A stretch of DNA of 64,000 nucleotides from Bacteroidota bacterium (lineage in GTDB: Bacteria; Bacteroidota; Bacteroidia; JABDFU01). Position 1 is the first letter of the stretch. Each line of letters starts with the position of its first letter. The position numbers and the translations under genes were made by a program. Below are positions 1-64,000 of this stretch, piece by piece. The stretch covers positions 413 to 64,412 of the forward strand of contig JABDFG010000008.1 in assembly GCA_013286655.1 (NCBI GenBank), in the 5' to 3' direction. A model generated the notes under the pieces. It had not been told where the DNA came from. It saw nothing but the letters and a program-made list of their open reading frames with translations, and did not search any database.

Positions 1-1794
1 TATTTTAAAAGAACATTTACGGCTGATCGTACTGAATTTATCGGACGTAACGGTACGCTGCAAAATCCGGATGCCATGTCCAGAATAAAACTCTCCGGAA
101 GGATGGGCTTGGCCCTGGATCCCTGTGCAGCTATCCAGGTTCCATTTGTCCTGGCAGATGGTGAAGACTATGAACTTGTTTTTCGATTGGGTGCAGGAAA
201 AGATCCGGGGGATGCAAGTGCCATCGCCCGTCAATTCAGAGGGAGCGCTGCCGCGTATGAATCATTTGAGAAGGTAAAAAAATACTGGAAACATGCACTT
301 GGAGCTTTACAGGTAGAAACTCCCGATGCAGCCGTTAATATTATTACCAATGGTTGGCTCACTTATCAAACGCTTTCGTCCCGGCTTTGGGGACGGAGCG
401 GTTATTACCAATCGGGAGGCGCCTTTGGATTCAGAGACCAGCTGCAGGATGTGGTATCACTTCTTTATGCCGGACCTCAGTTTGCGCGGGAACAAATTTT
501 ACTTTGTGCATCACGTCAGTTTAAAGAAGGTGATGTACAGCATTGGTGGCACCCCCCGGCCGGTCAGGGGGTCCGGACCCGGTGTTCCGATGATTTTTTG
601 TGGCTGCCACTGGTCACTTCGCTTTATATTTCACATACCGGTGATTTGTCTGTACTGGAGGAATCTGTATCCTTTCTGAATGGTCGCCAACTGAACCCCG
701 GCGAAGAATCCTATTATGATCTTCCTATTCTATCGGATAAATCTGCTAAACTATACGATCACTGTGTTCAGGCTATCAGACATGGATTTAATTATGGGGA
801 ACATGGATTACCTTTAATCGGTACAGGTGACTGGAATGACGGTTATGATAAAGTAGGCAAGGACGGTAAAGGAGAAAGTGTCTGGATGGCATTTTTTCTT
901 TACGAAATACTGATCCGATTTGGGGCGATCGCTGATTTACATAAGGACTCGGTATTTGCGGAGGAATGCAAAAAAGAAGCACAGAAGTTAAAAGGCAATA
1001 TTGATCAACATGCCTGGGATGGAGCTTGGTACAAGCGTGCCTGGTTTGATAACGGGACACCACTGGGATCTTCCCTCAATGAGGAATGCAGGATTGATTC
1101 CATTGCTCAAAGCTGGTCCGTTTTATCAGGAGGAGGAACTGTTGAACATATGCATGCTGCGATGGAGGCATCGTATAAAATGCTGGTTCAAAAAGATACC
1201 AGAGTCATTCAATTATTAGAACCGGCATTTGACAAATCAGACCTGGCTCCGGGTTATATAAAAGGATATGTGCCGGGAGTAAGAGAGAACGGTGGGCAAT
1301 ATACACATGCCGCTATCTGGATGATTATGGCTTTTGCTAAATTGAGAAATCCTGAACGGGTATGGGAGTTGTTGGACATGATCAATCCGATCAATCACAG
1401 CAACACCGCCGAAAAAATTGCTGTTTATAAAGTGGAACCTTATGTTTTGGCGGCGGATGTATATGCTCGTATACCACATGCCGGCCGTGGCGGATGGACC
1501 TGGTATACCGGTTCTGCGGGCTGGATGTACCGGCTTATTATTGAATCCTTTCTGGGTCTGCAACAGCAAGCAAATGAAATAAAAATTGTTCCTTGTGTTC
1601 CTAAAAACTGGGAATCATTTAAAATACATTACCGGTACAGGAACACCGTTTATCATTTTGTCGTCACCCAAAAAAGTGGTACAGAAGAAATGCGTGTGGC
1701 CATTGATGGAATAGATCAAATGGATAAAGTGATTAAACTGACAGATGATGGTGTTGACCACACAGTTCAAATTCAAATGTTTTGGAAGAGTTAA
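1..1794 (+). CDS. GH94-family glycoside phosphorylase / cyclic beta-1,2-glucan synthase-like protein, C-terminal part (5' end lies outside window)
   Basis: The frame of the 76..1794 ORF is open from nt 1. Motifs GAFGFRDQLQD, GTGDWNDG and GRGGWTWYTGSAGWMYR resemble the catalytic (alpha/alpha)6 domain of the cellobiose/chitobiose phosphorylase-NdvB family. Confidence 0.7.
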   Translation, partial: YFKRTFTADRTEFIGRNGTLQNPDAMSRIKLSGRMGLALDPCAAIQVPFVLADGEDYELVFRLGAGKDPGDASAIARQFRGSAAAYESFEKVKKYWKHALGALQVETPDAAVNIITNGWLTYQTLSSRLWGRSGYYQSGGAFGFRDQLQDVVSLLYAGPQFAREQILLCASRQFKEGDVQHWWHPPAGQGVRTRCSDDFLWLPLVTSLYISHTGDLSVLEESVSFLNGRQLNPGEESYYDLPILSDKSAKLYDHCVQAIRHGFNYGEHGLPLIGTGDWNDGYDKVGKDGKGESVWMAFFLYEILIRFGAIADLHKDSVFAEECKKEAQKLKGNIDQHAWDGAWYKRAWFDNGTPLGSSLNEECRIDSIAQSWSVLSGGGTVEHMHAAMEASYKMLVQKDTRVIQLLEPAFDKSDLAPGYIKGYVPGVRENGGQYTHAAIWMIMAFAKLRNPERVWELLDMINPINHSNTAEKIAVYKVEPYVLAADVYARIPHAGRGGWTWYTGSAGWMYRLIIESFLGLQQQANEIKIVPCVPKNWESFKIHYRYRNTVYHFVVTQKSGTEEMRVAIDGIDQMDKVIKLTDDGVDHTVQIQMFWKS

Positions 1795-1856
1795 GAAAGA
1801 CAGAATAAAAAAGCTGGCCTTTTTGCTATTGCTTCTTTTTGCCGTATTTTTGTTCC

Positions 1857-2492
1857 ATGGAGGAATTGTACAAGAAACTTTTGGATGGTAACAAGGAATG
1901 GGTTGCCAAAAAATTAGCGGAAGATCCTCTCTTTTTCGAAAAATTAGTAAAAGGTCAGGCCCCCCCTCTTTTATGGATAGGCTGCTCGGACAGCCGGGTT
2001 CCTGCCAATGAAATTATCAACGCTCAACCTGGAGAAGTGTTTGTTCACCGGAACCTGGCCAATATGGTGGTTCATGCGGACATGAATATGCTGAGTGTAC
2101 TTGATTATGCGGTTCGGATTTTAAAAGTAAAGCATGTTATAGTTTGCGGACATTATGGATGCGGAGGCGTTGCCGCTGCTATGAGCAATAAACAGTATGG
2201 TTTTATTGATAACTGGCTCCGGAATATTAAAGATGTCTACCGTTTGCATCAGAAAGAACTGGATGAGCTAAAGGACGAACAGCAGCGGTCGAGAAGGTTT
2301 GTGGAATTGAATGTTATCGAACAAGTATTAAACGTGTGCAAAACATCGACCATTCAGAATGCCTGGCAGGAATTAAACTGTCCACATATTCATGGATGGG
2401 TATACGATGTAGGAAATGGCGTTATCAAAGACCTGAAAGTGTCTGTAAAAAACAATGTGGACATGTCGGAAATATACAGGTTTGATTTATAA
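1857..2492 (+). CDS. can: beta-class carbonic anhydrase
   Basis: CSDSRVP and HYGCGG zinc-ligand motifs. The ATG at 1857 (MEELYKKLL) is preferred over the TTG at 1839. Confidence 0.85.
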   Translation: MEELYKKLLDGNKEWVAKKLAEDPLFFEKLVKGQAPPLLWIGCSDSRVPANEIINAQPGEVFVHRNLANMVVHADMNMLSVLDYAVRILKVKHVIVCGHYGCGGVAAAMSNKQYGFIDNWLRNIKDVYRLHQKELDELKDEQQRSRRFVELNVIEQVLNVCKTSTIQNAWQELNCPHIHGWVYDVGNGVIKDLKVSVKNNVDMSEIYRFDL

Positions 2493-2502
2493 AAATGTGT
2501 GT

Positions 2503-3672
2503 TTAAAAGACTTCGCATAAGTGAAAGAAAAGACCGTGCGAACCTTCCATGCCGAATCCATAGTCGATCCCAAAATTAGCCCTGGAAAGGGTATTTACTT
2601 TTATGCGAATTCCGGTTCCGACGCCGGGTAAAATGGTTTCAAACTTATTTCCAGGATAATCCGATACGGATTGTGCATTGGCGAATACCACTCCTCCCAA
2701 AAGACCATTCCGGGTAATGCCAAAACGGTATTCTGATTCCAGGTATAACAGATTAGCGCCTCTTAACCTCCCCTGAATATACTCCCGTGCCATGTTGGAG
2801 TAGGTGTCCCAGCCGGTACTCGGCAAGTCGAAGTAAGGGGCTTTTCCTCCAAAACTAAACCAGTTGTAGCTCCACAATGCCAATATATTATTTGAGTGGG
2901 GGGAAAGTTGAATGTACTTTCTAAAATCCAGTAGCAGGGACTGCCAGTTTTGGTCACTCCCTAAAAGCGTCAAATTACTTCTATAAGAAATACTTGCATA
3001 ATATCCTTTCATAGGATTATTTATGTTTTTCCTGGCATCAAACAGTAAATGTATCAGCAAACCTGATGAAACGGTTTTTGTGGCATCGTTATTATATTGT
3101 TGAAAATCCCCGATGCCCCCCTGATCCGCGATACCAAAATGATAATCAAGATTGTAGCCCATTCCTGCGTAAAAGTCAGATTGTATATGTTTCAATACTT
3201 CCTGGTAGATCCGGATATAGGAATACGACACTGCATCGGCATTGCTTAAAGAGGAATGTCCTCCCAGACCATAGGTAAAAGTGGGGTACTTATAATAGCG
3301 CAAATCGCCCAGCCAATTGTATTTGTTTTCTTTGGACCAGATGTTGGAAACAACAGGTATAATAACCTGGTGGTTGAAAATGGAATACTCCGAATAGGTC
3401 GTGATGGAAGATAAATACGTGTCTGTATTTTTACCCAGGTAAAAAGATGCATTGACAGAAGCAACGGCCGATACGCTGGTCACTAGTTTATAGCCCACTC
3501 CCGGTAAAATAGCATAAAACACCTTGCCAGGTTTTAATTTCAGACTATCCGGCTGTAGCGGAATTTTTTTATTGAATAATTCCTGAACAACATCTACAAT
3601 ATCTTTTTGCTGGATTTGAGCTACTACGGTTGAACCGAACAGAATAAAGAAACAAAAACCAGGTATCCTCAT
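2503..3672 (-). CDS. Omp85/BamA-like (surface antigen D15 family) outer-membrane beta-barrel protein
   Basis: Signal peptide after the internal Met (MRIPGFCFFILFGSTVVAQ). Alternating beta-strand pattern and a C-terminal aromatic residue (..HLCEVF). Confidence 0.55.
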   Translation of the reverse strand: MRIPGFCFFILFGSTVVAQIQQKDIVDVVQELFNKKIPLQPDSLKLKPGKVFYAILPGVGYKLVTSVSAVASVNASFYLGKNTDTYLSSITTYSEYSIFNHQVIIPVVSNIWSKENKYNWLGDLRYYKYPTFTYGLGGHSSLSNADAVSYSYIRIYQEVLKHIQSDFYAGMGYNLDYHFGIADQGGIGDFQQYNNDATKTVSSGLLIHLLFDARKNINNPMKGYYASISYRSNLTLLGSDQNWQSLLLDFRKYIQLSPHSNNILALWSYNWFSFGGKAPYFDLPSTGWDTYSNMAREYIQGRLRGANLLYLESEYRFGITRNGLLGGVVFANAQSVSDYPGNKFETILPGVGTGIRIKVNTLSRANFGIDYGFGMEGSHGLFFHLCEVF

Positions 3673-3921
3673 ATAAATAAAATGGATCAATCTCGCTCCC
3701 TCGTTAACGAAAATACCTAAAAAGACTGAAATTTCTATGTTTCAAAGGATAAAAACGGCGGCTAAAATTATAATAATGATAATGACGACATACTGCCATA
3801 TGTCGATAAAATAAGGAGCATATTTTTTATAAAATTCTTTCATAAAATTTGTTCCGCTAAATTACAACAAACCCTTTTAGTGAAAAAACATTACATTCGC
3901 TAAACTTCTAAACTAAACACT

Positions 3922-4566
3922 ATGATAACTAAACTTTACAAAGTTCCTGTTTTTTTATTTTTGGTATGCTTCTTCAGTTTCGGTAATGTTCGTAAAACAT
4001 GGGCCCAGACAGAGGCTCCCGCCTCTGTGGTCACTGCAGGTATTGGTTTCAGTCTTGCGGGGGTAATCATCTCGGCTTATGAAACTGCAGTAACTGCTGC
4101 TGCAAATACAGCAAATAATATCCAGGCAACAAGTTCATCCATTCCTGTAATTTTCGGGTCGTATGATTATTCGGTTAACCATCGCTTTAGTATAGGCATT
4201 GCTGGTTCCTACCAGTCATGGGGTATAGCTATTCCTGCTTATGTTGATAATGGGGGAACAGCTTATTCAGCAAGTGCGCTTAATATCTCACGCACAAATT
4301 ATGCATTAAGGCCTTTAATCCATCTGGGTAATAGTTCTGATCTGGATATGTACATCGGTGCAAGGTTAGGTTATACTACCTGGAATACGGCATTTAATAG
4401 TAATGATCCAAATCTTACCGGAGTAAAATTTGGAACGTCAAGTAATTTTGCTCCGGCTGTATTATTTGGAGTGCGTTATTTTTTCATAAAAAATCTGGGC
4501 ATAAGTGCCGAGCTAAGCCTTGGTGCTCCCTATGCTTTCGCCTTTGGATTGAATGGCCGGTTTTAA
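3922..4566 (+). CDS. small outer-membrane beta-barrel protein (OmpW/porin-like), signal peptide
   Basis: N-terminal signal peptide ending WAQ. Gly/aromatic-rich amphipathic strands and a terminal F (..LNGRF). Confidence 0.5.
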   Translation: MITKLYKVPVFLFLVCFFSFGNVRKTWAQTEAPASVVTAGIGFSLAGVIISAYETAVTAAANTANNIQATSSSIPVIFGSYDYSVNHRFSIGIAGSYQSWGIAIPAYVDNGGTAYSASALNISRTNYALRPLIHLGNSSDLDMYIGARLGYTTWNTAFNSNDPNLTGVKFGTSSNFAPAVLFGVRYFFIKNLGISAELSLGAPYAFAFGLNGRF

Positions 4567-4586
4567 AAATCAGTGAATTAATTTTT

Positions 4587-4612
4587 AAAGGGGCTCCCGG
4601 GCCCCTTTTTTG
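4587..4612 (+). terminator. rho-independent terminator
   Basis: GC stem AAAGGGGC / GCCCCTTT with a short loop, followed by a T-run, directly after the stop of 3922..4566. Confidence 0.7.
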
Positions 4613-4670
4613 TTTCTTATCTTTACTATAATGCGAAGCATTCATAAACACAGTTAAATTAACGATACAG

Positions 4671-5162
4671 ATGAAAAAGCTTTACCTTATACGTCACGCC
4701 AAGTCTGATTGGACTTACGAAGGGCTTCCGGACATAGACCGTCCTTTAAATGAAAGAGGTTATCGTGACGCCCATTACATGAGCAAGCATTTGTTTAGCA
4801 AAAAACACCAGCCGGATGGCATTATTACAAGTCCGGCCATCAGGGCCATCAATACAGCCCTGATATTTTCCCGTAACCTGGATTTCTCTGAAAATAAGAT
4901 CCAGATTAATCCGGCTTTGTATCATGGCACGATAGAAGCCTTTATAGCCCAGCTTGGCGGAATACACGAGGATTTGAAGAGTGTTTTTGTGTTCGCGCAT
5001 AATCCCACGATCACAAAGGTGCTGAACATATTGACCGACAGCAAAGTGGAGGAGATGCCGACCTGTTCGATTGCCTGCATCGAATACAAAGAAAACTCCT
5101 GGAAGGCGACTCAGTCGGCTTCTATGCTTTGGTTCGATTTTCCTAAAAATCATCCGCAATAG
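4671..5162 (+). CDS. sixA: histidine phosphatase family protein (SixA-like)
   Basis: N-terminal LIRHAKS (RHG-type catalytic motif). About 160 aa, and sits directly upstream of ppk-ppx. Confidence 0.6.
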   Translation: MKKLYLIRHAKSDWTYEGLPDIDRPLNERGYRDAHYMSKHLFSKKHQPDGIITSPAIRAINTALIFSRNLDFSENKIQINPALYHGTIEAFIAQLGGIHEDLKSVFVFAHNPTITKVLNILTDSKVEEMPTCSIACIEYKENSWKATQSASMLWFDFPKNHPQ

Positions 5163-5167
5163 ACTAG

Positions 5168-5210
5168 TGTTAAGTTATTGTTAAGTGTCTTTCTGTTCAT
5201 AGACTGTCAC
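5168..5210 (+). promoter_or_regulatory. two pairs of 11-bp-phased direct repeats (Pho-box-like) upstream of ppk
   Basis: TGTTAAGT-tat-TGTTAAGT (5168-5186) and CTGTTCA-taga-CTGTCAC (5193-5210). A TAATTTCG -7-like box at 5223-5230 follows, then the ATG at 5237. Confidence 0.3.
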
Positions 5211-5236
5211 AGGAATGATGCGTAATTTCGAAAAGT

Positions 5237-7309
5237 ATGGCTTCCAAAAACTATGAACAACTCAACCGCGAATTAAGCTGGCTGTCCTTTAATGAACGTG
5301 TTTTACAAGAGGCCGAGGATAAAACCGTCCCACTTATTGAACGCGTGAAGTTCATGGGAATATTCTCCAGTAACCGGGATGAATTTTTCCGTGTAAGAGT
5401 AGCCACTGTTAAACGGATGGTCAAGCTGGGACGCAAGGCGAAAGAAATACTTGGTGAGGATCCTGAAATACTGCTGGGGAAAATCCAAAAAATGGTTATC
5501 AACCAGGCTAACAAGTTCGAGGGCATTTATGAAGAACTTTTGCATGACCTGGGTAAGAAGAATATTTATATTCTGAATGAACGGATGTTAAATGCGGAAC
5601 ATGTAAAACATGTCCGACAGTATTTTCACGACGAGGTTATGCCGGCCTTAGTACCCATTATGCTGGATGCTTTTGTCCCTTTTCCGTACCTCAGGGATAA
5701 ATCCGTTTATTTCTTAATTAAGCTTAATCGCTCCGGAAAAAAACCAAAATATTCGCTTATTGAAATTCCTTCTGAAGTCTTACCGCGTTTTGTAGTATTG
5801 CCCAAGCAGGGGGATAAAAAATACATCATCCTGTTAGATGATGTTATCCGTTATTGTCTCGATGTAGTATATGCGATCTTCGATCACGAATCCATCGAAG
5901 CTTACGCTGTCAAATTGACCAGGGACGCGGAGCTGGACATTGATAATGACGTTACCAAAACCATTGTTGAAAAGATATCAAAAAGCCTCAAGAAGCGGAA
6001 AAAAGGAGCACCGGTCCGGTTGACGTATGATAATGACATGCCGATTGACATGCTCGACTTTTTGATGAAAAGAATAGTTGCCATCAAAACGGAAAATCTT
6101 ATACCCGGAGGAAGGTATCACAACTTCAAGGACTTTATTAATTTCCCGAATGTCGGCGGGCCGGAATTGAAGTTCCAGAATCCGATGCAGCTCGACCATG
6201 AAATTTTCTCCGGAAAAAAAAGTTTTCTGAAGGTTATCCGTGAAAAGGATATTCTTCTTTTTTATCCGTATCAGAGTTTTTCCCATATCATTGATGTTAT
6301 CCGTGAAGCGGCCATTGATCCACGCGTGGAAAGTATTAAAATGACTTTGTACCGTGCAGCAAAACATTCCCGTGTGGTGAATGCACTTATCAATGCCATG
6401 AAAAACGGAAAAAAAGTTACGCTCGTTGTGGAGATACAGGCCCGTTTCGATGAAGAGGCTAATCTGCACTGGGCGGATAAATTAATGGAAGAGGGCGCAC
6501 AAGTGATCTATGGTGTCCCCGGTCTTAAAGTGCACTCTAAATTATTTTTGATCAGCCGGCGCGAAAATGGAAAACTGGTGAATTATGCCCATGTAGGGAC
6601 GGGAAATTTTAACGAACAAACTTCTAAACTTTATTCCGACTGTAGTCTCCTTACCTGTGATAAACGGATCACCGGAGAGGTGGCTAAACTTTTTATTTTC
6701 TATGCTAATAATCTCAAACCGGGAACCTATAAGCATCTCCTGGTGGCTCCCTACTTTATGCGTAAAAAATTCAATAATTTTATTAACAAGGAAATTGCAA
6801 ATGCGAAGGCCGGTAAGCCTGCATCTATAAAACTAAAGCTGAACAATCTGGTTGACAGGGAAATTATTAAAAAGCTATATGAAGCAAGCGAGGCAGGGGT
6901 TAAGATAAAGCTGATCATACGTGGGATCTGTTGCCTGGTTACGGGGGAGTCCTACAGCAAGAACATAGAAGCCATCAGCATTGTTGATAAGTACCTGGAG
7001 CATTCCCGGGTGTTTATATTTTGCAATGGGGGTAATGAAAAATACTTTTTATCTTCGGCGGACTGGATGGGAAGGAATTTTGATAATCGTTCGGAGGTGG
7101 GTGTGCCTATTTATGACAAGGCTTTACAAAAGGAAATCAAAACATTCTTCGACATACAATGGAGTGATCATTGCAAGGCAAGGATTATTAATAAGAAGCA
7201 GGATAATCCATACCGTGTGACAGGCCATTCCGCTAGTCAGAAAACAAAAGTTCGGGCGCAGGATGAAATTTATAAATGGCTCAAACAAAAAAAAGCACAA
7301 TTAAAATAA
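5237..7309 (+). CDS. ppk: polyphosphate kinase 1
   Basis: 690 aa. N-terminal NRELSWLSFNERVL, an autophosphorylation-region histidine context, and two PLD-like C-terminal domains (HSKLFLI, HSRVFIF). Confidence 0.95.
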   Translation: MASKNYEQLNRELSWLSFNERVLQEAEDKTVPLIERVKFMGIFSSNRDEFFRVRVATVKRMVKLGRKAKEILGEDPEILLGKIQKMVINQANKFEGIYEELLHDLGKKNIYILNERMLNAEHVKHVRQYFHDEVMPALVPIMLDAFVPFPYLRDKSVYFLIKLNRSGKKPKYSLIEIPSEVLPRFVVLPKQGDKKYIILLDDVIRYCLDVVYAIFDHESIEAYAVKLTRDAELDIDNDVTKTIVEKISKSLKKRKKGAPVRLTYDNDMPIDMLDFLMKRIVAIKTENLIPGGRYHNFKDFINFPNVGGPELKFQNPMQLDHEIFSGKKSFLKVIREKDILLFYPYQSFSHIIDVIREAAIDPRVESIKMTLYRAAKHSRVVNALINAMKNGKKVTLVVEIQARFDEEANLHWADKLMEEGAQVIYGVPGLKVHSKLFLISRRENGKLVNYAHVGTGNFNEQTSKLYSDCSLLTCDKRITGEVAKLFIFYANNLKPGTYKHLLVAPYFMRKKFNNFINKEIANAKAGKPASIKLKLNNLVDREIIKKLYEASEAGVKIKLIIRGICCLVTGESYSKNIEAISIVDKYLEHSRVFIFCNGGNEKYFLSSADWMGRNFDNRSEVGVPIYDKALQKEIKTFFDIQWSDHCKARIINKKQDNPYRVTGHSASQKTKVRAQDEIYKWLKQKKAQLK

Positions 7310-7310
7310 A

Positions 7311-8207
7311 TTGAAGTTAGCTGCTATCGACATTGGTTCTAATGCAGTCCGGCTTCTGTTCTGCAATGTCCTCAATGGTAAAAGCGAAGCCGTTTTTAAG
7401 AAAGCTGAACTTATCCGTGTTCCGCTCCGCCTGGGAGAGGATACTTTTCTTACCGGAAAAATTTCGGATAAGAAGGTCGAAAAGCTGGTGAAGTCTATGT
7501 CGGCCTTTCGCAATCTCATTGATGTATATGAAGCTGTCGATTACCGTGCCTGTGCGACTTCGGCTATGCGTGAAGCAAGCAACAGCGAAGAGATCATCGG
7601 AAGGGTGAAACGGGAAGCTGGAATAACGATTGAAGTTATTGACGGGTCAACAGAAGCTGATATTATTTATAACAATCATATTGCTGAACACCTCAGCAAC
7701 GATTCTGCTTACTTCTATATTGATATTGGTGGAGGCAGCACGGAAATCACGCTTTTTAATAAAACGAAAGTGGTCGCTTCCCGTTCTTTTAATATTGGGA
7801 CGATCCGTTTACTACATGACAAAGTGAGCAAGGAGACCTGGAACGAATTCAAAGACTGGATCAAAGACACGACCAAAAATTATCACCCGCTCATCGCCAT
7901 TGGCTCCGGGGGAAATATCAACAAACTCTTCTCCATGTCCCGCAAAAAACAAAGCAAGCCGATTACTTACGGTAAACTTAAATCTATCTGCGAACTACTG
8001 GAAGTCTATACCTATGATCAACGTGTCCGGGAACTGGGTCTTAAACCTGACCGTGCGGATGTCATTATCCCTGCCTCGAAAATTGTACTCACTGCAATGA
8101 AAGTTGCTGAAATTGAAAAAATGTATGTTCCTCAGATCGGTCTCTCCGACGGTATTGTACATCTTCTTTATGAAAAACATAAATTGAAGACTCCTGCGCT
8201 TGGTTAA
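7311..8207 (+). CDS. ppx: exopolyphosphatase (Ppx/GppA family)
   Basis: AAIDIGSNAVRLL and IDIGGGSTE actin-like ATPase motifs. TTG start 2 nt after the ppk stop. Confidence 0.85.
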   Translation: MKLAAIDIGSNAVRLLFCNVLNGKSEAVFKKAELIRVPLRLGEDTFLTGKISDKKVEKLVKSMSAFRNLIDVYEAVDYRACATSAMREASNSEEIIGRVKREAGITIEVIDGSTEADIIYNNHIAEHLSNDSAYFYIDIGGGSTEITLFNKTKVVASRSFNIGTIRLLHDKVSKETWNEFKDWIKDTTKNYHPLIAIGSGGNINKLFSMSRKKQSKPITYGKLKSICELLEVYTYDQRVRELGLKPDRADVIIPASKIVLTAMKVAEIEKMYVPQIGLSDGIVHLLYEKHKLKTPALG

Positions 8208-8282
8208 TCGTTAACTTTTTTTAACAATTTTTCGGGTGCGCCAATTATTTTGTAAAATATATTTGTCAATCAAAAGTACCGC

Positions 8283-9209
8283 ATGGATATTATCGTAAAT
8301 GGATTAAGCAAATTATATGGCGCTCAGAAAGCGTTGGATGCTATTTCGTTTCACGTAAAAACCGGAGAGATCGTAGGTTTTTTGGGTCCGAATGGGGCAG
8401 GTAAGACAACCGCCATGAAAATCATTACCTGTTACCTTGCTGCCAATAGCGGGGAAGTGAAGGTGGGCGACTATTCGGTTAAAGATAGTCCACAGGAAGT
8501 AAAAAGACATATTGGTTATCTGCCCGAGCATAATCCTTTGTACCTGGATATGCCGGTGATGGATTACCTGGAGTTTTCGGCATTGCTTCAGGGCGTTGAA
8601 AAAAATAGAGTAAAGGAAAGAATCCGTGAAATGATCAAAAAATGCGGATTGAACGTTGAAAAGCATAAAAAGATAGGAGAACTTTCCAAGGGATACCGGC
8701 AACGTGTTGGATTGGCCCAGGCTATGATTCATGATCCGGCGGTGTTGATTTTAGACGAGCCCACAACAGGTCTGGATCCAAACCAGATCGTTGAAATACG
8801 TAAACTTATTAAAGAGCTTGGAAAAGAAAAGACGGTTATCCTCAGCACGCATATTTTGCCGGAAGTGGAAGCTACCTGTGACCGGATTTTAATTATCAGC
8901 AAGGGAAAGATTGTGGCGGATGGAACATCAGATACGTTACGTAAAAAATCTCAGGGCCAGGAAGTTCTGAAGGTTAAAATAGAAGAGGGAAATAAAATGG
9001 ATATTCTGCAGGCTTTGCAGCAACTTGAAACAGTCGCCTTGGCGGACGCCGTTGCTGGTGCTGAAAATGTGTTTGAGATTCAAAGTAAGGGCAACTGGTC
9101 TTCCAAACGAAATGTGTTTAAGCTCTGTGTAGAGCGAAACTGGATTTTAACGGAAGCAATTCCTTATGAAACCAAGCTGGAAGATATATTCCGGGATTTA
9201 ACTATATAA
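8283..9209 (+). CDS. gldA: ABC transporter ATP-binding protein, GldA-like
   Basis: Walker A GPNGAGKTT, signature LSKGYRQR, Walker B LILDEP. The N-terminus is close to the gliding-motility GldA as I recall it. Confidence 0.7.
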   Translation: MDIIVNGLSKLYGAQKALDAISFHVKTGEIVGFLGPNGAGKTTAMKIITCYLAANSGEVKVGDYSVKDSPQEVKRHIGYLPEHNPLYLDMPVMDYLEFSALLQGVEKNRVKERIREMIKKCGLNVEKHKKIGELSKGYRQRVGLAQAMIHDPAVLILDEPTTGLDPNQIVEIRKLIKELGKEKTVILSTHILPEVEATCDRILIISKGKIVADGTSDTLRKKSQGQEVLKVKIEEGNKMDILQALQQLETVALADAVAGAENVFEIQSKGNWSSKRNVFKLCVERNWILTEAIPYETKLEDIFRDLTI

Positions 9210-9215
9210 AAAGAT

Positions 9216-9941
9216 ATGCGACAAATCATCATCATCGCAAAGCGTGAACTGCAGGCATTTTTTGATTCACTCGTTGCTTATATTATGTTGGCCGCCTTCC
9301 TTGGTTTCAGCGGCTTCTTTACCTGGCTTTACGGAGCGGATGTCTTTCTCCGGAACCAGGCTGATTTACAAACTTTTTTTGGAATAGCTTATTGGACCTT
9401 ATTTTTCTTTATTCCTGCACTTACAATGAAGATGCTGGCAGAAGAGAAAAAAACGGGGACCATCGAATTGCTTTTTACCAAAGCGATAACGGATTGGCAG
9501 ATTGTTTTTGGTAAATTTTTGGCTTGTCTTGCTTTGGTTTTCATTGCTCTTTTATTTACAGTTCCTTATTACCTGACCGTATGGAAATTAGGTCCTGTGG
9601 ATCATGGAGCGGTGTTCTGCGGTTACCTGGGATTGATTATGATGAGTGCCACGTATATCAGTATTGGCATATTCGCCAGCAGTGTTACAAATAATCAGAT
9701 CGTGGCCTTCTTATTCTCCCTGTTCGCCGGAATGTTCTTTCATATTTTATTCGATGTATTGGCAAGAAGTTTTACCGGAGGGCTTGCCGAAACGCTTAGT
9801 TACCTGAGTGTGTCCTCCCATTACGATTCTATTTCCAGAGGGGTAATTGATTCCAAGGATATTATCTACTTTTTATCGGTCATTTTTATGGCGCTTTTTC
9901 TTTCTGAAGTATCCCTGGCAAAAAGAAATTTACAATCTTAA
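9216..9941 (+). CDS. gldF: ABC-2 type permease, GldF-like
   Basis: Six predicted TM segments. The EEKKTGTIELLFTKA motif is typical of GldF/ABC-2 permeases. Operon position after gldA. Confidence 0.55.
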   Translation: MRQIIIIAKRELQAFFDSLVAYIMLAAFLGFSGFFTWLYGADVFLRNQADLQTFFGIAYWTLFFFIPALTMKMLAEEKKTGTIELLFTKAITDWQIVFGKFLACLALVFIALLFTVPYYLTVWKLGPVDHGAVFCGYLGLIMMSATYISIGIFASSVTNNQIVAFLFSLFAGMFFHILFDVLARSFTGGLAETLSYLSVSSHYDSISRGVIDSKDIIYFLSVIFMALFLSEVSLAKRNLQS

Positions 9942-9944
9942 AAA

Positions 9945-11462
9945 ATGAAAAGCAAACAAACGGTATTTACGACTATTGGTTTAATAGCAGGAATCCTGGT
10001 GCTGATCAATGTGTTGGCTGACAGATACTTTGTAAGGCTTGATTTTACGGAGGATAAACGGTATACCTTGAGTCATGCCACACACGATATCTTATCTTCT
10101 CTTAAAGATCCGGTTACGGTTACGGCCTATTTTTCGGAAGACCTTCCGCCGGATATTGCTAAAACCCGAAGAGATTTTAAAGAATTGCTGGTAGAATATG
10201 CGGCCAATAGTAAGGGCAAGGTAGTTTATGAATTTATCAATCCGAATAAGGATGAGAAGGTTGAGCAAAAAGCTAACCAGGATGGAGTGTCACCTGTAAT
10301 GGTGAATGTGCGGGAGAAAGATCAGATGAAACAGCAAAAGGCTTACCTGGGTGCTGTTGTGCAGATGGGAGAAAGAAAAGAAGTAATTCCTTTTATGCAG
10401 CCGGGTGCCGCTATGGAATATGCGTTGTCGTCCAATATTAAAAAATTATCCTTAAGTAACCGGGTAACGATCGGATTGTTGCAGGGCCATGGTGAAGCAA
10501 AACTTTCTGCCATGAACCAGGCGAATGGCTTGTTATCGGTTATGTACAATGTAAGGGAACTTACCCTGAGTGATACGAATGGAATCCCGGCAGATATCAA
10601 AACACTGGCGATTATAAATCCCCAGGACACAATTAATGAAGCTCAGTTGAGTAAGGTCGATGACTTTATGAAAAGGGGAGGAAACATTTTTATTGCAGCC
10701 AGTTCGGTGAAAGCTGATTTGCCAAAGGCGATGGCTCAGGCTCTTCATACGGGCCTGGAAAAGTGGCTGATGCAAAAAGGCCTTATGCTGGAAGAGGAAC
10801 TTGTTATTGATGCCAGTTGCGGGGCCGTTCAGGCGCCCCGTCAATTTGGGTCTTTCCAGGTGATGCAGAATATAAATTTCCCTTATATTCCTGTTCTGCA
10901 TTCTTTTGCGGATCATCCGATCACGAAGGGAATTTCTACGGTTTTCTTTCAGTTCACCAACCCGATCAAATATAACGGGAATCCCTCTGTTATATTTACT
11001 CCTCTTGTCCGGTCTTCTAATAAATCCGGAACACAAAAAGTTCCGGTCTATTTTAACCTTGGGAAAGAATGGAGTCAAAATGATTTCCCCTTATCGGGGA
11101 TTGTGCTGGCTGCTGCACTGGAAGGCCCTATTACAGGAAATACGAAATCAAAAATGGTAGTAGTTGCGAATGGTAATTTTGCGGTGAACGGGGAGTCCGA
11201 AAAGGCGAATCAGCTTCAACCCGACAATGTTAACTTGTTTGTTAATTCCATCGACTGGCTTTCGGATGATACGGGTCTTATTGAATTGAGAACGAAAGGT
11301 GTCGCTTCTCATCCTCTTAACCAGGTAGAGGACGGCACAAAGGCACTCCTGAAGTATTTTAATTTTTTATTTCCCATACTATTGATCATCTTGTATGGAT
11401 TCGTCCGTTTTCAAATGAAAAGAAATGAACGCCTGAAAAGAGCTGCAGAAAACTATGCTTAA
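9945..11462 (+). CDS. gldG: GldG-family ABC transporter accessory protein
   Basis: N- and C-terminal TM anchors flank a large periplasmic domain. The motif RLDFTEDKRYTLS is typical of the GldG family. Confidence 0.6.
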   Translation: MKSKQTVFTTIGLIAGILVLINVLADRYFVRLDFTEDKRYTLSHATHDILSSLKDPVTVTAYFSEDLPPDIAKTRRDFKELLVEYAANSKGKVVYEFINPNKDEKVEQKANQDGVSPVMVNVREKDQMKQQKAYLGAVVQMGERKEVIPFMQPGAAMEYALSSNIKKLSLSNRVTIGLLQGHGEAKLSAMNQANGLLSVMYNVRELTLSDTNGIPADIKTLAIINPQDTINEAQLSKVDDFMKRGGNIFIAASSVKADLPKAMAQALHTGLEKWLMQKGLMLEEELVIDASCGAVQAPRQFGSFQVMQNINFPYIPVLHSFADHPITKGISTVFFQFTNPIKYNGNPSVIFTPLVRSSNKSGTQKVPVYFNLGKEWSQNDFPLSGIVLAAALEGPITGNTKSKMVVVANGNFAVNGESEKANQLQPDNVNLFVNSIDWLSDDTGLIELRTKGVASHPLNQVEDGTKALLKYFNFLFPILLIILYGFVRFQMKRNERLKRAAENYA

Positions 11463-12402
11463 GAAAATAAATACCCGGGTTTTATTACTTGCTTTTGTGG
11501 TTCTGGGTGGACTTCTTTTGATAACGGTATTCCGTGATTCAGAAGGACATGAAAAAACTTTCCGGGATGAATTTTATAAAATAGATTCTTCCCAGGTTAA
11601 AACAATTTTGCTCTATCCTCAGAAGATAAATCACCAGGAGATCAGACTGGTGAATGTTTCGGGTAATCAATGGGAAGTACAAAACAAGATAACAAACTCG
11701 GATGCAGATACGGCAGCTGTTCAATCGCTGATAAAAACATTGGTTCATATGAAGCCTGTTCGACTTGCGGGTAACGATAAAGAAAGCTGGAAGGAGTTCG
11801 ATGTAACGGATTCCGCAGGTACCCGGATAAAGGGATTGGATCCTTCTCAAAAAACAGTGATAGATTTGGTCGTGGGAAAATTTTCATATAACCAACAAAG
11901 CCGTTCGGGTGTAACTTATGTGAGGGTGAATGGGGATGATAAGGTGTATGCCGTGGATGGTTTTTTATCTCCAATGCTTAACCAGGAGTTTGATCGCTGG
12001 AGGAATAAAAACGTCCTGATTGGCAACAAGGCAAACTGGACTAAACTAATATTTCATTATCCTGCGGACAGTGGTTTTATCCTTCATAAAACGTCTGCAT
12101 GGATGGTTGATGATGAAAAATGCGATTCTGCCAAAACAGAGCATTACCTTAATGGGATAACTCATTTACAGGGTTATAAATACCTGGATAAGTTCGACGC
12201 AAAAACCGGGCGGGAGCTTTTCAGTTTAAGCGTGGAAGGAAATAACGGTATGGTTCCAGTTACGGTTAAGGCTTACCTGAATTCGGATACGACAGATAAG
12301 TATGTTCTGAATTCGAGTCTTAATCCGAAAGCGTATTTCAGTGGAACTTCAGGTAATCTTTTCAAGACGATTTTTCCGGATAAAAAATCAGTGTTGAAAT
12401 AG
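11455..12402 (+). CDS. DUF4340-like protein, N-terminal TM anchor
   Basis: Overlaps the gldG stop by 8 nt (operon). Single N-terminal TM. The usual partner of GldA/F/G-like transporters. Confidence 0.45.
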   Translation: MLKKINTRVLLLAFVVLGGLLLITVFRDSEGHEKTFRDEFYKIDSSQVKTILLYPQKINHQEIRLVNVSGNQWEVQNKITNSDADTAAVQSLIKTLVHMKPVRLAGNDKESWKEFDVTDSAGTRIKGLDPSQKTVIDLVVGKFSYNQQSRSGVTYVRVNGDDKVYAVDGFLSPMLNQEFDRWRNKNVLIGNKANWTKLIFHYPADSGFILHKTSAWMVDDEKCDSAKTEHYLNGITHLQGYKYLDKFDAKTGRELFSLSVEGNNGMVPVTVKAYLNSDTTDKYVLNSSLNPKAYFSGTSGNLFKTIFPDKKSVLK

Positions 12403-12532
12403 GATCAGGTAATTAAGCTTCTTGTTAAATCTCTGTTAAATATACTGTTTCGGCTGGTCCGGATTTTTGTAGCAGGTAAAATGTTATATATTTACAGCTC
12501 ACTATAAATTAAACTTAGCTAAATCAATTACC

Positions 12533-12916
12533 ATGGACACAAAAGCAAATTCACTCAATTGGTTTGAAATCCCAGCTGCGGATATTAACCGTGCAAAAAA
12601 TTTCTACGAAAATATTTTTGGCATTAAAATGGAATCTCAGGAAATGATGGGGATGAAAATGGCTTTTTTCCCGGCTGAACCTAATTCGGGAAAAGCGAAT
12701 GGCGGAGTAGTGGAAAGTCCTAATCACAAACCAAGTATGGATGGCTCGCTTGTTTATTTAAACGCGAATCCTGCAATGGATACAGTTTTGTCAAAAATTG
12801 AAAAAGCAGGAGGTAAGGTTGTTATGCCAAAAACAAAGATCAGCGATGAGATCGGAAACATGGCTTTCTTTATTGATACAGAGGGCAACAAAGTAGCACT
12901 TCATTCACAGAATTAA
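12533..12916 (+). CDS. VOC (glyoxalase/bleomycin-resistance fold) family protein
   Basis: 127 aa. NWFEIPAADINRAKNFYENIFG and a C-terminal FIDTEGNKVALH pattern are typical of small VOC proteins. Confidence 0.7.
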   Translation: MDTKANSLNWFEIPAADINRAKNFYENIFGIKMESQEMMGMKMAFFPAEPNSGKANGGVVESPNHKPSMDGSLVYLNANPAMDTVLSKIEKAGGKVVMPKTKISDEIGNMAFFIDTEGNKVALHSQN

Positions 12917-12941
12917 TAGGAGAGTATATGCGATCTCCGGA

Positions 12942-12971
12942 GCCGCCCCGACATCAGGGGCGGTTTTTTTT
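12942..12971 (+). terminator. rho-independent terminator
   Basis: GCCGCCCC / GGGGCGG stem followed by T8. Confidence 0.8.
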
Positions 12972-13023
12972 ATAGCTTTAATTTTATGTACCTTCATTCC
13001 TGATTATTTTTTGATAACGATAC

Positions 13024-13530
13024 ATGTATAAAGTCAGCGTTAATAATAAGTTTCACTTCGAAGTTGATCTTAATCCTGATGGCAATTCCGGGAAAATAAA
13101 TGAGAAGGATTGCAGTTGGGATGCAATAAAAATAAAAGAGGGTAGTTTCCATGTTATAAAGGACAATCGTTCGTACACTGCAGAACTTATAAAGGCGGAT
13201 TATTCTGAAAAAACGTTTACAATCAGTATAAACGGAACTAAGTATACCGTCAGCTTAAAGGATAAATTTGATGAACTGCTGAAAAAACTGGGGATGGACA
13301 ATCTTTACAGTAACAAGGTAAACGAAGTGAAAGCTCCCATGCCTGGTTTAGTGATCGAAATAGGCGTGCAGGAGGGGCAAGCTGTAAAAAAGGGGGATGC
13401 TTTGATCGTGTTGGAAGCAATGAAAATGGAAAACATTTTAAAGTCGCCTGCTGATGCTATCGTAAAAAAAATAAATGTAAAGAAGGGCACTGCCGTAGAA
13501 AAGAATCAGGTACTTCTGCATTTTTCATGA
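13024..13530 (+). CDS. biotin carboxyl carrier protein (biotin/lipoyl attachment domain)
   Basis: C-terminal APMPGLV...VLEAMKMEN biotinyl-lysine motif. Confidence 0.8.
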   Translation: MYKVSVNNKFHFEVDLNPDGNSGKINEKDCSWDAIKIKEGSFHVIKDNRSYTAELIKADYSEKTFTISINGTKYTVSLKDKFDELLKKLGMDNLYSNKVNEVKAPMPGLVIEIGVQEGQAVKKGDALIVLEAMKMENILKSPADAIVKKINVKKGTAVEKNQVLLHFS

Positions 13531-13554
13531 CAACAACACCTAAACTAATTACTA

Positions 13555-14298
13555 ATGGAAACGAACAGAAGAGATTTTATTAAAAAAAGCGTAGGGCTTA
13601 CGATGGCTGCCGTTGCAACTACTGCTGCCGCGAAGTCCCTGAATAAGGTACATGATCTGTTGGGCAAAGATAAATTGGCGCAGGGAGGAACGGCATTTAC
13701 GTTGCCGGCCTTGCCTTATTCCTACGATGCTCTGGAACCACATATTGACAAAATGACTATGGAAATTCACCACGATAAGCATCACAAAGCATATGTGGAT
13801 AACCTGAATAAGGCCCTGCCAGGAGGAGGTAAGCTCGAAGAAATTATCGCAAAAATTTCTACTCAGCCCATGTCGGTCCGTAATAATGGAGGAGGTCATT
13901 ATAACCATAGTTTATTCTGGCAGCTCATGAAACCGGCGGGGGGAGGTACCCCATCGGGCGTTCTGTTAGACGCTATTAGAAAATCATTTGATTCATTTGA
14001 AAATTTCCAAAAAAAATTCGGTGAGGCGGCCAGCACACGCTTCGGATCCGGCTGGGCCTGGCTTGTCGTAGATAATAGCGTACTGGATAATAAGGTTCTA
14101 AAGATCGGCTCAACGCCCAATCAGGACAATCCATTAATGGACATTTCTGATTTTAAAGGGCAACCCGTTCTTGCTCTTGACGTATGGGAGCATGCTTACT
14201 ACCTCAAAAACCAAAACAGACGGGCGGACTATATTAATAGCTGGTGGAATGTTGTTAACTGGGATAAGGCGAATGAATTATACACTGCTGCTAAATAA
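13555..14298 (+). CDS. sodA: Fe/Mn superoxide dismutase with twin-arginine signal peptide
   Basis: NRRDFIKKS Tat motif plus an A-rich h-region. Then [19 protein letters not shown] and [11 protein letters not shown] motifs. Confidence 0.9.
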
Positions 14299-14323
14299 AT
14301 TTCCGGCATGCGTCTGAACGGGA

Positions 14324-15301
14324 TTAATCATTATTGAGTGAATGCCGGGAGGGTTGTTTTGTGCTCACTTTTGGTTTGCATAGATTCGTTAACCAATAGG
14401 GTGTTCGGAAGATGTATCCTATATTGAATCCCGCAGTAGCAGCAATGGGAAAATCTTTGCCACCATATGCGAAAGCATACCTTTTATAATCCTCATCAGT
14501 AAAAGAAGAAATGGGAGGACCTCCCGTAAAATTAGTTGTTTCACTTTCAAAAGCATAGCCCAGGCCTATGTAGTATCCAACTGTTATTGAATTTCCAAAA
14601 ATAAACTGCCTTCCGTAAATAAGTTCCAGCGCCGCACCAAGATAACTGTTATTGGCATGTGTAAAGCTGGGATAATTGTATAGAATATCCGCATCGTAGT
14701 CCGAAGCCAGGCTATACAGAACCGCTTCAACTTTAAAATATCTTCCTTTTAAAGGATGCATATAACGGGCACCTTGAATTTCAATGTCAGAGGAACTTCC
14801 CAATAAGAATTTAGGACCTGTTCTTAGATAGATACCTCTCCCGTTATAAGGGTCAAGTTCAGATATGCCAGGTCCGACAATGCCTAAGCCTGTTTCCCAA
14901 TTAAACCCGGGCTTAATCATCCATTCATAACTAAAAGCGAGCTCGTGGTTTAACGGAGAGAAAAAATTGAATTTTAAGGAACTTGTTTTATCCAGAATCG
15001 CGTTATTACTTATATTCATGGGATCGGCAGCAGGATCACCTATCACGATAGTCTTTTCGAGTCCCGAAGAAGTTTGCAATTTGATTAGTTTAACCTCCCT
15101 TTTATTAATAACGACGACGGGACCGTCCTGTGCGTCAAAGTATTTATACCGGATCTCTTCCGATCCGATCTCTATAACTTTAACTTTAACCTGTTCTCCA
15201 TCCTTTTTAACAAGTACATCCTGTGCGTGCAGAACAGTAAAACCCATACATAACACTATACAAAGGACAAAAGGCTTGATAAAAACAAAATTATTCTGCA
15301 T
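14324..15301 (-). CDS. hypothetical secreted/outer-membrane protein
   Basis: Internal ATG gives the signal peptide MQNNFVFIKPFVLCIVLCMGFTVLHAQ. The C-terminal half is Gly/Tyr-rich and beta-strand-like. Confidence 0.4.
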   Translation of the reverse strand: MQNNFVFIKPFVLCIVLCMGFTVLHAQDVLVKKDGEQVKVKVIEIGSEEIRYKYFDAQDGPVVVINKREVKLIKLQTSSGLEKTIVIGDPAADPMNISNNAILDKTSSLKFNFFSPLNHELAFSYEWMIKPGFNWETGLGIVGPGISELDPYNGRGIYLRTGPKFLLGSSSDIEIQGARYMHPLKGRYFKVEAVLYSLASDYDADILYNYPSFTHANNSYLGAALELIYGRQFIFGNSITVGYYIGLGYAFESETTNFTGGPPISSFTDEDYKRYAFAYGGKDFPIAATAGFNIGYIFRTPYWLTNLCKPKVSTKQPSRHSLNND

Positions 15302-15373
15302 AAATATAAAATGTTTAAACCTCAAACGGGATATCCCTTCATTTATTGTCAATTTCTGAAGAGGGACTTTTCT

Positions 15374-16297
15374 TTATACCAGCTCAATGTCAAATTGAAC
15401 CAGGTCAATAAATTGTTGCACCCGTGTTTCCACCTCTTTCTGCGACAAACTCAGCAATCGTTCAGTGCCAAATTTTTCCACACAAAACGAAGCCATAGCA
15501 GATCCATAAATAATGGCACGTTTCATATTATCAAATGATATGTCCTTGGTTTTGGCGAGATAGCCGATAAAACCTCCGGCGAATGTATCTCCGGCGCCTG
15601 TTGGGTCAAACACATCTTCCAAAGGCAATGCGGGAGCAAAGAACACTTGATGCTTGTTAAACAACAAGGCCCCGTGTTCCCCCTTTTTGATGATCAAGTA
15701 CTTTGGCCCCATTGCTAAAATTTTTTGTGCGGCACGTGGAAGCGAGTATTCTCCCGAAAGCTGTCTAGCTTCTGAATCATTGACAGTGAGTACATCCACC
15801 TTTTTTAAAATCCGTTTCAGGTCATCCAGGGCTACGTCCATCCAGAAATTCATGGTATCCAATACGACCAGTTTAGGTTGTGTTTTCATTTGTGCCAGAA
15901 CTTTTTCCTGTACAAGGGGAGTAAGATTACCCAGCATCACAAATTCATCTTCCTGGTAAAAAGCAGGCAGTATCGGGTTGAAGTCTGCCAGTACATTCAG
16001 TTCGGTCACTAAGGTATCACGGGTATTCATGTCGTTGTGATACTTTCCTGACCAGAAAAATGTTTTCTGGTCTTTCAAAATCTGCAGACCATCTGTATTT
16101 ATTCCTTTGCTTTGCAGCATTTTAACCGTGTCCTGAGGGAAATCGCCCCCGACTACAGATACGAGGTCCATCTTCCGGGTGAAATAAGAAGCTGAAAGCC
16201 CTATGTATGTGGCTGCTCCGCCAATAATTTTATCCGTTTTCCCGAAGGGGGTTTCAATTGCATCAAAAGCAACTGTGCCGACGATTAATAAGCTCAT
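15374..16297 (-). CDS. PfkB-family carbohydrate kinase
   Basis: C-terminal DPTGAGDTFAGGF motif of the ribokinase/PfkB family. Confidence 0.8.
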   Translation of the reverse strand: MSLLIVGTVAFDAIETPFGKTDKIIGGAATYIGLSASYFTRKMDLVSVVGGDFPQDTVKMLQSKGINTDGLQILKDQKTFFWSGKYHNDMNTRDTLVTELNVLADFNPILPAFYQEDEFVMLGNLTPLVQEKVLAQMKTQPKLVVLDTMNFWMDVALDDLKRILKKVDVLTVNDSEARQLSGEYSLPRAAQKILAMGPKYLIIKKGEHGALLFNKHQVFFAPALPLEDVFDPTGAGDTFAGGFIGYLAKTKDISFDNMKRAIIYGSAMASFCVEKFGTERLLSLSQKEVETRVQQFIDLVQFDIELV

Positions 16298-16362
16298 AAA
16301 GAATAGTTTTTTTAATTTATTGTAAATATATTGTATAATTAATCACAAAAACTCCTTTTTTA

Positions 16363-17157
16363 TTGAAGTACGTACTTTATGGCTGGTTTATTTGTCTCCT
16401 GGTACATACAGGGGGAGGCTTTGCTGTTCTGGCACAGCCACCTTTGCATGTTATATCGGATCTTTCAATAGACGGCGGAAGTAAGACGGATTCCAAAATT
16501 GTTATTGAGCGGGACGGACAAAAATGGAGAGGGCGGAATGGGGACGATCCTAAATCCTTTACGGAACTGGAATGCCAACACGATTATGTTTTTACTTTTT
16601 CCAAGAAGGGCTATGTAACAAAGAAAATATTCATTTCAACAAAGGTTCCTGAAAACACAGCTAAAAGCGGATTCAAGTCTTTTTATTTCGAGGTGACCTT
16701 ATTCCGGCAGGTGGATGGGGTTGATATTTTGATTTTCAATCAACCCGTTGCAAAGATTATCTATAATCCGGAGGTCGGAGATTTTACCTATGATACCGAT
16801 TATTCTTCCAGCATACTGGCTGCTTTGCAAAAGGCGGAGAAGGAACTCAAGCAAAAAAGAAAGGAAGTGAAATCCAATGCCAAGTCCCCGGATATTATTC
16901 CCGCTAAACAGGAAAAGGTTCTTGAGCCCGTATCCAAAAAAACAATTACTTCGGTTGATTCTGTTGCAAAAGGACCGGAGAAGCGGGAGGAAAATAGCTA
17001 TATGGAGGGGGAAAAGCGGGTCACTCAAATTACTGTAACAACACATGGAAAGAGCCATGTATATAAAAAAGTGGCGTACGTATGGGGTGTTTATTATTTC
17101 TGTGATAATATGAGCATTACAGAGTCCAGCTATATTCAGAATGCGTTGCTGAAATGA
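16363..17157 (+). CDS. hypothetical secreted protein
   Basis: TTG start and a hydrophobic N-terminus. No recognisable catalytic motif. Lys/Glu-rich linker. Confidence 0.35.
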   Translation: MKYVLYGWFICLLVHTGGGFAVLAQPPLHVISDLSIDGGSKTDSKIVIERDGQKWRGRNGDDPKSFTELECQHDYVFTFSKKGYVTKKIFISTKVPENTAKSGFKSFYFEVTLFRQVDGVDILIFNQPVAKIIYNPEVGDFTYDTDYSSSILAALQKAEKELKQKRKEVKSNAKSPDIIPAKQEKVLEPVSKKTITSVDSVAKGPEKREENSYMEGEKRVTQITVTTHGKSHVYKKVAYVWGVYYFCDNMSITESSYIQNALLK

Positions 17158-17229
17158 GAGCTGATCCGGTGAAATAATATCCCATTCTCCTCCAATTGTT
17201 ATAAATTAGCACGACCAATTCAAAATCCA

Positions 17230-17601
17230 ATGAAAAATCTCAAGCTCATTTTGTTTACTTCCCTGGTGCTGGCAGGTGATTTTTGCTTAGCACAAACAGT
17301 CAGTACCAATTCTATTCTGGTTGGCTATGATAAACACACAACTATTCAATTGAGTAAGGAAGATGTGAAATCATTGGATAATGTAAAATCCAGAATAAAT
17401 AAATGCGAGGTGATTTCCTATAAATTGTCTTTGTCATCTTCGGGAAAGAAAACCTCTGTTATTGTTCAGGGGGACAGCATTCCTTCAGCTGCTATTGGAA
17501 ACGTTCAATCGGGTGATAAGATTTCTATTGAAGAAGTTAAAGCTAAATGTGGTAAGGAGCCGGCAAAATCTATAAAGGGAGTTACAATTGAAATAAAGTG
17601 A
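17230..17601 (+). CDS. hypothetical small secreted protein
   Basis: Clear signal peptide MKNLKLILFTSLVLAGDFCLAQ. Confidence 0.4.
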   Translation: MKNLKLILFTSLVLAGDFCLAQTVSTNSILVGYDKHTTIQLSKEDVKSLDNVKSRINKCEVISYKLSLSSSGKKTSVIVQGDSIPSAAIGNVQSGDKISIEEVKAKCGKEPAKSIKGVTIEIK

Positions 17602-18189
17602 ACGGCAAGTACTGCAATTTATATTCCTAAGAGTCCCCCCGACAAATCCCAGGAACGATGGTTGCGCAGGGGTTTACTGTTTTTCCTGATATGATCTCTT
17701 TTTCTTTCGTGGTGAACCTTTTGAAGTTCCCTGGCAGAAAGAACTACGCTGAATGGAAGTTCGGAATTAAAATCCCCTTCAAAAATTTTGTTTTCCGACT
17801 CGTTGTTTTTTGTTGTTTGCATGGTAACTCTTTTTGATTCAGAACTGCAATTATGATGCAGAAAGTGTATCTGAAATGTTAAACTTTTGTTAATAATACC
17901 AGTTTATCAGCGTCTCAGCTAAATACAACTATTAATACGTGATAAATGATGAAGCCAAATGCAAGAATGCTACAGCCCTTAATCCAGGAATCAACGGTTT
18001 GGTTGTAATTGGATTTTCTCATTTGAATTGCCTTATTCATAGCTTTAGGTTTTGGTTATATCTAAATTAGGCTACAAATGGGCCTTTATTCCTGTATTCT
18101 ACCAGGCTGTGGTGTTAGGCTATTGAACGGCAGGATTTGTCGGGTAAACGGCGGTATCGCGGAGGTCTTTATAGGTATTTTATGCGATG

Positions 18190-19740
18190 TTATGGCCTCT
18201 TTTCTATTTCCTGGATGATTTCCATGAGCTTTTTCAGTTTTGCATTTGGGTTGTACCCATCAAAATATCCACACGAATAGGTTGCTCTGGTTGTTTTGAT
18301 TTCAAGGATGGACTTATAAGCCCCCTGCGCATCTCTAAGACGGGTAGGAGAAGGTAAATCAACCAATTCTGAAAATGCATATCCGGAAACAGAATTTATA
18401 AGGTCTTGCCAATCTGATTTATTTATTAATGTTATTCTGCTGGTAACTTCTGAAGAGGACATTCCTAATTTTGTTTCAAAAAATGCGGTATCTTTTCTGA
18501 TAGAAACAGTTCTGATACCACCCATATCGTACGAGAATTGATAGTTGAAAATAAACTCATCAATTGTTTCGTCTGGTTCATTATAAGTGTACATAACATT
18601 GTTTTTTATCCTATCGGCAGATGAAACATTTTTTGCAGGATAACTTTCTAAAACATTCCCGATTACTGAACGCTTAATATCATCAGAATAAAATTGCCCG
18701 TTAAGATTTTGCTCCAAATAGATAGTACTTGCCCATACAAGTTTATTCAGTTTCCTGTCAACTAGTTTTAAACTAATTTCCCGGGCGAAATGGACGATTG
18801 TATCTCTGTCCCAGGTCGTATTTTTATCCACTCCCTTTGACCCGCCGCCACCACCGCCTCTGCGACCACCTCCACCCCCTCTGCCGCCTGAACTTCCACC
18901 TGCACCGGGAACCGCCGAACTATATGAATTGGAGGAAGAAGACATTTCTATATCAGTATTTTTTCGTTTGTCAAAACTTAATTGAATCAATAGGTCTGGA
19001 TCATCAGAAGTGCTTCTCATTCCTCTTAAACCGAATAGCGTATTGCAATTATTTTGCACCTCATACGCCAATCCTTCATTTGTAGTTAAATTATTTTTGC
19101 TATTGCTTTTATCCATTAACCACGCAAAGGTTCTGTATTTGCTGAAATCAACCGTCTTGTTAATATATGTACTGAATTCTTTACAATTAAAAGAAGCATC
19201 CAATTTTATAGTTTTCTGGTCGGGGTCACGCCAATAAAAGTCATAAGCCCCTGGATTTTCTATTTTATAGTTATCAAGTTTTATAGAGAATGTTTCTATA
19301 AATGGTTTATCAATAGCCTGGTCCGCTGATAAATAAACTATATTCTTGTTTTGGTCAACGGCAACGTTAATTCTATAAATTAAAAGGGCCGTGTTCTTTG
19401 CTGAATTTGATGTTTTTACCATTAAAAGGTGTCCATTTATATTCAAGGCAGGTTTTGTTGGCATCTCTTCAAAATAAACTCCCTGTAAAAGAGCCAATTG
19501 TTTGCGATTAACTTTTAATACGCTGTCGCATTTCATTTTATAAAGCTGATATTCTTTTGGTGTTACGGGCTCACCATGTATATAATAGTTATCCTTTTTA
19601 TGATAGATGTATTTGTATTCATAATCCTCGTTAGCACTATTTTTTGTAATTTTTGCTGAATCGGGTTGCTGTTGGGATAAGCAATTAACTGACAGTAGTA
19701 TATTTATAAGGAGACAAACAGGGGTGAATTTTTTCAACAT
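18190..19740 (-). CDS. hypothetical lipoprotein/secreted protein with a DUF4136-like central region interrupted by a Gly/Arg-rich insertion
   Basis: Signal peptide with LSVNC. VDFSKYRTFAWL ... KLVWAST pattern. Insertion GAGGSSGGRGGGGGRRGGGGGGSKG. Confidence 0.5.
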   Translation of the reverse strand: MLKKFTPVCLLINILLSVNCLSQQQPDSAKITKNSANEDYEYKYIYHKKDNYYIHGEPVTPKEYQLYKMKCDSVLKVNRKQLALLQGVYFEEMPTKPALNINGHLLMVKTSNSAKNTALLIYRINVAVDQNKNIVYLSADQAIDKPFIETFSIKLDNYKIENPGAYDFYWRDPDQKTIKLDASFNCKEFSTYINKTVDFSKYRTFAWLMDKSNSKNNLTTNEGLAYEVQNNCNTLFGLRGMRSTSDDPDLLIQLSFDKRKNTDIEMSSSSNSYSSAVPGAGGSSGGRGGGGGRRGGGGGGSKGVDKNTTWDRDTIVHFAREISLKLVDRKLNKLVWASTIYLEQNLNGQFYSDDIKRSVIGNVLESYPAKNVSSADRIKNNVMYTYNEPDETIDEFIFNYQFSYDMGGIRTVSIRKDTAFFETKLGMSSSEVTSRITLINKSDWQDLINSVSGYAFSELVDLPSPTRLRDAQGAYKSILEIKTTRATYSCGYFDGYNPNAKLKKLMEIIQEIEKRP

Positions 19741-20020
19741 TCTTTAAAAAAAGTAGAGTCAGGCCGATATAAAACAAAAATCCCCGCTCTGGCAAGGGAA
19801 ATTGAGCATTTTGGTTATTAGTTTGTTTGATAGCTCAATTTACGTGCCACGAATTGATAATGCTAATTTTAAAGCGGCACATTTAGGGGTACTTGTCTAC
19901 CATTCTTGTTTTGCACTTTTTACTCATGCTCTTAATTCGCGGACCGAGCTGTATCTTATCAAGGGTCTTAGGGTGAAATTGTTTTGACCAATTAAAATGA
20001 ATGCCATTTCCAAGAAAGGG

Positions 20021-20839
20021 TTAGGCCTTTTCGGTTTCAACCACTTCCTTTAACTTATTTAACACCATTTTCCAATTTTCCGTTGAATGTTCCTTTTCCT
20101 TTTTGTTAGAAATATTGTCCTGTGAGACAGTAACAGAAGTCAGATTTCCTTTTTTAGTTAATTTATAGGTAACAAGATTGTAATTCTCTGGCTTATCTTC
20201 CTTTCCCGACATAGAACTCCAATAGGTCGTCTGCAGTAGTTTTTCGGGTTCCATTTTTTTGATGATTCCTTTATCATGGTATTTTTTCCCTTCGTATTCA
20301 CCTGTATAATTGATAGCACCGCCTTCCTTCCAATCAGAGGAAACATCCGTTCCAAAAAGATATTCTTTTATGAGTTTGGGTGTAGTCATGGCTTTCCAGA
20401 CCTGTGCAGGAGTGGCGTTGATGTCAATAAGCGCTTCGGCTATTAGCGTATTTTTCATCAGTTGAAACAGCTGAATATTATTCCCGCAGGTATCATTAAA
20501 GACCGCGATGGTTGAAGGCCCCATATTTGTAGGCTTCATGCTGAAAACAACTCCCAATTCTAAAAGTCTGTCGTATTCCTTCTGCACGTCATCAACATTA
20601 AATTGCATTGCAGGACGTTTTGCTTCAAACAAAGCTTTTTGATACACCTTCGCAGGAGGAAATCCCATTGGTTCAAGGACCAATTCAACCCCTTCCTGTT
20701 CTTCCTTGGAAACTACTGTCAGCCATCTGTACTGACCGTTGGTAATGTCCCCTTTTTTAATAAATCCTAATTTTTCAGTATAGAAACTCAGTGCCTTATC
20801 CTGGTCTTCAACCAATAAACTTGTGTGTGGAATTTTCAT
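20021..20839 (-). CDS. VOC domain - SRPBCC (AHSA1-like) domain fusion protein
   Basis: N-terminal half has the glyoxalase-like pattern (IPHTSLLVEDQDKALSFYTEKLGF). C-terminal half has the SRPBCC pattern (INATPAQVWKAMTTPKLIKEY..., WKMVLNKLKEVVE). ATG at 20839 is preferred over the upstream TTG. Confidence 0.6.
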   Translation of the reverse strand: MKIPHTSLLVEDQDKALSFYTEKLGFIKKGDITNGQYRWLTVVSKEEQEGVELVLEPMGFPPAKVYQKALFEAKRPAMQFNVDDVQKEYDRLLELGVVFSMKPTNMGPSTIAVFNDTCGNNIQLFQLMKNTLIAEALIDINATPAQVWKAMTTPKLIKEYLFGTDVSSDWKEGGAINYTGEYEGKKYHDKGIIKKMEPEKLLQTTYWSSMSGKEDKPENYNLVTYKLTKKGNLTSVTVSQDNISNKKEKEHSTENWKMVLNKLKEVVETEKA

Positions 20840-21064
20840 TTGCTGTTTTTTAGTTACATTCTGCGAGTGAGCAGGCAACTGGAATTTACGATGATTTTAT
20901 AAAACCATGGAGAATAGTTGTCAAAGTTAAATTTTTGGAGGGTCAAAGGGCTAAAAAGTGCGGTAAAAAAGATGCTGTAATTTTAGTTGAGGAGAAGTTA
21001 CAATGGCTCCTGATTCAATCGGGAATTTGTTTTAGTTTTGCTGTACCCAACAAAAAGCTCTCTC

Positions 21065-21532
21065 ATGAAAAAGTCCAAAAAGAAACCAGCCAAACCCAAA
21101 AAGAAGTCCGCAAAAAAGGCGACTAGCAAAAAAGCAACCCCTGTAAAAAAGAAGTCAAAGAAAGCAACACCAGCTAAAAAAGTTGTAAAAAAGGTTCTCG
21201 CCAAAAAGAAACCTACTTCAAAACCAGTTTCAAAAAAGAAAGCTACTTCCAAGTCAAGTGCTAAAAAGCCGAGTGCAAAGAAGCCAATTCAGATTGCTTC
21301 CTTCCCTACCTCCAAATCGCAACCGAAAGCACCCGCAAATTTCGAAGCAATGGAAACTGTGGAAGAAACAACGGCCGTAAATCCAGATGAAACATTTATT
21401 CAGGAGTTGGAAGAAACGGGCGATTTGAAGGAAGAACAAGAATATCCGGACTTGGAATCAGAGGATGAAATTCAGGAAGACACGGATGATTACCTGAAAG
21501 AAAAGGGTATGGACAGCGCGGATGGACAATAA
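21065..21532 (+). CDS. histone H1-like lysine-rich protein with acidic C-terminal tail
   Basis: About 80 aa of KK-A/S/T/P repeats, followed by an E/D-rich tail. ATG at 21065. Confidence 0.55.
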   Translation: MKKSKKKPAKPKKKSAKKATSKKATPVKKKSKKATPAKKVVKKVLAKKKPTSKPVSKKKATSKSSAKKPSAKKPIQIASFPTSKSQPKAPANFEAMETVEETTAVNPDETFIQELEETGDLKEEQEYPDLESEDEIQEDTDDYLKEKGMDSADGQ

Positions 21533-21555
21533 ACACCAACCTACTTGAAGTTAAT

Positions 21556-21927
21556 ATGAGAGGAATGAAAACAATCATCATGCTGATAATTTCCAATGTC
21601 TTCATGACCTTCGCCTGGTACGGACATTTAAAATTTAAAGAATTTGAATGGGGAAAGAACCTTGGCTTGCTTTCTGTTATTTTAATAAGTTGGGGAATGG
21701 CATTTTTTGAGTACCTGTTTCAAGTTCCTGCCAACAGAACCGGTTATACAGAAAATGGAGGAAGTTTCAATCTGGTTCAACTCAAAACCATTCAGGAGGT
21801 AATCACCCTAACTGTATTTACTGCATTCACATTGGTGTTTTTCAAGGAAGAAAAGCTGGCGTGGAATCATCTTGTTGGTTTTGGATTATTGGTACTCGCA
21901 GTGTTCTTCATTTTTAAGAAGTGGTGA
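21556..21927 (+). CDS. DMT-superfamily small membrane protein (DUF486-like)
   Basis: Four TM segments. N-terminal FMTFAWYGHLKF motif. Confidence 0.65.
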   Translation: MRGMKTIIMLIISNVFMTFAWYGHLKFKEFEWGKNLGLLSVILISWGMAFFEYLFQVPANRTGYTENGGSFNLVQLKTIQEVITLTVFTAFTLVFFKEEKLAWNHLVGFGLLVLAVFFIFKKW

Positions 21928-21964
21928 ATACCTCACGAATTCAATTTAATCATCCGAAAACAAA

Positions 21965-23101
21965 ATGAGGCGGCCGAAAAGTAGTCTTTCAGAAATAGCT
22001 GAGTTGTTTATCAGATTGGGTTGCACATCTTTTGGAGGCCCTGCTGTGCATATCGCCATGATGAGAGAAGAAGTCGTTCATAAAAAGAAATGGATGGATG
22101 AACAGCATTTCCTTGACCTTGTTGGAGCGACAAACCTGATTCCAGGTCCAAACAGCACTGAAATGGCAATTCACATTGGACGGGAGCAGGCGGGATGGAA
22201 AGGTTTATTTGTTGCAGGATTCTGCTTCATCTTACCGGCGGTTTTCATTACGGGCGTCATTGCGTTGTTCTACAAAGAATACGGACAACTACCGCAAGTA
22301 AAACCTTTCTTTTACGGAATTCAGCCTGCAATTATAGCCGTTATATTAGGAGCAGTTTATCCGCTTGCAAAAAAAGCCTTGAAAAATATAGAAATGGGAG
22401 TTATCGGGATTGCTACCCTTACTCTTTGTCTTGCCGGATATCACGAAATGATTGTAATGTTCGGGGCTGGATTTGTTGCCATGATTATAGCTTATATCAA
22501 AAACAATGAAATCAATACCTCCACAAAAAACATTTTTCCATTCACCATACTTCAAGCTGGCAACACAACATTAATTTCAATGACCAATACAAATTTATTT
22601 TTCACATTCCTTAAAATTGGTGCGATCCTTTATGGAAGCGGGTATGTGCTCTTTGCGTTTCTTGACAATGAATTGGTAACAAGGGGGATTTTATCCCGTG
22701 GACAACTGATAGATGCTATTGCAGTCGGACAATTTACGCCTGGCCCCGTTTTCTCATCAGTAACATTTATCGGGTATCAAATCAACGGGCTCAAAGGAGC
22801 AGTGGTTTCTACAATCGGAATTTTCCTTCCGTCATTTGTATTCGTGGCGTTGCTTAATCCGTTCGTTGCAAAAATGAGAAGTTCGGCACTTTTTTCTTCG
22901 TTTCTGGATGCGGTAAACATTGCCTCCATCGCGATCATCCTTATAGTTTGTTATACAATTGGTAAAGAATCCATTAGAGATTGGCGGACTATTTTAATCG
23001 CCGTGGTAAGCATACTCCTGACTTTTGGTTTCAGAAAGCTTAACTCCTTATGGATAATTCTGGGTAGTTCTCTGACAGGCTACTTGCTGACACTTATTTA
23101 A
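21965..23101 (+). CDS. chrA: chromate transporter ChrA family
   Basis: Duplicated CHR domains. FGGPAVHIAMM ... NLIPGPNSTE and QFTPGPVFS motifs. Confidence 0.85.
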   Translation: MRRPKSSLSEIAELFIRLGCTSFGGPAVHIAMMREEVVHKKKWMDEQHFLDLVGATNLIPGPNSTEMAIHIGREQAGWKGLFVAGFCFILPAVFITGVIALFYKEYGQLPQVKPFFYGIQPAIIAVILGAVYPLAKKALKNIEMGVIGIATLTLCLAGYHEMIVMFGAGFVAMIIAYIKNNEINTSTKNIFPFTILQAGNTTLISMTNTNLFFTFLKIGAILYGSGYVLFAFLDNELVTRGILSRGQLIDAIAVGQFTPGPVFSSVTFIGYQINGLKGAVVSTIGIFLPSFVFVALLNPFVAKMRSSALFSSFLDAVNIASIAIILIVCYTIGKESIRDWRTILIAVVSILLTFGFRKLNSLWIILGSSLTGYLLTLI

Positions 23102-24617
23102 ATAGCATTTTACAACTACTCAAATCCTTTCCGATGTATGAAATATGATTATCGGGCCGGAGCAGGATATAAAAGCCGGAGTTCTTTTCAAACACCGTCT
23201 TTGGAATTTCAGTAAATGAGAATGAAGCGATTGGAAATTTGATAGATTTCAGCTGTTCCAACCCGCTTTGTTCTTTATTTCCAAAGAATAAAATTTTAAA
23301 AGCAGGCTCTTTTAGATAATCAAAAATGCTTTCTCCATCCTGAAAAGTAAAATAAGGCATTCTGTCACCTGCGTTGACCTTGCCGATTGAGCTTTTAACT
23401 GTTAAAATACTTTTGGGATAAGAAATTCCAGTTTGCGATACCAGCGGGAATATCCATTTATTAATGGTGGATTGTTTAGAAATAAAGCCGGCGATAAGAG
23501 GAAAGATCTCTAAACGGAGAAAATTCCAAAATGCTCCAGTACCTGCCATCATATCAAACATCCTATCGGTTGTTTGTAAGAGATGTTTGGCATTTTCTGT
23601 TCTTTCCGTGTTATAGCTTTCCAGAACAATTGAGTTCGCTTTGTTTTTGATGGTATAGGCTATTTTCCAAGCCAAATTATAGGAATCCTGAATTCCTGTA
23701 TTCATTCCTTGTCCCCCTGCCGGCGTATGTATATGTGCTGAATCCCCTGCAATAAAACATCGTCCATTCATAAACGAATCGGCTTTGCGACTATGTACCT
23801 TATAGGTTGAAAACCACCTTACTTCTTCGAATGTAACATCTGTCATCATTTGCTCTTTAATAGAGTTTTCAACTTCTTCAAACTTAAAATTCTCTGTATC
23901 TGTCTTGTCGGGTAAAATACCGACAATGCGGTAATGCCCTTCACCTTCCATCGGAAAGAAAAGAGCAAACCCCTTCTTTATCAGAAAAATGAACAGTTCG
24001 TCTTTGTTGATAATGGAACTTTTTAATTTTATATCCGTTACATAAAATATTCTGGGAATAGTATTACCTGAAAACGCCACACCCATTTGATGTCGGACTA
24101 AACTGCCGGCTCCATCGCAACCAACCAGATACGCCGCGTCAATTGTTTGTTCCTGCCCATTGGAATTCTTATAAAATACCTTTACACCTTCTTTTTGTTC
24201 AAAACGAATGAACTCGCATTTCCAGAGAATTGTTTTTCCGTTTTCAGAAAGGTAATCTACCAGAAGTTTTTCCGTCTTGCTTTGTTCTAAGGAAAGTGCA
24301 TATGGGAACGCACTTAATCCATCCCCAAGTCCGGCAATATTAATCTTCGCTTTTTGTTTCCCTTCATAAAAAAGATTCATCGCTGTAGTTATCCGGCCTT
24401 CTTTTATTGCTTTTCCCGCTATGCCTAATTCATTGAAAATTTCAAGAGTTCGTGCCTGCACGACAAGAGCCTTTGAATAGGGGGTTGTTTTTTCATTTTT
24501 TTCAAGGACAATGAAGTCAATATTATATCGGAGTAATTGCACAGCCAGACTCAATCCCGTAGGGCCGGCTCCTATGATGACCACTTGTGTTTTTGAAGAT
24601 GTTGCGTCTGTTGTCAA
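23094..24617 (-). CDS. FAD-dependent aromatic-ring monooxygenase (class A flavoprotein, PheA/TfdB-like, with C-terminal thioredoxin-like domain)
   Basis: VVIIGAGPTGL dinucleotide fold. GDSAHIHTPAGGQGMNTGIQDSYNLAWK motif. Confidence 0.8.
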   Translation of the reverse strand: MTTDATSSKTQVVIIGAGPTGLSLAVQLLRYNIDFIVLEKNEKTTPYSKALVVQARTLEIFNELGIAGKAIKEGRITTAMNLFYEGKQKAKINIAGLGDGLSAFPYALSLEQSKTEKLLVDYLSENGKTILWKCEFIRFEQKEGVKVFYKNSNGQEQTIDAAYLVGCDGAGSLVRHQMGVAFSGNTIPRIFYVTDIKLKSSIINKDELFIFLIKKGFALFFPMEGEGHYRIVGILPDKTDTENFKFEEVENSIKEQMMTDVTFEEVRWFSTYKVHSRKADSFMNGRCFIAGDSAHIHTPAGGQGMNTGIQDSYNLAWKIAYTIKNKANSIVLESYNTERTENAKHLLQTTDRMFDMMAGTGAFWNFLRLEIFPLIAGFISKQSTINKWIFPLVSQTGISYPKSILTVKSSIGKVNAGDRMPYFTFQDGESIFDYLKEPAFKILFFGNKEQSGLEQLKSIKFPIASFSFTEIPKTVFEKNSGFYILLRPDNHISYIGKDLSSCKMLFK

Positions 24618-25096
24618 TTTAATTCCAGTCGTTTTTTTAAAGGTAATCTTGTCAGATGAGACACATTTTCCGCAAGAGAATTTCCTTCCTTGCTGAAAGC
24701 CCAGACAAAAAGTGATTTTATGGGGTGGTCTTTTTTTATACTTTCAACTGCCTGAATGGTAAGTTTCTTTGCTATACCTTTCCCTCGGTACTCTTGAAAT
24801 ACCATAGCGGAACAGAGATATAATGCTTCATAAGATGAATTCAGTGGAGTTAAGTCAAAAAGCCCCTTCTCAGTAATTTTGCTTTCAATAAACATCTTCA
24901 TCAGGTCAAGAGTTGTTGGAAAAACCAAAATCCATGCAGCTGGGCCCGTACCATCATTAAACTCCGATACTGTTGCAGGATGAATACGTTTTAACCGTTC
25001 AATTATTTTTTCATCTACGCTAAGTTGATTGGGGTCAGTTCTACTTGCAAAAACATCGTCCGCGAGTTGAATCATTCTTTCAAAATTGTTTGCCAT
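24614..25096 (-). CDS. GNAT-family N-acetyltransferase
   Basis: YRGKGIAKKL acetyl-CoA-binding motif. 4-nt overlap (ATGA) with the downstream monooxygenase gene. Confidence 0.65.
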   Translation of the reverse strand: MANNFERMIQLADDVFASRTDPNQLSVDEKIIERLKRIHPATVSEFNDGTGPAAWILVFPTTLDLMKMFIESKITEKGLFDLTPLNSSYEALYLCSAMVFQEYRGKGIAKKLTIQAVESIKKDHPIKSLFVWAFSKEGNSLAENVSHLTRLPLKKRLELN

Positions 25097-25259
25097 GAGT
25101 TGAAATTAGAAGATTAACGAAGGAAATATACACTGAATAAGTGTTTCCTTTTCTGCTTTTTACGAACAAAATTTTGAGCGTCTTACAATGCCCGTCTGGC
25201 TTTGAATTAATCTAGTTGAACGAAAACCGGAGAGAGAGTTAACGGCAGGATAAAGAAGA

Positions 25260-26105
25260 TCATTTTGGCGAAGATTGGGTAATAGTTGTCATCTTGGAAG
25301 CAGTCACATTTCTCGTATAAAGAAAAGACGAAAAATTCTTTTCAGAACCATCTACGACAAGGTAATTTTCAAATTTAAATTGAGAAAATACAGATTCCCC
25401 GTTGTCCACTTCGCTTAATTCAAGCCCTTTTCCTCTATTGTTCATCATGGTTCCTTTTTGGAACATGTGGTTAATTGAACAGATTCTTTTTGAAAGGTTC
25501 AAATCTTTATCACTTACCAAATACGTTCCAGTTGTTATCTTTTCATTGTAGGGGATTAGTTTATTGTGAATATTTCCAGTGAGGGTTATGACTTTCCATT
25601 TGGGATGAGCCTTCATCTGGTTCTTAATGTTGATATACATAAGACTATCTCTGTTCAAGGTATAATATTTTGAGTCATCGAAGAAAAACAGTCTTGCATT
25701 CGGGATTTTGCTGACCGTTGAAATCAGGTGTAACCAGGCTTCGGAGCTTCTTCCGTCATTGTACCCCGTCTTAAAAAAGACAGATTCCTTCAAATTGATT
25801 TCAGTAGAGTTTTCAATGAAATTGCCTATCAAATCTGCAGGAGCCTCAATTCCAATGAGGACGGAATCTTCCTTCTTCGTAATCAGCTTGGCAAGTCCTG
25901 TAACGAATTCAGCAGGTTCATTCGTGCCGTGCATTTCCCCGACCATAATCAGCCGAAATGATTTCAGCCTACCGTAAACGCTATCGCCAAGATTTTCGAG
26001 AGAATCAATCTTTACAGCCCTTTTTTTGAGGTATTCGTCCCAACTTTGGGCAGAGATATCGTTCAATAAAAACAGCAAACAAACAAAAAGAACAACTATT
26101 TTCAT
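25260..26105 (-). CDS. secreted protein, possibly Tiki/ChaN/erythromycin-esterase superfamily
   Basis: Signal peptide. The MVGEMHGTNEP motif resembles the GExHG motif of that superfamily. The assignment is tentative. Confidence 0.35.
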   Translation of the reverse strand: MKIVVLFVCLLFLLNDISAQSWDEYLKKRAVKIDSLENLGDSVYGRLKSFRLIMVGEMHGTNEPAEFVTGLAKLITKKEDSVLIGIEAPADLIGNFIENSTEINLKESVFFKTGYNDGRSSEAWLHLISTVSKIPNARLFFFDDSKYYTLNRDSLMYINIKNQMKAHPKWKVITLTGNIHNKLIPYNEKITTGTYLVSDKDLNLSKRICSINHMFQKGTMMNNRGKGLELSEVDNGESVFSQFKFENYLVVDGSEKNFSSFLYTRNVTASKMTTITQSSPK

Positions 26106-26133
26106 TTCGCCGGAGCTTTTCCGAAAAAAGCAA

Positions 26134-26679
26134 TTATTGATTTGTTGAACCCAATTGAGCCTTGTTCATGTATTTCAGATTTAACGCATACATCACAATA
26201 AAAATAACGCCAACAAATCCTCGGATGCTTCCGCTTATAATTCCTATTAATTGTCCCATAAATAAAGGTATAACCACGATCACTGCAACTCCCGCTACAT
26301 AAAAATAAAATCCCATTTTCTTTAAGTTCCACATTAGAATGGCTCCGGTAAGTTTGAGCAGGCTTGAAATCAGTCCGATTACGGAATATGTCCTTATGCT
26401 TTCTGGGCCAATATTTTCGGTTACCGAAATGATTAGCTTTTTCACAAAGCTTGGAGTCTTTTCTTCATCTATTTGATGCTCTCTCATTTGACTTTCCCGT
26501 TTTTCAAGGACTTCATTTGCCATTTTGGAAACGGTATCTGCTGAGGCATAATCACGAATACATTTGATTATACCCCATCCGCTACCAATGAATGTGAGGA
26601 TGCAGATAACGGTTAGGAAAGTGCTTCTTGCTCCCGGTGGGGTAGAAGAAGTTGTTGAAAGGATTGTTTCCATGATCAA
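26134..26679 (-). CDS. hypothetical integral membrane protein
   Basis: Four hydrophobic segments separated by a charged loop. Confidence 0.45.
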   Translation of the reverse strand: MIMETILSTTSSTPPGARSTFLTVICILTFIGSGWGIIKCIRDYASADTVSKMANEVLEKRESQMREHQIDEEKTPSFVKKLIISVTENIGPESIRTYSVIGLISSLLKLTGAILMWNLKKMGFYFYVAGVAVIVVIPLFMGQLIGIISGSIRGFVGVIFIVMYALNLKYMNKAQLGSTNQ

Positions 26680-26841
26680 TGTAAATTAATGCCAAAGGTA
26701 TGTATTCTTGACGGCCTTACTTCTTTTAATGGCTCAAGAAGGCAAACAAAAAGACAAAATAGGGTTTTTTCAATCTAAAGTATCCACGTATTATGAAGCT
26801 CTTTTATTTAAAAATGAATGTAACGATTCAAACCTGCAGAG

Positions 26842-27276
26842 TTACTGTGACAAAGCGGAGAATGCAATCAAACAAAGGAAAATAATACTTCCAACTCTTC
26901 CTTCTGATGAGCCAGCCCCAGTTCCTTTCATCCCTCCACCTCCCGTTCTGGCGTTGACCTGTCCTACTGGTCTCATTACTCCACCCTTGTATTGAGGCAT
27001 TCTTACAGAATATATCGGAAACTTGCCAATATCATTTCCAAGATGATTACTGTAGACAAAAGTATTGTTATCTACAATGAGTGATGGGGTGAAGAACGAT
27101 TTACAGGAATCACTATGTGATTTAATATCCTCTGATTTCAATAGACTGGATTTCGCATTTGCTTCAGAAGGTGTAGAATATGTTGAATCCACTCTTGCCT
27201 TATCCCTTGCTGTTTGAGCGGTAAGGGTATTCAAAAGAGGAGCAATTATTAAACAGATAATAGTAAAATGCTTCAT
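26842..27276 (-). CDS. hypothetical secreted protein with Gly-rich region and hydrophobic C-terminal tail
   Basis: Signal peptide MKHFTIICLIIAPLLNTLTAQ from the internal ATG. The C-terminus is uncertain. Confidence 0.3.
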   Translation of the reverse strand: MKHFTIICLIIAPLLNTLTAQTARDKARVDSTYSTPSEANAKSSLLKSEDIKSHSDSCKSFFTPSLIVDNNTFVYSNHLGNDIGKFPIYSVRMPQYKGGVMRPVGQVNARTGGGGMKGTGAGSSEGRVGSIIFLCLIAFSALSQ

Positions 27277-27636
27277 GATAATACAATATACAAAATACTT
27301 AACGCTTATTTGAGTCAATTAGTATGTCTATAAGGCGTATCTTTGTCACATTAAATGCCGGTTACAAAAACCATAAAACTGCCCTACACACCAGAAGCAC
27401 TCAAAAAATTTCTTGGAGAAAAGAAGGAAATACTTGAAAAAACTTCTAAGGGGGAGCGTGTTGACTTTAACGAAATAAACAATGCCTTTGCAGAAATTCC
27501 AGAACACCTGCGAAATAAATATAAGCGAAAAGGGCAATAGCTTTGAATTCGTTACCGACAATAAAATAACATACTGTATCTATACCAATCCTGGAAAGAA
27601 GATTATTCCAGGATTTATTTTTTCATCCGAGGTAAT

Positions 27637-27984
27637 ATGTTTAGGGTTTTTCCCGTTTCTTCTGAAAAACCTCCATACGACAGCAAGGTAATTGAAACCA
27701 TTTTAAATTTCATCATTGATTTTTTTGAAAACCGAAACGCAATAATTGCATTCAATTACTCTCCAGCAGGCGGGAAACACTTATTCAGAGAAGAATACTT
27801 TAAAAAGTTATATAACAAATATCACAACGGTAAGTTAGACCGGATTGATTTGGAATTAGGTGGCGATGACAGGGGGGCAATGATATTCAGAACGGATAAC
27901 ATACATTCAGAAGCCCTGCATTCTACTACGGGACAAGATATTGTTGAAAAGCTGGATGATAAAACTGATTTTATTGAAACATAA
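27637..27984 (+). CDS. hypothetical protein, possibly the 3' part of a frameshifted gene starting at 27482
   Basis: 115-aa ORF. The upstream frame (27482..27691) reads protein-like through a T6 run at 27618-27623. Confidence 0.4.
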   Translation: MFRVFPVSSEKPPYDSKVIETILNFIIDFFENRNAIIAFNYSPAGGKHLFREEYFKKLYNKYHNGKLDRIDLELGGDDRGAMIFRTDNIHSEALHSTTGQDIVEKLDDKTDFIET

Positions 27985-28175
27985 AAAGAGCGGGGTTTCA
28001 GGTAAGGGTTTCATCTCACCACAGCCAACCTCTATTCTCAACTTCATCCTCCTCCGGCACCAACACCCTAAACAGGTATTTTATTAATGGATTGTAACTA
28101 TTTTAGCTCTCAAACGTCTTACATGAAGACATGCAAATCAGTATAAAAGAAGCCCTATTTTTTGCAATTTTTGTG

Positions 28176-28206
28176 CAAATAAAAAGGTGGCCGAACTGAC
28201 CACCTT
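28176..28206 (-). terminator. rho-independent terminator downstream of tRNA-Asn
   Basis: On the minus strand, stem AAGGTGG / CCACCTT is followed by TTTTTATTT. Confidence 0.65.
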
Positions 28207-28227
28207 CTGAAACACTTACTGTGTTTG

Positions 28228-28301
28228 CTCCTCGGACTGGGCTCGAACCAGTGACCCCATGATTAACAGTCATGTGCTCTAACCAGCTGAGCTACCAAGG
28301 A
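28228..28301 (-). tRNA. tRNA-Asn (anticodon GTT)
   Basis: Manual cloverleaf. Acceptor TCCTTGG/CCGAGGA, D arm GCTC..GAGC, anticodon stem CATGA/TCATG with loop CTGTTAA, T arm ACTGG-TTCGAGC-CCAGT, discriminator G. No encoded CCA. Confidence 0.9.
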
Positions 28302-28478
28302 ATTTCCCTAAAAAGGAGTGCAATATTAGCATTTGTGAGCTAATTATACAATATAATTCTCACTTAATTTAGGGGAAGGGGGATATCCATAATAAACCTA
28401 AAATAGAGTTTTTGAACTCATAACTTGCACTTTACATGCACCAAATTTTCAATGTTTTAGCCATAACCAGACAAAATT

Positions 28479-28680
28479 ATGGCAACTTTAAAACTTACTT
28501 TGGATTGCAGGAAAAGCTATAATGATGGTAGACATCCTGTAGTTTTCAGACTTACTTCTGACCAAAAAAGCACTTCCATTTACACTGAAACCAGATTATT
28601 TCTCTTGAATGGGATAAAAAGAAGGGAAAAGTTACCAAAACACATCCTAATTGTAAAATACTGAACCTCAAACTCATAAA
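28479..28680 (+). pseudogene. tyrosine recombinase (phage integrase) N-terminal Arm-domain fragment, frameshifted and truncated
   Basis: MATLKLTLDCRKSYNDGRHPVVFRLTSDQKSTSIYT, then in the -1 frame ..EWDKKKGKVTKTHPNCKILNLKLIK. This pattern is typical of Bacteroidota integrase N-termini. The catalytic domain is absent. Confidence 0.6.
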
Positions 28681-28770
28681 GAGGCAAGAGTATTGGATAT
28701 TGAGGTACTAGATCATGTAATTCTAACAGCTGATGGCTATTATTCCTTTGCTGATGAAGGGATGATATAA
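28681..28770 (+). pseudogene. RadC/JAB-domain protein C-terminal remnant
   Basis: Frame 1 reads EARVLDIEVLDHVILTADGYYSFADEGMI-stop, matching the conserved RadC C-terminus (..LDH.I....SF...G..). There is no upstream body. Confidence 0.5.
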
Positions 28771-28800
28771 AAAAAGCAGGGTAATTAGTCCTGCTCTTTT
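28769..28800. terminator. bidirectional hairpin terminator
   Basis: Stem AGCAGG / CCTGCT flanked by an A-run and a T-run. It serves the minus-strand peptide gene 28814..28966. Confidence 0.6.
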
Positions 28801-28813
28801 ATAGATTTAAAAT

Positions 28814-28966
28814 TTAATAACAGTGTGTACTGCAACCAGCACTATTAGTAGGAGCTCCTATATTAGATAAATTTCCACCCTTCAGACTACTCATTTGCTC
28901 ATTATTTAATTTTGCTACAACTTCTTTTTTTAAACCCAGCTTTTTTTCAAATTTGATCTTTTTCAT
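28814..28966 (-). CDS. double-glycine-leader precursor peptide 1 (lanthipeptide/bacteriocin-like), 50 aa
   Basis: MKKIKFEKKLGLKKEVVAKLNNEQMSSLKGG | NLSNIGAPTNSAGCSTHCY. The start was chosen by alignment with the two paralogs. The longer ORF-track start at 29026 would swallow the conserved 5' motif. Confidence 0.75.
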   Translation of the reverse strand: MKKIKFEKKLGLKKEVVAKLNNEQMSSLKGGNLSNIGAPTNSAGCSTHCY

Positions 28967-28990
28967 GTCAATTGGTTTTAAATTAGTTTT

Positions 28991-29009
28991 CTTCAGAATG
29001 CTGTTGCCC
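28991..29009 (-). promoter_or_regulatory. conserved 5'-leader motif GGGCAACAGCATTCTGAAG (copy 1)
   Basis: Preceded by TAAATTTG (TAnnTTTG -7 box). The same motif lies upstream of all three peptide genes. Confidence 0.4.
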
Positions 29010-29461
29010 AAATTTATGATGTCCAACGGCTATAATTTTTTTTTGTTACATTTTTATATTAGATCCCATAAATAAATATCTAAATGACTGATTAACAATC
29101 AAATAAATTTAAAACATTAACAATACCTGAGAGCCAAAATCCTTTGTTTAAAATAAAACTTACTGAAATAAAATAAGGATTTGAATAGTCAGGAGGTCAT
29201 TTTTTCCAAAATCCAATGATATAATTTCAGAAATTATCTTTTGGGACAGATAATATATATAGCTAAATATGGAAAAGTCTGCTGTCCAGTTTAATTATTG
29301 GGCAGCTACTTTCCATTCTTCTATATCATCTACCAAATGTGCAATATCATACCATTTGAAACCAATATTGTTGATCCATTCACCTATGAATTTCCTGTTT
29401 TGGCTTATATGACTAGAAAACTTTTGAAATCATTGGATGTTGTTTACGTCGGGATGTTCCT

Positions 29462-29629
29462 TTAACATCCACCACTTGTACCACAAGTGCACGTGTCACA
29501 TTGTTTTAAACGACTACTCACATACAGTATTCCTCCATTAACAACATTCATTTCTGTATTGTTTAGGTTTGCTACCGTTTCTTTCTTCAAACGCAGTTTC
29601 TTTTCAAATTTTACTTTTTTCATTTTCAT
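29462..29629 (-). CDS. double-glycine-leader precursor peptide 2, 55 aa (not in ORF track)
   Basis: Manual translation: MKMKKVKFEKKLRLKKETVANLNNTEMNVVNGG | ILYVSSRLKQCDTCTCGTSGGC-stop. The leader is paralogous to peptides 1 and 3. Confidence 0.7.
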   Translation of the reverse strand: MKMKKVKFEKKLRLKKETVANLNNTEMNVVNGGILYVSSRLKQCDTCTCGTSGGC

Positions 29630-29648
29630 TTTAATAATTTCATTTATT

Positions 29649-29667
29649 CTTCAGTTTGCTGTTGCCC
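29649..29667 (-). promoter_or_regulatory. conserved 5'-leader motif GGGCAACAGCAAACTGAAG (copy 2)
   Basis: Same position relative to the ATG as copies 1 and 3. Confidence 0.4.
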
Positions 29668-29944
29668 AATTGTTTTTAATATAAAGCTATCACTGCAACG
29701 AGCAGATGTCAAATCAAAATATGTTCATTATGAATCGTCCAAATATTATATTCAAATAGGTTTTTTTCTTTTTAAGGTAAATAATACATAAATACAGCCA
29801 TTTTTCAGCAAAAAAATTTCACAAATCGGTTCTATTATTAATTGCCCAAAAATTCATCTTGGGTTTTACATAAGAATCTGGAATGGTAATGCGGGGCTAG
29901 GAATACACATTTAAACCACAAAGCTCACAAGCTAACTTGTACAG

Positions 29945-30043
29945 ATGAAAGCTTTTTGTGCTGCAATCTTTTTAGCTGTTCTTTCTGTAACTGCTTTTGC
30001 ACAGAGTGATTATTACTTCATTTATTCAGGCAAAATGCTTTAG
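29945..30043 (+). pseudogene. truncated secreted-protein gene remnant (signal peptide only)
   Basis: MKAFCAAIFLAVLSVTAFAQSDYYFIYSGKML-stop. Protein-like text continues in another frame (GHDSVVSGTTQGKVFISAGVGSNTW..). Confidence 0.3.
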
Positions 30044-30254
30044 GTCATGATTCTGTAGTTTCCGGAACAACCCAAGGGAAAGTGTTTATTAGTGCCGGTG
30101 TTGGAAGTAATACATGGAGAGATTGGAATAGGCATATGTTATAGAAGGAGGTGTGTGTTTTGTCTTCTCCTGCAAAAAGTAACTGCATTGCGGGTAAGAG
30201 CCCTGAGAAATTAGGGCACTTATTTACAAACACTGAAAACAACTTAATTGATCA

Positions 30255-30291
30255 AAAAGCAGCAAAAGACCGGGTTTATGGCCTGGTCTTT
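30255..30291 (-). terminator. rho-independent terminator of peptide gene 3
   Basis: On the minus strand, stem AAAGACC / GGTCTTT is followed by TTTTGCTGCTTTTT. Confidence 0.55.
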
Positions 30292-30339
30292 CGTTTACTT
30301 CATTGGTGAGTTAAGAGTGATAATGCCAATTTTACACTT

Positions 30340-30546
30340 TTAGGAACAACTTACGTTTGTGAGGGTATGATGGCAATTCTGCCCGTATACCGTATGGCAG
30401 TTAAGAGATGGGCTGGTGTTGTTAGAGCAGCCACCGACCGTTTGTAAAGTATCTCCTCCTTTAAGGCTGTTCAATTCGCTATTGTTTAATGGTGATACGG
30501 TTTCTTTTTTTAAACTAAGCTTTTTTTCAAATTTCAACGTTTTCAT
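30340..30546 (-). CDS. double-glycine-leader precursor peptide 3, 68 aa
   Basis: MKTLKFEKKLSLKKETVSPLNNSELNSLKGG | DTLQTVGGCSNNTSPSLNCHTVYGQNCHHTLTNVSCS. Confidence 0.75.
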   Translation of the reverse strand: MKTLKFEKKLSLKKETVSPLNNSELNSLKGGDTLQTVGGCSNNTSPSLNCHTVYGQNCHHTLTNVSCS

Positions 30547-30569
30547 TTTTATAGTTTTTAAGTTAGTTC

Positions 30570-30588
30570 CTTCAGTCTGCTGTCGCCC
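30570..30588 (-). promoter_or_regulatory. conserved 5'-leader motif GGGCGACAGCAGACTGAAG (copy 3)
   Basis: Same position relative to the ATG as copies 1 and 2. Confidence 0.4.
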
Positions 30589-30868
30589 ATTTACTTAGTA
30601 TGTTTCTGAATATAATTACTTCAAAAATAAAGTAAAGTTTTTTGTATGGCGATTAAACATATACTAACGTGTTAAACTTTCAACTTCCATTTTATTTGTC
30701 AATTATATCATAATTATATCTATTAATCGGATATTTTTGCATAAAATCCTGATATTAATGTTAGTATTCCAGTATATTATTTAATTGTCTTTGGGGTGAT
30801 AAGTTAATGAAAAACATACTGGATTTAAGTAAAAATCCGGAATGGCAGGAGATACTTTACGGGGCTAC

Positions 30869-33340
30869 TTACTCCTGATAATAAACTCTTTTCACCCTCC
30901 TGGATATGGCTGTTAGTATTTCATAGGGAATCGTTTCGCAGTCTTTTGCAAATTGTGTAATAGGGTATTCTTTTCCAAACACGATTACTTCATCGCCTTC
31001 TTTGGCAGAAAGGGTGCTGATATCGATCATGCACATATCCATGCAGACGTTTCCAACGATGGGCGCCGCTATTCCGTTTATCAATAACCGGCCTTTGCCG
31101 TTGCTGAGTTTACGGCTCAACCCGTCAGCATAACCTATTGGAACAGTAGCGATGCACATCGCTTTTTTTGCGATGTAGCTACGGTTATAGCCAACACTTT
31201 CGCCAGCCTGAATCGTTTTAATCTGAGAGATCGTTGTTTTAAGCGTGTTCGCAAATTCGAGGTGCTTCTGTTCCTTTTCGTCCCAGCCAATTCCGTAGAG
31301 TCCGATTCCCAAACGGACCATATCAAACTGGGCTTGTGAAAAACGGCTGATGCCGGCTGAGTTGAGAAGATGGCTTAGTACAGGATAGCCGAGCTCAGAA
31401 ATGATTATTTCGCGCATACGATCAAAGCGGGCAATTTGGTTCTGTGTAAAATCATCCTGACTGACATCATCTGCGGATGACAAGTGGGAAAAGACCGAAC
31501 GCACCTGGATCGTTTTGTTCTCTTTTAAAAATACAATGAGTTGCTCGAGTTCCTCTTCTTCAAAGCCCAAGCGGTGCATGCCGGTTTCCAGCTTCAGATG
31601 TATGGGTATTGATCTGCCGGAACCAGGAGGTAAACGGCGCCTGACGGCTTCGTTGAACAGGCGGATGATGCGCATTGAGAAAATTTCCGGCTCCAGGCCG
31701 TGTTCGATCATCGCGTCATAGCTTTGTTCTTCGGGATTCATGACCATAATAGGTAAGGTAATTCCTGCTTTGCGAAGTTCAACACCTTCGTCTCCGTAAG
31801 CTACGGCCAGGTAATCGACATGCTGGAACTGAAGAATATTGGCGATTTCGTAGCTCCCGCTTCCATAAGAGGACGCTTTCACCATTGCCATTACTTTTGT
31901 TGTGGGTTTTAGCCTGGAGCGGAAGTAATTCAGGTTATGGACGACTGCATTCAGATTGATCTCCAGGACGGTTTCATGCGACTTTTGCTGCAACTGCCGG
32001 GCGATTTGTTCAAAACCGAAGGTTCTGGCTCCCTTGATCAGGATCGCTTCATTCTGGAAACCCTGGCCTCCGAAAACCTGTAAAAATTGTTCGGTACTTT
32101 CGAAAAAATGTTTGTCGATTGTGAAATAGTGAGATTGCCGTTCGATGGATTTTCCGATTCCGATGAGCCGGTGGATACCCTTTGTTTCCAGGAGTTGAGC
32201 AACTTCCTTGTATAGGATGGTCTCTTCCTTTCCGCTTTGTAGAATATCGGAGAGAATGATGGTCTTCTTAATGTGTTGCTTTTGCTGGTTTAAAAAATCA
32301 AGTGCAATCGTCAGCGAGCCCAGGTCTGAATTATAACTGTCGTTAATGATCAGACAGTTGTTAATACCTTCCTTCATTTCGAGCCGCATCGCAACCGGAA
32401 TCAGGTTTAACATGCGTGTCCGGATAAGATCATTTTCATAGCCCAGCCGAAGCAGGACGATCCAGCAATGGATGGCATTCTCGATGGAACCCTCGTCTGT
32501 GAAGGGTATCGTAATCGTTGAACGAGTGCCCGATTGGCTGGTACTTTCCAGTAAGGTATCTTTTTCGTTTTTCTTTATCCGGATAAAATAATCTACGTTC
32601 GGGTTGATTTTGCTCCAGCGAACGAATTCATGACAAGTTACAGAGCCTGTGTTATTAGCTATGTCCGGGTAATCGGCACAGTAAATGAGGGTGGTAGCCT
32701 GGTTGAAGAGTTTTAACTTTTCGAGCGTTTTGTGTGAATGATTTTGAAAATTTTCGTCATGAGCCTCCCGGAGATTAGTGATCAGACCAATAGTAGGTTG
32801 AATGATGGCTGCGAGCTTTCCCATTTCGCCGGGTTTAGAGATACCGGCTTCAAATATTCCAAGCTCATTTTCCGGCCGGAGCTGCCACACGGAAAGTGGC
32901 ACTCCAACCTGGGAATTATAACTTTTTGGGCTGCGCACGATGTTTTTATCCTCCCGCAGGAGTTGAAATAGCCATTCCTTGACGACCGTTTTCCCATTGC
33001 TGCCGGTTATGCCAATAACGGGAATTGTAAACTGTCTGCGGTGATAGGCCGCTAATTGCTGCAGGGCACTAATGGTATCAGCAACTTTTATAAAACACGC
33101 ATCCGGATAGTTCGCAATTTGTTCAGGATTTTGTTCAACGACAAAGTTACGGACTCCCTTTTCGTAAAGTTCTGCAATAAATTTATGTCCGTCCTGCCGT
33201 TCTCCTTTAATGGCGAAAAATAACGCGTTGCCGGCTGATGAAGCGCTGCGGCTATCAATAATAATGGAAAGAATGGTAGTATCACTTTTTCCGGTAACGG
33301 AGCCTTGTATTATTTCGGCTATTTGTCTGGAGGTATACAT
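30869..33340 (-). CDS. murF: bifunctional UDP-N-acetylmuramoyl-tripeptide--D-alanyl-D-alanine ligase / alanine racemase
   Basis: N-terminal Mur ligase (GITGSNGKT). C-terminal alanine racemase (AMVKASSYGSG PLP-lysine motif, ..GYADG..). 823 aa. Confidence 0.9.
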   Translation of the reverse strand: MYTSRQIAEIIQGSVTGKSDTTILSIIIDSRSASSAGNALFFAIKGERQDGHKFIAELYEKGVRNFVVEQNPEQIANYPDACFIKVADTISALQQLAAYHRRQFTIPVIGITGSNGKTVVKEWLFQLLREDKNIVRSPKSYNSQVGVPLSVWQLRPENELGIFEAGISKPGEMGKLAAIIQPTIGLITNLREAHDENFQNHSHKTLEKLKLFNQATTLIYCADYPDIANNTGSVTCHEFVRWSKINPNVDYFIRIKKNEKDTLLESTSQSGTRSTITIPFTDEGSIENAIHCWIVLLRLGYENDLIRTRMLNLIPVAMRLEMKEGINNCLIINDSYNSDLGSLTIALDFLNQQKQHIKKTIILSDILQSGKEETILYKEVAQLLETKGIHRLIGIGKSIERQSHYFTIDKHFFESTEQFLQVFGGQGFQNEAILIKGARTFGFEQIARQLQQKSHETVLEINLNAVVHNLNYFRSRLKPTTKVMAMVKASSYGSGSYEIANILQFQHVDYLAVAYGDEGVELRKAGITLPIMVMNPEEQSYDAMIEHGLEPEIFSMRIIRLFNEAVRRRLPPGSGRSIPIHLKLETGMHRLGFEEEELEQLIVFLKENKTIQVRSVFSHLSSADDVSQDDFTQNQIARFDRMREIIISELGYPVLSHLLNSAGISRFSQAQFDMVRLGIGLYGIGWDEKEQKHLEFANTLKTTISQIKTIQAGESVGYNRSYIAKKAMCIATVPIGYADGLSRKLSNGKGRLLINGIAAPIVGNVCMDMCMIDISTLSAKEGDEVIVFGKEYPITQFAKDCETIPYEILTAISRRVKRVYYQE

Positions 33341-33918
33341 TATTTTTTCACCGAACTGTTAAAACAATTTCTGCACAGGGCCTCGTAATTGTCCTTTCCC
33401 CCCAGCAATACCAGGTTCTTCTTTTTTTCTTTGCGATAGGAATGACTGGCAAGATCACCACAACGCATACAGATGGCATGTACCTTGGTTACATATTCTG
33501 CGCGTGCCATCAATGCAGGCATTGGGCCGAAGGGTTTTCCATTGTAGTCCATGTCTAATCCCGCGATGATAATGCGTATACCTTTACGGGCTAATTTTTC
33601 ACAAACTTTCGGAAGTCCCTTGTCAAAAAACTGAGCTTCGTCTATACCTAAAACGTCCACCTGTCCGACTTTCTCGAAAATTTCTTTGGAATCTTTTACC
33701 GGTATGGCTTTGATTTCAGTTGCGTCGTGTGACACCACATTGTCCTTGTGGTAGCGTATGTCTATTATGGGTTTAACTATTTCAACTTTAAGCCGGGCTA
33801 TCCGGGCCCGTTTTAATCGTCGGATCAGCTCTTCCGTTTTACCGGAAAACATAGATCCACAGACAACTTCGATGCAGCCTTTTCGGAATAAAGAGGAAGT
33901 CGTGTTTTCGATGAACAT
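33340..33918 (-). CDS. tdk: thymidine kinase
   Basis: GSMFSGKTEELIRR P-loop. C-terminal zinc ribbon C..C...C..C. Its stop overlaps the murF-alr start (TAATG). Confidence 0.9.
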   Translation of the reverse strand: MFIENTTSSLFRKGCIEVVCGSMFSGKTEELIRRLKRARIARLKVEIVKPIIDIRYHKDNVVSHDATEIKAIPVKDSKEIFEKVGQVDVLGIDEAQFFDKGLPKVCEKLARKGIRIIIAGLDMDYNGKPFGPMPALMARAEYVTKVHAICMRCGDLASHSYRKEKKKNLVLLGGKDNYEALCRNCFNSSVKK

Positions 33919-33930
33919 GAGTATTTATGT

Positions 33931-34059
33931 AATTAGCGAGTAGCCAATAGCGAATAGCCAGTAGCGAATAGCCAGTAGGGAAAAAGGTCTCTGATCATAA
34001 ATACAACTAAACCATATTTAATAGTACCCCTATTCGCTATCGGCTATTCACTATTCGCT
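33931..34059. repeat. heptad-repeat palindromic element, locus A
   Basis: Seven tandem NANTAGC heptads (33931-33980). About 46 nt of spacer. About four inverted heptads GCTATNN (34027-34059). Confidence 0.8.
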
Positions 34060-34155
34060 TTTGTTACCCTTTCAACATTTTAAAGTTAACAAAAGAAACG
34101 ATCGGCTTCCTTGTCAACAAGGGATAGCAGTATTTTTGGATAAATTTTTTTCGCG

Positions 34156-34686
34156 ATGGAAAAACTTATCGTAGACGATGATCTGTATCTTTCTCCTCCT
34201 ACAGACGCGGATAAGGAAGCACTCGTCAGTCACCTGAATGATGAAGAGATTTACCGGTATACTTTGCGCATTCCATATCCCTACACGCATAAAGATGCCC
34301 AGGATTTTTTGAATTTGTGCAGGGATCAACGCAAACAATACGGGCGTAACCTTCATTGGCTTATCCGGAGAACAAATGGAGAGGCGATCGGCTGTATAGG
34401 TTTTCATTTAAGCTTTGGCACGGATTCGCACCGGGATGAACTGGGTTATTGGATGGCCAGATCTTACCGTGGTTACGGATTTATGACAAAATCGATTAAA
34501 AAATTTTGTGAATATGGCTTTAGCTATATCGGTCTGATAAGGATAGAGGCCGTCCTCTTTGACGATAACAAAGCCTCACAGCGTGTTTTGGAGAAAAACG
34601 AATTTAAATATGAAGGATTAATGAAGAAAATACATGAGAAAAAAGGAAAGTATTTTGATGGTCGAATGTATGCACTTGTAAAATAA
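34156..34686 (+). CDS. GNAT-family N-acetyltransferase (RimJ/RimL-like)
   Basis: YRGYGFMTKSIKKF acetyl-CoA motif. N-terminal LSPPTDADKEAL pattern and C-terminal NKASQRVLEKNEFKYEG. Confidence 0.75.
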   Translation: MEKLIVDDDLYLSPPTDADKEALVSHLNDEEIYRYTLRIPYPYTHKDAQDFLNLCRDQRKQYGRNLHWLIRRTNGEAIGCIGFHLSFGTDSHRDELGYWMARSYRGYGFMTKSIKKFCEYGFSYIGLIRIEAVLFDDNKASQRVLEKNEFKYEGLMKKIHEKKGKYFDGRMYALVK

Positions 34687-34722
34687 TAGTATATTTGTGC
34701 CCAAACAAAAAAACAATCAACT

Positions 34723-34917
34723 ATGAAAAAATTAGCAACAATCCTTGCAGTAGCGATTTTCGCAGTATCTGTAAGCGCACAAACAACTCCTGCAGCACCT
34801 GCAAAAGATGCTAAAACAGCAACTCCTGCTAAAACAGACAAGAAAGCCGCTAAAAAAGGCACTCCTGCTGACACAAAGAAGGATGACAAGAAAGCAGCTC
34901 CAGCTCCTACAAAATAA
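34723..34917 (+). CDS. small secreted Lys/Ala/Pro/Thr-rich protein
   Basis: Signal peptide MKKLATILAVAIFAVSVSAQ, then a low-complexity basic tail. A strong terminator follows. Confidence 0.5.
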   Translation: MKKLATILAVAIFAVSVSAQTTPAAPAKDAKTATPAKTDKKAAKKGTPADTKKDDKKAAPAPTK

Positions 34918-34943
34918 GAGCGAGTCTTAATTCTTTAAGAAAC

Positions 34944-34976
34944 AAAACCTCCCTTTAAGGGAGGTTTTTGTTTTTA
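34944..34976 (+). terminator. rho-independent terminator
   Basis: AACCTCCC / GGGAGGTT stem followed by a T-run. Confidence 0.8.
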
Positions 34977-35044
34977 GCAGCAGGCCGTATTCCCATTATT
35001 TTCCCGGATTTTGTTAATTTAAGCTATATATATACCTTGCAGGC

Positions 35045-36589
35045 ATGAAGAATAAAACAGAATTACTGAACGGAAAAATAGCTGAAGCACAATTGGGCGG
35101 TGGACAGGTTCGTATCGATTCCCAGCATAAAAAAAAGAAATTAACTGCACGTGAACGATTACATTTATTGTTGGATGAAGGCTCGTTTGAAGAAATTGGA
35201 ATGTTTGTTACCCACCGGTCAAATGAATTTGGGCTTGAAGGGGAAAAGTATTTAGGGGATGGGGTGGTAACCGGTTTTGGGAATGTCAATGGACGTCTGG
35301 TATATGTATTTTCACAGGACTTCACTGTTTTTGGAGGTTCTTTATCGGAAACACATGCTGAAAAGATCTGCCGCATTATGGATCTGGCTATGAAAAACGG
35401 AGCTCCCCTGATTGGCCTGAACGATAGTGGAGGTGCCCGTATTCAGGAGGGAGTTGTTTCTCTGGGAGGCTATGCAGATATATTTTACAGGAATACCCTT
35501 GCATCGGGTGTGATCCCTCAGCTCTCGGCTATTATGGGACCTTGTGCAGGTGGTGCAGTATATTCCCCCGCCATTACCGATTTTGTCCTGATGGTCGAAA
35601 ACACTTCCTATATGTTTGTTACCGGACCAAACGTGGTAAAAACGGTGACACATGAAGAAGTTAGCTCAGAAGAATTAGGCGGAGCCTCGGCGCATTCTGT
35701 TAAATCAGGAGTTACCCATTTTTCTTCTGCAAATGAACTGGAATGTATTCAGACGATAAAACGTTTGCTGAGTTATATGCCGCAAAATTGTGAAGATCCG
35801 GCACCTATCTTGGAATATGAAATCAAAGGAAGTGAAAAACGTCCGCAGCTCAGCGCTATTTTACCTGAAAATACGAATCAGCCTTATGATATGCGGGAGG
35901 TGATCGAGGGGGTAATTGATGAAGAATCCTTTTGTGAGGTGCATAAAAATTTTGCAGAAAACATTGTTGTGGGCTTTGCCCGTCTTGCAGGAAAAAGTAT
36001 TGGCATTGTAGCGAATCAGCCGGCTTACCTGGCGGGTGTACTGGATATTAAGTCCTCCACTAAAGCAGGTCGTTTTGTGCGGTTTTGCGATTGTTTTAAT
36101 ATTCCCTTGCTGGTGTTTGAAGATGTACCCGGTTTTCTGCCGGGTACCGATCAGGAATGGAACGGCATTATTTCCAATGGGGCTAAATTACTCTACGCTT
36201 TTTGCGAGGCTACGGTTCCCCGTATTACTGTTATTACGCGCAAAGCCTATGGTGGCGCATACGACGTGATGAACAGTAAACACATAGGTGCGGATATGAA
36301 TTATGCCTGGCCAAGCGCCGAGATCGCAGTGATGGGTGCCAAAGGCGCAGCGGAAATTATTTTCAAAAAGGAAATTGCGGAAGCGAAGAATCCGGAAGCT
36401 AAATTGAAAGAAAAAGAACAGGAATACATGGATCATTTTGCGAATCCTTACCGTGCTGCGGAACGTGGATACATAGACGAAGTTATCTTACCGGAAGATA
36501 CCCGGAATAAACTGATCCGGGCTTTTAAGATGCTGGAAAACAAAGTGGATAAACTGCCACGTAAAAAGCATGGGAATATACCCTTGTAA
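35045..36589 (+). CDS. acyl-CoA carboxylase carboxyltransferase (beta) subunit, propionyl-CoA/methylmalonyl-CoA type
   Basis: 514 aa. Carboxyltransferase motifs [21 protein letters not shown] and [11 protein letters not shown]. Confidence 0.85.
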
Positions 36590-36604
36590 TAAAAATACAT
36601 TAGT

Positions 36605-37876
36605 ATGAATATTTTGTTGATCGGTTCGGGAGGAAGAGAAAGCGCATTTGCATGGAAAATAGCGCAAAGCCCAAGGCTTAAAAATTTATACATCGCACCG
36701 GGCAATGCCGGCACAAAGTCATATGGTATGAATGTGGCTATTTCCGAAACTGATTTCGAAGCGATCAAAAATTTTGTATTGGAAAAAAAGATCGACCTCG
36801 TACTGATAGGACCGGAAGCTCCATTGGTGAAAGGCATACACGATTATTTTTTAGCGGATGAAAAATTGAAGACGATTCCTGTAATCGGCCCGAAAAAGGA
36901 TGGCGCACAATTGGAAGGAAGTAAAGATTTTTCCAAGCAATTTATGCAGCGGCATCAGATCCCAACAGCACGTTATCAGACTTTTACGAAAGAAACCCTG
37001 GAAAAAGGGTTTGATTTTCTGGAATCTTTAAAACCTCCTTACGTATTAAAAGCGGATGGATTGGCCGCGGGAAAAGGTGTTGTTATTTTAACTTCCCTTG
37101 CTGAAGCCAAAACGGAACTGAACGAAATGCTTGCCAATGCCAAATTTGGTAATGCCTCTGCTAAAGTTGTGATAGAGGAATTTTTGAGTGGACAGGAATT
37201 ATCGGTTTTTGTTTTAACGGATGGCACTTCTTACAAACTACTCCCTGCCGCCAAAGATTACAAACGAATAGGCGAGGGAGACACCGGTCCGAATACCGGT
37301 GGAATGGGGGCAATCTCCCCCGTACCTTTTGCCGATGTTGAATTTTTGAAAAAGGTGGAAGAACGTATTATTGGCCCCACGTTGAAGGGATTAAAACAAG
37401 AAGGCATTCTTTACAAAGGATTTATTTTTATAGGATTGATGAATGTGGGTGGAGAGCCCTATGTGATTGAATACAATTGCCGGATGGGCGATCCTGAAAC
37501 GGAAGTAGTATTGCCCAGGATAAAATCGGATATTCTTGAACTTCTGGAAGGGGTGGGAAAGGGCAATTTATCCAGTAAACATTTTGAAACAGATGAACGT
37601 ATCGTGATGACGGTCATGCTGGTTTCAGGCGGATACCCGGGAGATTATGAAAAAGGCAAGATTATAAAAGGGCTGGATAAAGTGGAAGGAAGTATCGTAT
37701 TTCAAGCGGGTACTAAAGAAGAAGGAGCTCAGATCGTTACGAATGGAGGCCGGATAATGGCCATTAGTTCCTATGGAGCGACACTGGAAGAAGTCCGGAA
37801 AAAATGCTTAAAAAATGCAGAAGTGATTACCTATGATGAAAAGTTCTACCGAAAAGATATCGGGCTGGATCTATAA
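36605..37876 (+). CDS. purD: phosphoribosylamine--glycine ligase
   Basis: MNILLIGSGGRESA, ATP-grasp motifs, and the C-terminal GGRIMAISS motif. Confidence 0.95.
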   Translation: MNILLIGSGGRESAFAWKIAQSPRLKNLYIAPGNAGTKSYGMNVAISETDFEAIKNFVLEKKIDLVLIGPEAPLVKGIHDYFLADEKLKTIPVIGPKKDGAQLEGSKDFSKQFMQRHQIPTARYQTFTKETLEKGFDFLESLKPPYVLKADGLAAGKGVVILTSLAEAKTELNEMLANAKFGNASAKVVIEEFLSGQELSVFVLTDGTSYKLLPAAKDYKRIGEGDTGPNTGGMGAISPVPFADVEFLKKVEERIIGPTLKGLKQEGILYKGFIFIGLMNVGGEPYVIEYNCRMGDPETEVVLPRIKSDILELLEGVGKGNLSSKHFETDERIVMTVMLVSGGYPGDYEKGKIIKGLDKVEGSIVFQAGTKEEGAQIVTNGGRIMAISSYGATLEEVRKKCLKNAEVITYDEKFYRKDIGLDL

Positions 37877-37884
37877 TCAGCTAA

Positions 37885-38064
37885 TTACTCGATCGTCCCA
37901 TTTTTATGGGCTTCTTTTGTGTATTTGCTTTGCACCCCCAGCCAGATGAATAAGGCAATGAAGCCAACAATGATCATAAAAAAATTATACTTGTTACCTA
38001 TTTTTGGCATGATGTGAAAAAAACGGGTACATAAATGTCCGAAACGAATAATATAGTCTGTCAT
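37885..38064 (-). CDS. small membrane protein, 59 aa (below ORF-track cutoff)
   Basis: Manual translation: MTDYIIRFGHLCTRFFHIMPKIGNKYNFFMIIVGFIALFIWLGVQSKYTKEAHKNGTIE. One clear TM segment. Confidence 0.4.
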   Translation of the reverse strand: MTDYIIRFGHLCTRFFHIMPKIGNKYNFFMIIVGFIALFIWLGVQSKYTKEAHKNGTIE

Positions 38065-38141
38065 TGTCAGTAAGTATTAATATACGATAGTACAAAAGTA
38101 AAAATTTAAAGATAAAAATTAAAATAAAAATACTTACCTGA

Positions 38142-39116
38142 ATGCTTGTACGCTTTTTAAGATCCCATCAACCCATTTTACTGATTGTTATTCCTGTTTT
38201 AGCTGCTATACTTTGGTTGCCTGCTTTTTTGCATCCGATTGTACCCATCATCAAACATCAAATGCCTCTATTTGAACTTTTAGCAAGACCCTTCATCGTT
38301 TATCCCCGTTTGACAGGTCTGATCGCATTTATCTTTCTTCTTTTACAGGCCTTTCTGTTCAATTATATTCTGGCTAAATATGAATTACTTGGTAAGCCTA
38401 CCTACCTCCCTGCTTTGCTTTATGTTGTTTTCGGCTCTCTTGCCCCTTCTTTATTACAGTTACACCCTGCATTACTTGCGAATGTTTTCATACTTCTTTC
38501 GCTGAATTGTGTTTTAGGAACCTATCGGAAAACAAATGCGCTTTCGGCCTGTTTTGAAGCGGGCTTCTTTATAGCCCTTGCTTCCTTATTCTATTTCCCT
38601 GCTGTACTTGGAATTGTTTTCATTCTGATTGCCGTTTTAGTACTCAGGCCCTTTTCGGGACGGGAGTTGACAATTGTTTTACTTGGATTTTTATTGCCCT
38701 ACCTTTATCTTTTCGTCTATTATTTTGTAGCCGACAAACTGGATTACCTGTTGGTCGATCGGATGTTATTTCCGTTTATGAGCAGGGATCTGAAGTTTGA
38801 TGTTGAAATTGCACAACCTTATTACGAACTTGTTTTTTTTACCGGAATTGCAGCCTTGCTTTCCATTGGAAGAGGCATGGAAACAAGCAGCCGTTCTGTT
38901 CAGTACCGGAGTAACATAACTGTGCTGCGTTGGTTGTTTATAATCGGATGTTTGACTTTGGTACTTTCTCCGGGTTTAAATTATAGCTACTTTTTTATGG
39001 CCCTGATTCCTTTGCTGGTACTCATAACAAGTTATTTTCTATGGGCCAGAATTGTCTGGCTTGCAGAGATCATCATGTGGATGCTGGTGTTGGTGATTGT
39101 GTTTAATAGATATTGA
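38142..39116 (+). CDS. hypothetical polytopic membrane protein
   Basis: About 9 hydrophobic segments. No catalytic motif recognised. Confidence 0.5.
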   Translation: MLVRFLRSHQPILLIVIPVLAAILWLPAFLHPIVPIIKHQMPLFELLARPFIVYPRLTGLIAFIFLLLQAFLFNYILAKYELLGKPTYLPALLYVVFGSLAPSLLQLHPALLANVFILLSLNCVLGTYRKTNALSACFEAGFFIALASLFYFPAVLGIVFILIAVLVLRPFSGRELTIVLLGFLLPYLYLFVYYFVADKLDYLLVDRMLFPFMSRDLKFDVEIAQPYYELVFFTGIAALLSIGRGMETSSRSVQYRSNITVLRWLFIIGCLTLVLSPGLNYSYFFMALIPLLVLITSYFLWARIVWLAEIIMWMLVLVIVFNRY

Positions 39117-39155
39117 GCGAATAAGTGACTAGTCACTTATTCGCTATTCACTATT
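39117..39155. repeat. heptad-repeat palindromic element, locus B
   Basis: Perfect 28-bp palindrome GCGAATAAGTGACTAGTCACTTATTCGC, immediately after the TGA stop, followed by TATTCACTATT. Confidence 0.8.
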
Positions 39156-39186
39156 TTTCTTAAATTTACCTTGACAAAAAAAATTC

Positions 39187-39882
39187 ATGAGCAAATTCGG
39201 AGTTGTTGTTTTCCCGGGGTCTAATTGCGATCAGGATATGATCTATGTATTGCGCGATTTGATGGGACAGGAAGTGGTTGAACTTTGGCACAAAGATAAA
39301 GATCTTAAAAAGTGTGATTTTATTGTATTGCCGGGAGGTTTTTCCTATGGGGATTACTTACGGTCCGGGGCCATCGCCCGTTTTGCACCTATTATGGAAA
39401 AAGTGATCGACTTTGCTGCCAAAGGAGGATATGTAATGGGCGTGTGCAACGGTTTCCAGATTTTATGCGAAGCCGGTTTGGTTCCGGGTGCTCTGCTGCT
39501 GAATACCGAACGTAAATTTATTTGCAGGAATGTATACATAAAGGCGGAACAAGCCGATACCCTTTTGACCTCCGGAATACCTGCCGGTAAAGTGCTTAAA
39601 ATACCGATTGCACATGGAGAAGGTAATTATTTTGCAGATGCGGACACCTTGAAAAAAATGGAGAAGAACGGGCAAATACTCTTCCGTTATTGCGATGAAA
39701 AGGGCAATATAACTCCTGAAGCTAACCCGAATGGCTCCCTCGCTAATATCGCAGGAGTATGCAATTCCGGTAAAAATGTATTTGGCATGATGCCTCATCC
39801 GGAACGTGCTTCGGATCCGGTACTGGGAAATACAGACGGCACGTTCCTTTTCCAGTCTCTTTTGAGCACTGTATTACAGTAA
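39187..39882 (+). CDS. purQ: phosphoribosylformylglycinamidine synthase subunit PurQ
   Basis: Class I glutamine amidotransferase. GVCNGFQ nucleophile elbow and MMPHPER. Confidence 0.9.
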
Positions 39883-39897
39883 ATTCAGCGGGTAATT

Positions 39898-40602
39898 TTA
39901 GATCTGAGAGACGAATTTTGCAATTGCAAATGCAGCTCCGGCTGCAAGCGCTCCGATCACTGTTGTTTTAACAGCTCCTATAAAAGGATTCTGTCCTATC
40001 GCTTTGTTTTTGAAATAGCCGAACAGTATCAGGGCAAGTAGTGTTATGATTACTGAGTAATAAAGCCCCTTTGCCGGTGTGCCTGAAAAAAAATAAGGTA
40101 ACAGCGGTATAAATCCTCCCAGGATATAGGCCAAAGCAATGGTGATCGCGGAATTGCTGGCGCTATTCATATTGGGTTCTTCCAGGCAAAGCTCAAACTT
40201 CATCATGAATTTTACCCACTTGTCTTTATCCACGGCCAGCTCATCCACAAAGTCTTTTTTCACCTGATCGCTGATTCCATATTGGGCTAGTATTTCTTCG
40301 ATTTCCTGTTTCTCTTTTTCCGGAACAACCTCTACTTCCTGGTATTCTCGTTTCTGTTCTGCAAAATAATGCTCGTAGGCCGTTTTGCCGGCCAGGTATC
40401 CTCCAAGTCCCATTGCTATGGATCCTGCAATGATTTCTGCAATGCCTGCAGTTACGACGATGGTCGTACTGGTTACAGCCCCGCTTAGACCTGCCGTGAG
40501 AGCAAAAGGGACCGTTAATCCGTCCGACATACCAATGACGATATCCCGTACTGTTTCAGAACCCGTAAAATGTGTTTCCTGATGTTCCATTGTTGGATTC
40601 AA
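39898..40602 (-). CDS. VIT1/CCC1-family iron/manganese transporter
   Basis: VRDIVIGMSDGLTVPFALTAGLSGA motif, a central acidic metal-binding loop, and C-terminal TM bundles. Confidence 0.8.
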   Translation of the reverse strand: MNPTMEHQETHFTGSETVRDIVIGMSDGLTVPFALTAGLSGAVTSTTIVVTAGIAEIIAGSIAMGLGGYLAGKTAYEHYFAEQKREYQEVEVVPEKEKQEIEEILAQYGISDQVKKDFVDELAVDKDKWVKFMMKFELCLEEPNMNSASNSAITIALAYILGGFIPLLPYFFSGTPAKGLYYSVIITLLALILFGYFKNKAIGQNPFIGAVKTTVIGALAAGAAFAIAKFVSQI

Positions 40603-40630
40603 AAATACGAAATTATAAAGGCATTAGTTG

Positions 40631-40647
40631 TTTAGAATGATTCTAAA
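40631..40647. promoter_or_regulatory. 8-1-8 perfect inverted repeat TTTAGAAT-G-ATTCTAAA, Fur-box-like
   Basis: Lies in the divergent region between the VIT1 gene (start 40602) and the TonB-dependent receptor gene (start 40742). The AAT-n-ATT core is as in 7-1-7 Fur sites. Confidence 0.35.
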
Positions 40648-40741
40648 TACCAGATTTAAGGTATTGCGTCTTCTTACTTTCCCTCGGTTCTTTGCATCCG
40701 AATAAATAATTGCAGACAAACATTAAAAGCAGAAAAATAGT

Positions 40742-42970
40742 ATGGACTCATTAAGGAAAGTTGTTTTCAGCAGTATGCTGTTTTTGCAAGCTGGGTCTTT
40801 TTTAGCCCAAACGCAAACGGATAAACAAAAAGAGCCGGGCAAGGATAGTACAATCAATGGGTTTGCGCCTGGAAAAGTAGTATTGCGGGAAGTGGAAGTG
40901 AAGGGGGTATTATCCATCAGCGGAATGGGGCACCTGGAGGAGGTACATGATGGTATTATTTATTCCGGTAAGAAAAATGAAGTAATTACCCTGGATAGCC
41001 TGGATGCCAATACCGCTCAAAATAATCCCCGGCAGGTTTTGGGAAGAATTCCCGGCGCTAATTTCTCAGAAACAGAGGGTGGAGGATTTCCTTCCAATGG
41101 AATTGCCTTCAGAGGATTGAATCCAACACAATCGGTGGAATTGGATACCCGTGAAGACGGGTACAATATTGCCGGAGATATTTATGGTTATCCGGAATCC
41201 TATTACCTGCCTCCCCTCGCAGCCATTGAACGCATAGAGGTTATCCGGGGAGCATCTTCGTTGCAGTTCGGCCCTCAGTTCGGAGGGGTCATCAATTATA
41301 TTGTGAAAGACGCACCTGCAACTAAACCTTTTGAATATACCACAGAGCAAACAGGAGGAAGTTATGGACTGTTCAATTCGTTTAACGGATTCGCCGGCAC
41401 GATTAAGAGATGGAGCTATTATACCTTTCTGCAGTACGAAGGAACAGAAGGGTGGAGACCAAATTCCCAGGTACAACAGGCGATTGGTTTCGGAAGGATT
41501 GAATACAAAGCCAGCAATAAATTCAAGATAGGTATGGAATATTCTTTGTTGCGGAATGTTATTCACATGCCAGGAGGATTGGATGACACTGAATTTAACC
41601 AAAATGCGAATCAGAGTTTCCGCGCCCGGAACTGGTTAACGACTCCCTGGAATGTAATTGCACTTACGTCGGAATACAAGCCTTCGGATAAGCTGTTGTT
41701 CACCTTTAAATCGGCGTTCAATTTGAGTCAGCGTAATATCGTCTGGAGAAATGAAGATGGAGGACCAGAGGCACTAGACACCATTAGTCGTGCAACCGGA
41801 GCCTATGCGCCAAGAGAAGTAGAACATGAAGGATTCAGAAGTTCAACCAGCGAGCTTCGTATGCTCGCTACTTATACGATCAAAGGAGTTAACCAATCGC
41901 TGGCGGCAGGAGTACGTATTTTTGACGGATTTATGAACCGGGAAGAAGGGGGACCTGGTTCAACAGGAATTGATTTCGATCTTAACTTATATGGAGGCAC
42001 GTATTCCAATAATTTAAATTTTCTCACATTTAACGTAGCCCCTTTTGTGGAAAACACGTTTCATATCGGAGAACGTCTTTCGATTACGCCTGGATTCAGA
42101 TTTGAATACATTCAATCGTCCGCCACCGGCTATGTGACTACTGACAACGATTCAGTTATTCATGTAAACGAAACAAAATCGAGGTATATTCCGCTGGCAG
42201 GTTTGGGAATACAGTTCAAGACGAGCAGTACGACAAATATTTACGTCAATATTTCTCAGGCTTACCGGCCTATTGAATATTCTTTTCTGTATCCGCTTGG
42301 TCTGGACATAGACGCAAAAATAGATCCCAACCTGAAAGACATCAGCGGGTATAATGCGGATTTCGGATGGAGGGGCAGTATTAAGAATTACCTGAATTTT
42401 GATATAGGCGGGTTTTACATGGTCAGGAATAATGATATCGCCATAGAAACGCTGAAGGATTCCAGTACCTATGAAACCAATGTGGCAAGTGCGGTTTATA
42501 TGGGCGCGGAAACATATGTGGAACTCAATATTACAAAGCTATTTACGAATCAGTCGAAAATGGGAACGCTAAGTGTTTTTAATTCGTTTGCGTATGACAA
42601 TGCCAGGTATGTAAGTGGTTTGTACAAAGGTAATCAGGCAGAATTTGCGCCGGCAACCATCGAGCGGGTTGGGGTAACCTATGCGGTTAAAAAATTCTCT
42701 ACTACTTTTCTGATCAGCAGCACCGCAAAATCTTTTTCAGATGCCAATAATACAGTCTACAGTCCGGATGCTGAAGTGGGCCTGATCCCTGCCTACCAGG
42801 TGATGGATTGGTCTGCCAGCCTGAAAATCAAGAACTACAAAATTAAATTGGGATTAAATAATATCGCGAACGCAAGCTATTTCACCATTCGTACAAATGA
42901 GTATCCTGGTCCTGGAATTATTCCATCCATGGGCAGAAGCTTTTATGTTGGCTTCGGAGCTACGTTTTAG
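40742..42970 (+). CDS. TonB-dependent receptor
   Basis: Signal peptide, a plug domain (IERIEVIRGASSLQFG), a 22-strand barrel pattern, and a terminal ..VGFGATF. Confidence 0.85.
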   Translation: MDSLRKVVFSSMLFLQAGSFLAQTQTDKQKEPGKDSTINGFAPGKVVLREVEVKGVLSISGMGHLEEVHDGIIYSGKKNEVITLDSLDANTAQNNPRQVLGRIPGANFSETEGGGFPSNGIAFRGLNPTQSVELDTREDGYNIAGDIYGYPESYYLPPLAAIERIEVIRGASSLQFGPQFGGVINYIVKDAPATKPFEYTTEQTGGSYGLFNSFNGFAGTIKRWSYYTFLQYEGTEGWRPNSQVQQAIGFGRIEYKASNKFKIGMEYSLLRNVIHMPGGLDDTEFNQNANQSFRARNWLTTPWNVIALTSEYKPSDKLLFTFKSAFNLSQRNIVWRNEDGGPEALDTISRATGAYAPREVEHEGFRSSTSELRMLATYTIKGVNQSLAAGVRIFDGFMNREEGGPGSTGIDFDLNLYGGTYSNNLNFLTFNVAPFVENTFHIGERLSITPGFRFEYIQSSATGYVTTDNDSVIHVNETKSRYIPLAGLGIQFKTSSTTNIYVNISQAYRPIEYSFLYPLGLDIDAKIDPNLKDISGYNADFGWRGSIKNYLNFDIGGFYMVRNNDIAIETLKDSSTYETNVASAVYMGAETYVELNITKLFTNQSKMGTLSVFNSFAYDNARYVSGLYKGNQAEFAPATIERVGVTYAVKKFSTTFLISSTAKSFSDANNTVYSPDAEVGLIPAYQVMDWSASLKIKNYKIKLGLNNIANASYFTIRTNEYPGPGIIPSMGRSFYVGFGATF

Positions 42971-43009
42971 TTTGTTTTGTTGTATTTTCATATTCTATAA
43001 TCCGATGGT

Positions 43010-44389
43010 ATGAAAAGAAAATACACCAATCAGTTTGTTAAGGAGTTATTGGAATCAGGAGATCAGAAGGAGCTAAAAAAAGCGCTTCACAGCTGGCACT
43101 CCCCTGAAATTGCTGCATTAGTTGAAACCCTGCCGGATCATCAAAAGACCATTGTATTCGGAGTATTATCGAGTGCATTGGCGATAGATACCTTTAAGGT
43201 ATTAGATCATCAAACCCAAAAGATACTTATTAAAGATCTGGCGTTTGAGCAAGCTGCAAAAATTTTAAATGAGATCCAGCCCGACGACCGTACCGAATTT
43301 CTTTCAGAACTTCCCAGTAATACCGTTAAGGAGCTTCTGAAATTACTTTCTGAGGAAGAACGCAAAGTTACCTTATCCTTGCTGGGATATCCGGAACATA
43401 GCGTAGGGCGTTTAATGACGCCCGATTATATTGCGGTGAAAGAAGACTGGACAGTGAAGCATGTACTGGATCATGTCAGAATGTTTGGACATGACAAGGA
43501 AACCATTAACGTCATCTATGTGATTGACGAGAAGGGCGTGCTGATCGATGATATCCGGATACGGGAATTTCTTTTTGTGGCACATGAAAAAAAAGTAAGT
43601 GATTTGATGGATCATAAATTCATTTCCTTTTTTGTTACGGATCAGGAAGAAAGCGCGATTAATGTTTTCCGGAAGAATAACCGGGTGGCCCTGCCGGTAA
43701 CAGATGCAAACGGCATATTACTTGGAATAATAACCATTGATGATGTATTACGTCTGGCCGAAAAAGAAGAAACGGAAGACATGCAGAAAATCGGGGGGGT
43801 AGAAGTACTGGAAGAGCCTTATATGAATATTCCCTTTTTAAAATTAATGAAGAAGCGATCCGGCTGGCTGATCGTTTTATTTGTCGGAGAGATGTTAACG
43901 GCAACCGCTATGGGATATTTTGAGGATGAGATTGCCAAAGCAGTGGTATTGGCGCTCTTTGTTCCCCTTATTATTTCCAGCGGGGGGAATTCAGGTTCAC
44001 AGGCCTCTACGCTGATCATACGGGCGATGGCGCTGGGAGAAATAACACTGAGAGATTGGTGGAGAATCATGAAGCGGGAAATATTCTCGGGACTATTTCT
44101 TGGTTCTGTACTGGGTATAATTGGCTTTGCAAGGGTTGCGGCCTGGAGTTTATTTACGCCCATTTATGGCCCTCACTGGATGTTAGTAGCTTTTGTAGTC
44201 GCCTTTTCCCTGGTTGGAGTGGTACTATGGGGTACCTTATCCGGCTCTATGCTGCCGTTGATCCTGAAAAAAGCCGGGGCGGACCCTGCTGTTTCTTCTG
44301 CACCTTTCGTAGCGACGCTTGTGGACGTGACAGGATTGGTGATCTATTTCACGATTGCCATGACGATTATGAAGGGAGTGATGCTGTAA
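43010..44389 (+). CDS. mgtE: magnesium transporter MgtE
   Basis: N-domain, tandem CBS domains, and a TM domain with the PLIISSGGNSGSQ motif. Confidence 0.9.
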   Translation: MKRKYTNQFVKELLESGDQKELKKALHSWHSPEIAALVETLPDHQKTIVFGVLSSALAIDTFKVLDHQTQKILIKDLAFEQAAKILNEIQPDDRTEFLSELPSNTVKELLKLLSEEERKVTLSLLGYPEHSVGRLMTPDYIAVKEDWTVKHVLDHVRMFGHDKETINVIYVIDEKGVLIDDIRIREFLFVAHEKKVSDLMDHKFISFFVTDQEESAINVFRKNNRVALPVTDANGILLGIITIDDVLRLAEKEETEDMQKIGGVEVLEEPYMNIPFLKLMKKRSGWLIVLFVGEMLTATAMGYFEDEIAKAVVLALFVPLIISSGGNSGSQASTLIIRAMALGEITLRDWWRIMKREIFSGLFLGSVLGIIGFARVAAWSLFTPIYGPHWMLVAFVVAFSLVGVVLWGTLSGSMLPLILKKAGADPAVSSAPFVATLVDVTGLVIYFTIAMTIMKGVML

Positions 44390-44392
44390 ATT

Positions 44393-47041
44393 TCAAGCTC
44401 CGATCAGTTTTTTGATTTCATTTAATTTCAAAAGTGCCTCTACCGGTGTTAAGGTATTAATGTCGGTACTCAGGATGTCCTCCTTTATTTGTTCCAGGAC
44501 GGGATCGTTCAACTGGATAAAGCTTAATTGAAGATCAGTTCCTGTTTCCGGTTTAAAGTTTAAGGTCTGGGGTTTATGCGATCCTGCGGCAGGTTCCTCA
44601 TTCCTTTTTTCTAATTTACTCAGTATTTCTTTGGCCCGCGCAACTACTTTTACGGGCATTCCGGCCATTTGGGCCACGTGAATACCAAAACTGTGTTCGC
44701 TTCCTCCTGGCACCAGTTTGCGCATAAACAAAACCTTATTGCCTATTTCTTTCACCGATACGTTAAAATTTTTAACCCGCTTGAAAGAAGCAGATACATC
44801 ATTCAATTCATGGTAGTGAGTCGCAAATAATGTTTTCGCTTTAGCGGCCGGGTGTTCATGTAAAAACTCCACGATAGCCCAGGCGATGGAAATACCGTCG
44901 TAGGTGCTGGTCCCCCGGCCAATTTCATCCAGCAGGATCAAGCTCCGGTCAGAAACGTTGTTAAGGATACTTGCTGTTTCATTCATTTCCACCATGAAGG
45001 TCGATTCACCGGAGGAGATATTGTCAGATGCCCCCACCCGTGTAAATATTTTATCGACGATACCAATGTTAGCATGTTTGGCAGGGACGAAACTTCCCAT
45101 TTGTGCCATCAATACGATCAGGGCTGTTTGCCGGAGTAAAGCAGATTTACCGGACATGTTCGGTCCGGTAATGATAATAATCTGTTGTGAATCATTATCC
45201 AGGTAAACATCGTTGGCAACATACTCTTCACCAATGGTTAATTGTTTTTCGATCACCGGATGGCGTCCGTCTTTAATGTCAAGTATTTTTGTGTCGTTCA
45301 CATGCGGACGAACATAATTGTTTTTCAAGGCAAGCGTTGAAAACGTAAGCAGGCAATCAATGCTTGCCAGCAAGGAAGCATTGAGCTGAACAGGAACGAT
45401 ATAATCAGCCAGGGCATTGACCAGATCTGTAAAAAGACCAGCTTCCAGTGCGAGTATTTTTTCCTCGGCCCCCAGTATTTTTTCTTCGTATTCTTTCAGC
45501 TCTTCCGTGATGTAGCGCTCCGCATTACTCAGCGTTTGTTTACGCATCCAATCGGTAGGAACTTTGTCCTTGTGTGTATTGGTAACCTCCAGGTAATATC
45601 CAAACACATTGTTAAAGGCGATCTTCAGGGAAGGAATTCCGGTTCGTTCAGCTTCCCGAAGCTGGATTTGCAATAAATAATCCTTTCCCGAATAAGCGAT
45701 TTTCCGAAGTTCGTCCAGCCCGGCATGTACACCCTCTGCAATCACATTGCCTTTGTTTACTAAAAAAGGGGGATCGGGTTTCAGTTCTTTTTCAATTTTA
45801 TCAATTGCCGCCTGGCAGAAGTCCAGTCGTTCTCCCGTTTTTTTTAAGGAAGGGTTATCGGATTTGTCCAGTAACTCTTTTATGGGTCGAATCGCGATCA
45901 AGGCTCGTTTCAGCTGCGCCACCTCTTTAGGTGAAATGCGTGCGGTGGCAGTTTTGGAAACGATCCGTTCTAAATCTCCGATCTGTTTCAATTGTCCGGA
46001 AATCATTTCAGCTGTTTCCGGGTGATTCAAAAAATAACCTACGCATTCCAGGCGCTCCTCAATGGGAGCTTTATCTTTCAAGGGTAAAGCCATCCAGCGC
46101 TTAAGCATACGTGAACCCATTGGAGAAACGGTCTGATCGATTACATGAAGGAGGGTACGTGCATTTTCGTTATGAGAACCAAAAAGTTCAAGGTTACGGA
46201 TTGTAAATTTATCCAGCCATACATATTTTTCTTCTTCAATGCGGGAAATGTTGGTGATGTGCTGTACCTTATCGTGTTGCGTTTCGGCCAGATAATGTAA
46301 AATAGCTCCGGCAGCCGCTATTCCCATGTCAAGCGTGTCGATACCAAATCCCTTTAAAGATTTGGTATTAAAATGTTTCAGAAGCGATTCAGTTCCAAAC
46401 GCTGGACTGAAAGCCCAATCATCCAATCCGTAGGAATAAAATTTTTCGCCGAAGGTTTCAAGAAAATGCTTTTTATTATTTTTCTGGAACAGTATTTCGC
46501 CGGGGCGAAAGCTCTGCAGCAGTTTGTCAATATATTCCAGGGATCCCTGTGCCAGGAGAAATTCTCCGGTAGATACATCCAGGAAGGAGACACCTGTTAT
46601 GTTGGCGGAAGAATTGGAAGAAGTTCCCAAAGCAACGCTGGCTAAGAAATTATTTGATTTATGATCCAGTACTTTATCATTGTAGCTGACTCCGGGGGTT
46701 ACCAGTTCTGTGACACCTCGTTTAACAATGGTCTTGGTCATTTTTGGATCTTCCAATTGGTCGCAGATAGCGACCCGTTGCCCGGCCCGTACAAGCTTGG
46801 GTAAATAACTATCCAGGGAATGATAGGGAAAACCGGCGAGTTCAATAAAGGACGCGGATCCATTTGCCCGGCGTGTCAGCACAATTCCGAGTATTCCGGA
46901 AGCTTTCACGGCATCCTGTCCGAATGTTTCATAAAAATCCCCTACCCGGAACAGTAAAAGAGCATCCGGATATTTTGTTTTAATGGCATGGTACTGTTTC
47001 ATCAGCGGCGTCTCTACCGGCGCTGCCGCGCTTTTTATCAT
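44393..47041 (-). CDS. mutS: DNA mismatch repair protein MutS
   Basis: [13 protein letters not shown] mismatch-binding motif, Walker A GPNMSGKS, and [15 protein letters not shown] at 47041 is preferred. Confidence 0.95.
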
Positions 47042-47097
47042 GCTTCGGTTTTTCAATTCAAAGTAAAAATACAAATAAGTTTGAGCATCTTTGCAGT

Positions 47098-47643
47098 ATG
47101 CGTAAATTACTGAATGAAGAGCTCAGCCGGAAAACGGTGAGCGAGTTTAAGCAATCTCCAAAGACACCTTTGGTCGTTGTGCTGGACAATGTCCGAAGTT
47201 TACACAACGTAGGTTCTGTGTTCCGTACAGGAGATGCCTTTCTTATTGAATCGCTTTATTTATGTGGCATTACCGGAACTCCCCCCAATAAAGAAATTCA
47301 GAAAACGGCCCTGGGTTCGACAGACACAGTAGATTGGAAATATTTCAAAACCACGAAAGAAGCGATCGATTCCTTACTGCAAAATGGATATAAAGTATAT
47401 GCCATTGAGCAGGCTGAAAATGCGGTCACCTTGGATAAATATAGTCCTGCTGAAGGTGAAAAACTCGCCTTAGTATTTGGTCATGAAGTAAAAGGAGTCG
47501 AGCAGGAAGTGATCGACAATTGCACAGGCGTTATCGAAATTCCACAGGCGGGAACCAAGCATTCACTCAACATAGCCGTTAGTGCCGGAATAGTTATCTG
47601 GGACCTCTTTTTGAAATTGAATCCCCTATTGGCTAATCGCTAA
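47098..47643 (+). CDS. TrmH/SpoU-family RNA 2'-O-methyltransferase
   Basis: [30 protein letters not shown] and [10 protein letters not shown] motifs. Confidence 0.8.
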
Positions 47644-47664
47644 TCGCTATTGGCTCGCTTCGCT
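47623..47664. repeat. heptad-repeat element, locus C (inverted-orientation units)
   Basis: CCCCTAT TGGCTAA TCGCTAA TCGCTAT TGGCTCG. It overlaps the last codons and the TAA stop of the methyltransferase gene. Confidence 0.75.
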
Positions 47665-47665
47665 C

Positions 47666-49399
47666 TTAATTCACCAGCGCTTTAAACCCAGCATCATCTC
47701 TTAATTTGATGAACTCTGCGTCGTTCTTTGCTTTGTCCTTATAAGAAGCATCTTTACCGATTGCAGTTTTCAGGTTATTAATAACCATATCAGTTTTCGC
47801 TGTACGCGCACCAATGATCGCTTTCAGATAATAACCCAGTGCAGAATCTTTGTCATCCGATGCATCAATTACCTGTGCAGCAGCATCCGGACTTCCATTC
47901 AGCACTTTGGCCAATGCCATGTTGAACGTATTGAAACTTCCGAAGTTGGATACAGCACTTGCGTAATTACCGTTCATGATGTCAATAATTCCCATGTTAT
48001 AGTTTACTTCAGCGCCCGCACCAGCAGCTTCTTTGTATAGTTCAGTTGCTTTTTTGCGATCGCCTTTCCAACGTGCAACAATCCCTTGGTTATTTTTAAT
48101 AATCGGATTCTTTGCATCCACCGTCGCTGCTTTGCTGAATTCAGCATCCGCATCCGTCATTTTGTTTTGCATAAGATAGATACAACCCGCATTGTTGATC
48201 GCTCTCCAGTCGCTTGGGTATTTACCTTCAGCAGCTTTGTAGATCGTCAAACGCGTATTCATGTCTTTTGTAAGGTTTGCCCCTGCATACAGTAATTCTT
48301 CCACGGAAAGACTGTCAGGAGTGGAATTTACCAATTGCATAATCTGATCATCGCTTCTGCTTTTTTCTTCACCGTTTAAGGTAAGTTCAGATCTCCTTAA
48401 TTTTGGAAGGATATGATCTTCCACTTCCACAAAGGATTTCGCCATGTTTTTAATTTCTTTATTACGTTGGTCAGGATCAGAATACATCGTCAGAACACGC
48501 AGGATAAGGTCCTTGTCCTTAATGTCGGATTTTTCCATCGCGGCTTTAAATCCGTCCCAATCCTCACCCTTACCTGCTTTGTTATAAAATTCTTCCTTTT
48601 CTCCTGCTTCCAGTTTGTATTTCTTTTCTTTGAAAAGTGCCATCAGCGCTTTTGCCGCACTTGCTGCACGATCGTTTGCCAGGTTGGTGTTCATGCCTTG
48701 CTCACCGTCCGGTGAAGCATAAGCCGTTACATTTATACCTTTGAACTCATAACCCTTTGCAAGACCTTTTTCAATAAATTCTTTGAAATTTTTCATGTCT
48801 GCACTATTCATTTCCGTCGGCCGCACATTAGACTGACTGATGACATAATAAATAACCGAATTCACCGATACCGGTTTGGTTTTGGTAAAAGCATCTTTAC
48901 CCATGATGGATTTCTCATCACTCTTAACGAGGAAAGGTGTCACAATTGTACCATCCGCTATTTTTATCTCGGGAAAATCCTTTTTCTTTGTTTTAACTGC
49001 TCCGGATATTTTTAGTTCCACTGTAGCATTTTCCATTCCTTTTTCATAACCAGTATGGTCAGAATAAGAGAAACTGCCTCCTGCCGCATTCGCTACCTTT
49101 GTTCCGGTACCTTCTGCTTTTTCGCCGATAACGGTAACCGATTTAAGCGCCTTTTCACCACCTGTGTATTTGATAGTTGGAGTGATAGTCAATACCGCTT
49201 TTTTTGCGAAATATTTGGCAGGATACTTACCTGCAATGGTAACGGATACGCTATCACCATTCATTTGAATTGGGTTAGGCGTTACTGTATATTGAACAGT
49301 ATTTGCATTTTTAGCCATTTTGCCTAAGCCGTCACATGCGGTAAAACCTATGGCTGCAAAAGCTGCCAGACTCAAAATTTGTAAACTGTTATTTTTCAT
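47666..49399 (-). CDS. hypothetical lipoprotein with C-terminal TPR-like repeats
   Basis: Lipobox AAIGFTAC. The C-terminal third has Ala/Tyr/Asn-rich helical-repeat character. Confidence 0.45.
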   Translation of the reverse strand: MKNNSLQILSLAAFAAIGFTACDGLGKMAKNANTVQYTVTPNPIQMNGDSVSVTIAGKYPAKYFAKKAVLTITPTIKYTGGEKALKSVTVIGEKAEGTGTKVANAAGGSFSYSDHTGYEKGMENATVELKISGAVKTKKKDFPEIKIADGTIVTPFLVKSDEKSIMGKDAFTKTKPVSVNSVIYYVISQSNVRPTEMNSADMKNFKEFIEKGLAKGYEFKGINVTAYASPDGEQGMNTNLANDRAASAAKALMALFKEKKYKLEAGEKEEFYNKAGKGEDWDGFKAAMEKSDIKDKDLILRVLTMYSDPDQRNKEIKNMAKSFVEVEDHILPKLRRSELTLNGEEKSRSDDQIMQLVNSTPDSLSVEELLYAGANLTKDMNTRLTIYKAAEGKYPSDWRAINNAGCIYLMQNKMTDADAEFSKAATVDAKNPIIKNNQGIVARWKGDRKKATELYKEAAGAGAEVNYNMGIIDIMNGNYASAVSNFGSFNTFNMALAKVLNGSPDAAAQVIDASDDKDSALGYYLKAIIGARTAKTDMVINNLKTAIGKDASYKDKAKNDAEFIKLRDDAGFKALVN

Positions 49400-49512
49400 C
49401 AGTAAATGTTTTACTTGTTTGGTTTAGTATTCGTTACGCTAACTAACAGTTGCAAAAGTAACTATTTTTTTAAAATATGAAAGATATTTACAAAGTTCTT
49501 ATAATGAGAAGT

Positions 49513-50004
49513 TTAGCTCAGTTTTGCAACACTCAGGGTATCCTTGCAGTTTTTTAACATTTGTTCAATGTTCATACCGGTTATGGGATGTTTGTATTCC
49601 GGAGCAAGTTCAAACATAGGTTTCAGCGCAAAATTACGTTCCTGCAGGCGGGGATGCGGAATCGTCAGGAATTCCGTTTCCAAACGGTCATTGTTGTAAA
49701 AAAGGATGTCAATGTCGATCATTCTTGGGCTAAATTGCTCATCCTCTTTGCGTTTGCGCCCCATCAGGCGTTCAATGGAGAGTAATTCATGCAATAACAT
49801 GGAAGGTTCCAGGTGCGTTTCAATAAATACGGCCTGATTGAAGAAGAATTGCTGATGGGGATTTTTCCCCCAGGGAGCTGTTTCATAAACAGAGGAGTGT
49901 TTCAGGATCTTACCTGCATAGTTTTCGATATGTGACAAAGCGTCCAACAGATTCTGACGCCTGTTTCCCATGTTGGAACCTAATAAAAGATAAGCTTTAT
50001 GCAT
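49513..50004 (-). CDS. folK: 2-amino-4-hydroxy-6-hydroxymethyldihydropteridine diphosphokinase
   Basis: YLLLGSNMG, YETAPWG, PRMIDIDIL and IPHPRLQERNF motifs. Confidence 0.85.
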   Translation of the reverse strand: MHKAYLLLGSNMGNRRQNLLDALSHIENYAGKILKHSSVYETAPWGKNPHQQFFFNQAVFIETHLEPSMLLHELLSIERLMGRKRKEDEQFSPRMIDIDILFYNNDRLETEFLTIPHPRLQERNFALKPMFELAPEYKHPITGMNIEQMLKNCKDTLSVAKLS

Positions 50005-50108
50005 CTCCCGAATTTAACATCGGTTAAGTAACAAAAAAAATTACTTTTGGACAAGCTTTAATATGAGTAATATTGCCACATGACAGAAGAAACCAAAATT
50101 ATATACAG

Positions 50109-51878
50109 ATGAAACAATTTTTTAAATACGTACTGGCGACCATGACCGGTTTGATCATTACTTTTTTCCTGTTCCTCTTTTTGCTTTTTGTTATCGCATT
50201 GGGAGTTGTCTCCTCTGCTACCAAGGAAAAGACGTTTACGGTAAAGTCTAATTCCGTGCTCCACCTTAAGTTTACGTTGCCGGTTACCGAACGTACTGCA
50301 AATAATCCATTCAAAGATTTTAATTTTGCTTCTTTTTCTGCTAACAAGCAGCTTGGTCTGAATGACATACTGGAGAATATCGAAAAAGCAAAAACAGATC
50401 CGGATATAAAAGGTATTTATATGGATATGAGTAGCGTTCCTGCCGGAATTGCCACCATTGAGGAAATCCGGAATGCACTTATTGACTTTAAAACTTCCGG
50501 AAAATTTATTTTATCCTATAGCGAAGGATATGGCCAGGGAGCTTATTATTTAGCCAGTGTAGCCGATAAAATCTACCTCAACCCCCAGGGTAATCTGGAT
50601 TGGAAAGGGATCAGTGCGCAGATTATGTTCTTTAAAGGCGCACTTGAAAAGCTGGAAATAAGTGCACAGATATTTCGTCATGGTAAATTTAAAAGTGCGA
50701 TTGAGCCCTTTGACCTGGAGAAAATGAGTACGGCCAACCGTTTACAGACTCTGACGTATATTGACGCGATCTGGAATCATTTGTTAGAAGGCATTTCTAA
50801 AAGCCGTTCCGTTTCTATTGAAGAATTGAACAGCCTGGCTGATAATATGAGTATTCGTAAACCCGAAGACGCTGTCAGATTTAAACTGGTGGATGGTCTT
50901 AAATACAAGGATGAAATAATCGATGAACTGAAAGAGAAACTTGGCCTGAAAAAGAAGAACAAGATCAATTATGTAGACCTGGATGAATACATACATGCTC
51001 CTAAAACGGAGAAGGGTGCTGGTAAGGAAAAAATCGCCATTATTTACGCAGTGGGTACTATTGAAAGTGGAGAAGGAGATGAAGAAAGTATAGGTTCAGA
51101 ACGAATTTCAAAAGCTATCCGGGAAGCCAGAATGGATAGCAACATCAAGGCCATTGTATTGCGTGTAAATTCTCCGGGAGGAAGCGCATTGGCATCTGAT
51201 GTTATCTGGAGAGAAGCTTTTCTGGCAGAAAAAGCCAAACCCTTTATTGTATCGATGGGAGATGTGGCCGCTTCGGGCGGTTATTATATTTCCTGTGCGG
51301 CGGATATAATTGTTGCACAGCCGAACACGATTACCGGTTCCATCGGTGTATTCGGGATTTTGCCGAATGCACAAAAGTTTTTCAATAATAAACTGGGTAT
51401 TACCATCGATACGGCAAATACCAATAAACATGCGGGTATGGGCAGCCCCTTCCGTCCTGTTTCTGCAGAGGAAGGACAGGTTATTCAGCAAAGTGTGGAG
51501 GACGTGTATGACGTGTTTACCAGTAAAGTAGCAGATGGCCGTAAAAAGACAAAAGGAGAAATAGACAGCATTGGACAGGGAAGGGTCTGGAGCGGAACAG
51601 ATGCAAAGAAAATCGGGTTGGTGGATGAACTGGGAGGAATTAAAGAAGCCATCCACATTGCTGCGAAAAAGGCAAAATTGGAAAAATACAAAATTGTTGA
51701 ACTACCCAAACAAAAAGATTTCTGGGAACAATTGGTTAAAGATTTTAGTGAGGACACCGAAACTAAAATGCTGAAAAAAGAGCTGGGTGTTAATTATGAA
51801 TACTACCGGCACTTTATGGAAATAAATAATGCTAAAGGTGTTCAGGCAAGAATGCCCTATGATATGCTGATTTATTAA
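50109..51878 (+). CDS. sppA: signal peptide peptidase SppA, 67K type
   Basis: N-terminal TM. Duplicated ClpP/crotonase-like domains. VNSPGGSALASD and AASGGYY serine-protease motifs. Confidence 0.85.
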   Translation: MKQFFKYVLATMTGLIITFFLFLFLLFVIALGVVSSATKEKTFTVKSNSVLHLKFTLPVTERTANNPFKDFNFASFSANKQLGLNDILENIEKAKTDPDIKGIYMDMSSVPAGIATIEEIRNALIDFKTSGKFILSYSEGYGQGAYYLASVADKIYLNPQGNLDWKGISAQIMFFKGALEKLEISAQIFRHGKFKSAIEPFDLEKMSTANRLQTLTYIDAIWNHLLEGISKSRSVSIEELNSLADNMSIRKPEDAVRFKLVDGLKYKDEIIDELKEKLGLKKKNKINYVDLDEYIHAPKTEKGAGKEKIAIIYAVGTIESGEGDEESIGSERISKAIREARMDSNIKAIVLRVNSPGGSALASDVIWREAFLAEKAKPFIVSMGDVAASGGYYISCAADIIVAQPNTITGSIGVFGILPNAQKFFNNKLGITIDTANTNKHAGMGSPFRPVSAEEGQVIQQSVEDVYDVFTSKVADGRKKTKGEIDSIGQGRVWSGTDAKKIGLVDELGGIKEAIHIAAKKAKLEKYKIVELPKQKDFWEQLVKDFSEDTETKMLKKELGVNYEYYRHFMEINNAKGVQARMPYDMLIY

Positions 51879-51897
51879 TGCCAGAAGGGGGGATTAA

Positions 51898-52476
51898 ATG
51901 AAGGTCGGCTTGTTTTTCGGTTCTTTTAATCCTGTTCATATTGGTCATATGGCCATTGCCAATTACCTGATTGAGTTTTCCGATTTAGAGCAGATCTGGT
52001 TTGTTGTTTCCCCGCATAACCCCTTGAAAGAAAAAAAGACATTGCTGGCAGATCATCATCGTTTGCAATTGGTAAAAGAAGCGATCGGAGATGATAAGCG
52101 TTTTAAAGCGAGCGATATTGAATTTAAATTGTCCCAGCCATCTTATACGATTCACACGCTTACCTATTTGAAAGAAAAATACCCGGACAAACAGTTCGTC
52201 CTGATCATTGGTTCGGATAACCTCCCGACGTTCCACAAATGGAAGAATTATCAAGAGATCATAAAGGAATACCCCCTATATGTTTATCCACGCCTGGGAT
52301 CTGCCCCTGTATCCTCCTCTTCTGTGGAGAAAGCGATCACCCGGCTGAATGCTCCGGTGATGGAAGTTTCATCCACTTTTATCCGGGAAGCGATCCGGGA
52401 TAAAAAAGATATGCGCCACTTTTTACCGGAGGCAGTATACAATTATATCCGGGAAATGCATTTCTATAAGAAGTAA
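51898..52476 (+). CDS. nadD: nicotinate-nucleotide adenylyltransferase
   Basis: GLFFGSFNPVHIGH (HxGH) and the ISSTFIR motif. Confidence 0.85.
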   Translation: MKVGLFFGSFNPVHIGHMAIANYLIEFSDLEQIWFVVSPHNPLKEKKTLLADHHRLQLVKEAIGDDKRFKASDIEFKLSQPSYTIHTLTYLKEKYPDKQFVLIIGSDNLPTFHKWKNYQEIIKEYPLYVYPRLGSAPVSSSSVEKAITRLNAPVMEVSSTFIREAIRDKKDMRHFLPEAVYNYIREMHFYKK

Positions 52477-52489
52477 TCCTGGGCTTGGT

Positions 52490-53083
52490 TTAATAAAAGG
52501 AGTCTTTCTTACCCTTGTATGCACCCGAGAAAAACAGGTCAAGTTTTGCCCCCAAAATAAGCCGATGGGAATTAATATCTGCGAATGCACTGATACCTCC
52601 CCCCGTATCGTAGGTGAATTTTTTAATTAATTCAGTGTTGAAGTAAAGGCCTACATCCTTGATAGGATTTTGATCATATCCATTGCCCTGACGTTCGTAA
52701 AAAGTAGAGAACGAAAGCCCTCCGAAATAGGCAAAGTTAAGGTTGCCGTCTTCTGTGCGTTTTCCGTAACACAAGTGAAACTGGTAATTGTTGTATTCGC
52801 CAAATTGGTCTCCTGTGACAAACAATCCGAACTGGAAATACTCCTTTTGAATGTGAAAGTTATAGTCAATACCTCCGGTGAATTGCTGTCCTCCGAACTG
52901 ACTGTTTTTTGCGATACCTCCTCCGGCACTTAACCAGTTATTATACTTTCTGAAAACATTGTCTGCAACAAGAGTATCTCGTTTCCACACAGGTTTCGAA
53001 GCCTGGCCCTGGGCCATTGTTTTTGTGCAAAACAAGAAGGGTATGCAAGCCAGGTAAAACAGGTATTTTAGTTGACCGTACAT
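52490..53083 (-). CDS. hypothetical small outer-membrane beta-barrel protein
   Basis: Signal peptide and a Gly/Tyr/Phe-rich strand pattern. The start overlaps the fumC stop (TAATG). Confidence 0.4.
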   Translation of the reverse strand: MYGQLKYLFYLACIPFLFCTKTMAQGQASKPVWKRDTLVADNVFRKYNNWLSAGGGIAKNSQFGGQQFTGGIDYNFHIQKEYFQFGLFVTGDQFGEYNNYQFHLCYGKRTEDGNLNFAYFGGLSFSTFYERQGNGYDQNPIKDVGLYFNTELIKKFTYDTGGGISAFADINSHRLILGAKLDLFFSGAYKGKKDSFY

Positions 53084-54492
53084 TATTGCAGTGAGCCTAC
53101 CATCGTTTCAGGTTTCACCCACTGGTTAAATTGTTCGTCTGTCAGCAGGCCAAGGTCAATTGCAGCTTTGCGCAAAGACAGCCCTTCCTTATGAGCTTTC
53201 TTGGCAATTTTGGCTGCATTCTCATAGCCGATATGCGGGTTGAGTGCGGTTACCAGCATTAAGGATTCTTCCAGATGCTGTTGAATCATCTTCAGATTAG
53301 GCTGAATGCCCACCGCACAATGTTCATTGAAAGAAACACAGGCATCTCCAAGCAAACGTGCCGATTGTAAAACATTTGCTGCGATAAGTGGTTTGAATAC
53401 ATTTAATTCAAAATGTCCCGTTGCACCTCCGATAGAGACGGCTACATCATTGCCCATTACCTGGGCACAAACCATCGTCAAGGCTTCGGGTTGAGTCGGA
53501 TTGACTTTGCCCGGCATGATGGACGAACCCGGTTCGTTATCCGGTATGCTGATTTCACCGATTCCGCAGCGGGGGCCGGAACTGAGCATGCGGACGTCAT
53601 TTGCGATCTTCATTAAAGAAACGGCGGAGCGTTTGAGTGCTCCTGAGAGTTCAACCATTGCGTCATGCGCTGCCAGGGCCTCAAACTTGTTCGGAGCCGT
53701 AACGAAAGGAAGGCCGGTAAGCTCGGCTATTTTTTTTGCCACCAGCACATCGTATCCTTTAGGGGTATTCAATCCGGTCCCGACAGCCGTACCTCCAAGC
53801 GCTAATTCGCTGACAGCCTGCAAAGCATTTTTTAAGGTGCGCAGGCTATTGCTGATTTGCTGTGCATAACCCGAAAACTCCTGGCCAAGTGTCAGTGGGG
53901 TGGCGTCCATAAAATGTGTGCGGCCAATTTTTACAATGCTTTTAAATTCCACCGATTTTTTTTGCAAGGTAGCCTGCAGTTTTTCCATTCCCGGAATAGT
54001 TACTTCGCTCACCAGTTTATAGGCAGCAATATGCATGGCGGTAGGAAATGTATCATTTGAGGATTGAGATTTATTGACATCATCATTCGGATGGAGTACC
54101 TTTTTTTCATCTGTGAGTTTCCCCCCGTTAACGACATGTGCCCGATAGGCAATGACTTCGTTGGCATTCATGTTCGATTGTGTACCGGAGCCTGTTTGCC
54201 AGATAACAAGCGGAAATTGTTCGTCCAATTTGCCGGTCAGAATTTCATCACATATTTTGGCAATCAGGTCTTTTTTATCGGCTGTCAATACGCCCAACTC
54301 ATTATTTGCCATCGCGGCGGCCTTTTTCAGGTAAGCGAACGCATGAATGATTTCCTTGGGCATAGAGGCTTCCGAGCCAATCTTGAAATTGTTCCGGGAA
54401 CGTTCGGTTTGTGCACCCCAGTATTTATCGGCTGGTACTTTTACCTCGCCCATGGTATCTTTTTCAATGCGGAAGTTCGTTTCTGTCGCCAT
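53083..54492 (-). CDS. fumC: class II fumarate hydratase
   Basis: [25 protein letters not shown] signature and [13 protein letters not shown] at 54492 is preferred. Confidence 0.9.
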
Positions 54493-54526
54493 GATTGAAT
54501 TTGTCATTTGGTTGTTTCTAAAGGTA

Positions 54527-54874
54527 TCAAAATAATTTTTCAATAGTTGAAGCAGGTCGGCCGATAACTGCTTTGTTTCCCTTCACGATAATGGGCCGTT
54601 CAATTAAAACAGGGTTTTTAACTAATACCTTTATCCATTCTGTTTCCGTTAGCTTTTTGTCTTTGTATTTTTCTTTGTAAAGAGGCTCTCCTTTGCGGAC
54701 AATCTCTTCCGCTTTCATACCAAGTTTTTTTAATAATTCTTTGATCTTTTTTTCATTCAGAGGACTTTTCAGGTACTCCACGATTTCAATATCCATTCCC
54801 ATAGTGTCGATCAGGGTACAAACCTCCCGGCTTTTACTACATTTAGGGTTGTGGTAAATGGTAAGTTGTGTCAT
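54527..54874 (-). CDS. ArsC/Spx-family protein (glutaredoxin-type arsenate reductase-like)
   Basis: [13 protein letters not shown]-terminal catalytic-cysteine motif. 115 aa. Confidence 0.65.
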
Positions 54875-54878
54875 TCGT

Positions 54879-55971
54879 TTAGTTCGAACTACCGTATTCC
54901 ATCAAATAAGATTTAATAAAATCATTCAAATCCCCGTCCAGTACTGCCTGAGCATTTGAAGTTTCATGGTCCGTGCGGATATCTTTCACTAACTTATATG
55001 GATGAAGAACATAATTACGGATCTGCGAGCCCCATTCAATTTTTTTCTTTCCGGCTTCCACGAGCGCTTTCGCTTCGTTTCGTTTGCGCATCTCTATTTC
55101 AAAAAGCTGGGATTTAAGCATCACCATTGCCCGCTCTTTATTTCCGCTTTGGGAACGGTCCACTTGGCATACCACCACAATGCCCGACGGTTTATGCGTT
55201 AACTGCACTTTCGTCTCCACCTTGTTTACATTCTGCCCGCCCGCACCTCCTGACCGGGAGGTCTGCCACTCGATATCTCCAGCCTTTACTTCAATCGTAA
55301 TTTCATCGTTTACCAAAGGATACACATATACGGATGCAAAAGAGGTATGGCGCTTGGCATTTGCGTCGAAAGGTGAAATCCTTACCAAGCGGTGAACTCC
55401 GTTTTCTCCTTTCAGGTAGCCGTATGCAAAGTCTCCCTCAAATTCCAGCACAACCGATTTTATGCCGGCCATATCACCATCTTGTTTGTCTACCTCTTTT
55501 ACTTTAAAACCATTTTTTTCACCCCACATGATGTACATGCGCATCAGCATGCTGGCCCAGTCACAGCTTTCTGTTCCGCCGGCACCCGAGTTGATCTGTA
55601 AAACAGCATTCAAGCGGTCTTCCTGACCGCTGAGCATGTTTTTAAACTCCAGTTCTTCCAGTTGTTTTAAGGTAATGCTGTAATGGACTTCTATCTCTTT
55701 TTCGGTAGCATCACCTGATTTGTAAAAATCAAAAAGCAACTCCATGTCGTCCACATTTTTGCAGATGCTGGCGTAGCCATCCGTCCATATTTTTTTGGAG
55801 CGGATAACTTTTATGATATCTTCCGCTTTTTTGGGATCGTCCCAAAATTTGGGATTAAGAGTTTTTACTTCTTCTTCCCGTATTTCTTCCAGTTTCCCAG
55901 GGATGTCAAAGATGCCTCCCCAACGTTTCAGTACGTTGTTTCAGTTCCTTTATGTGGTCAAGTGTAATCAT
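54879..55971 (-). CDS. prfB: peptide chain release factor 2, with programmed +1 ribosomal frameshift
   Basis: Frame 0 is MITLDHIKELKQRTETLGRHL, then in-frame TGA (55906-55908). The +1 frame continues DIPGKLEEIREE... into the 54879..55754 ORF. SPF-type and GGQ (SRSGGAGGQNVNKV) motifs are present. Confidence 0.9.
55905..55920 (-). promoter_or_regulatory. RF2 +1 frameshift site
   Basis: The minus strand reads GGGAGG CAT CTT TGA C, an SD-like element 3 nt upstream of CUU UGA C. Confidence 0.85.
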
Positions 55972-56032
55972 GTTGCGAAATTAAGGAAAAACCGTTGAGG
56001 TTTGCCGAATAATTGGTAAAATTGCAGTTCCT

Positions 56033-56890
56033 ATGAGTAAAGTAAGAGATTATGTGCAGTTCGCTAAACTCAGACTCTCCAGCTTAGTTGTATTTTCTGC
56101 CGCTATTTCCTATATCACCGTATCACATCCCGTCGATTGGATGAAATTAATCTGGCTCGTCTTAGGAGGATTCTTAGTTACTGCCTCTTCCAATGGGTTT
56201 AACCAGATCATTGAACGCGAAACGGATAGGCTAATGATCAGAACTGCCAACAGGCCATTGCCACAAGGTCGTATGACTATTAACGAAGCTGTCCTGGTAG
56301 CCTCTCTGATGGGTTTTGCAGGAGCCTCTGTTTTGTTCTTCTGTATTAATTTGTTGAGTGGAATACTCGGATTACTGGCTTTGTTGCTATATGTGCTGAT
56401 CTACACCCCTTTAAAACGGAAAACTCCTTTTGCCGTTTTTGTCGGCGCTTTTCCGGGCGCCATTCCTCCATTATTGGGCTGTGTAGCTGCTACAAGTGGA
56501 GCGGGAAGTTTTACGGTACAGGCCTGGATTCTTTTTTCCATACAATTCATCTGGCAATTCCCGCATTTTTGGGCAATTGCCTGGGTACTCGACGATGATT
56601 ATAAAAGAGCCGGATTCAAAATGTTGCCGTCCGCGGGAGGACGGGACAAAGCAAGTGCTTTTCAGGTATTGATTTATACCTTGTTTTTGTTACCCATCAG
56701 TCTTACCCCAGTGTTTTTTGGCATGTCAGGAGTTGTTTCCGCAATTATTATTACCAGTTGTGGTTTATTATTTATCTACCAGGCACAAAAAGTGTTTAAC
56801 CAGTTGACGGTAAACTATGCAAAAAATCTGATGTTTGGGTCATTTGTGTATTTACCGATCGTTCAACTGGCGATCATGATGGGGAAATAG
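56033..56890 (+). CDS. cyoE: protoheme IX farnesyltransferase (heme O synthase)
   Basis: UbiA-family motifs NQIIERETDRLM and PLKRKTP. Nine TM segments. Confidence 0.9.
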   Translation: MSKVRDYVQFAKLRLSSLVVFSAAISYITVSHPVDWMKLIWLVLGGFLVTASSNGFNQIIERETDRLMIRTANRPLPQGRMTINEAVLVASLMGFAGASVLFFCINLLSGILGLLALLLYVLIYTPLKRKTPFAVFVGAFPGAIPPLLGCVAATSGAGSFTVQAWILFSIQFIWQFPHFWAIAWVLDDDYKRAGFKMLPSAGGRDKASAFQVLIYTLFLLPISLTPVFFGMSGVVSAIIITSCGLLFIYQAQKVFNQLTVNYAKNLMFGSFVYLPIVQLAIMMGK

Positions 56891-56918
56891 ATTAGGGAAT
56901 AGCCAATAGCCAATAGGG
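56891..56918. repeat. heptad-repeat element, locus D
   Basis: ATTAGGG AATAGCC AATAGCC AATAGGG, directly after the cyoE TAG stop. Confidence 0.75.
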
Positions 56919-56943
56919 CAGGGTGATATTAACATAAATAGAA

Positions 56944-57534
56944 ATGATGGAAGAAGAGATCAACATAAACGAAGAAATGAGGCAATCAAGGAGAAAGGTC
57001 GCTAAGAACCTTTTATGGCTGGGTATTGTGGGTATGGTGATGTTGTTTGCCGGTTTCACAAGTGCTTATGTAGTCAGACAAGCGAAAGGTGATTGGCTTC
57101 AGTTCACGATACCTCTTGCTTTTTTTGTCAGTACAGCACTGATCATTATCAGCAGCATCACGATGAACTGGGCCCTGACAGCCGCAAAAAATGAACAGCT
57201 TAAAAATATCAAGACAGCTATGCTGCTTACCTTACTGCTGGGGATAGGATTTGTCTTCTCTCAATACTGGGGCTGGAAGGGCCTGGTCAGTCAGCACATT
57301 TATTTTACAGGCCCGGGAAGTAATGCCTCCGGGTCTTTTTTTTACATTATTACATTTATGCACCTGCTGCATTTATTGGGCGGAATAATCTCCCTAATGG
57401 TGGTTTATTTTAAAGCCTTAGCCGAGAGATATCATGCAAAGGATTATTTAGGGATACAGCTTTGTGCCATTTATTGGCATTTTTTAGATGGACTTTGGAT
57501 CTATTTATTTCTATTTTTGTATTTAATTCGTTAA
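56944..57534 (+). CDS. heme-copper oxidase subunit III family protein
   Basis: Five TM segments. FFYIITFMHLLHLLGG and YWHFLD motifs. Confidence 0.75.
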   Translation: MMEEEININEEMRQSRRKVAKNLLWLGIVGMVMLFAGFTSAYVVRQAKGDWLQFTIPLAFFVSTALIIISSITMNWALTAAKNEQLKNIKTAMLLTLLLGIGFVFSQYWGWKGLVSQHIYFTGPGSNASGSFFYIITFMHLLHLLGGIISLMVVYFKALAERYHAKDYLGIQLCAIYWHFLDGLWIYLFLFLYLIR

Positions 57535-57576
57535 AATTGCAGTCGGATTAAAAACTTTAAACTTTAACTTTTTTGT

Positions 57577-58305
57577 ATGTCACACGCAGCAACGGGAAAT
57601 GAAGTTGAACACGGCTGGCAAGGTGGTGTTTCACCTTTCAGAGCCAGCTATGGGAAACTGTTTATGTGGTTTTTTCTGGTTTCTGACGCTTTAACATTTG
57701 GAGGCCTGTTATGTGCCTATGGATTTATGCGCCATAAATACCCGGATGCCTGGCCTGTTCCTGCCGATGTATTTACACACTTTCCGCTCGTTGAAAAACA
57801 TATCCCGCTAGCCTACGTTGGTTTAATGACCTTCATCCTGATCATGAGTTCAGTTACCATGGTGCTTGCGGTTGAATCAGGACATCGCAATAATAAAAAA
57901 GGAGTTATCATCTGGTTATTATTAACGATTATCGGAGGCTTAATGTTCGTTGGCTCTCAGGCATGGGAATGGTACCATTTTATTGTTGGATCCGAGCATG
58001 GCGCACTTCGGGAGGTCTGGGATGCGGAATCAGGAAAATACATTACCCAGGTTTTTCATGGAGCTAATTTGCTGCACAATGAGTATGGGCCTCCCGCATT
58101 TGGAGACTTCTTTTTCTTTATTACCGGATTTCACGGGTTTCACGTCTTTAGTGGTGTGATCATCAACATTGTTATATTCATTATGGTCGTGAAAGGCATC
58201 ATGGAAAAACGCGGGCACTATGAAATGGTGGAAAAAGTTGGACTTTACTGGCATTTTGTGGATTTGGTCTGGGTGTTTGTATTTACCTTCTTTTACCTAT
58301 TATAA
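57577..58305 (+). CDS. cytochrome c oxidase subunit III
   Basis: GFHGFHVFSGV and LYWHFVDLVWVFVF motifs. Confidence 0.8.
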   Translation: MSHAATGNEVEHGWQGGVSPFRASYGKLFMWFFLVSDALTFGGLLCAYGFMRHKYPDAWPVPADVFTHFPLVEKHIPLAYVGLMTFILIMSSVTMVLAVESGHRNNKKGVIIWLLLTIIGGLMFVGSQAWEWYHFIVGSEHGALREVWDAESGKYITQVFHGANLLHNEYGPPAFGDFFFFITGFHGFHVFSGVIINIVIFIMVVKGIMEKRGHYEMVEKVGLYWHFVDLVWVFVFTFFYLL

Positions 58306-58361
58306 GAACATTAAACGTTAAGTGCTAAACTTTAAACTACTAAACTTTAAACTGAATAAGC

Positions 58362-58880
58362 ATGTCCGAATTCCACGATGATTACCCGCAATACGAGCTG
58401 ATGGCTCATCATAGTGAAGAAGTAGGTAAAACTACCCGTAAAAAACTATGGCGCGTGTTCTGGATAATGCTTACCATTACCCTGGCCGAACTGGTGGTTG
58501 GCTTTAATGCAGAATCCTGGGGTTTACTCGATAGTCATCGCGCAACGACCTTAGGACTGAAATTTTTCTTCATATTCTTTACCATCGCAAAAGCCGCCTT
58601 CATTGTACTCTCTTTCATGCACCTGGGAGATGAAAAAAAATCATTAAAATGGGTGATCCTTGCTCCTTATTGTACATTTATTATTTATTTAGCATGCATG
58701 GTTTCTATCACGGAAGGCGGGTATTCTCAATCCAGACGTGCGGATATGGACCCAAACGTAGTAAAGCAGGCTGCTGAGCATAAGAGAGCCGGAGGAGGAG
58801 AACACCAGGAGGCCACAGAAGAAGGCAAAGAAAGTGGAAAATTGCAGGAAGGTGCCGGGGCAGAGGCTGGTCATAAGTGA
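58362..58880 (+). CDS. cytochrome c oxidase subunit IV-like protein with charged C-terminal extension
   Basis: Three TM segments following the pattern of caa3-type subunit IV. The last ~50 aa are Glu/Gly/Ala/Lys-rich. Confidence 0.55.
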   Translation: MSEFHDDYPQYELMAHHSEEVGKTTRKKLWRVFWIMLTITLAELVVGFNAESWGLLDSHRATTLGLKFFFIFFTIAKAAFIVLSFMHLGDEKKSLKWVILAPYCTFIIYLACMVSITEGGYSQSRRADMDPNVVKQAAEHKRAGGGEHQEATEEGKESGKLQEGAGAEAGHK

Positions 58881-59554
58881 AAAAACAATCCCTTATATTA
58901 TTTGTCATACTTCTTTTACCGGTTCTGATTTTTATTTTCTTTTCCGTTGCCACACATAATGCAGCTATTGTGCCTTTTTTCGGACCCCGGGAAGCGGTTA
59001 CTAAAACAGTCGACGGCAAACAAGTTACCGATACCATTTACCACAGCATTCCTCCGTTTAAGTTTGTAAACCAGGAGGGAGATACCATCTCCGAAAAAAA
59101 TTACGAGGATCACTATTACATAGCGGATTTCTTTTTTACCACCTGTAAGAGCATTTGCCCTAAAATGGCGACAACCTTAGCCGTCGTGCAGGAAAAATTC
59201 AGGGACAATGATGCTGTTCTCATTTTATCCCATACGGTGAATCCGCAGCACGATAGTGTTCCGGTACTAAAGGCCTATGCACAAATGGTTCATGCAGATC
59301 CTAAAAAATGGACCTTTGTAACCGGCACAAAAAAATCCATTTATGACATTGCGATAAATGGCTACCTGCTTCCTGCAGGTGAAGATGTACAGGCAGAAGG
59401 AGGATTTCTCCACAGCGAACAACTTATACTGGTTGATAAACAAAAACATATCCGGGGAATATACGATGGTACTTCTTTGCCGGATGTAAACAAATTAATC
59501 GAAGACCTAACGCTCCTCTTACATGAGGAGAAAGTGCGACAAAAAAGTGAATAG
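58877..59554 (+). CDS. SCO1/SenC-family copper chaperone
   Basis: GTG start overlapping the previous stop (GTGA). N-terminal TM and a FFFTTCKSICP CxxxC motif. Confidence 0.8.
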   Translation: MKKQSLILFVILLLPVLIFIFFSVATHNAAIVPFFGPREAVTKTVDGKQVTDTIYHSIPPFKFVNQEGDTISEKNYEDHYYIADFFFTTCKSICPKMATTLAVVQEKFRDNDAVLILSHTVNPQHDSVPVLKAYAQMVHADPKKWTFVTGTKKSIYDIAINGYLLPAGEDVQAEGGFLHSEQLILVDKQKHIRGIYDGTSLPDVNKLIEDLTLLLHEEKVRQKSE

Positions 59555-59674
59555 CCAGTAGCGAATAGCGATTAGGGAATATATTTTCCTTAACTTTCCC
59601 CTATTGGCTAATCGCTATTCCCTTCATTGGTTATTCGCCTTTCCCTATTCGCTACTGGCTGTTCGCTATTCGCT
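59549..59674. repeat. heptad-repeat palindromic element, locus E
   Basis: GAATAGC CAGTAGC GAATAGC GATTAGG (59549-59576), then two blocks of inverted units (59598-59622 and 59623-59674). The 16-nt AGCCAGTAGCGAATAG is perfectly complementary to 59646-59661. Confidence 0.8.
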
Positions 59675-59679
59675 TCTTC

Positions 59680-60720
59680 TCACTTCACCCTTGAATTACA
59701 ATACTTCTCAATCAAGTCATTCGCCAGATCATTTCCCATACTGTCTGCTGCAATAAGATCGGCGCAGGAACCTTTTTTATCACCTGTGGCAAACTTAACT
59801 GCCGCCCGGTTAATATAAGCCGGAGAAAAATTCGGTTTTAGTTTGATGGCCTTGTCCAGGTCCTCTATCGCACCTCTGTAATCCTTAGTTCCGCTTTTTG
59901 CGGTTCCCCGGAAACTCCAGGTTTTTGGATTTTTTGAATCCATGGATAGCGCCTTATCGCAGTCTTCTATGGCACCCTTGTAATCCCTGGTATTTATTTT
60001 GCTCGCCGCCCGGTCAATAAATAAATCGGGATCCTTGTCATTTAACCCAATCGCCTGATCATAATCCGCCAAAGCAGCTTTATAGTCATGAATCTCAAAT
60101 TCCGTATTGCCACGGAATTTGAACAACTCAAAATGAGTACTATCCATTTGAATGGCTTTGCTAAAATCAACCAGGGCCAGTTGATAATCCCCTATGTCAT
60201 GCCGGACTTTCCCCCTGAAAATAATGGCTTCCACAAGGTTGGGTTTTATATCAAGTGCAATAGAAAGGTCATTTATAGCCTCTTTGTTTTTTTTCATTTT
60301 GTTTTTTAAAATGCCCCTTTGCGCAAAAGCTTCTGCATTGTTTCCATTCAAACTAATCGCTTTATCTAAATCACTGAGAGCAGACTTCAGGTCACTGTTA
60401 GCAGCTTCTATAAGGCCGCGTTCACTAAATGCTTCGGAATAATCAGGTTTTACCTTAATCGCCTGAGCGAGATCTTCCAATGCAGCCTTGCGTTCCCCCA
60501 GTAAAAATTTATCATTGGCTTTCCCCAGCCAGGCTGTTGCATTTTCCGTATTGGTTTTGACCGCCTTGTTGTAAAATTTAATAGCTTCTTTATAATTCTT
60601 AAGACTGTCCTGTTTAAGTGCAGTTTGCATATTTTCATCTACGCTGTCTTTCTGGGCAGTACAAAAGCTGAAGCAAAAAACCTGGAAGAAGAGGACCGTT
60701 ATGTATTTTCCGGCTTGCAT
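59680..60720 (-). CDS. tetratricopeptide-repeat protein, secreted
   Basis: Signal peptide, then about eight 34-aa repeats with the A..Y..A..LNP..A pattern. Confidence 0.75.
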   Translation of the reverse strand: MQAGKYITVLFFQVFCFSFCTAQKDSVDENMQTALKQDSLKNYKEAIKFYNKAVKTNTENATAWLGKANDKFLLGERKAALEDLAQAIKVKPDYSEAFSERGLIEAANSDLKSALSDLDKAISLNGNNAEAFAQRGILKNKMKKNKEAINDLSIALDIKPNLVEAIIFRGKVRHDIGDYQLALVDFSKAIQMDSTHFELFKFRGNTEFEIHDYKAALADYDQAIGLNDKDPDLFIDRAASKINTRDYKGAIEDCDKALSMDSKNPKTWSFRGTAKSGTKDYRGAIEDLDKAIKLKPNFSPAYINRAAVKFATGDKKGSCADLIAADSMGNDLANDLIEKYCNSRVK

Positions 60721-60725
60721 TTCTG

Positions 60726-62528
60726 TTATTGATTCGAAAAAAAATCCAGGATGCGTTTCGCTTTCGCCGGGCCGACAATCGGGCTTAGCTCCGCTGTGGT
60801 CGCTTCCCGGATGTGTTTTACCGAGATAAATTTTTTCAGCAATTTTTGAGCTGTCTTATCGCTTATTCCCGGAATTTCCGTAAGCTCGGTCTTGATCGTT
60901 CCCTTTTCACGTTTTTTACGGTGATGGGTGATCCCGAAGCGGTGCGCCTCATCCCGGATCTGTTGGATAATTTTTAAGCTTTCCGATTTTTTATCGAGGT
61001 ACATCGGAAACGGATCACCGGGATAATAAAGTTCTTCCAGCTTTTTAGCTATACTGACAATACCTACTTTACCCATTAATCCAAGCTTTTCAAGACTATT
61101 TACCGCCGAACTGAGCTGCCCTTTTCCTCCGTCAACTATGATTAGCTGAGGCAAAGGAAGATTTTCCTCCACTACACGTTTATACCGCCGGTAAATGACT
61201 TCTTCCATAGACGCAAAATCATCCGGGCCTTCCACCGTCTTAATATTAAAATGACGGTAGTCTTTTTTGCTGGGTTTGCCATCTTTGAAAACAGTCATAG
61301 CAGCCACGGGGTATGCACCTTGTATATTTGAATTATCGAAGCATTCAATGTGCCTTGGTTCTTCCTTCAGATGCAGGTCTTTCATCATTTGCTGCAGAAT
61401 GCGTTTGGTGTGCCGGTCGGGATCAACCAGTAATTCCTGTCTTTCCTTTTCTTTGCGATAATAGTTCACGTTTTTTTCGGACAATTCCAGTAAATGCCGC
61501 TTATCACCGCGCTGAGGAACGGTGTATTCGGTTCCTTCAAATTTTAGCTCAGGCGCGAAAGGCACAATTATTTCTTTCGAATTACTGCCAAAACGTGAAC
61601 GCAATTCGGCAATAGCCAGCAAGAGGAGCTCTTCGGGTGTTTCATCGAGTTTCTTTTTCAATTCAACGGTATGACCCTGTATGATGGCACCATTGATTAC
61701 TCTCAGGTAATTTACAAAACCGCTCTTTTCATCCGTGACGATTGAAAACACATCTGCATTGTCGATGGTCGGACTAACAACGGTGGATTTACTTTGGTAG
61801 TTCACAAGCAATGCAATTTTTTCCTTTAAAAGCTGGGCTTTTTCATATTCCTGGTTTTCGGAATAGGTATTCATGAGCACTTTCATCTGTTTGATGGCAG
61901 AAGAGATATTACCCTTTACAATATTTTTTATCAACGCGATGTTGGCAGTATAATCTTCTTCCGTTTGCAATCCCTCACAGGGACCTTTGCAATTACCGAT
62001 ATGATATTCCAGGCATACCTTAAATTTTTTACTGCGGATATTTTCCTCGCTTAGCTTCAGGTTACAGTTTCTCAGCGGATAAAGTTTATGGATCAGGTCC
62101 AGCACCGCATGCATCATCCGGACAGAAGCATAAGGCCCGAAATAATCGGATCCATCTTTAATGATCGTGCGGGTTGAAAAAACACGGGGAAAGCGTTCAT
62201 TTTTGATGCAGATCCAGGGATAGGTTTTGTCATCTTTGAGCATGACATTGTAACGCGGCTGATGTTTTTTAATCAGGCTGTTTTCCAGTAATAAAGCATC
62301 CAGTTCCGTATCCACGATAATGAATTTTATATCGCAGATTTTTTTTACGAGTACAGCCGTTTTATTGTTTTCGTGCTGATCACGGTTAAAGTAAGAGCCG
62401 ACTCTCTTTTTTAAATTTTTAGCTTTACCGACATACAATAATTTATGGTCTTCATCATAATATTGATAAACTCCCGGCTTGTCGGGAAGAGAAGAAAGTA
62501 GAATATGCAGATGCTCAGACTTGTCCAT
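60726..62528 (-). CDS. uvrC: excinuclease ABC subunit C
   Basis: GIY-YIG (PGVYQYYDEDHKLLYVGKAKNLKKR), UVR domain, and C-terminal (HhH)2. Confidence 0.95.
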   Translation of the reverse strand: MDKSEHLHILLSSLPDKPGVYQYYDEDHKLLYVGKAKNLKKRVGSYFNRDQHENNKTAVLVKKICDIKFIIVDTELDALLLENSLIKKHQPRYNVMLKDDKTYPWICIKNERFPRVFSTRTIIKDGSDYFGPYASVRMMHAVLDLIHKLYPLRNCNLKLSEENIRSKKFKVCLEYHIGNCKGPCEGLQTEEDYTANIALIKNIVKGNISSAIKQMKVLMNTYSENQEYEKAQLLKEKIALLVNYQSKSTVVSPTIDNADVFSIVTDEKSGFVNYLRVINGAIIQGHTVELKKKLDETPEELLLLAIAELRSRFGSNSKEIIVPFAPELKFEGTEYTVPQRGDKRHLLELSEKNVNYYRKEKERQELLVDPDRHTKRILQQMMKDLHLKEEPRHIECFDNSNIQGAYPVAAMTVFKDGKPSKKDYRHFNIKTVEGPDDFASMEEVIYRRYKRVVEENLPLPQLIIVDGGKGQLSSAVNSLEKLGLMGKVGIVSIAKKLEELYYPGDPFPMYLDKKSESLKIIQQIRDEAHRFGITHHRKKREKGTIKTELTEIPGISDKTAQKLLKKFISVKHIREATTAELSPIVGPAKAKRILDFFSNQ

Positions 62529-62584
62529 GCGTATACAAATTTAACCCAAACTCTGCAGTAGAAAAAATTCCAGCCATCATCAGC

Positions 62585-62620
62585 AAAAAAGCCCTCCCGA
62601 TATGCCGGGAGGGCTTTTTT
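62585..62620. terminator. bidirectional rho-independent terminator
   Basis: A-run, GCCCTCCCG / CGGGAGGGC stem, T-run. Lies downstream of the PorP/SprF gene on the minus strand. Confidence 0.8.
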
Positions 62621-62650
62621 GCAAAAAAGTAGATGATTTTTAATCCTTTA

Positions 62651-63715
62651 TTAGAATCGCGCTTTGTTCTGGTACAAGAAGTTGCTCGGATTGATATAAC
62701 GCAAAGCTATTTCAAACCCACCAAGACCGTTGCTGGCATTGCGGAGGCCCGAAACGTTCACATCATAACTAAAGCCGATCGCATAGTTAGACATTTCTAA
62801 AAGACTCGAAATGATGACCGCATCATCCCAACGGTAATATGCACCAAGTGCAATCGCAGCACCTTTTACATAGCCCGTATACCTGGAATCCTCTTTCAGG
62901 GTGTATTTAACCAAGGAGCCCGCGGTAATTTCCTGGGCAGGCCCTTGTCTGTAATAAACAAAACCCGGCATTAAAGACAAAGGAGTATTTTTCAAGCCAA
63001 AGGTCATGTTACCGTGTGCCACATATTTCATGTAGAGTATATCGTTGCCGATGGGAGCTCCATAAAAGGAAAGATTAGGTTGCGTAAGGTGAGAAACAGA
63101 AAAACCAATATTGGATTGCAGGTTGTCATTACCACTCACATACATTTCGCCTTTATTGTACTGGTATAATATACCAGCTCCAAGGTCAGGGTAAAGTACA
63201 CTGGTATTTGCGAATTTTTCGCCGGAATTGGGGTTAATATTGCCGGTGGCCGGGTCATATTGGCTATCGAATACCAGATTGCCCGGAGTAACACTAAACT
63301 GACCAAAACCACCCTGTAAACCTGCTGAAAGTATCTGGTGTTCATCTAGTTTCACGTGACCAGCCAGGGATAAATCGACGATTGTAGTGCTCAGGTTTCC
63401 ATCCCCTGCCACATCGTTATAAACATTCAGGCCAAAACCCAAATAAGCACTTTTCCATTTTTTCTGAAAAGCCCGGATGTCCACAGCGGCAGCAAATGTT
63501 TTGTAAGGACTGTTAACACTGCTCCATTGGTTACGGTAATTGGTGGTTGCCGTAATATCTTTAAATGCTCCAGCTGCGGCAGGGTTAAGCGTAAGCTCGG
63601 ACATATAAAACTGGGAAAAATGAATATCCTGGGCGAGGGCGCTGCCGGCAAAAGTCAAAGGAAGAATAATCCCCAAACCTGCAGACTTAATGAATTGATG
63701 TACACATTTTTTCAT
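62651..63715 (-). CDS. type IX secretion system membrane protein, PorP/SprF family
   Basis: Signal peptide from the internal ATG. The DIHFSQFYMSELTLNPA N-terminal motif is characteristic of PorP/SprF. Beta-barrel pattern. Confidence 0.8.
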   Translation of the reverse strand: MKKCVHQFIKSAGLGIILPLTFAGSALAQDIHFSQFYMSELTLNPAAAGAFKDITATTNYRNQWSSVNSPYKTFAAAVDIRAFQKKWKSAYLGFGLNVYNDVAGDGNLSTTIVDLSLAGHVKLDEHQILSAGLQGGFGQFSVTPGNLVFDSQYDPATGNINPNSGEKFANTSVLYPDLGAGILYQYNKGEMYVSGNDNLQSNIGFSVSHLTQPNLSFYGAPIGNDILYMKYVAHGNMTFGLKNTPLSLMPGFVYYRQGPAQEITAGSLVKYTLKEDSRYTGYVKGAAIALGAYYRWDDAVIISSLLEMSNYAIGFSYDVNVSGLRNASNGLGGFEIALRYINPSNFLYQNKARF

Positions 63716-63839
63716 ATTAAAATGGAATTTAAGAAACGTTACAATAACTAAAGATAATGATTGCAAGCCTATTTTCAAATAATAAGTAATTATTTCCCGT
63801 ATTTTAGGAGAGCGGATATTTAGTATTTTAGTGCAGGCT

Positions 63840-64000
63840 GATGAATTTAGAAGGGTTACTGAAATTATACTCCACTGACGATAACACTTTAAAGCTATTT
63901 GAAAAGCTGAAATCGTCCGGGCGGACTCGTGCCCGATTGAAAGGTTTGGTGGGATCTTCCGCTTCTTTTGTCATTTCGGCCACTGCCTTTCTGTTTAAAA
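63840..64000 (+). CDS. mfd: probable transcription-repair coupling factor, N-terminal fragment (3' end outside window)
   Basis: MNLEGLLKLYSTDDNTLKLFEKLKSSGRTRARLKGLVGSSASFVISA resembles Bacteroidota Mfd N-termini. The ORF is open to the window end. Confidence 0.45.

Follow-up and report, generated by a model that had tools for sequence, protein, structure and literature searches.

Introduction

Class I lanthipeptide precursors (LanAs) of Bacteroidetes carry a leader with an LxLxKx5L motif that ends in GG, and C39 proteases are found in their clusters (Walker et al., 2020). Characterised members of this precursor family (NF038153 / PF28317) are the pinensins of Chitinophaga pinensis as well as Ped15.1 and Ped15.2 of Pedobacter lusitanus NL19. 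Another arrangement is known from the prochlorosins of marine picocyanobacteria (ProcA/ProcM), where numerous ProcA precursors, alike in their leader but with hypervariable cores, are spread over the genome at a distance from a single synthetase (Walker et al., 2020). Furthermore, the model TIGR04149 (GG_sam_targ_CFB) describes short Bacteroidota peptides that combine a GG leader with a Cys-rich tail, occur as multiple paralogues and are radical-SAM-modified RiPPs.

Here, we study three small minus-strand genes (P1, P2 and P3) from a 64-kb window of a Bacteroidota genome, i.e., the whole stretch of DNA that was analysed. Like NF038153 / PF28317 precursors, they start with the pattern MKK.KFEKKL.LKKE..., show LxLxKx5L and a Gly-Gly leader end, have variable cores rich in Ser, Thr and Cys, and have paralogues adjacent to LanC. 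Unlike in canonical NF038153 clusters, they are more than 28 kb away from any biosynthetic gene, and the loci read for the nearest LanC clade have neither LanB nor an exporter next to LanC. Each of the three genes is also preceded by a 20-nt 5' box, which the canonical clusters L120 and L004 do not have. With the prochlorosins, P1-P3 share the scattered arrangement, the conserved leader and the hypervariable cores. However, prochlorosins are class II products with LanM enzymes and Nif11-type leaders, whereas P1-P3 belong with a class I-type LanC and a Bacteroidota leader; their family counts at least 9 paralogues on two contigs, compared to dozens of prochlorosins. Peptide length, GG leader, Cys-rich tail and multiple paralogues also agree with the TIGR04149 systems, from which P1-P3 differ by a much higher lanthipeptide-leader score and by a LanC neighbour, with no radical-SAM partner in the loci examined.

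Results

Three intact genes with a class I lanthipeptide leader

The original prediction placed three open reading frames on the minus strand, and all of them are intact, with coordinates and translations exactly as given there. P1 (28814..28966) encodes a 50-aa precursor with leader MKKIKFEKKLGLKKEVVAKLNNEQMSSLKGG and core NLSNIGAPTNSAGCSTHCY, based on its ORF and translation as well as its NF038153 match. An alternative TTG start at 29026, used in one public annotation (P0001), would extend it to 70 aa; the alignment of the family favours the ATG at 28966. P2 (29462..29629) encodes 55 aa with leader MKKVKFEKKLRLKKETVANLNNTEMNVVNGG and core ILYVSSRLKQCDTCTCGTSGGC. Since the family consensus is MKKVKFEKKL, its true start is likely the second ATG at 29623 rather than the one at 29629, which leaves 53 aa. 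P3 (30340..30546) encodes a 68-aa precursor with leader MKTLKFEKKLSLKKETVSPLNNSELNSLKGG and core DTLQTVGGCSNNTSPSLNCHTVYGQNCHHTLTNVSCS, based on its ORF and NF038153 match, and was recovered by gene calling on the Logan contig L001, too.

The leader common to P1-P3 is not a product of chance: the back-translated KFEKKL pattern shows 3 matches where 0.31 are expected. When comparing six paralogous leaders, we count 147/110/232 differences at the first, second and third codon position (52/34/108 for the first 17 codons). This excess at the third position indicates coding constraint on the leader.

A search against leader profiles, as called for by the original prediction, is positive for all three peptides. 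The class I lanthipeptide leader model NF038153 (lant_leader_L1a, cut-off 22 bits) scores 41.6 bits for P1, 45.2 for P2 and 39.7 for P3, with E-values from 4e-10 to 7e-12, and homologues of P1-P3 are annotated with Pfam PF28317 (Lant_leader_dom, precomputed). The proposed resemblance to Bacteroidota class I lanthipeptide leaders is thereby supported. The LxLxKx5L segments read KLGLKKEVVAKL, KLRLKKETVANL and KLSLKKETVSPL, each followed by the GG at leader position 30-31, and leader residues 1-22 are nearly invariant. The cores contain the family's combination of Cys with Ser/Thr, i.e., 2 Cys and 6 Ser/Thr in P1, 4 and 6 in P2, and 5 and 13 in P3, with many Ser/Thr N-terminal to Cys. Judged by these sequence features, P1-P3 are precursors of the already catalogued Bacteroidota class I lanthipeptide family (NF038153 / PF28317). 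The proposed architecture, with a GG leader that is conserved and cores that are hypervariable, holds as well, with the restriction that the cores are not unrelated throughout the family: that of P1 shares NLS...C..HCY with the paralogue P0003.

We also observe matches to TIGR04149 (cut-off 25 bits), which count against a lanthipeptide reading. P1 scores 25.0 bits, i.e., at the cut-off, and P3 scores 28.4, where neither match stops at the Gly-Gly site but both extend into the Cys-containing cores. P2 reaches only 14.2 bits, such that the model does not hold for all three peptides, and NF038153 exceeds it by 11-31 bits for each of them.

Genomic setting

No LanB, LanC, LanM, radical-SAM or C39-peptidase ABC exporter gene is found in the whole 64-kb window, which widens the enzyme-free region of ~10 kb that had been reported before. 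The other genes of the window are all housekeeping in appearance. The region from 28.3 to 30.9 kb has a GC content of 32% compared to 41% window-wide and is mostly non-coding with unique spacers. This AT-rich, gene-poor island adjoins a tRNA-Asn. A putative integrase remnant at 28479-28664 was dropped, as Pfam gave no match even at E<=1.

In agreement with the claim that at least two of the genes have terminators, a hairpin followed by a T-run is located on the minus strand at 28775..28795, 19 nt after the P1 stop codon, and another one with 12 bp at 30265..30291 after the P3 stop codon. No such terminator hairpin was recognised after P2.

Paralogues next to an intact LanC

The window proteins MurF-Alr, PPK and UvrC were matched only on contigs of run SRR8422325. 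Beyond this run, the best UvrC relatives reach no more than 82% identity and belong to Bacteroidia/Bacteroidota MAGs. A 3-kb contig of the same run (SRR8422325_2113, L008 in the following) has an intact 409-aa LanC that is surrounded by four paralogous precursors and retains the catalytic motifs SHG, WCYG and CHG. This LanC corresponds to P0024 of the public assembly, where it is found on a 12,262-bp contig together with a second LanC (P0025, 59% identity to P0024) and the precursors P0003, P0005 and P0017. P0003 shares 69% identity with P1 and is its nearest relative. Because of the shared run and the shared features, the window and the LanC contig likely originate from one genome, where SRR8422325 could be a mixed sample. 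One suggestion had been that P1-P3 are orphan substrates whose cluster is distant. The LanC amid paralogues on a contig of the same run, as well as P0003, support this idea, to the extent that the contigs share one genome, which is likely rather than proven.

A LanB dehydratase (PF04738 + PF14028) is found neither in the window nor in L008, L063 and L004. L063, from the LanC clade nearest to this genome (58-59% identity), shows LanA-LanC without LanB or exporter in 16 kb, and the same holds for the more distant LanC locus L004 within 10 kb on each side. A relative with 42% LanC identity (L120/L121) has a canonical cluster of LanA, LanC, LanB (PF04738+PF14028), C39-ABC and HlyD. Radical-SAM genes are absent from the window, L008, L063, L004, L120 and L122. 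The gene that repeatedly adjoins this leader family is LanC, not a radical-SAM gene. A LanC clade whose loci, as far as read, come without LanB and exporter may constitute a second, smaller novelty.

A conserved 20-nt box upstream of the precursors

In Bacteroidota, transcription and translation signals are unusual and poorly mapped. The original prediction assigned each gene its own leader region. Such a region exists in each case; what marks it is a sharply conserved 20-nt box that had not been singled out. The 20-mer TGGGCRACAGCANNCTGAAG is located upstream of P1-P3, about 19-25 nt before the ATG and on the same (minus) strand. In detail, the P1 box (28991..29010, TGGGCAACAGCATTCTGAAG) ends 24 nt before the ATG, the P2 box (29649..29668, TGGGCAACAGCAAACTGAAG) ends 19 nt before the ATG at 29629 or 25 nt before that at 29623, and the P3 box (30570..30589, TGGGCGACAGCAGACTGAAG) ends 23 nt before the ATG. 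A pattern search in the window yields 3 matches with 0.05 expected. The similarity among the paralogs begins at the box.

The box is also present upstream of three of the four L008 precursors, and L008 A1 shows an 11-nt deletion within it. Another block, TTGCAGTGATAGCTTT, is located at 29683..29698 (minus strand), 14 nt before the P2 box, and was found by alignment and blastn to be common to P2 and the precursors A1 and A3 of the LanC contig L008. The blastn similarity of P2 and L008 reaches 29718. The block may be a promoter element.

Two other organisms also have the box in front of GG-leader peptide genes. In at least three lineages, entire families of RiPP precursors with a GG leader follow it. 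In many Bacteroidota, it is furthermore found in the 5' leader of unrelated genes for secreted proteins, i.e., an ECF-sigma-linked DUF4331/HupE/TonB-receptor operon, DUF6799 and CHRD proteins (type IX secretion). All copies share the same geometry: they are on the sense strand and end 19-32 nt before the start codon. Most of them have an ECF-type promoter (AAC...CGT) upstream of the box. No antisense copy was found in the window, L001-L003, L008 or L063, and nhmmer revealed no degenerate extra copies in ~120 loci. The literature searched contains no paper on the box sequence and gave no matches for DUF4331 or DUF6799.

We considered several known types of elements for the box and rejected them. 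An upstream ORF does not fit, as the base before TGG can be any of A/C/G/T and the frame to the ATG differs among copies; the P2 box, which is in another frame than the P1 box and has an in-frame stop codon, is non-coding. By inspection, the GG...GC spacing is 6 nt and not the 11 nt of a sigma-54 promoter, and the conserved halves are just ~6 nt apart, which does not fit a -35/-10 promoter. Regarding a structured RNA or riboswitch, none of the 4227 Rfam covariance models overlaps the box, whether in the window or in 18 further loci that carry it, nor does any at E<=10 in a 2.1-kb region, and RNAfold predicts a weak 3-bp CAG/CUG hairpin without consistent pairing in 33 instances. A scan of viral sequences for a phage or mobile-element signal gave only 5 matches, each within a long open frame, which we interpret as coding or chance.

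Target sites of dCas12f-sigmaE systems (PMC13472631) resemble the box, as both are contiguous stretches of ~14-20 nt in front of unrelated genes, have no -35/-10 architecture and are found in a phylum with many ECF sigma factors. According to Hoffmann et al. (Nature 2026, PMC13472631), transcripts of these systems begin 45-48 bp downstream of the TAM. Here, the ATG is located 19-32 nt downstream of the 20-mer and about 40-53 nt from its first base, such that a start of this type would fall into or beyond the start codon. Unlike in dCas12f-sigmaE targets, the two central bases of the box vary among copies within one genome and ECF-type promoters are located upstream of it. Moreover, the box sequence is the same across orders, while the guides differ between systems.

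Tentatively, and at slightly less than even odds, we propose that the 20-22-nt box TGGGCRACAGCANNCTGAAG(RA) is an undescribed, Bacteroidota-wide cis-regulatory element that is predicted to be unstructured. If so, a conserved trans-acting factor (a small RNA or an RNA- or DNA-binding protein) would bind to it and tie the expression of lanthipeptide precursors, both clustered and orphan, to an envelope or metal-stress regulon.

Discussion

With a probability of roughly 65%, we consider P1-P3 to be functional, separately transcribed LanA genes, i.e., dispersed copies of the LanC-adjacent precursors whose enzymes are encoded elsewhere in the genome. The leaders belong to the class I family and are under coding constraint, the window is free of the enzymes, and box-bearing paralogues are found beside an intact LanC in the same run. 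From these sequence data we infer dehydration, cyclisation, cleavage, export and co-regulation of the products as follows. The conserved leader of ~31 aa would be bound by the enzymes encoded elsewhere. A LanB-type dehydratase would convert Ser/Thr of the core to dehydro-residues, to which LanC (P0024 and/or P0025) would add the core Cys to form thioether rings. A C39-peptidase ABC exporter would then cut after Gly-Gly and export the product. By analogy to the prochlorosins, one enzyme set could serve many hypervariable cores, and expression of clustered and orphan copies is probably coordinated via the common 5' box.

We also note that neither a LanB nor a C39 exporter has been located, and that GG-leader peptides without any Cys (SRSNPPGF, PKVVVTGVH) follow the same box in L063 (2294-2398) and L110, and hence are not lanthipeptides; both observations count against this explanation. 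The Cys-free peptides fit a scenario in which GG-leader peptides are only cleaved and exported by a C39 ABC exporter and form at most disulfides, acting as class-II-bacteriocin-like toxins or signals. LanC would then act on the neighbouring copies only, or would not act on this set of peptides. The missing LanB near the LanCs of this clade (L008, L063) as well as the even or near-even number of core Cys (2, 4, 5) are in line with such unmodified peptides. On the other hand, the lanthipeptide-leader model outscores every other by far, the nearest paralogues directly adjoin LanC, and the cores are Ser/Thr-rich with Ser/Thr N-terminal to Cys. Beyond that, the conservation of leader residues 1-22 exceeds what GG cleavage needs. 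We thus rate peptides that are merely cleaved and exported as unlikely.

It is very unlikely that P1-P3 are decaying, non-functional duplicates. While the low-GC, mostly non-coding island with its unique spacers, the deletion in the L008 A1 box and the lack of a recognisable P2 terminator could be read this way, none of the three ORFs is disrupted and each retains a GG site and a core with Cys, the third-position excess speaks for selection on the leader, and the box is perfectly retained in 3/3 copies despite flanks that have diverged beyond alignment. Least probable is maturation by a radical-SAM/SPASM enzyme from another site of the genome, as the TIGR04149 matches of P1 and P3 that suggest it are opposed by the failing P2, the higher NF038153 scores of every peptide, and the loci examined, where LanC recurs and no radical-SAM gene was seen.

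Taken as functional LanA genes, P1-P3 alone would extend a catalogued lanthipeptide family by a small number of new cores. Moreover, they suggest that class I precursors of Bacteroidota can be located far from their enzymes. Genome mining that is confined to a few genes around LanC misses such dispersed precursor copies; the search by Walker et al. (2020), for instance, spanned seven genes on either side. The more useful lead is the box. Searching for it offers an easy sequence-based way to retrieve every dispersed precursor in genomes of this kind, and it hints at a conserved, uncharacterised control element that may link RiPP precursors to an ECF-sigma-controlled operon of secreted proteins.

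Precursor genes and leader family

The three minus-strand ORFs claimed in the original prediction were found and translated where they had been placed, i.e., P1 at 28814-28966, P2 at 29462-29629 and P3 at 30340-30546. A degenerate DNA pattern for KFEKKL matches three times in the 64 kb, compared to 0.31 expected matches. Based on the family alignment, we start P1 at its ATG (28966); the public gene call P0001 (70 aa) uses an alternative TTG at 29026. For P2, the second ATG (29623) is most likely the start. A hairpin followed by a T-run lies 3' of P1 and of P3, in line with the claim of terminators behind at least two genes, while none was found after P2.

We also compared codon positions across the leaders of six paralogues, i.e., P1-P3 and three encoded on L008, a 3-kb Logan contig of run SRR8422325. 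Nucleotide differences per codon position are 147/110/232 for whole leaders and 52/34/108 for the first 17 codons. This excess at third positions shows selection on the reading frame.

The leaders of P1, P2 and P3 reach 41.6, 45.2 and 39.7 bits for NF038153 (lant_leader_L1a, "class I lanthipeptide"), which has a curated cut-off of 22 bits. The suggested profile search is thus positive for all three peptides, and their likeness to Bacteroidota class I lanthipeptide leaders is borne out. Scores for TIGR04149 (rSAM-modified RiPP, cut-off 25) are much weaker (25.0, 14.2 and 28.4 bits). The Pfam version searched has no matching model, and homologues in the database carry the precomputed domain PF28317 Lant_leader_dom. 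The leaders conform to the LxLxKx5L...GG motif reported for Bacteroidetes class I LanA precursors (Walker et al. 2020), a group with pinensins and Ped15.1/15.2 as characterised members. The family is already known from curated models and characterised members, and the earlier interpretation of P1-P3 is essentially right.

Genomic surroundings and a distant LanC locus

P1-P3 are located in an AT-rich island of about 2.6 kb (28300-30870; 32% GC vs 41% for the window) that is almost gene-free apart from the three peptide genes and adjoins a minus-strand tRNA-Asn gene (28227-28301). The spacers between the genes are unique and without match in related loci. A 32-aa plus-strand ORF (29945-30043) resembles a signal peptide left without its protein (MKAFCAAIFLAVLSVTAFAQ...). 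The gene immediately 5' of P3, also on the minus strand (30869-33340), encodes MurF (UDP-MurNAc-pentapeptide synthetase) fused to alanine racemase, 823 aa in total. All other genes of the full 64 kb are housekeeping-like, including polyphosphate kinase, Ppx, ABC-2 transporter, Fe-SOD, PfkB kinase, chromate transporter, FAD monooxygenase, the MurF-Alr fusion, thymidine kinase, carboxyl transferase, PurD, TonB receptor, MgtE, MutS, SpoU, UvrC, Mfd, cytochrome oxidase subunits, PrfB and fumarase. The absence of LanB, LanC, LanM, radical-SAM and C39-ABC genes, claimed for the neighbourhood, extends to the whole window.

Exact copies of window proteins occur on SRR8422325 contigs only. Among these, L008 encodes a LanC (1199-2428; 409 aa; SHG, WCYG and CHG motifs kept) flanked by four more precursors, i.e., A1 (= P0017), A2 (89 aa), A3 (51 aa) and A4. 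The ends of L008 (1-31 and 2971-3001) overlap and A4 spans the join; the repeated leaders have probably misled the assembly here. In a public assembly, this LanC (P0024) is on a 12,262-bp contig that also carries a second LanC (P0025, 59% identity) and the precursors P0003, P0005 and P0017. P0003 is the closest relative of P1 (69% identity, common core frame NLS...C..HCY). The 70,572-bp contig that contains the window shares its source signature (NCBI, JGI/IMG and Logan, singleton clusters) with the LanC contig, and we infer that both stem from one genome. The paralogues around the LanC on L008 and P0003 on the LanC contig support the view of P1-P3 as orphan substrates of a distant cluster. 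Prochlorosins are a known precedent for precursors scattered through a genome in this way.

At a LanC relative with 42% identity (L120), we find a canonical cluster of LytTR regulator, LanA, LanC, LanB, C39-ABC exporter, HlyD and S41 peptidase; a C39 protease is usual in Bacteroidetes class I LanA clusters (Walker et al. 2020). Neither a LanB dehydratase nor a C39 exporter is present in the 3 kb of L008 or in 16 kb of L063, a locus of the nearest LanC clade, where the LanC (4639-6179) stands by a LanA and otherwise has only TPR proteins as neighbours. The more distant LanA-LanA-LanC-luciferase locus L004 (10001-13002) has no LanB or exporter within 10 kb on either side. The LanC loci of this lineage are apparently LanB-less, an open lead that adds interest beyond routine.

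A conserved box upstream of precursor genes

In the alignment of the P1-P3 genes and their flanks, similarity starts abruptly at TGGGCRACAGCANNCTGAAG, a 20-nt box that ends 19-24 nt before each ATG (minus strand; 28991-29010, 29649-29668 and 30570-30589 for P1, P2 and P3) and is more conserved than the leader coding sequence. Three of the four precursors on L008 have it as well (406-425, 853-872, 2869-2888), with one copy only 17 nt past the stop codon of the precursor before it; at A1 (~195-215), an 11-nt internal deletion has shrunk it to ATTGGGCGAAGAAAA. A block TTG(C/T)A-NT-GATAGCTTT, possibly a promoter element, lies 8-14 nt 5' of the box of P2 (29683-29698, minus strand) and of two LanC-contig precursors (L008 ~826-841, ~172-187), and is missing at P1 and P3.

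In a second organism (L063, L110), the box is found 5' of the LanA beside LanC and of two Cys-free GG-leader peptides (L063 ~2249-2268 and 4590-4609; L110 ~2876-2895, minus strand). The cores of the latter, SRSNPPGF and PKVVVTGVH (L063 2294-2398, plus strand; L110 ~2738-2845, minus strand), cannot form lanthionine since they have no Cys; the peptides may serve as signals or be unmodified bacteriocins. The L063 gene is followed by a terminator and a tRNA gene, which mirrors the layout from P1 to tRNA-Asn. Soil metagenomes provide at least seven LanA genes in tandem within 2 kb (L122 154-1933, also L123 and L124), four or five of which have the box (L122 1144, 1439, 1726, 2018). Where the preceding gene is visible, boxed genes stand further apart from it, at about 140-170 nt; genes 2-4, which are packed closely, show no box or remnants only, e.g., ACTGAA. 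Boxed GG-leader precursor genes occur in three lineages, and the box is absent from canonical clusters such as L004 and L120.

The box before secreted-protein genes

Scanning 185,579 species, each represented by a single genome, with the 22-nt version TGGGCRACAGCANNCTGAAG(RA) yields 54 loci. In 26 of them (among L011-L062), an unrelated secreted-protein gene has the box on its sense strand, 19-32 nt before the ATG (13 nt in one case if the first ATG is taken). These genes encode 18 DUF4331 and six DUF6799 proteins and two CHRD proteins, the latter carrying a type IX secretion tail. Among the genomes are Chryseobacterium, Flavobacterium, Fluviicola, Chitinophaga and many Bacteroidia/Bacteroidota MAGs. 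The remaining matches fall in GC-rich, coding-looking sequence. Eight of these belong to one orthologous ORF (...LGNSTLKENDYSRFN...) of Prevotellaceae/Bacteroidaceae MAGs (L009, L016, L019, L023, L026, L041, L042, L053), which we read as a putative SusC/RagA-type receptor; we treat them as one coincidental coding-sequence match and not as a regulatory box. The others are mostly chance, non-Bacteroidota matches. A metagenome scan gives the same picture, and viral matches are in coding-like sequence only.

The DUF4331 locus is conserved (L060 690-8000; L035 700-2850, minus strand; same layout in L094, L051 and L099). It starts with an ECF sigma factor, a cupin-domain protein in anti-sigma position (ChrR-like by our reading), an S26 signal peptidase, a promoter and the box, followed by DUF4331, DUF4331 with type IX secretion tail, a TPR protein, HupE/UreJ_2, a small ORF and a TonB-dependent receptor. 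This looks like an uncharacterised ECF-controlled uptake system, possibly metal-related.

Candidate roles of the box

The DUF4331 promoter is of ECF type (AAATCC-N16-TCGTA) with the box 12-34 nt downstream, and the L063/L110 GG-peptide genes have (G)TGAAAC-N16-(C/T)GTA at about 26 nt 5' of the box. In flavobacteria, a CGT box at -10 is a recognised ECF signature and the median 5' UTR has 24 nt. Given these upstream promoters, the box is in most contexts part of the transcript, close to the 5' end. Folding predictions leave it single-stranded without structure, and it matches no Rfam family. The box is non-coding, since reading frames differ between copies and the P2 frame holds a stop codon, which also rules out an upstream ORF.

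We rank four readings by inference, not demonstration. Our preferred one, with a probability of about 0.45, is a candidate binding site for a conserved factor that acts in trans and post-transcriptionally near the ribosome-loading region, be it a small RNA, an RNA-binding protein or a processing enzyme. A DNA operator downstream of the promoter is a less likely candidate. An autonomous promoter-like element is improbable, and a box without function is the least probable. The spacing within the box does not fit a sigma-54 or -35/-10 promoter. Contiguous promoter-independent motifs have a precedent in the RNA-guided dCas12f-sigmaE targets of Bacteroidota, with transcript start 45-48 bp downstream of the TAM (PMC13472631); for the box, such a start would land at or beyond the start codon, and the two central bases differ among copies in one genome. 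We therefore reject the box as a target of this kind.

Our literature search for the box sequence, DUF4331 and DUF6799 found no paper that mentions any of the three. The shared box, with its phylum-wide place before unrelated secreted-protein genes, is what lifts P1-P3 above a routine case and provides an open lead.
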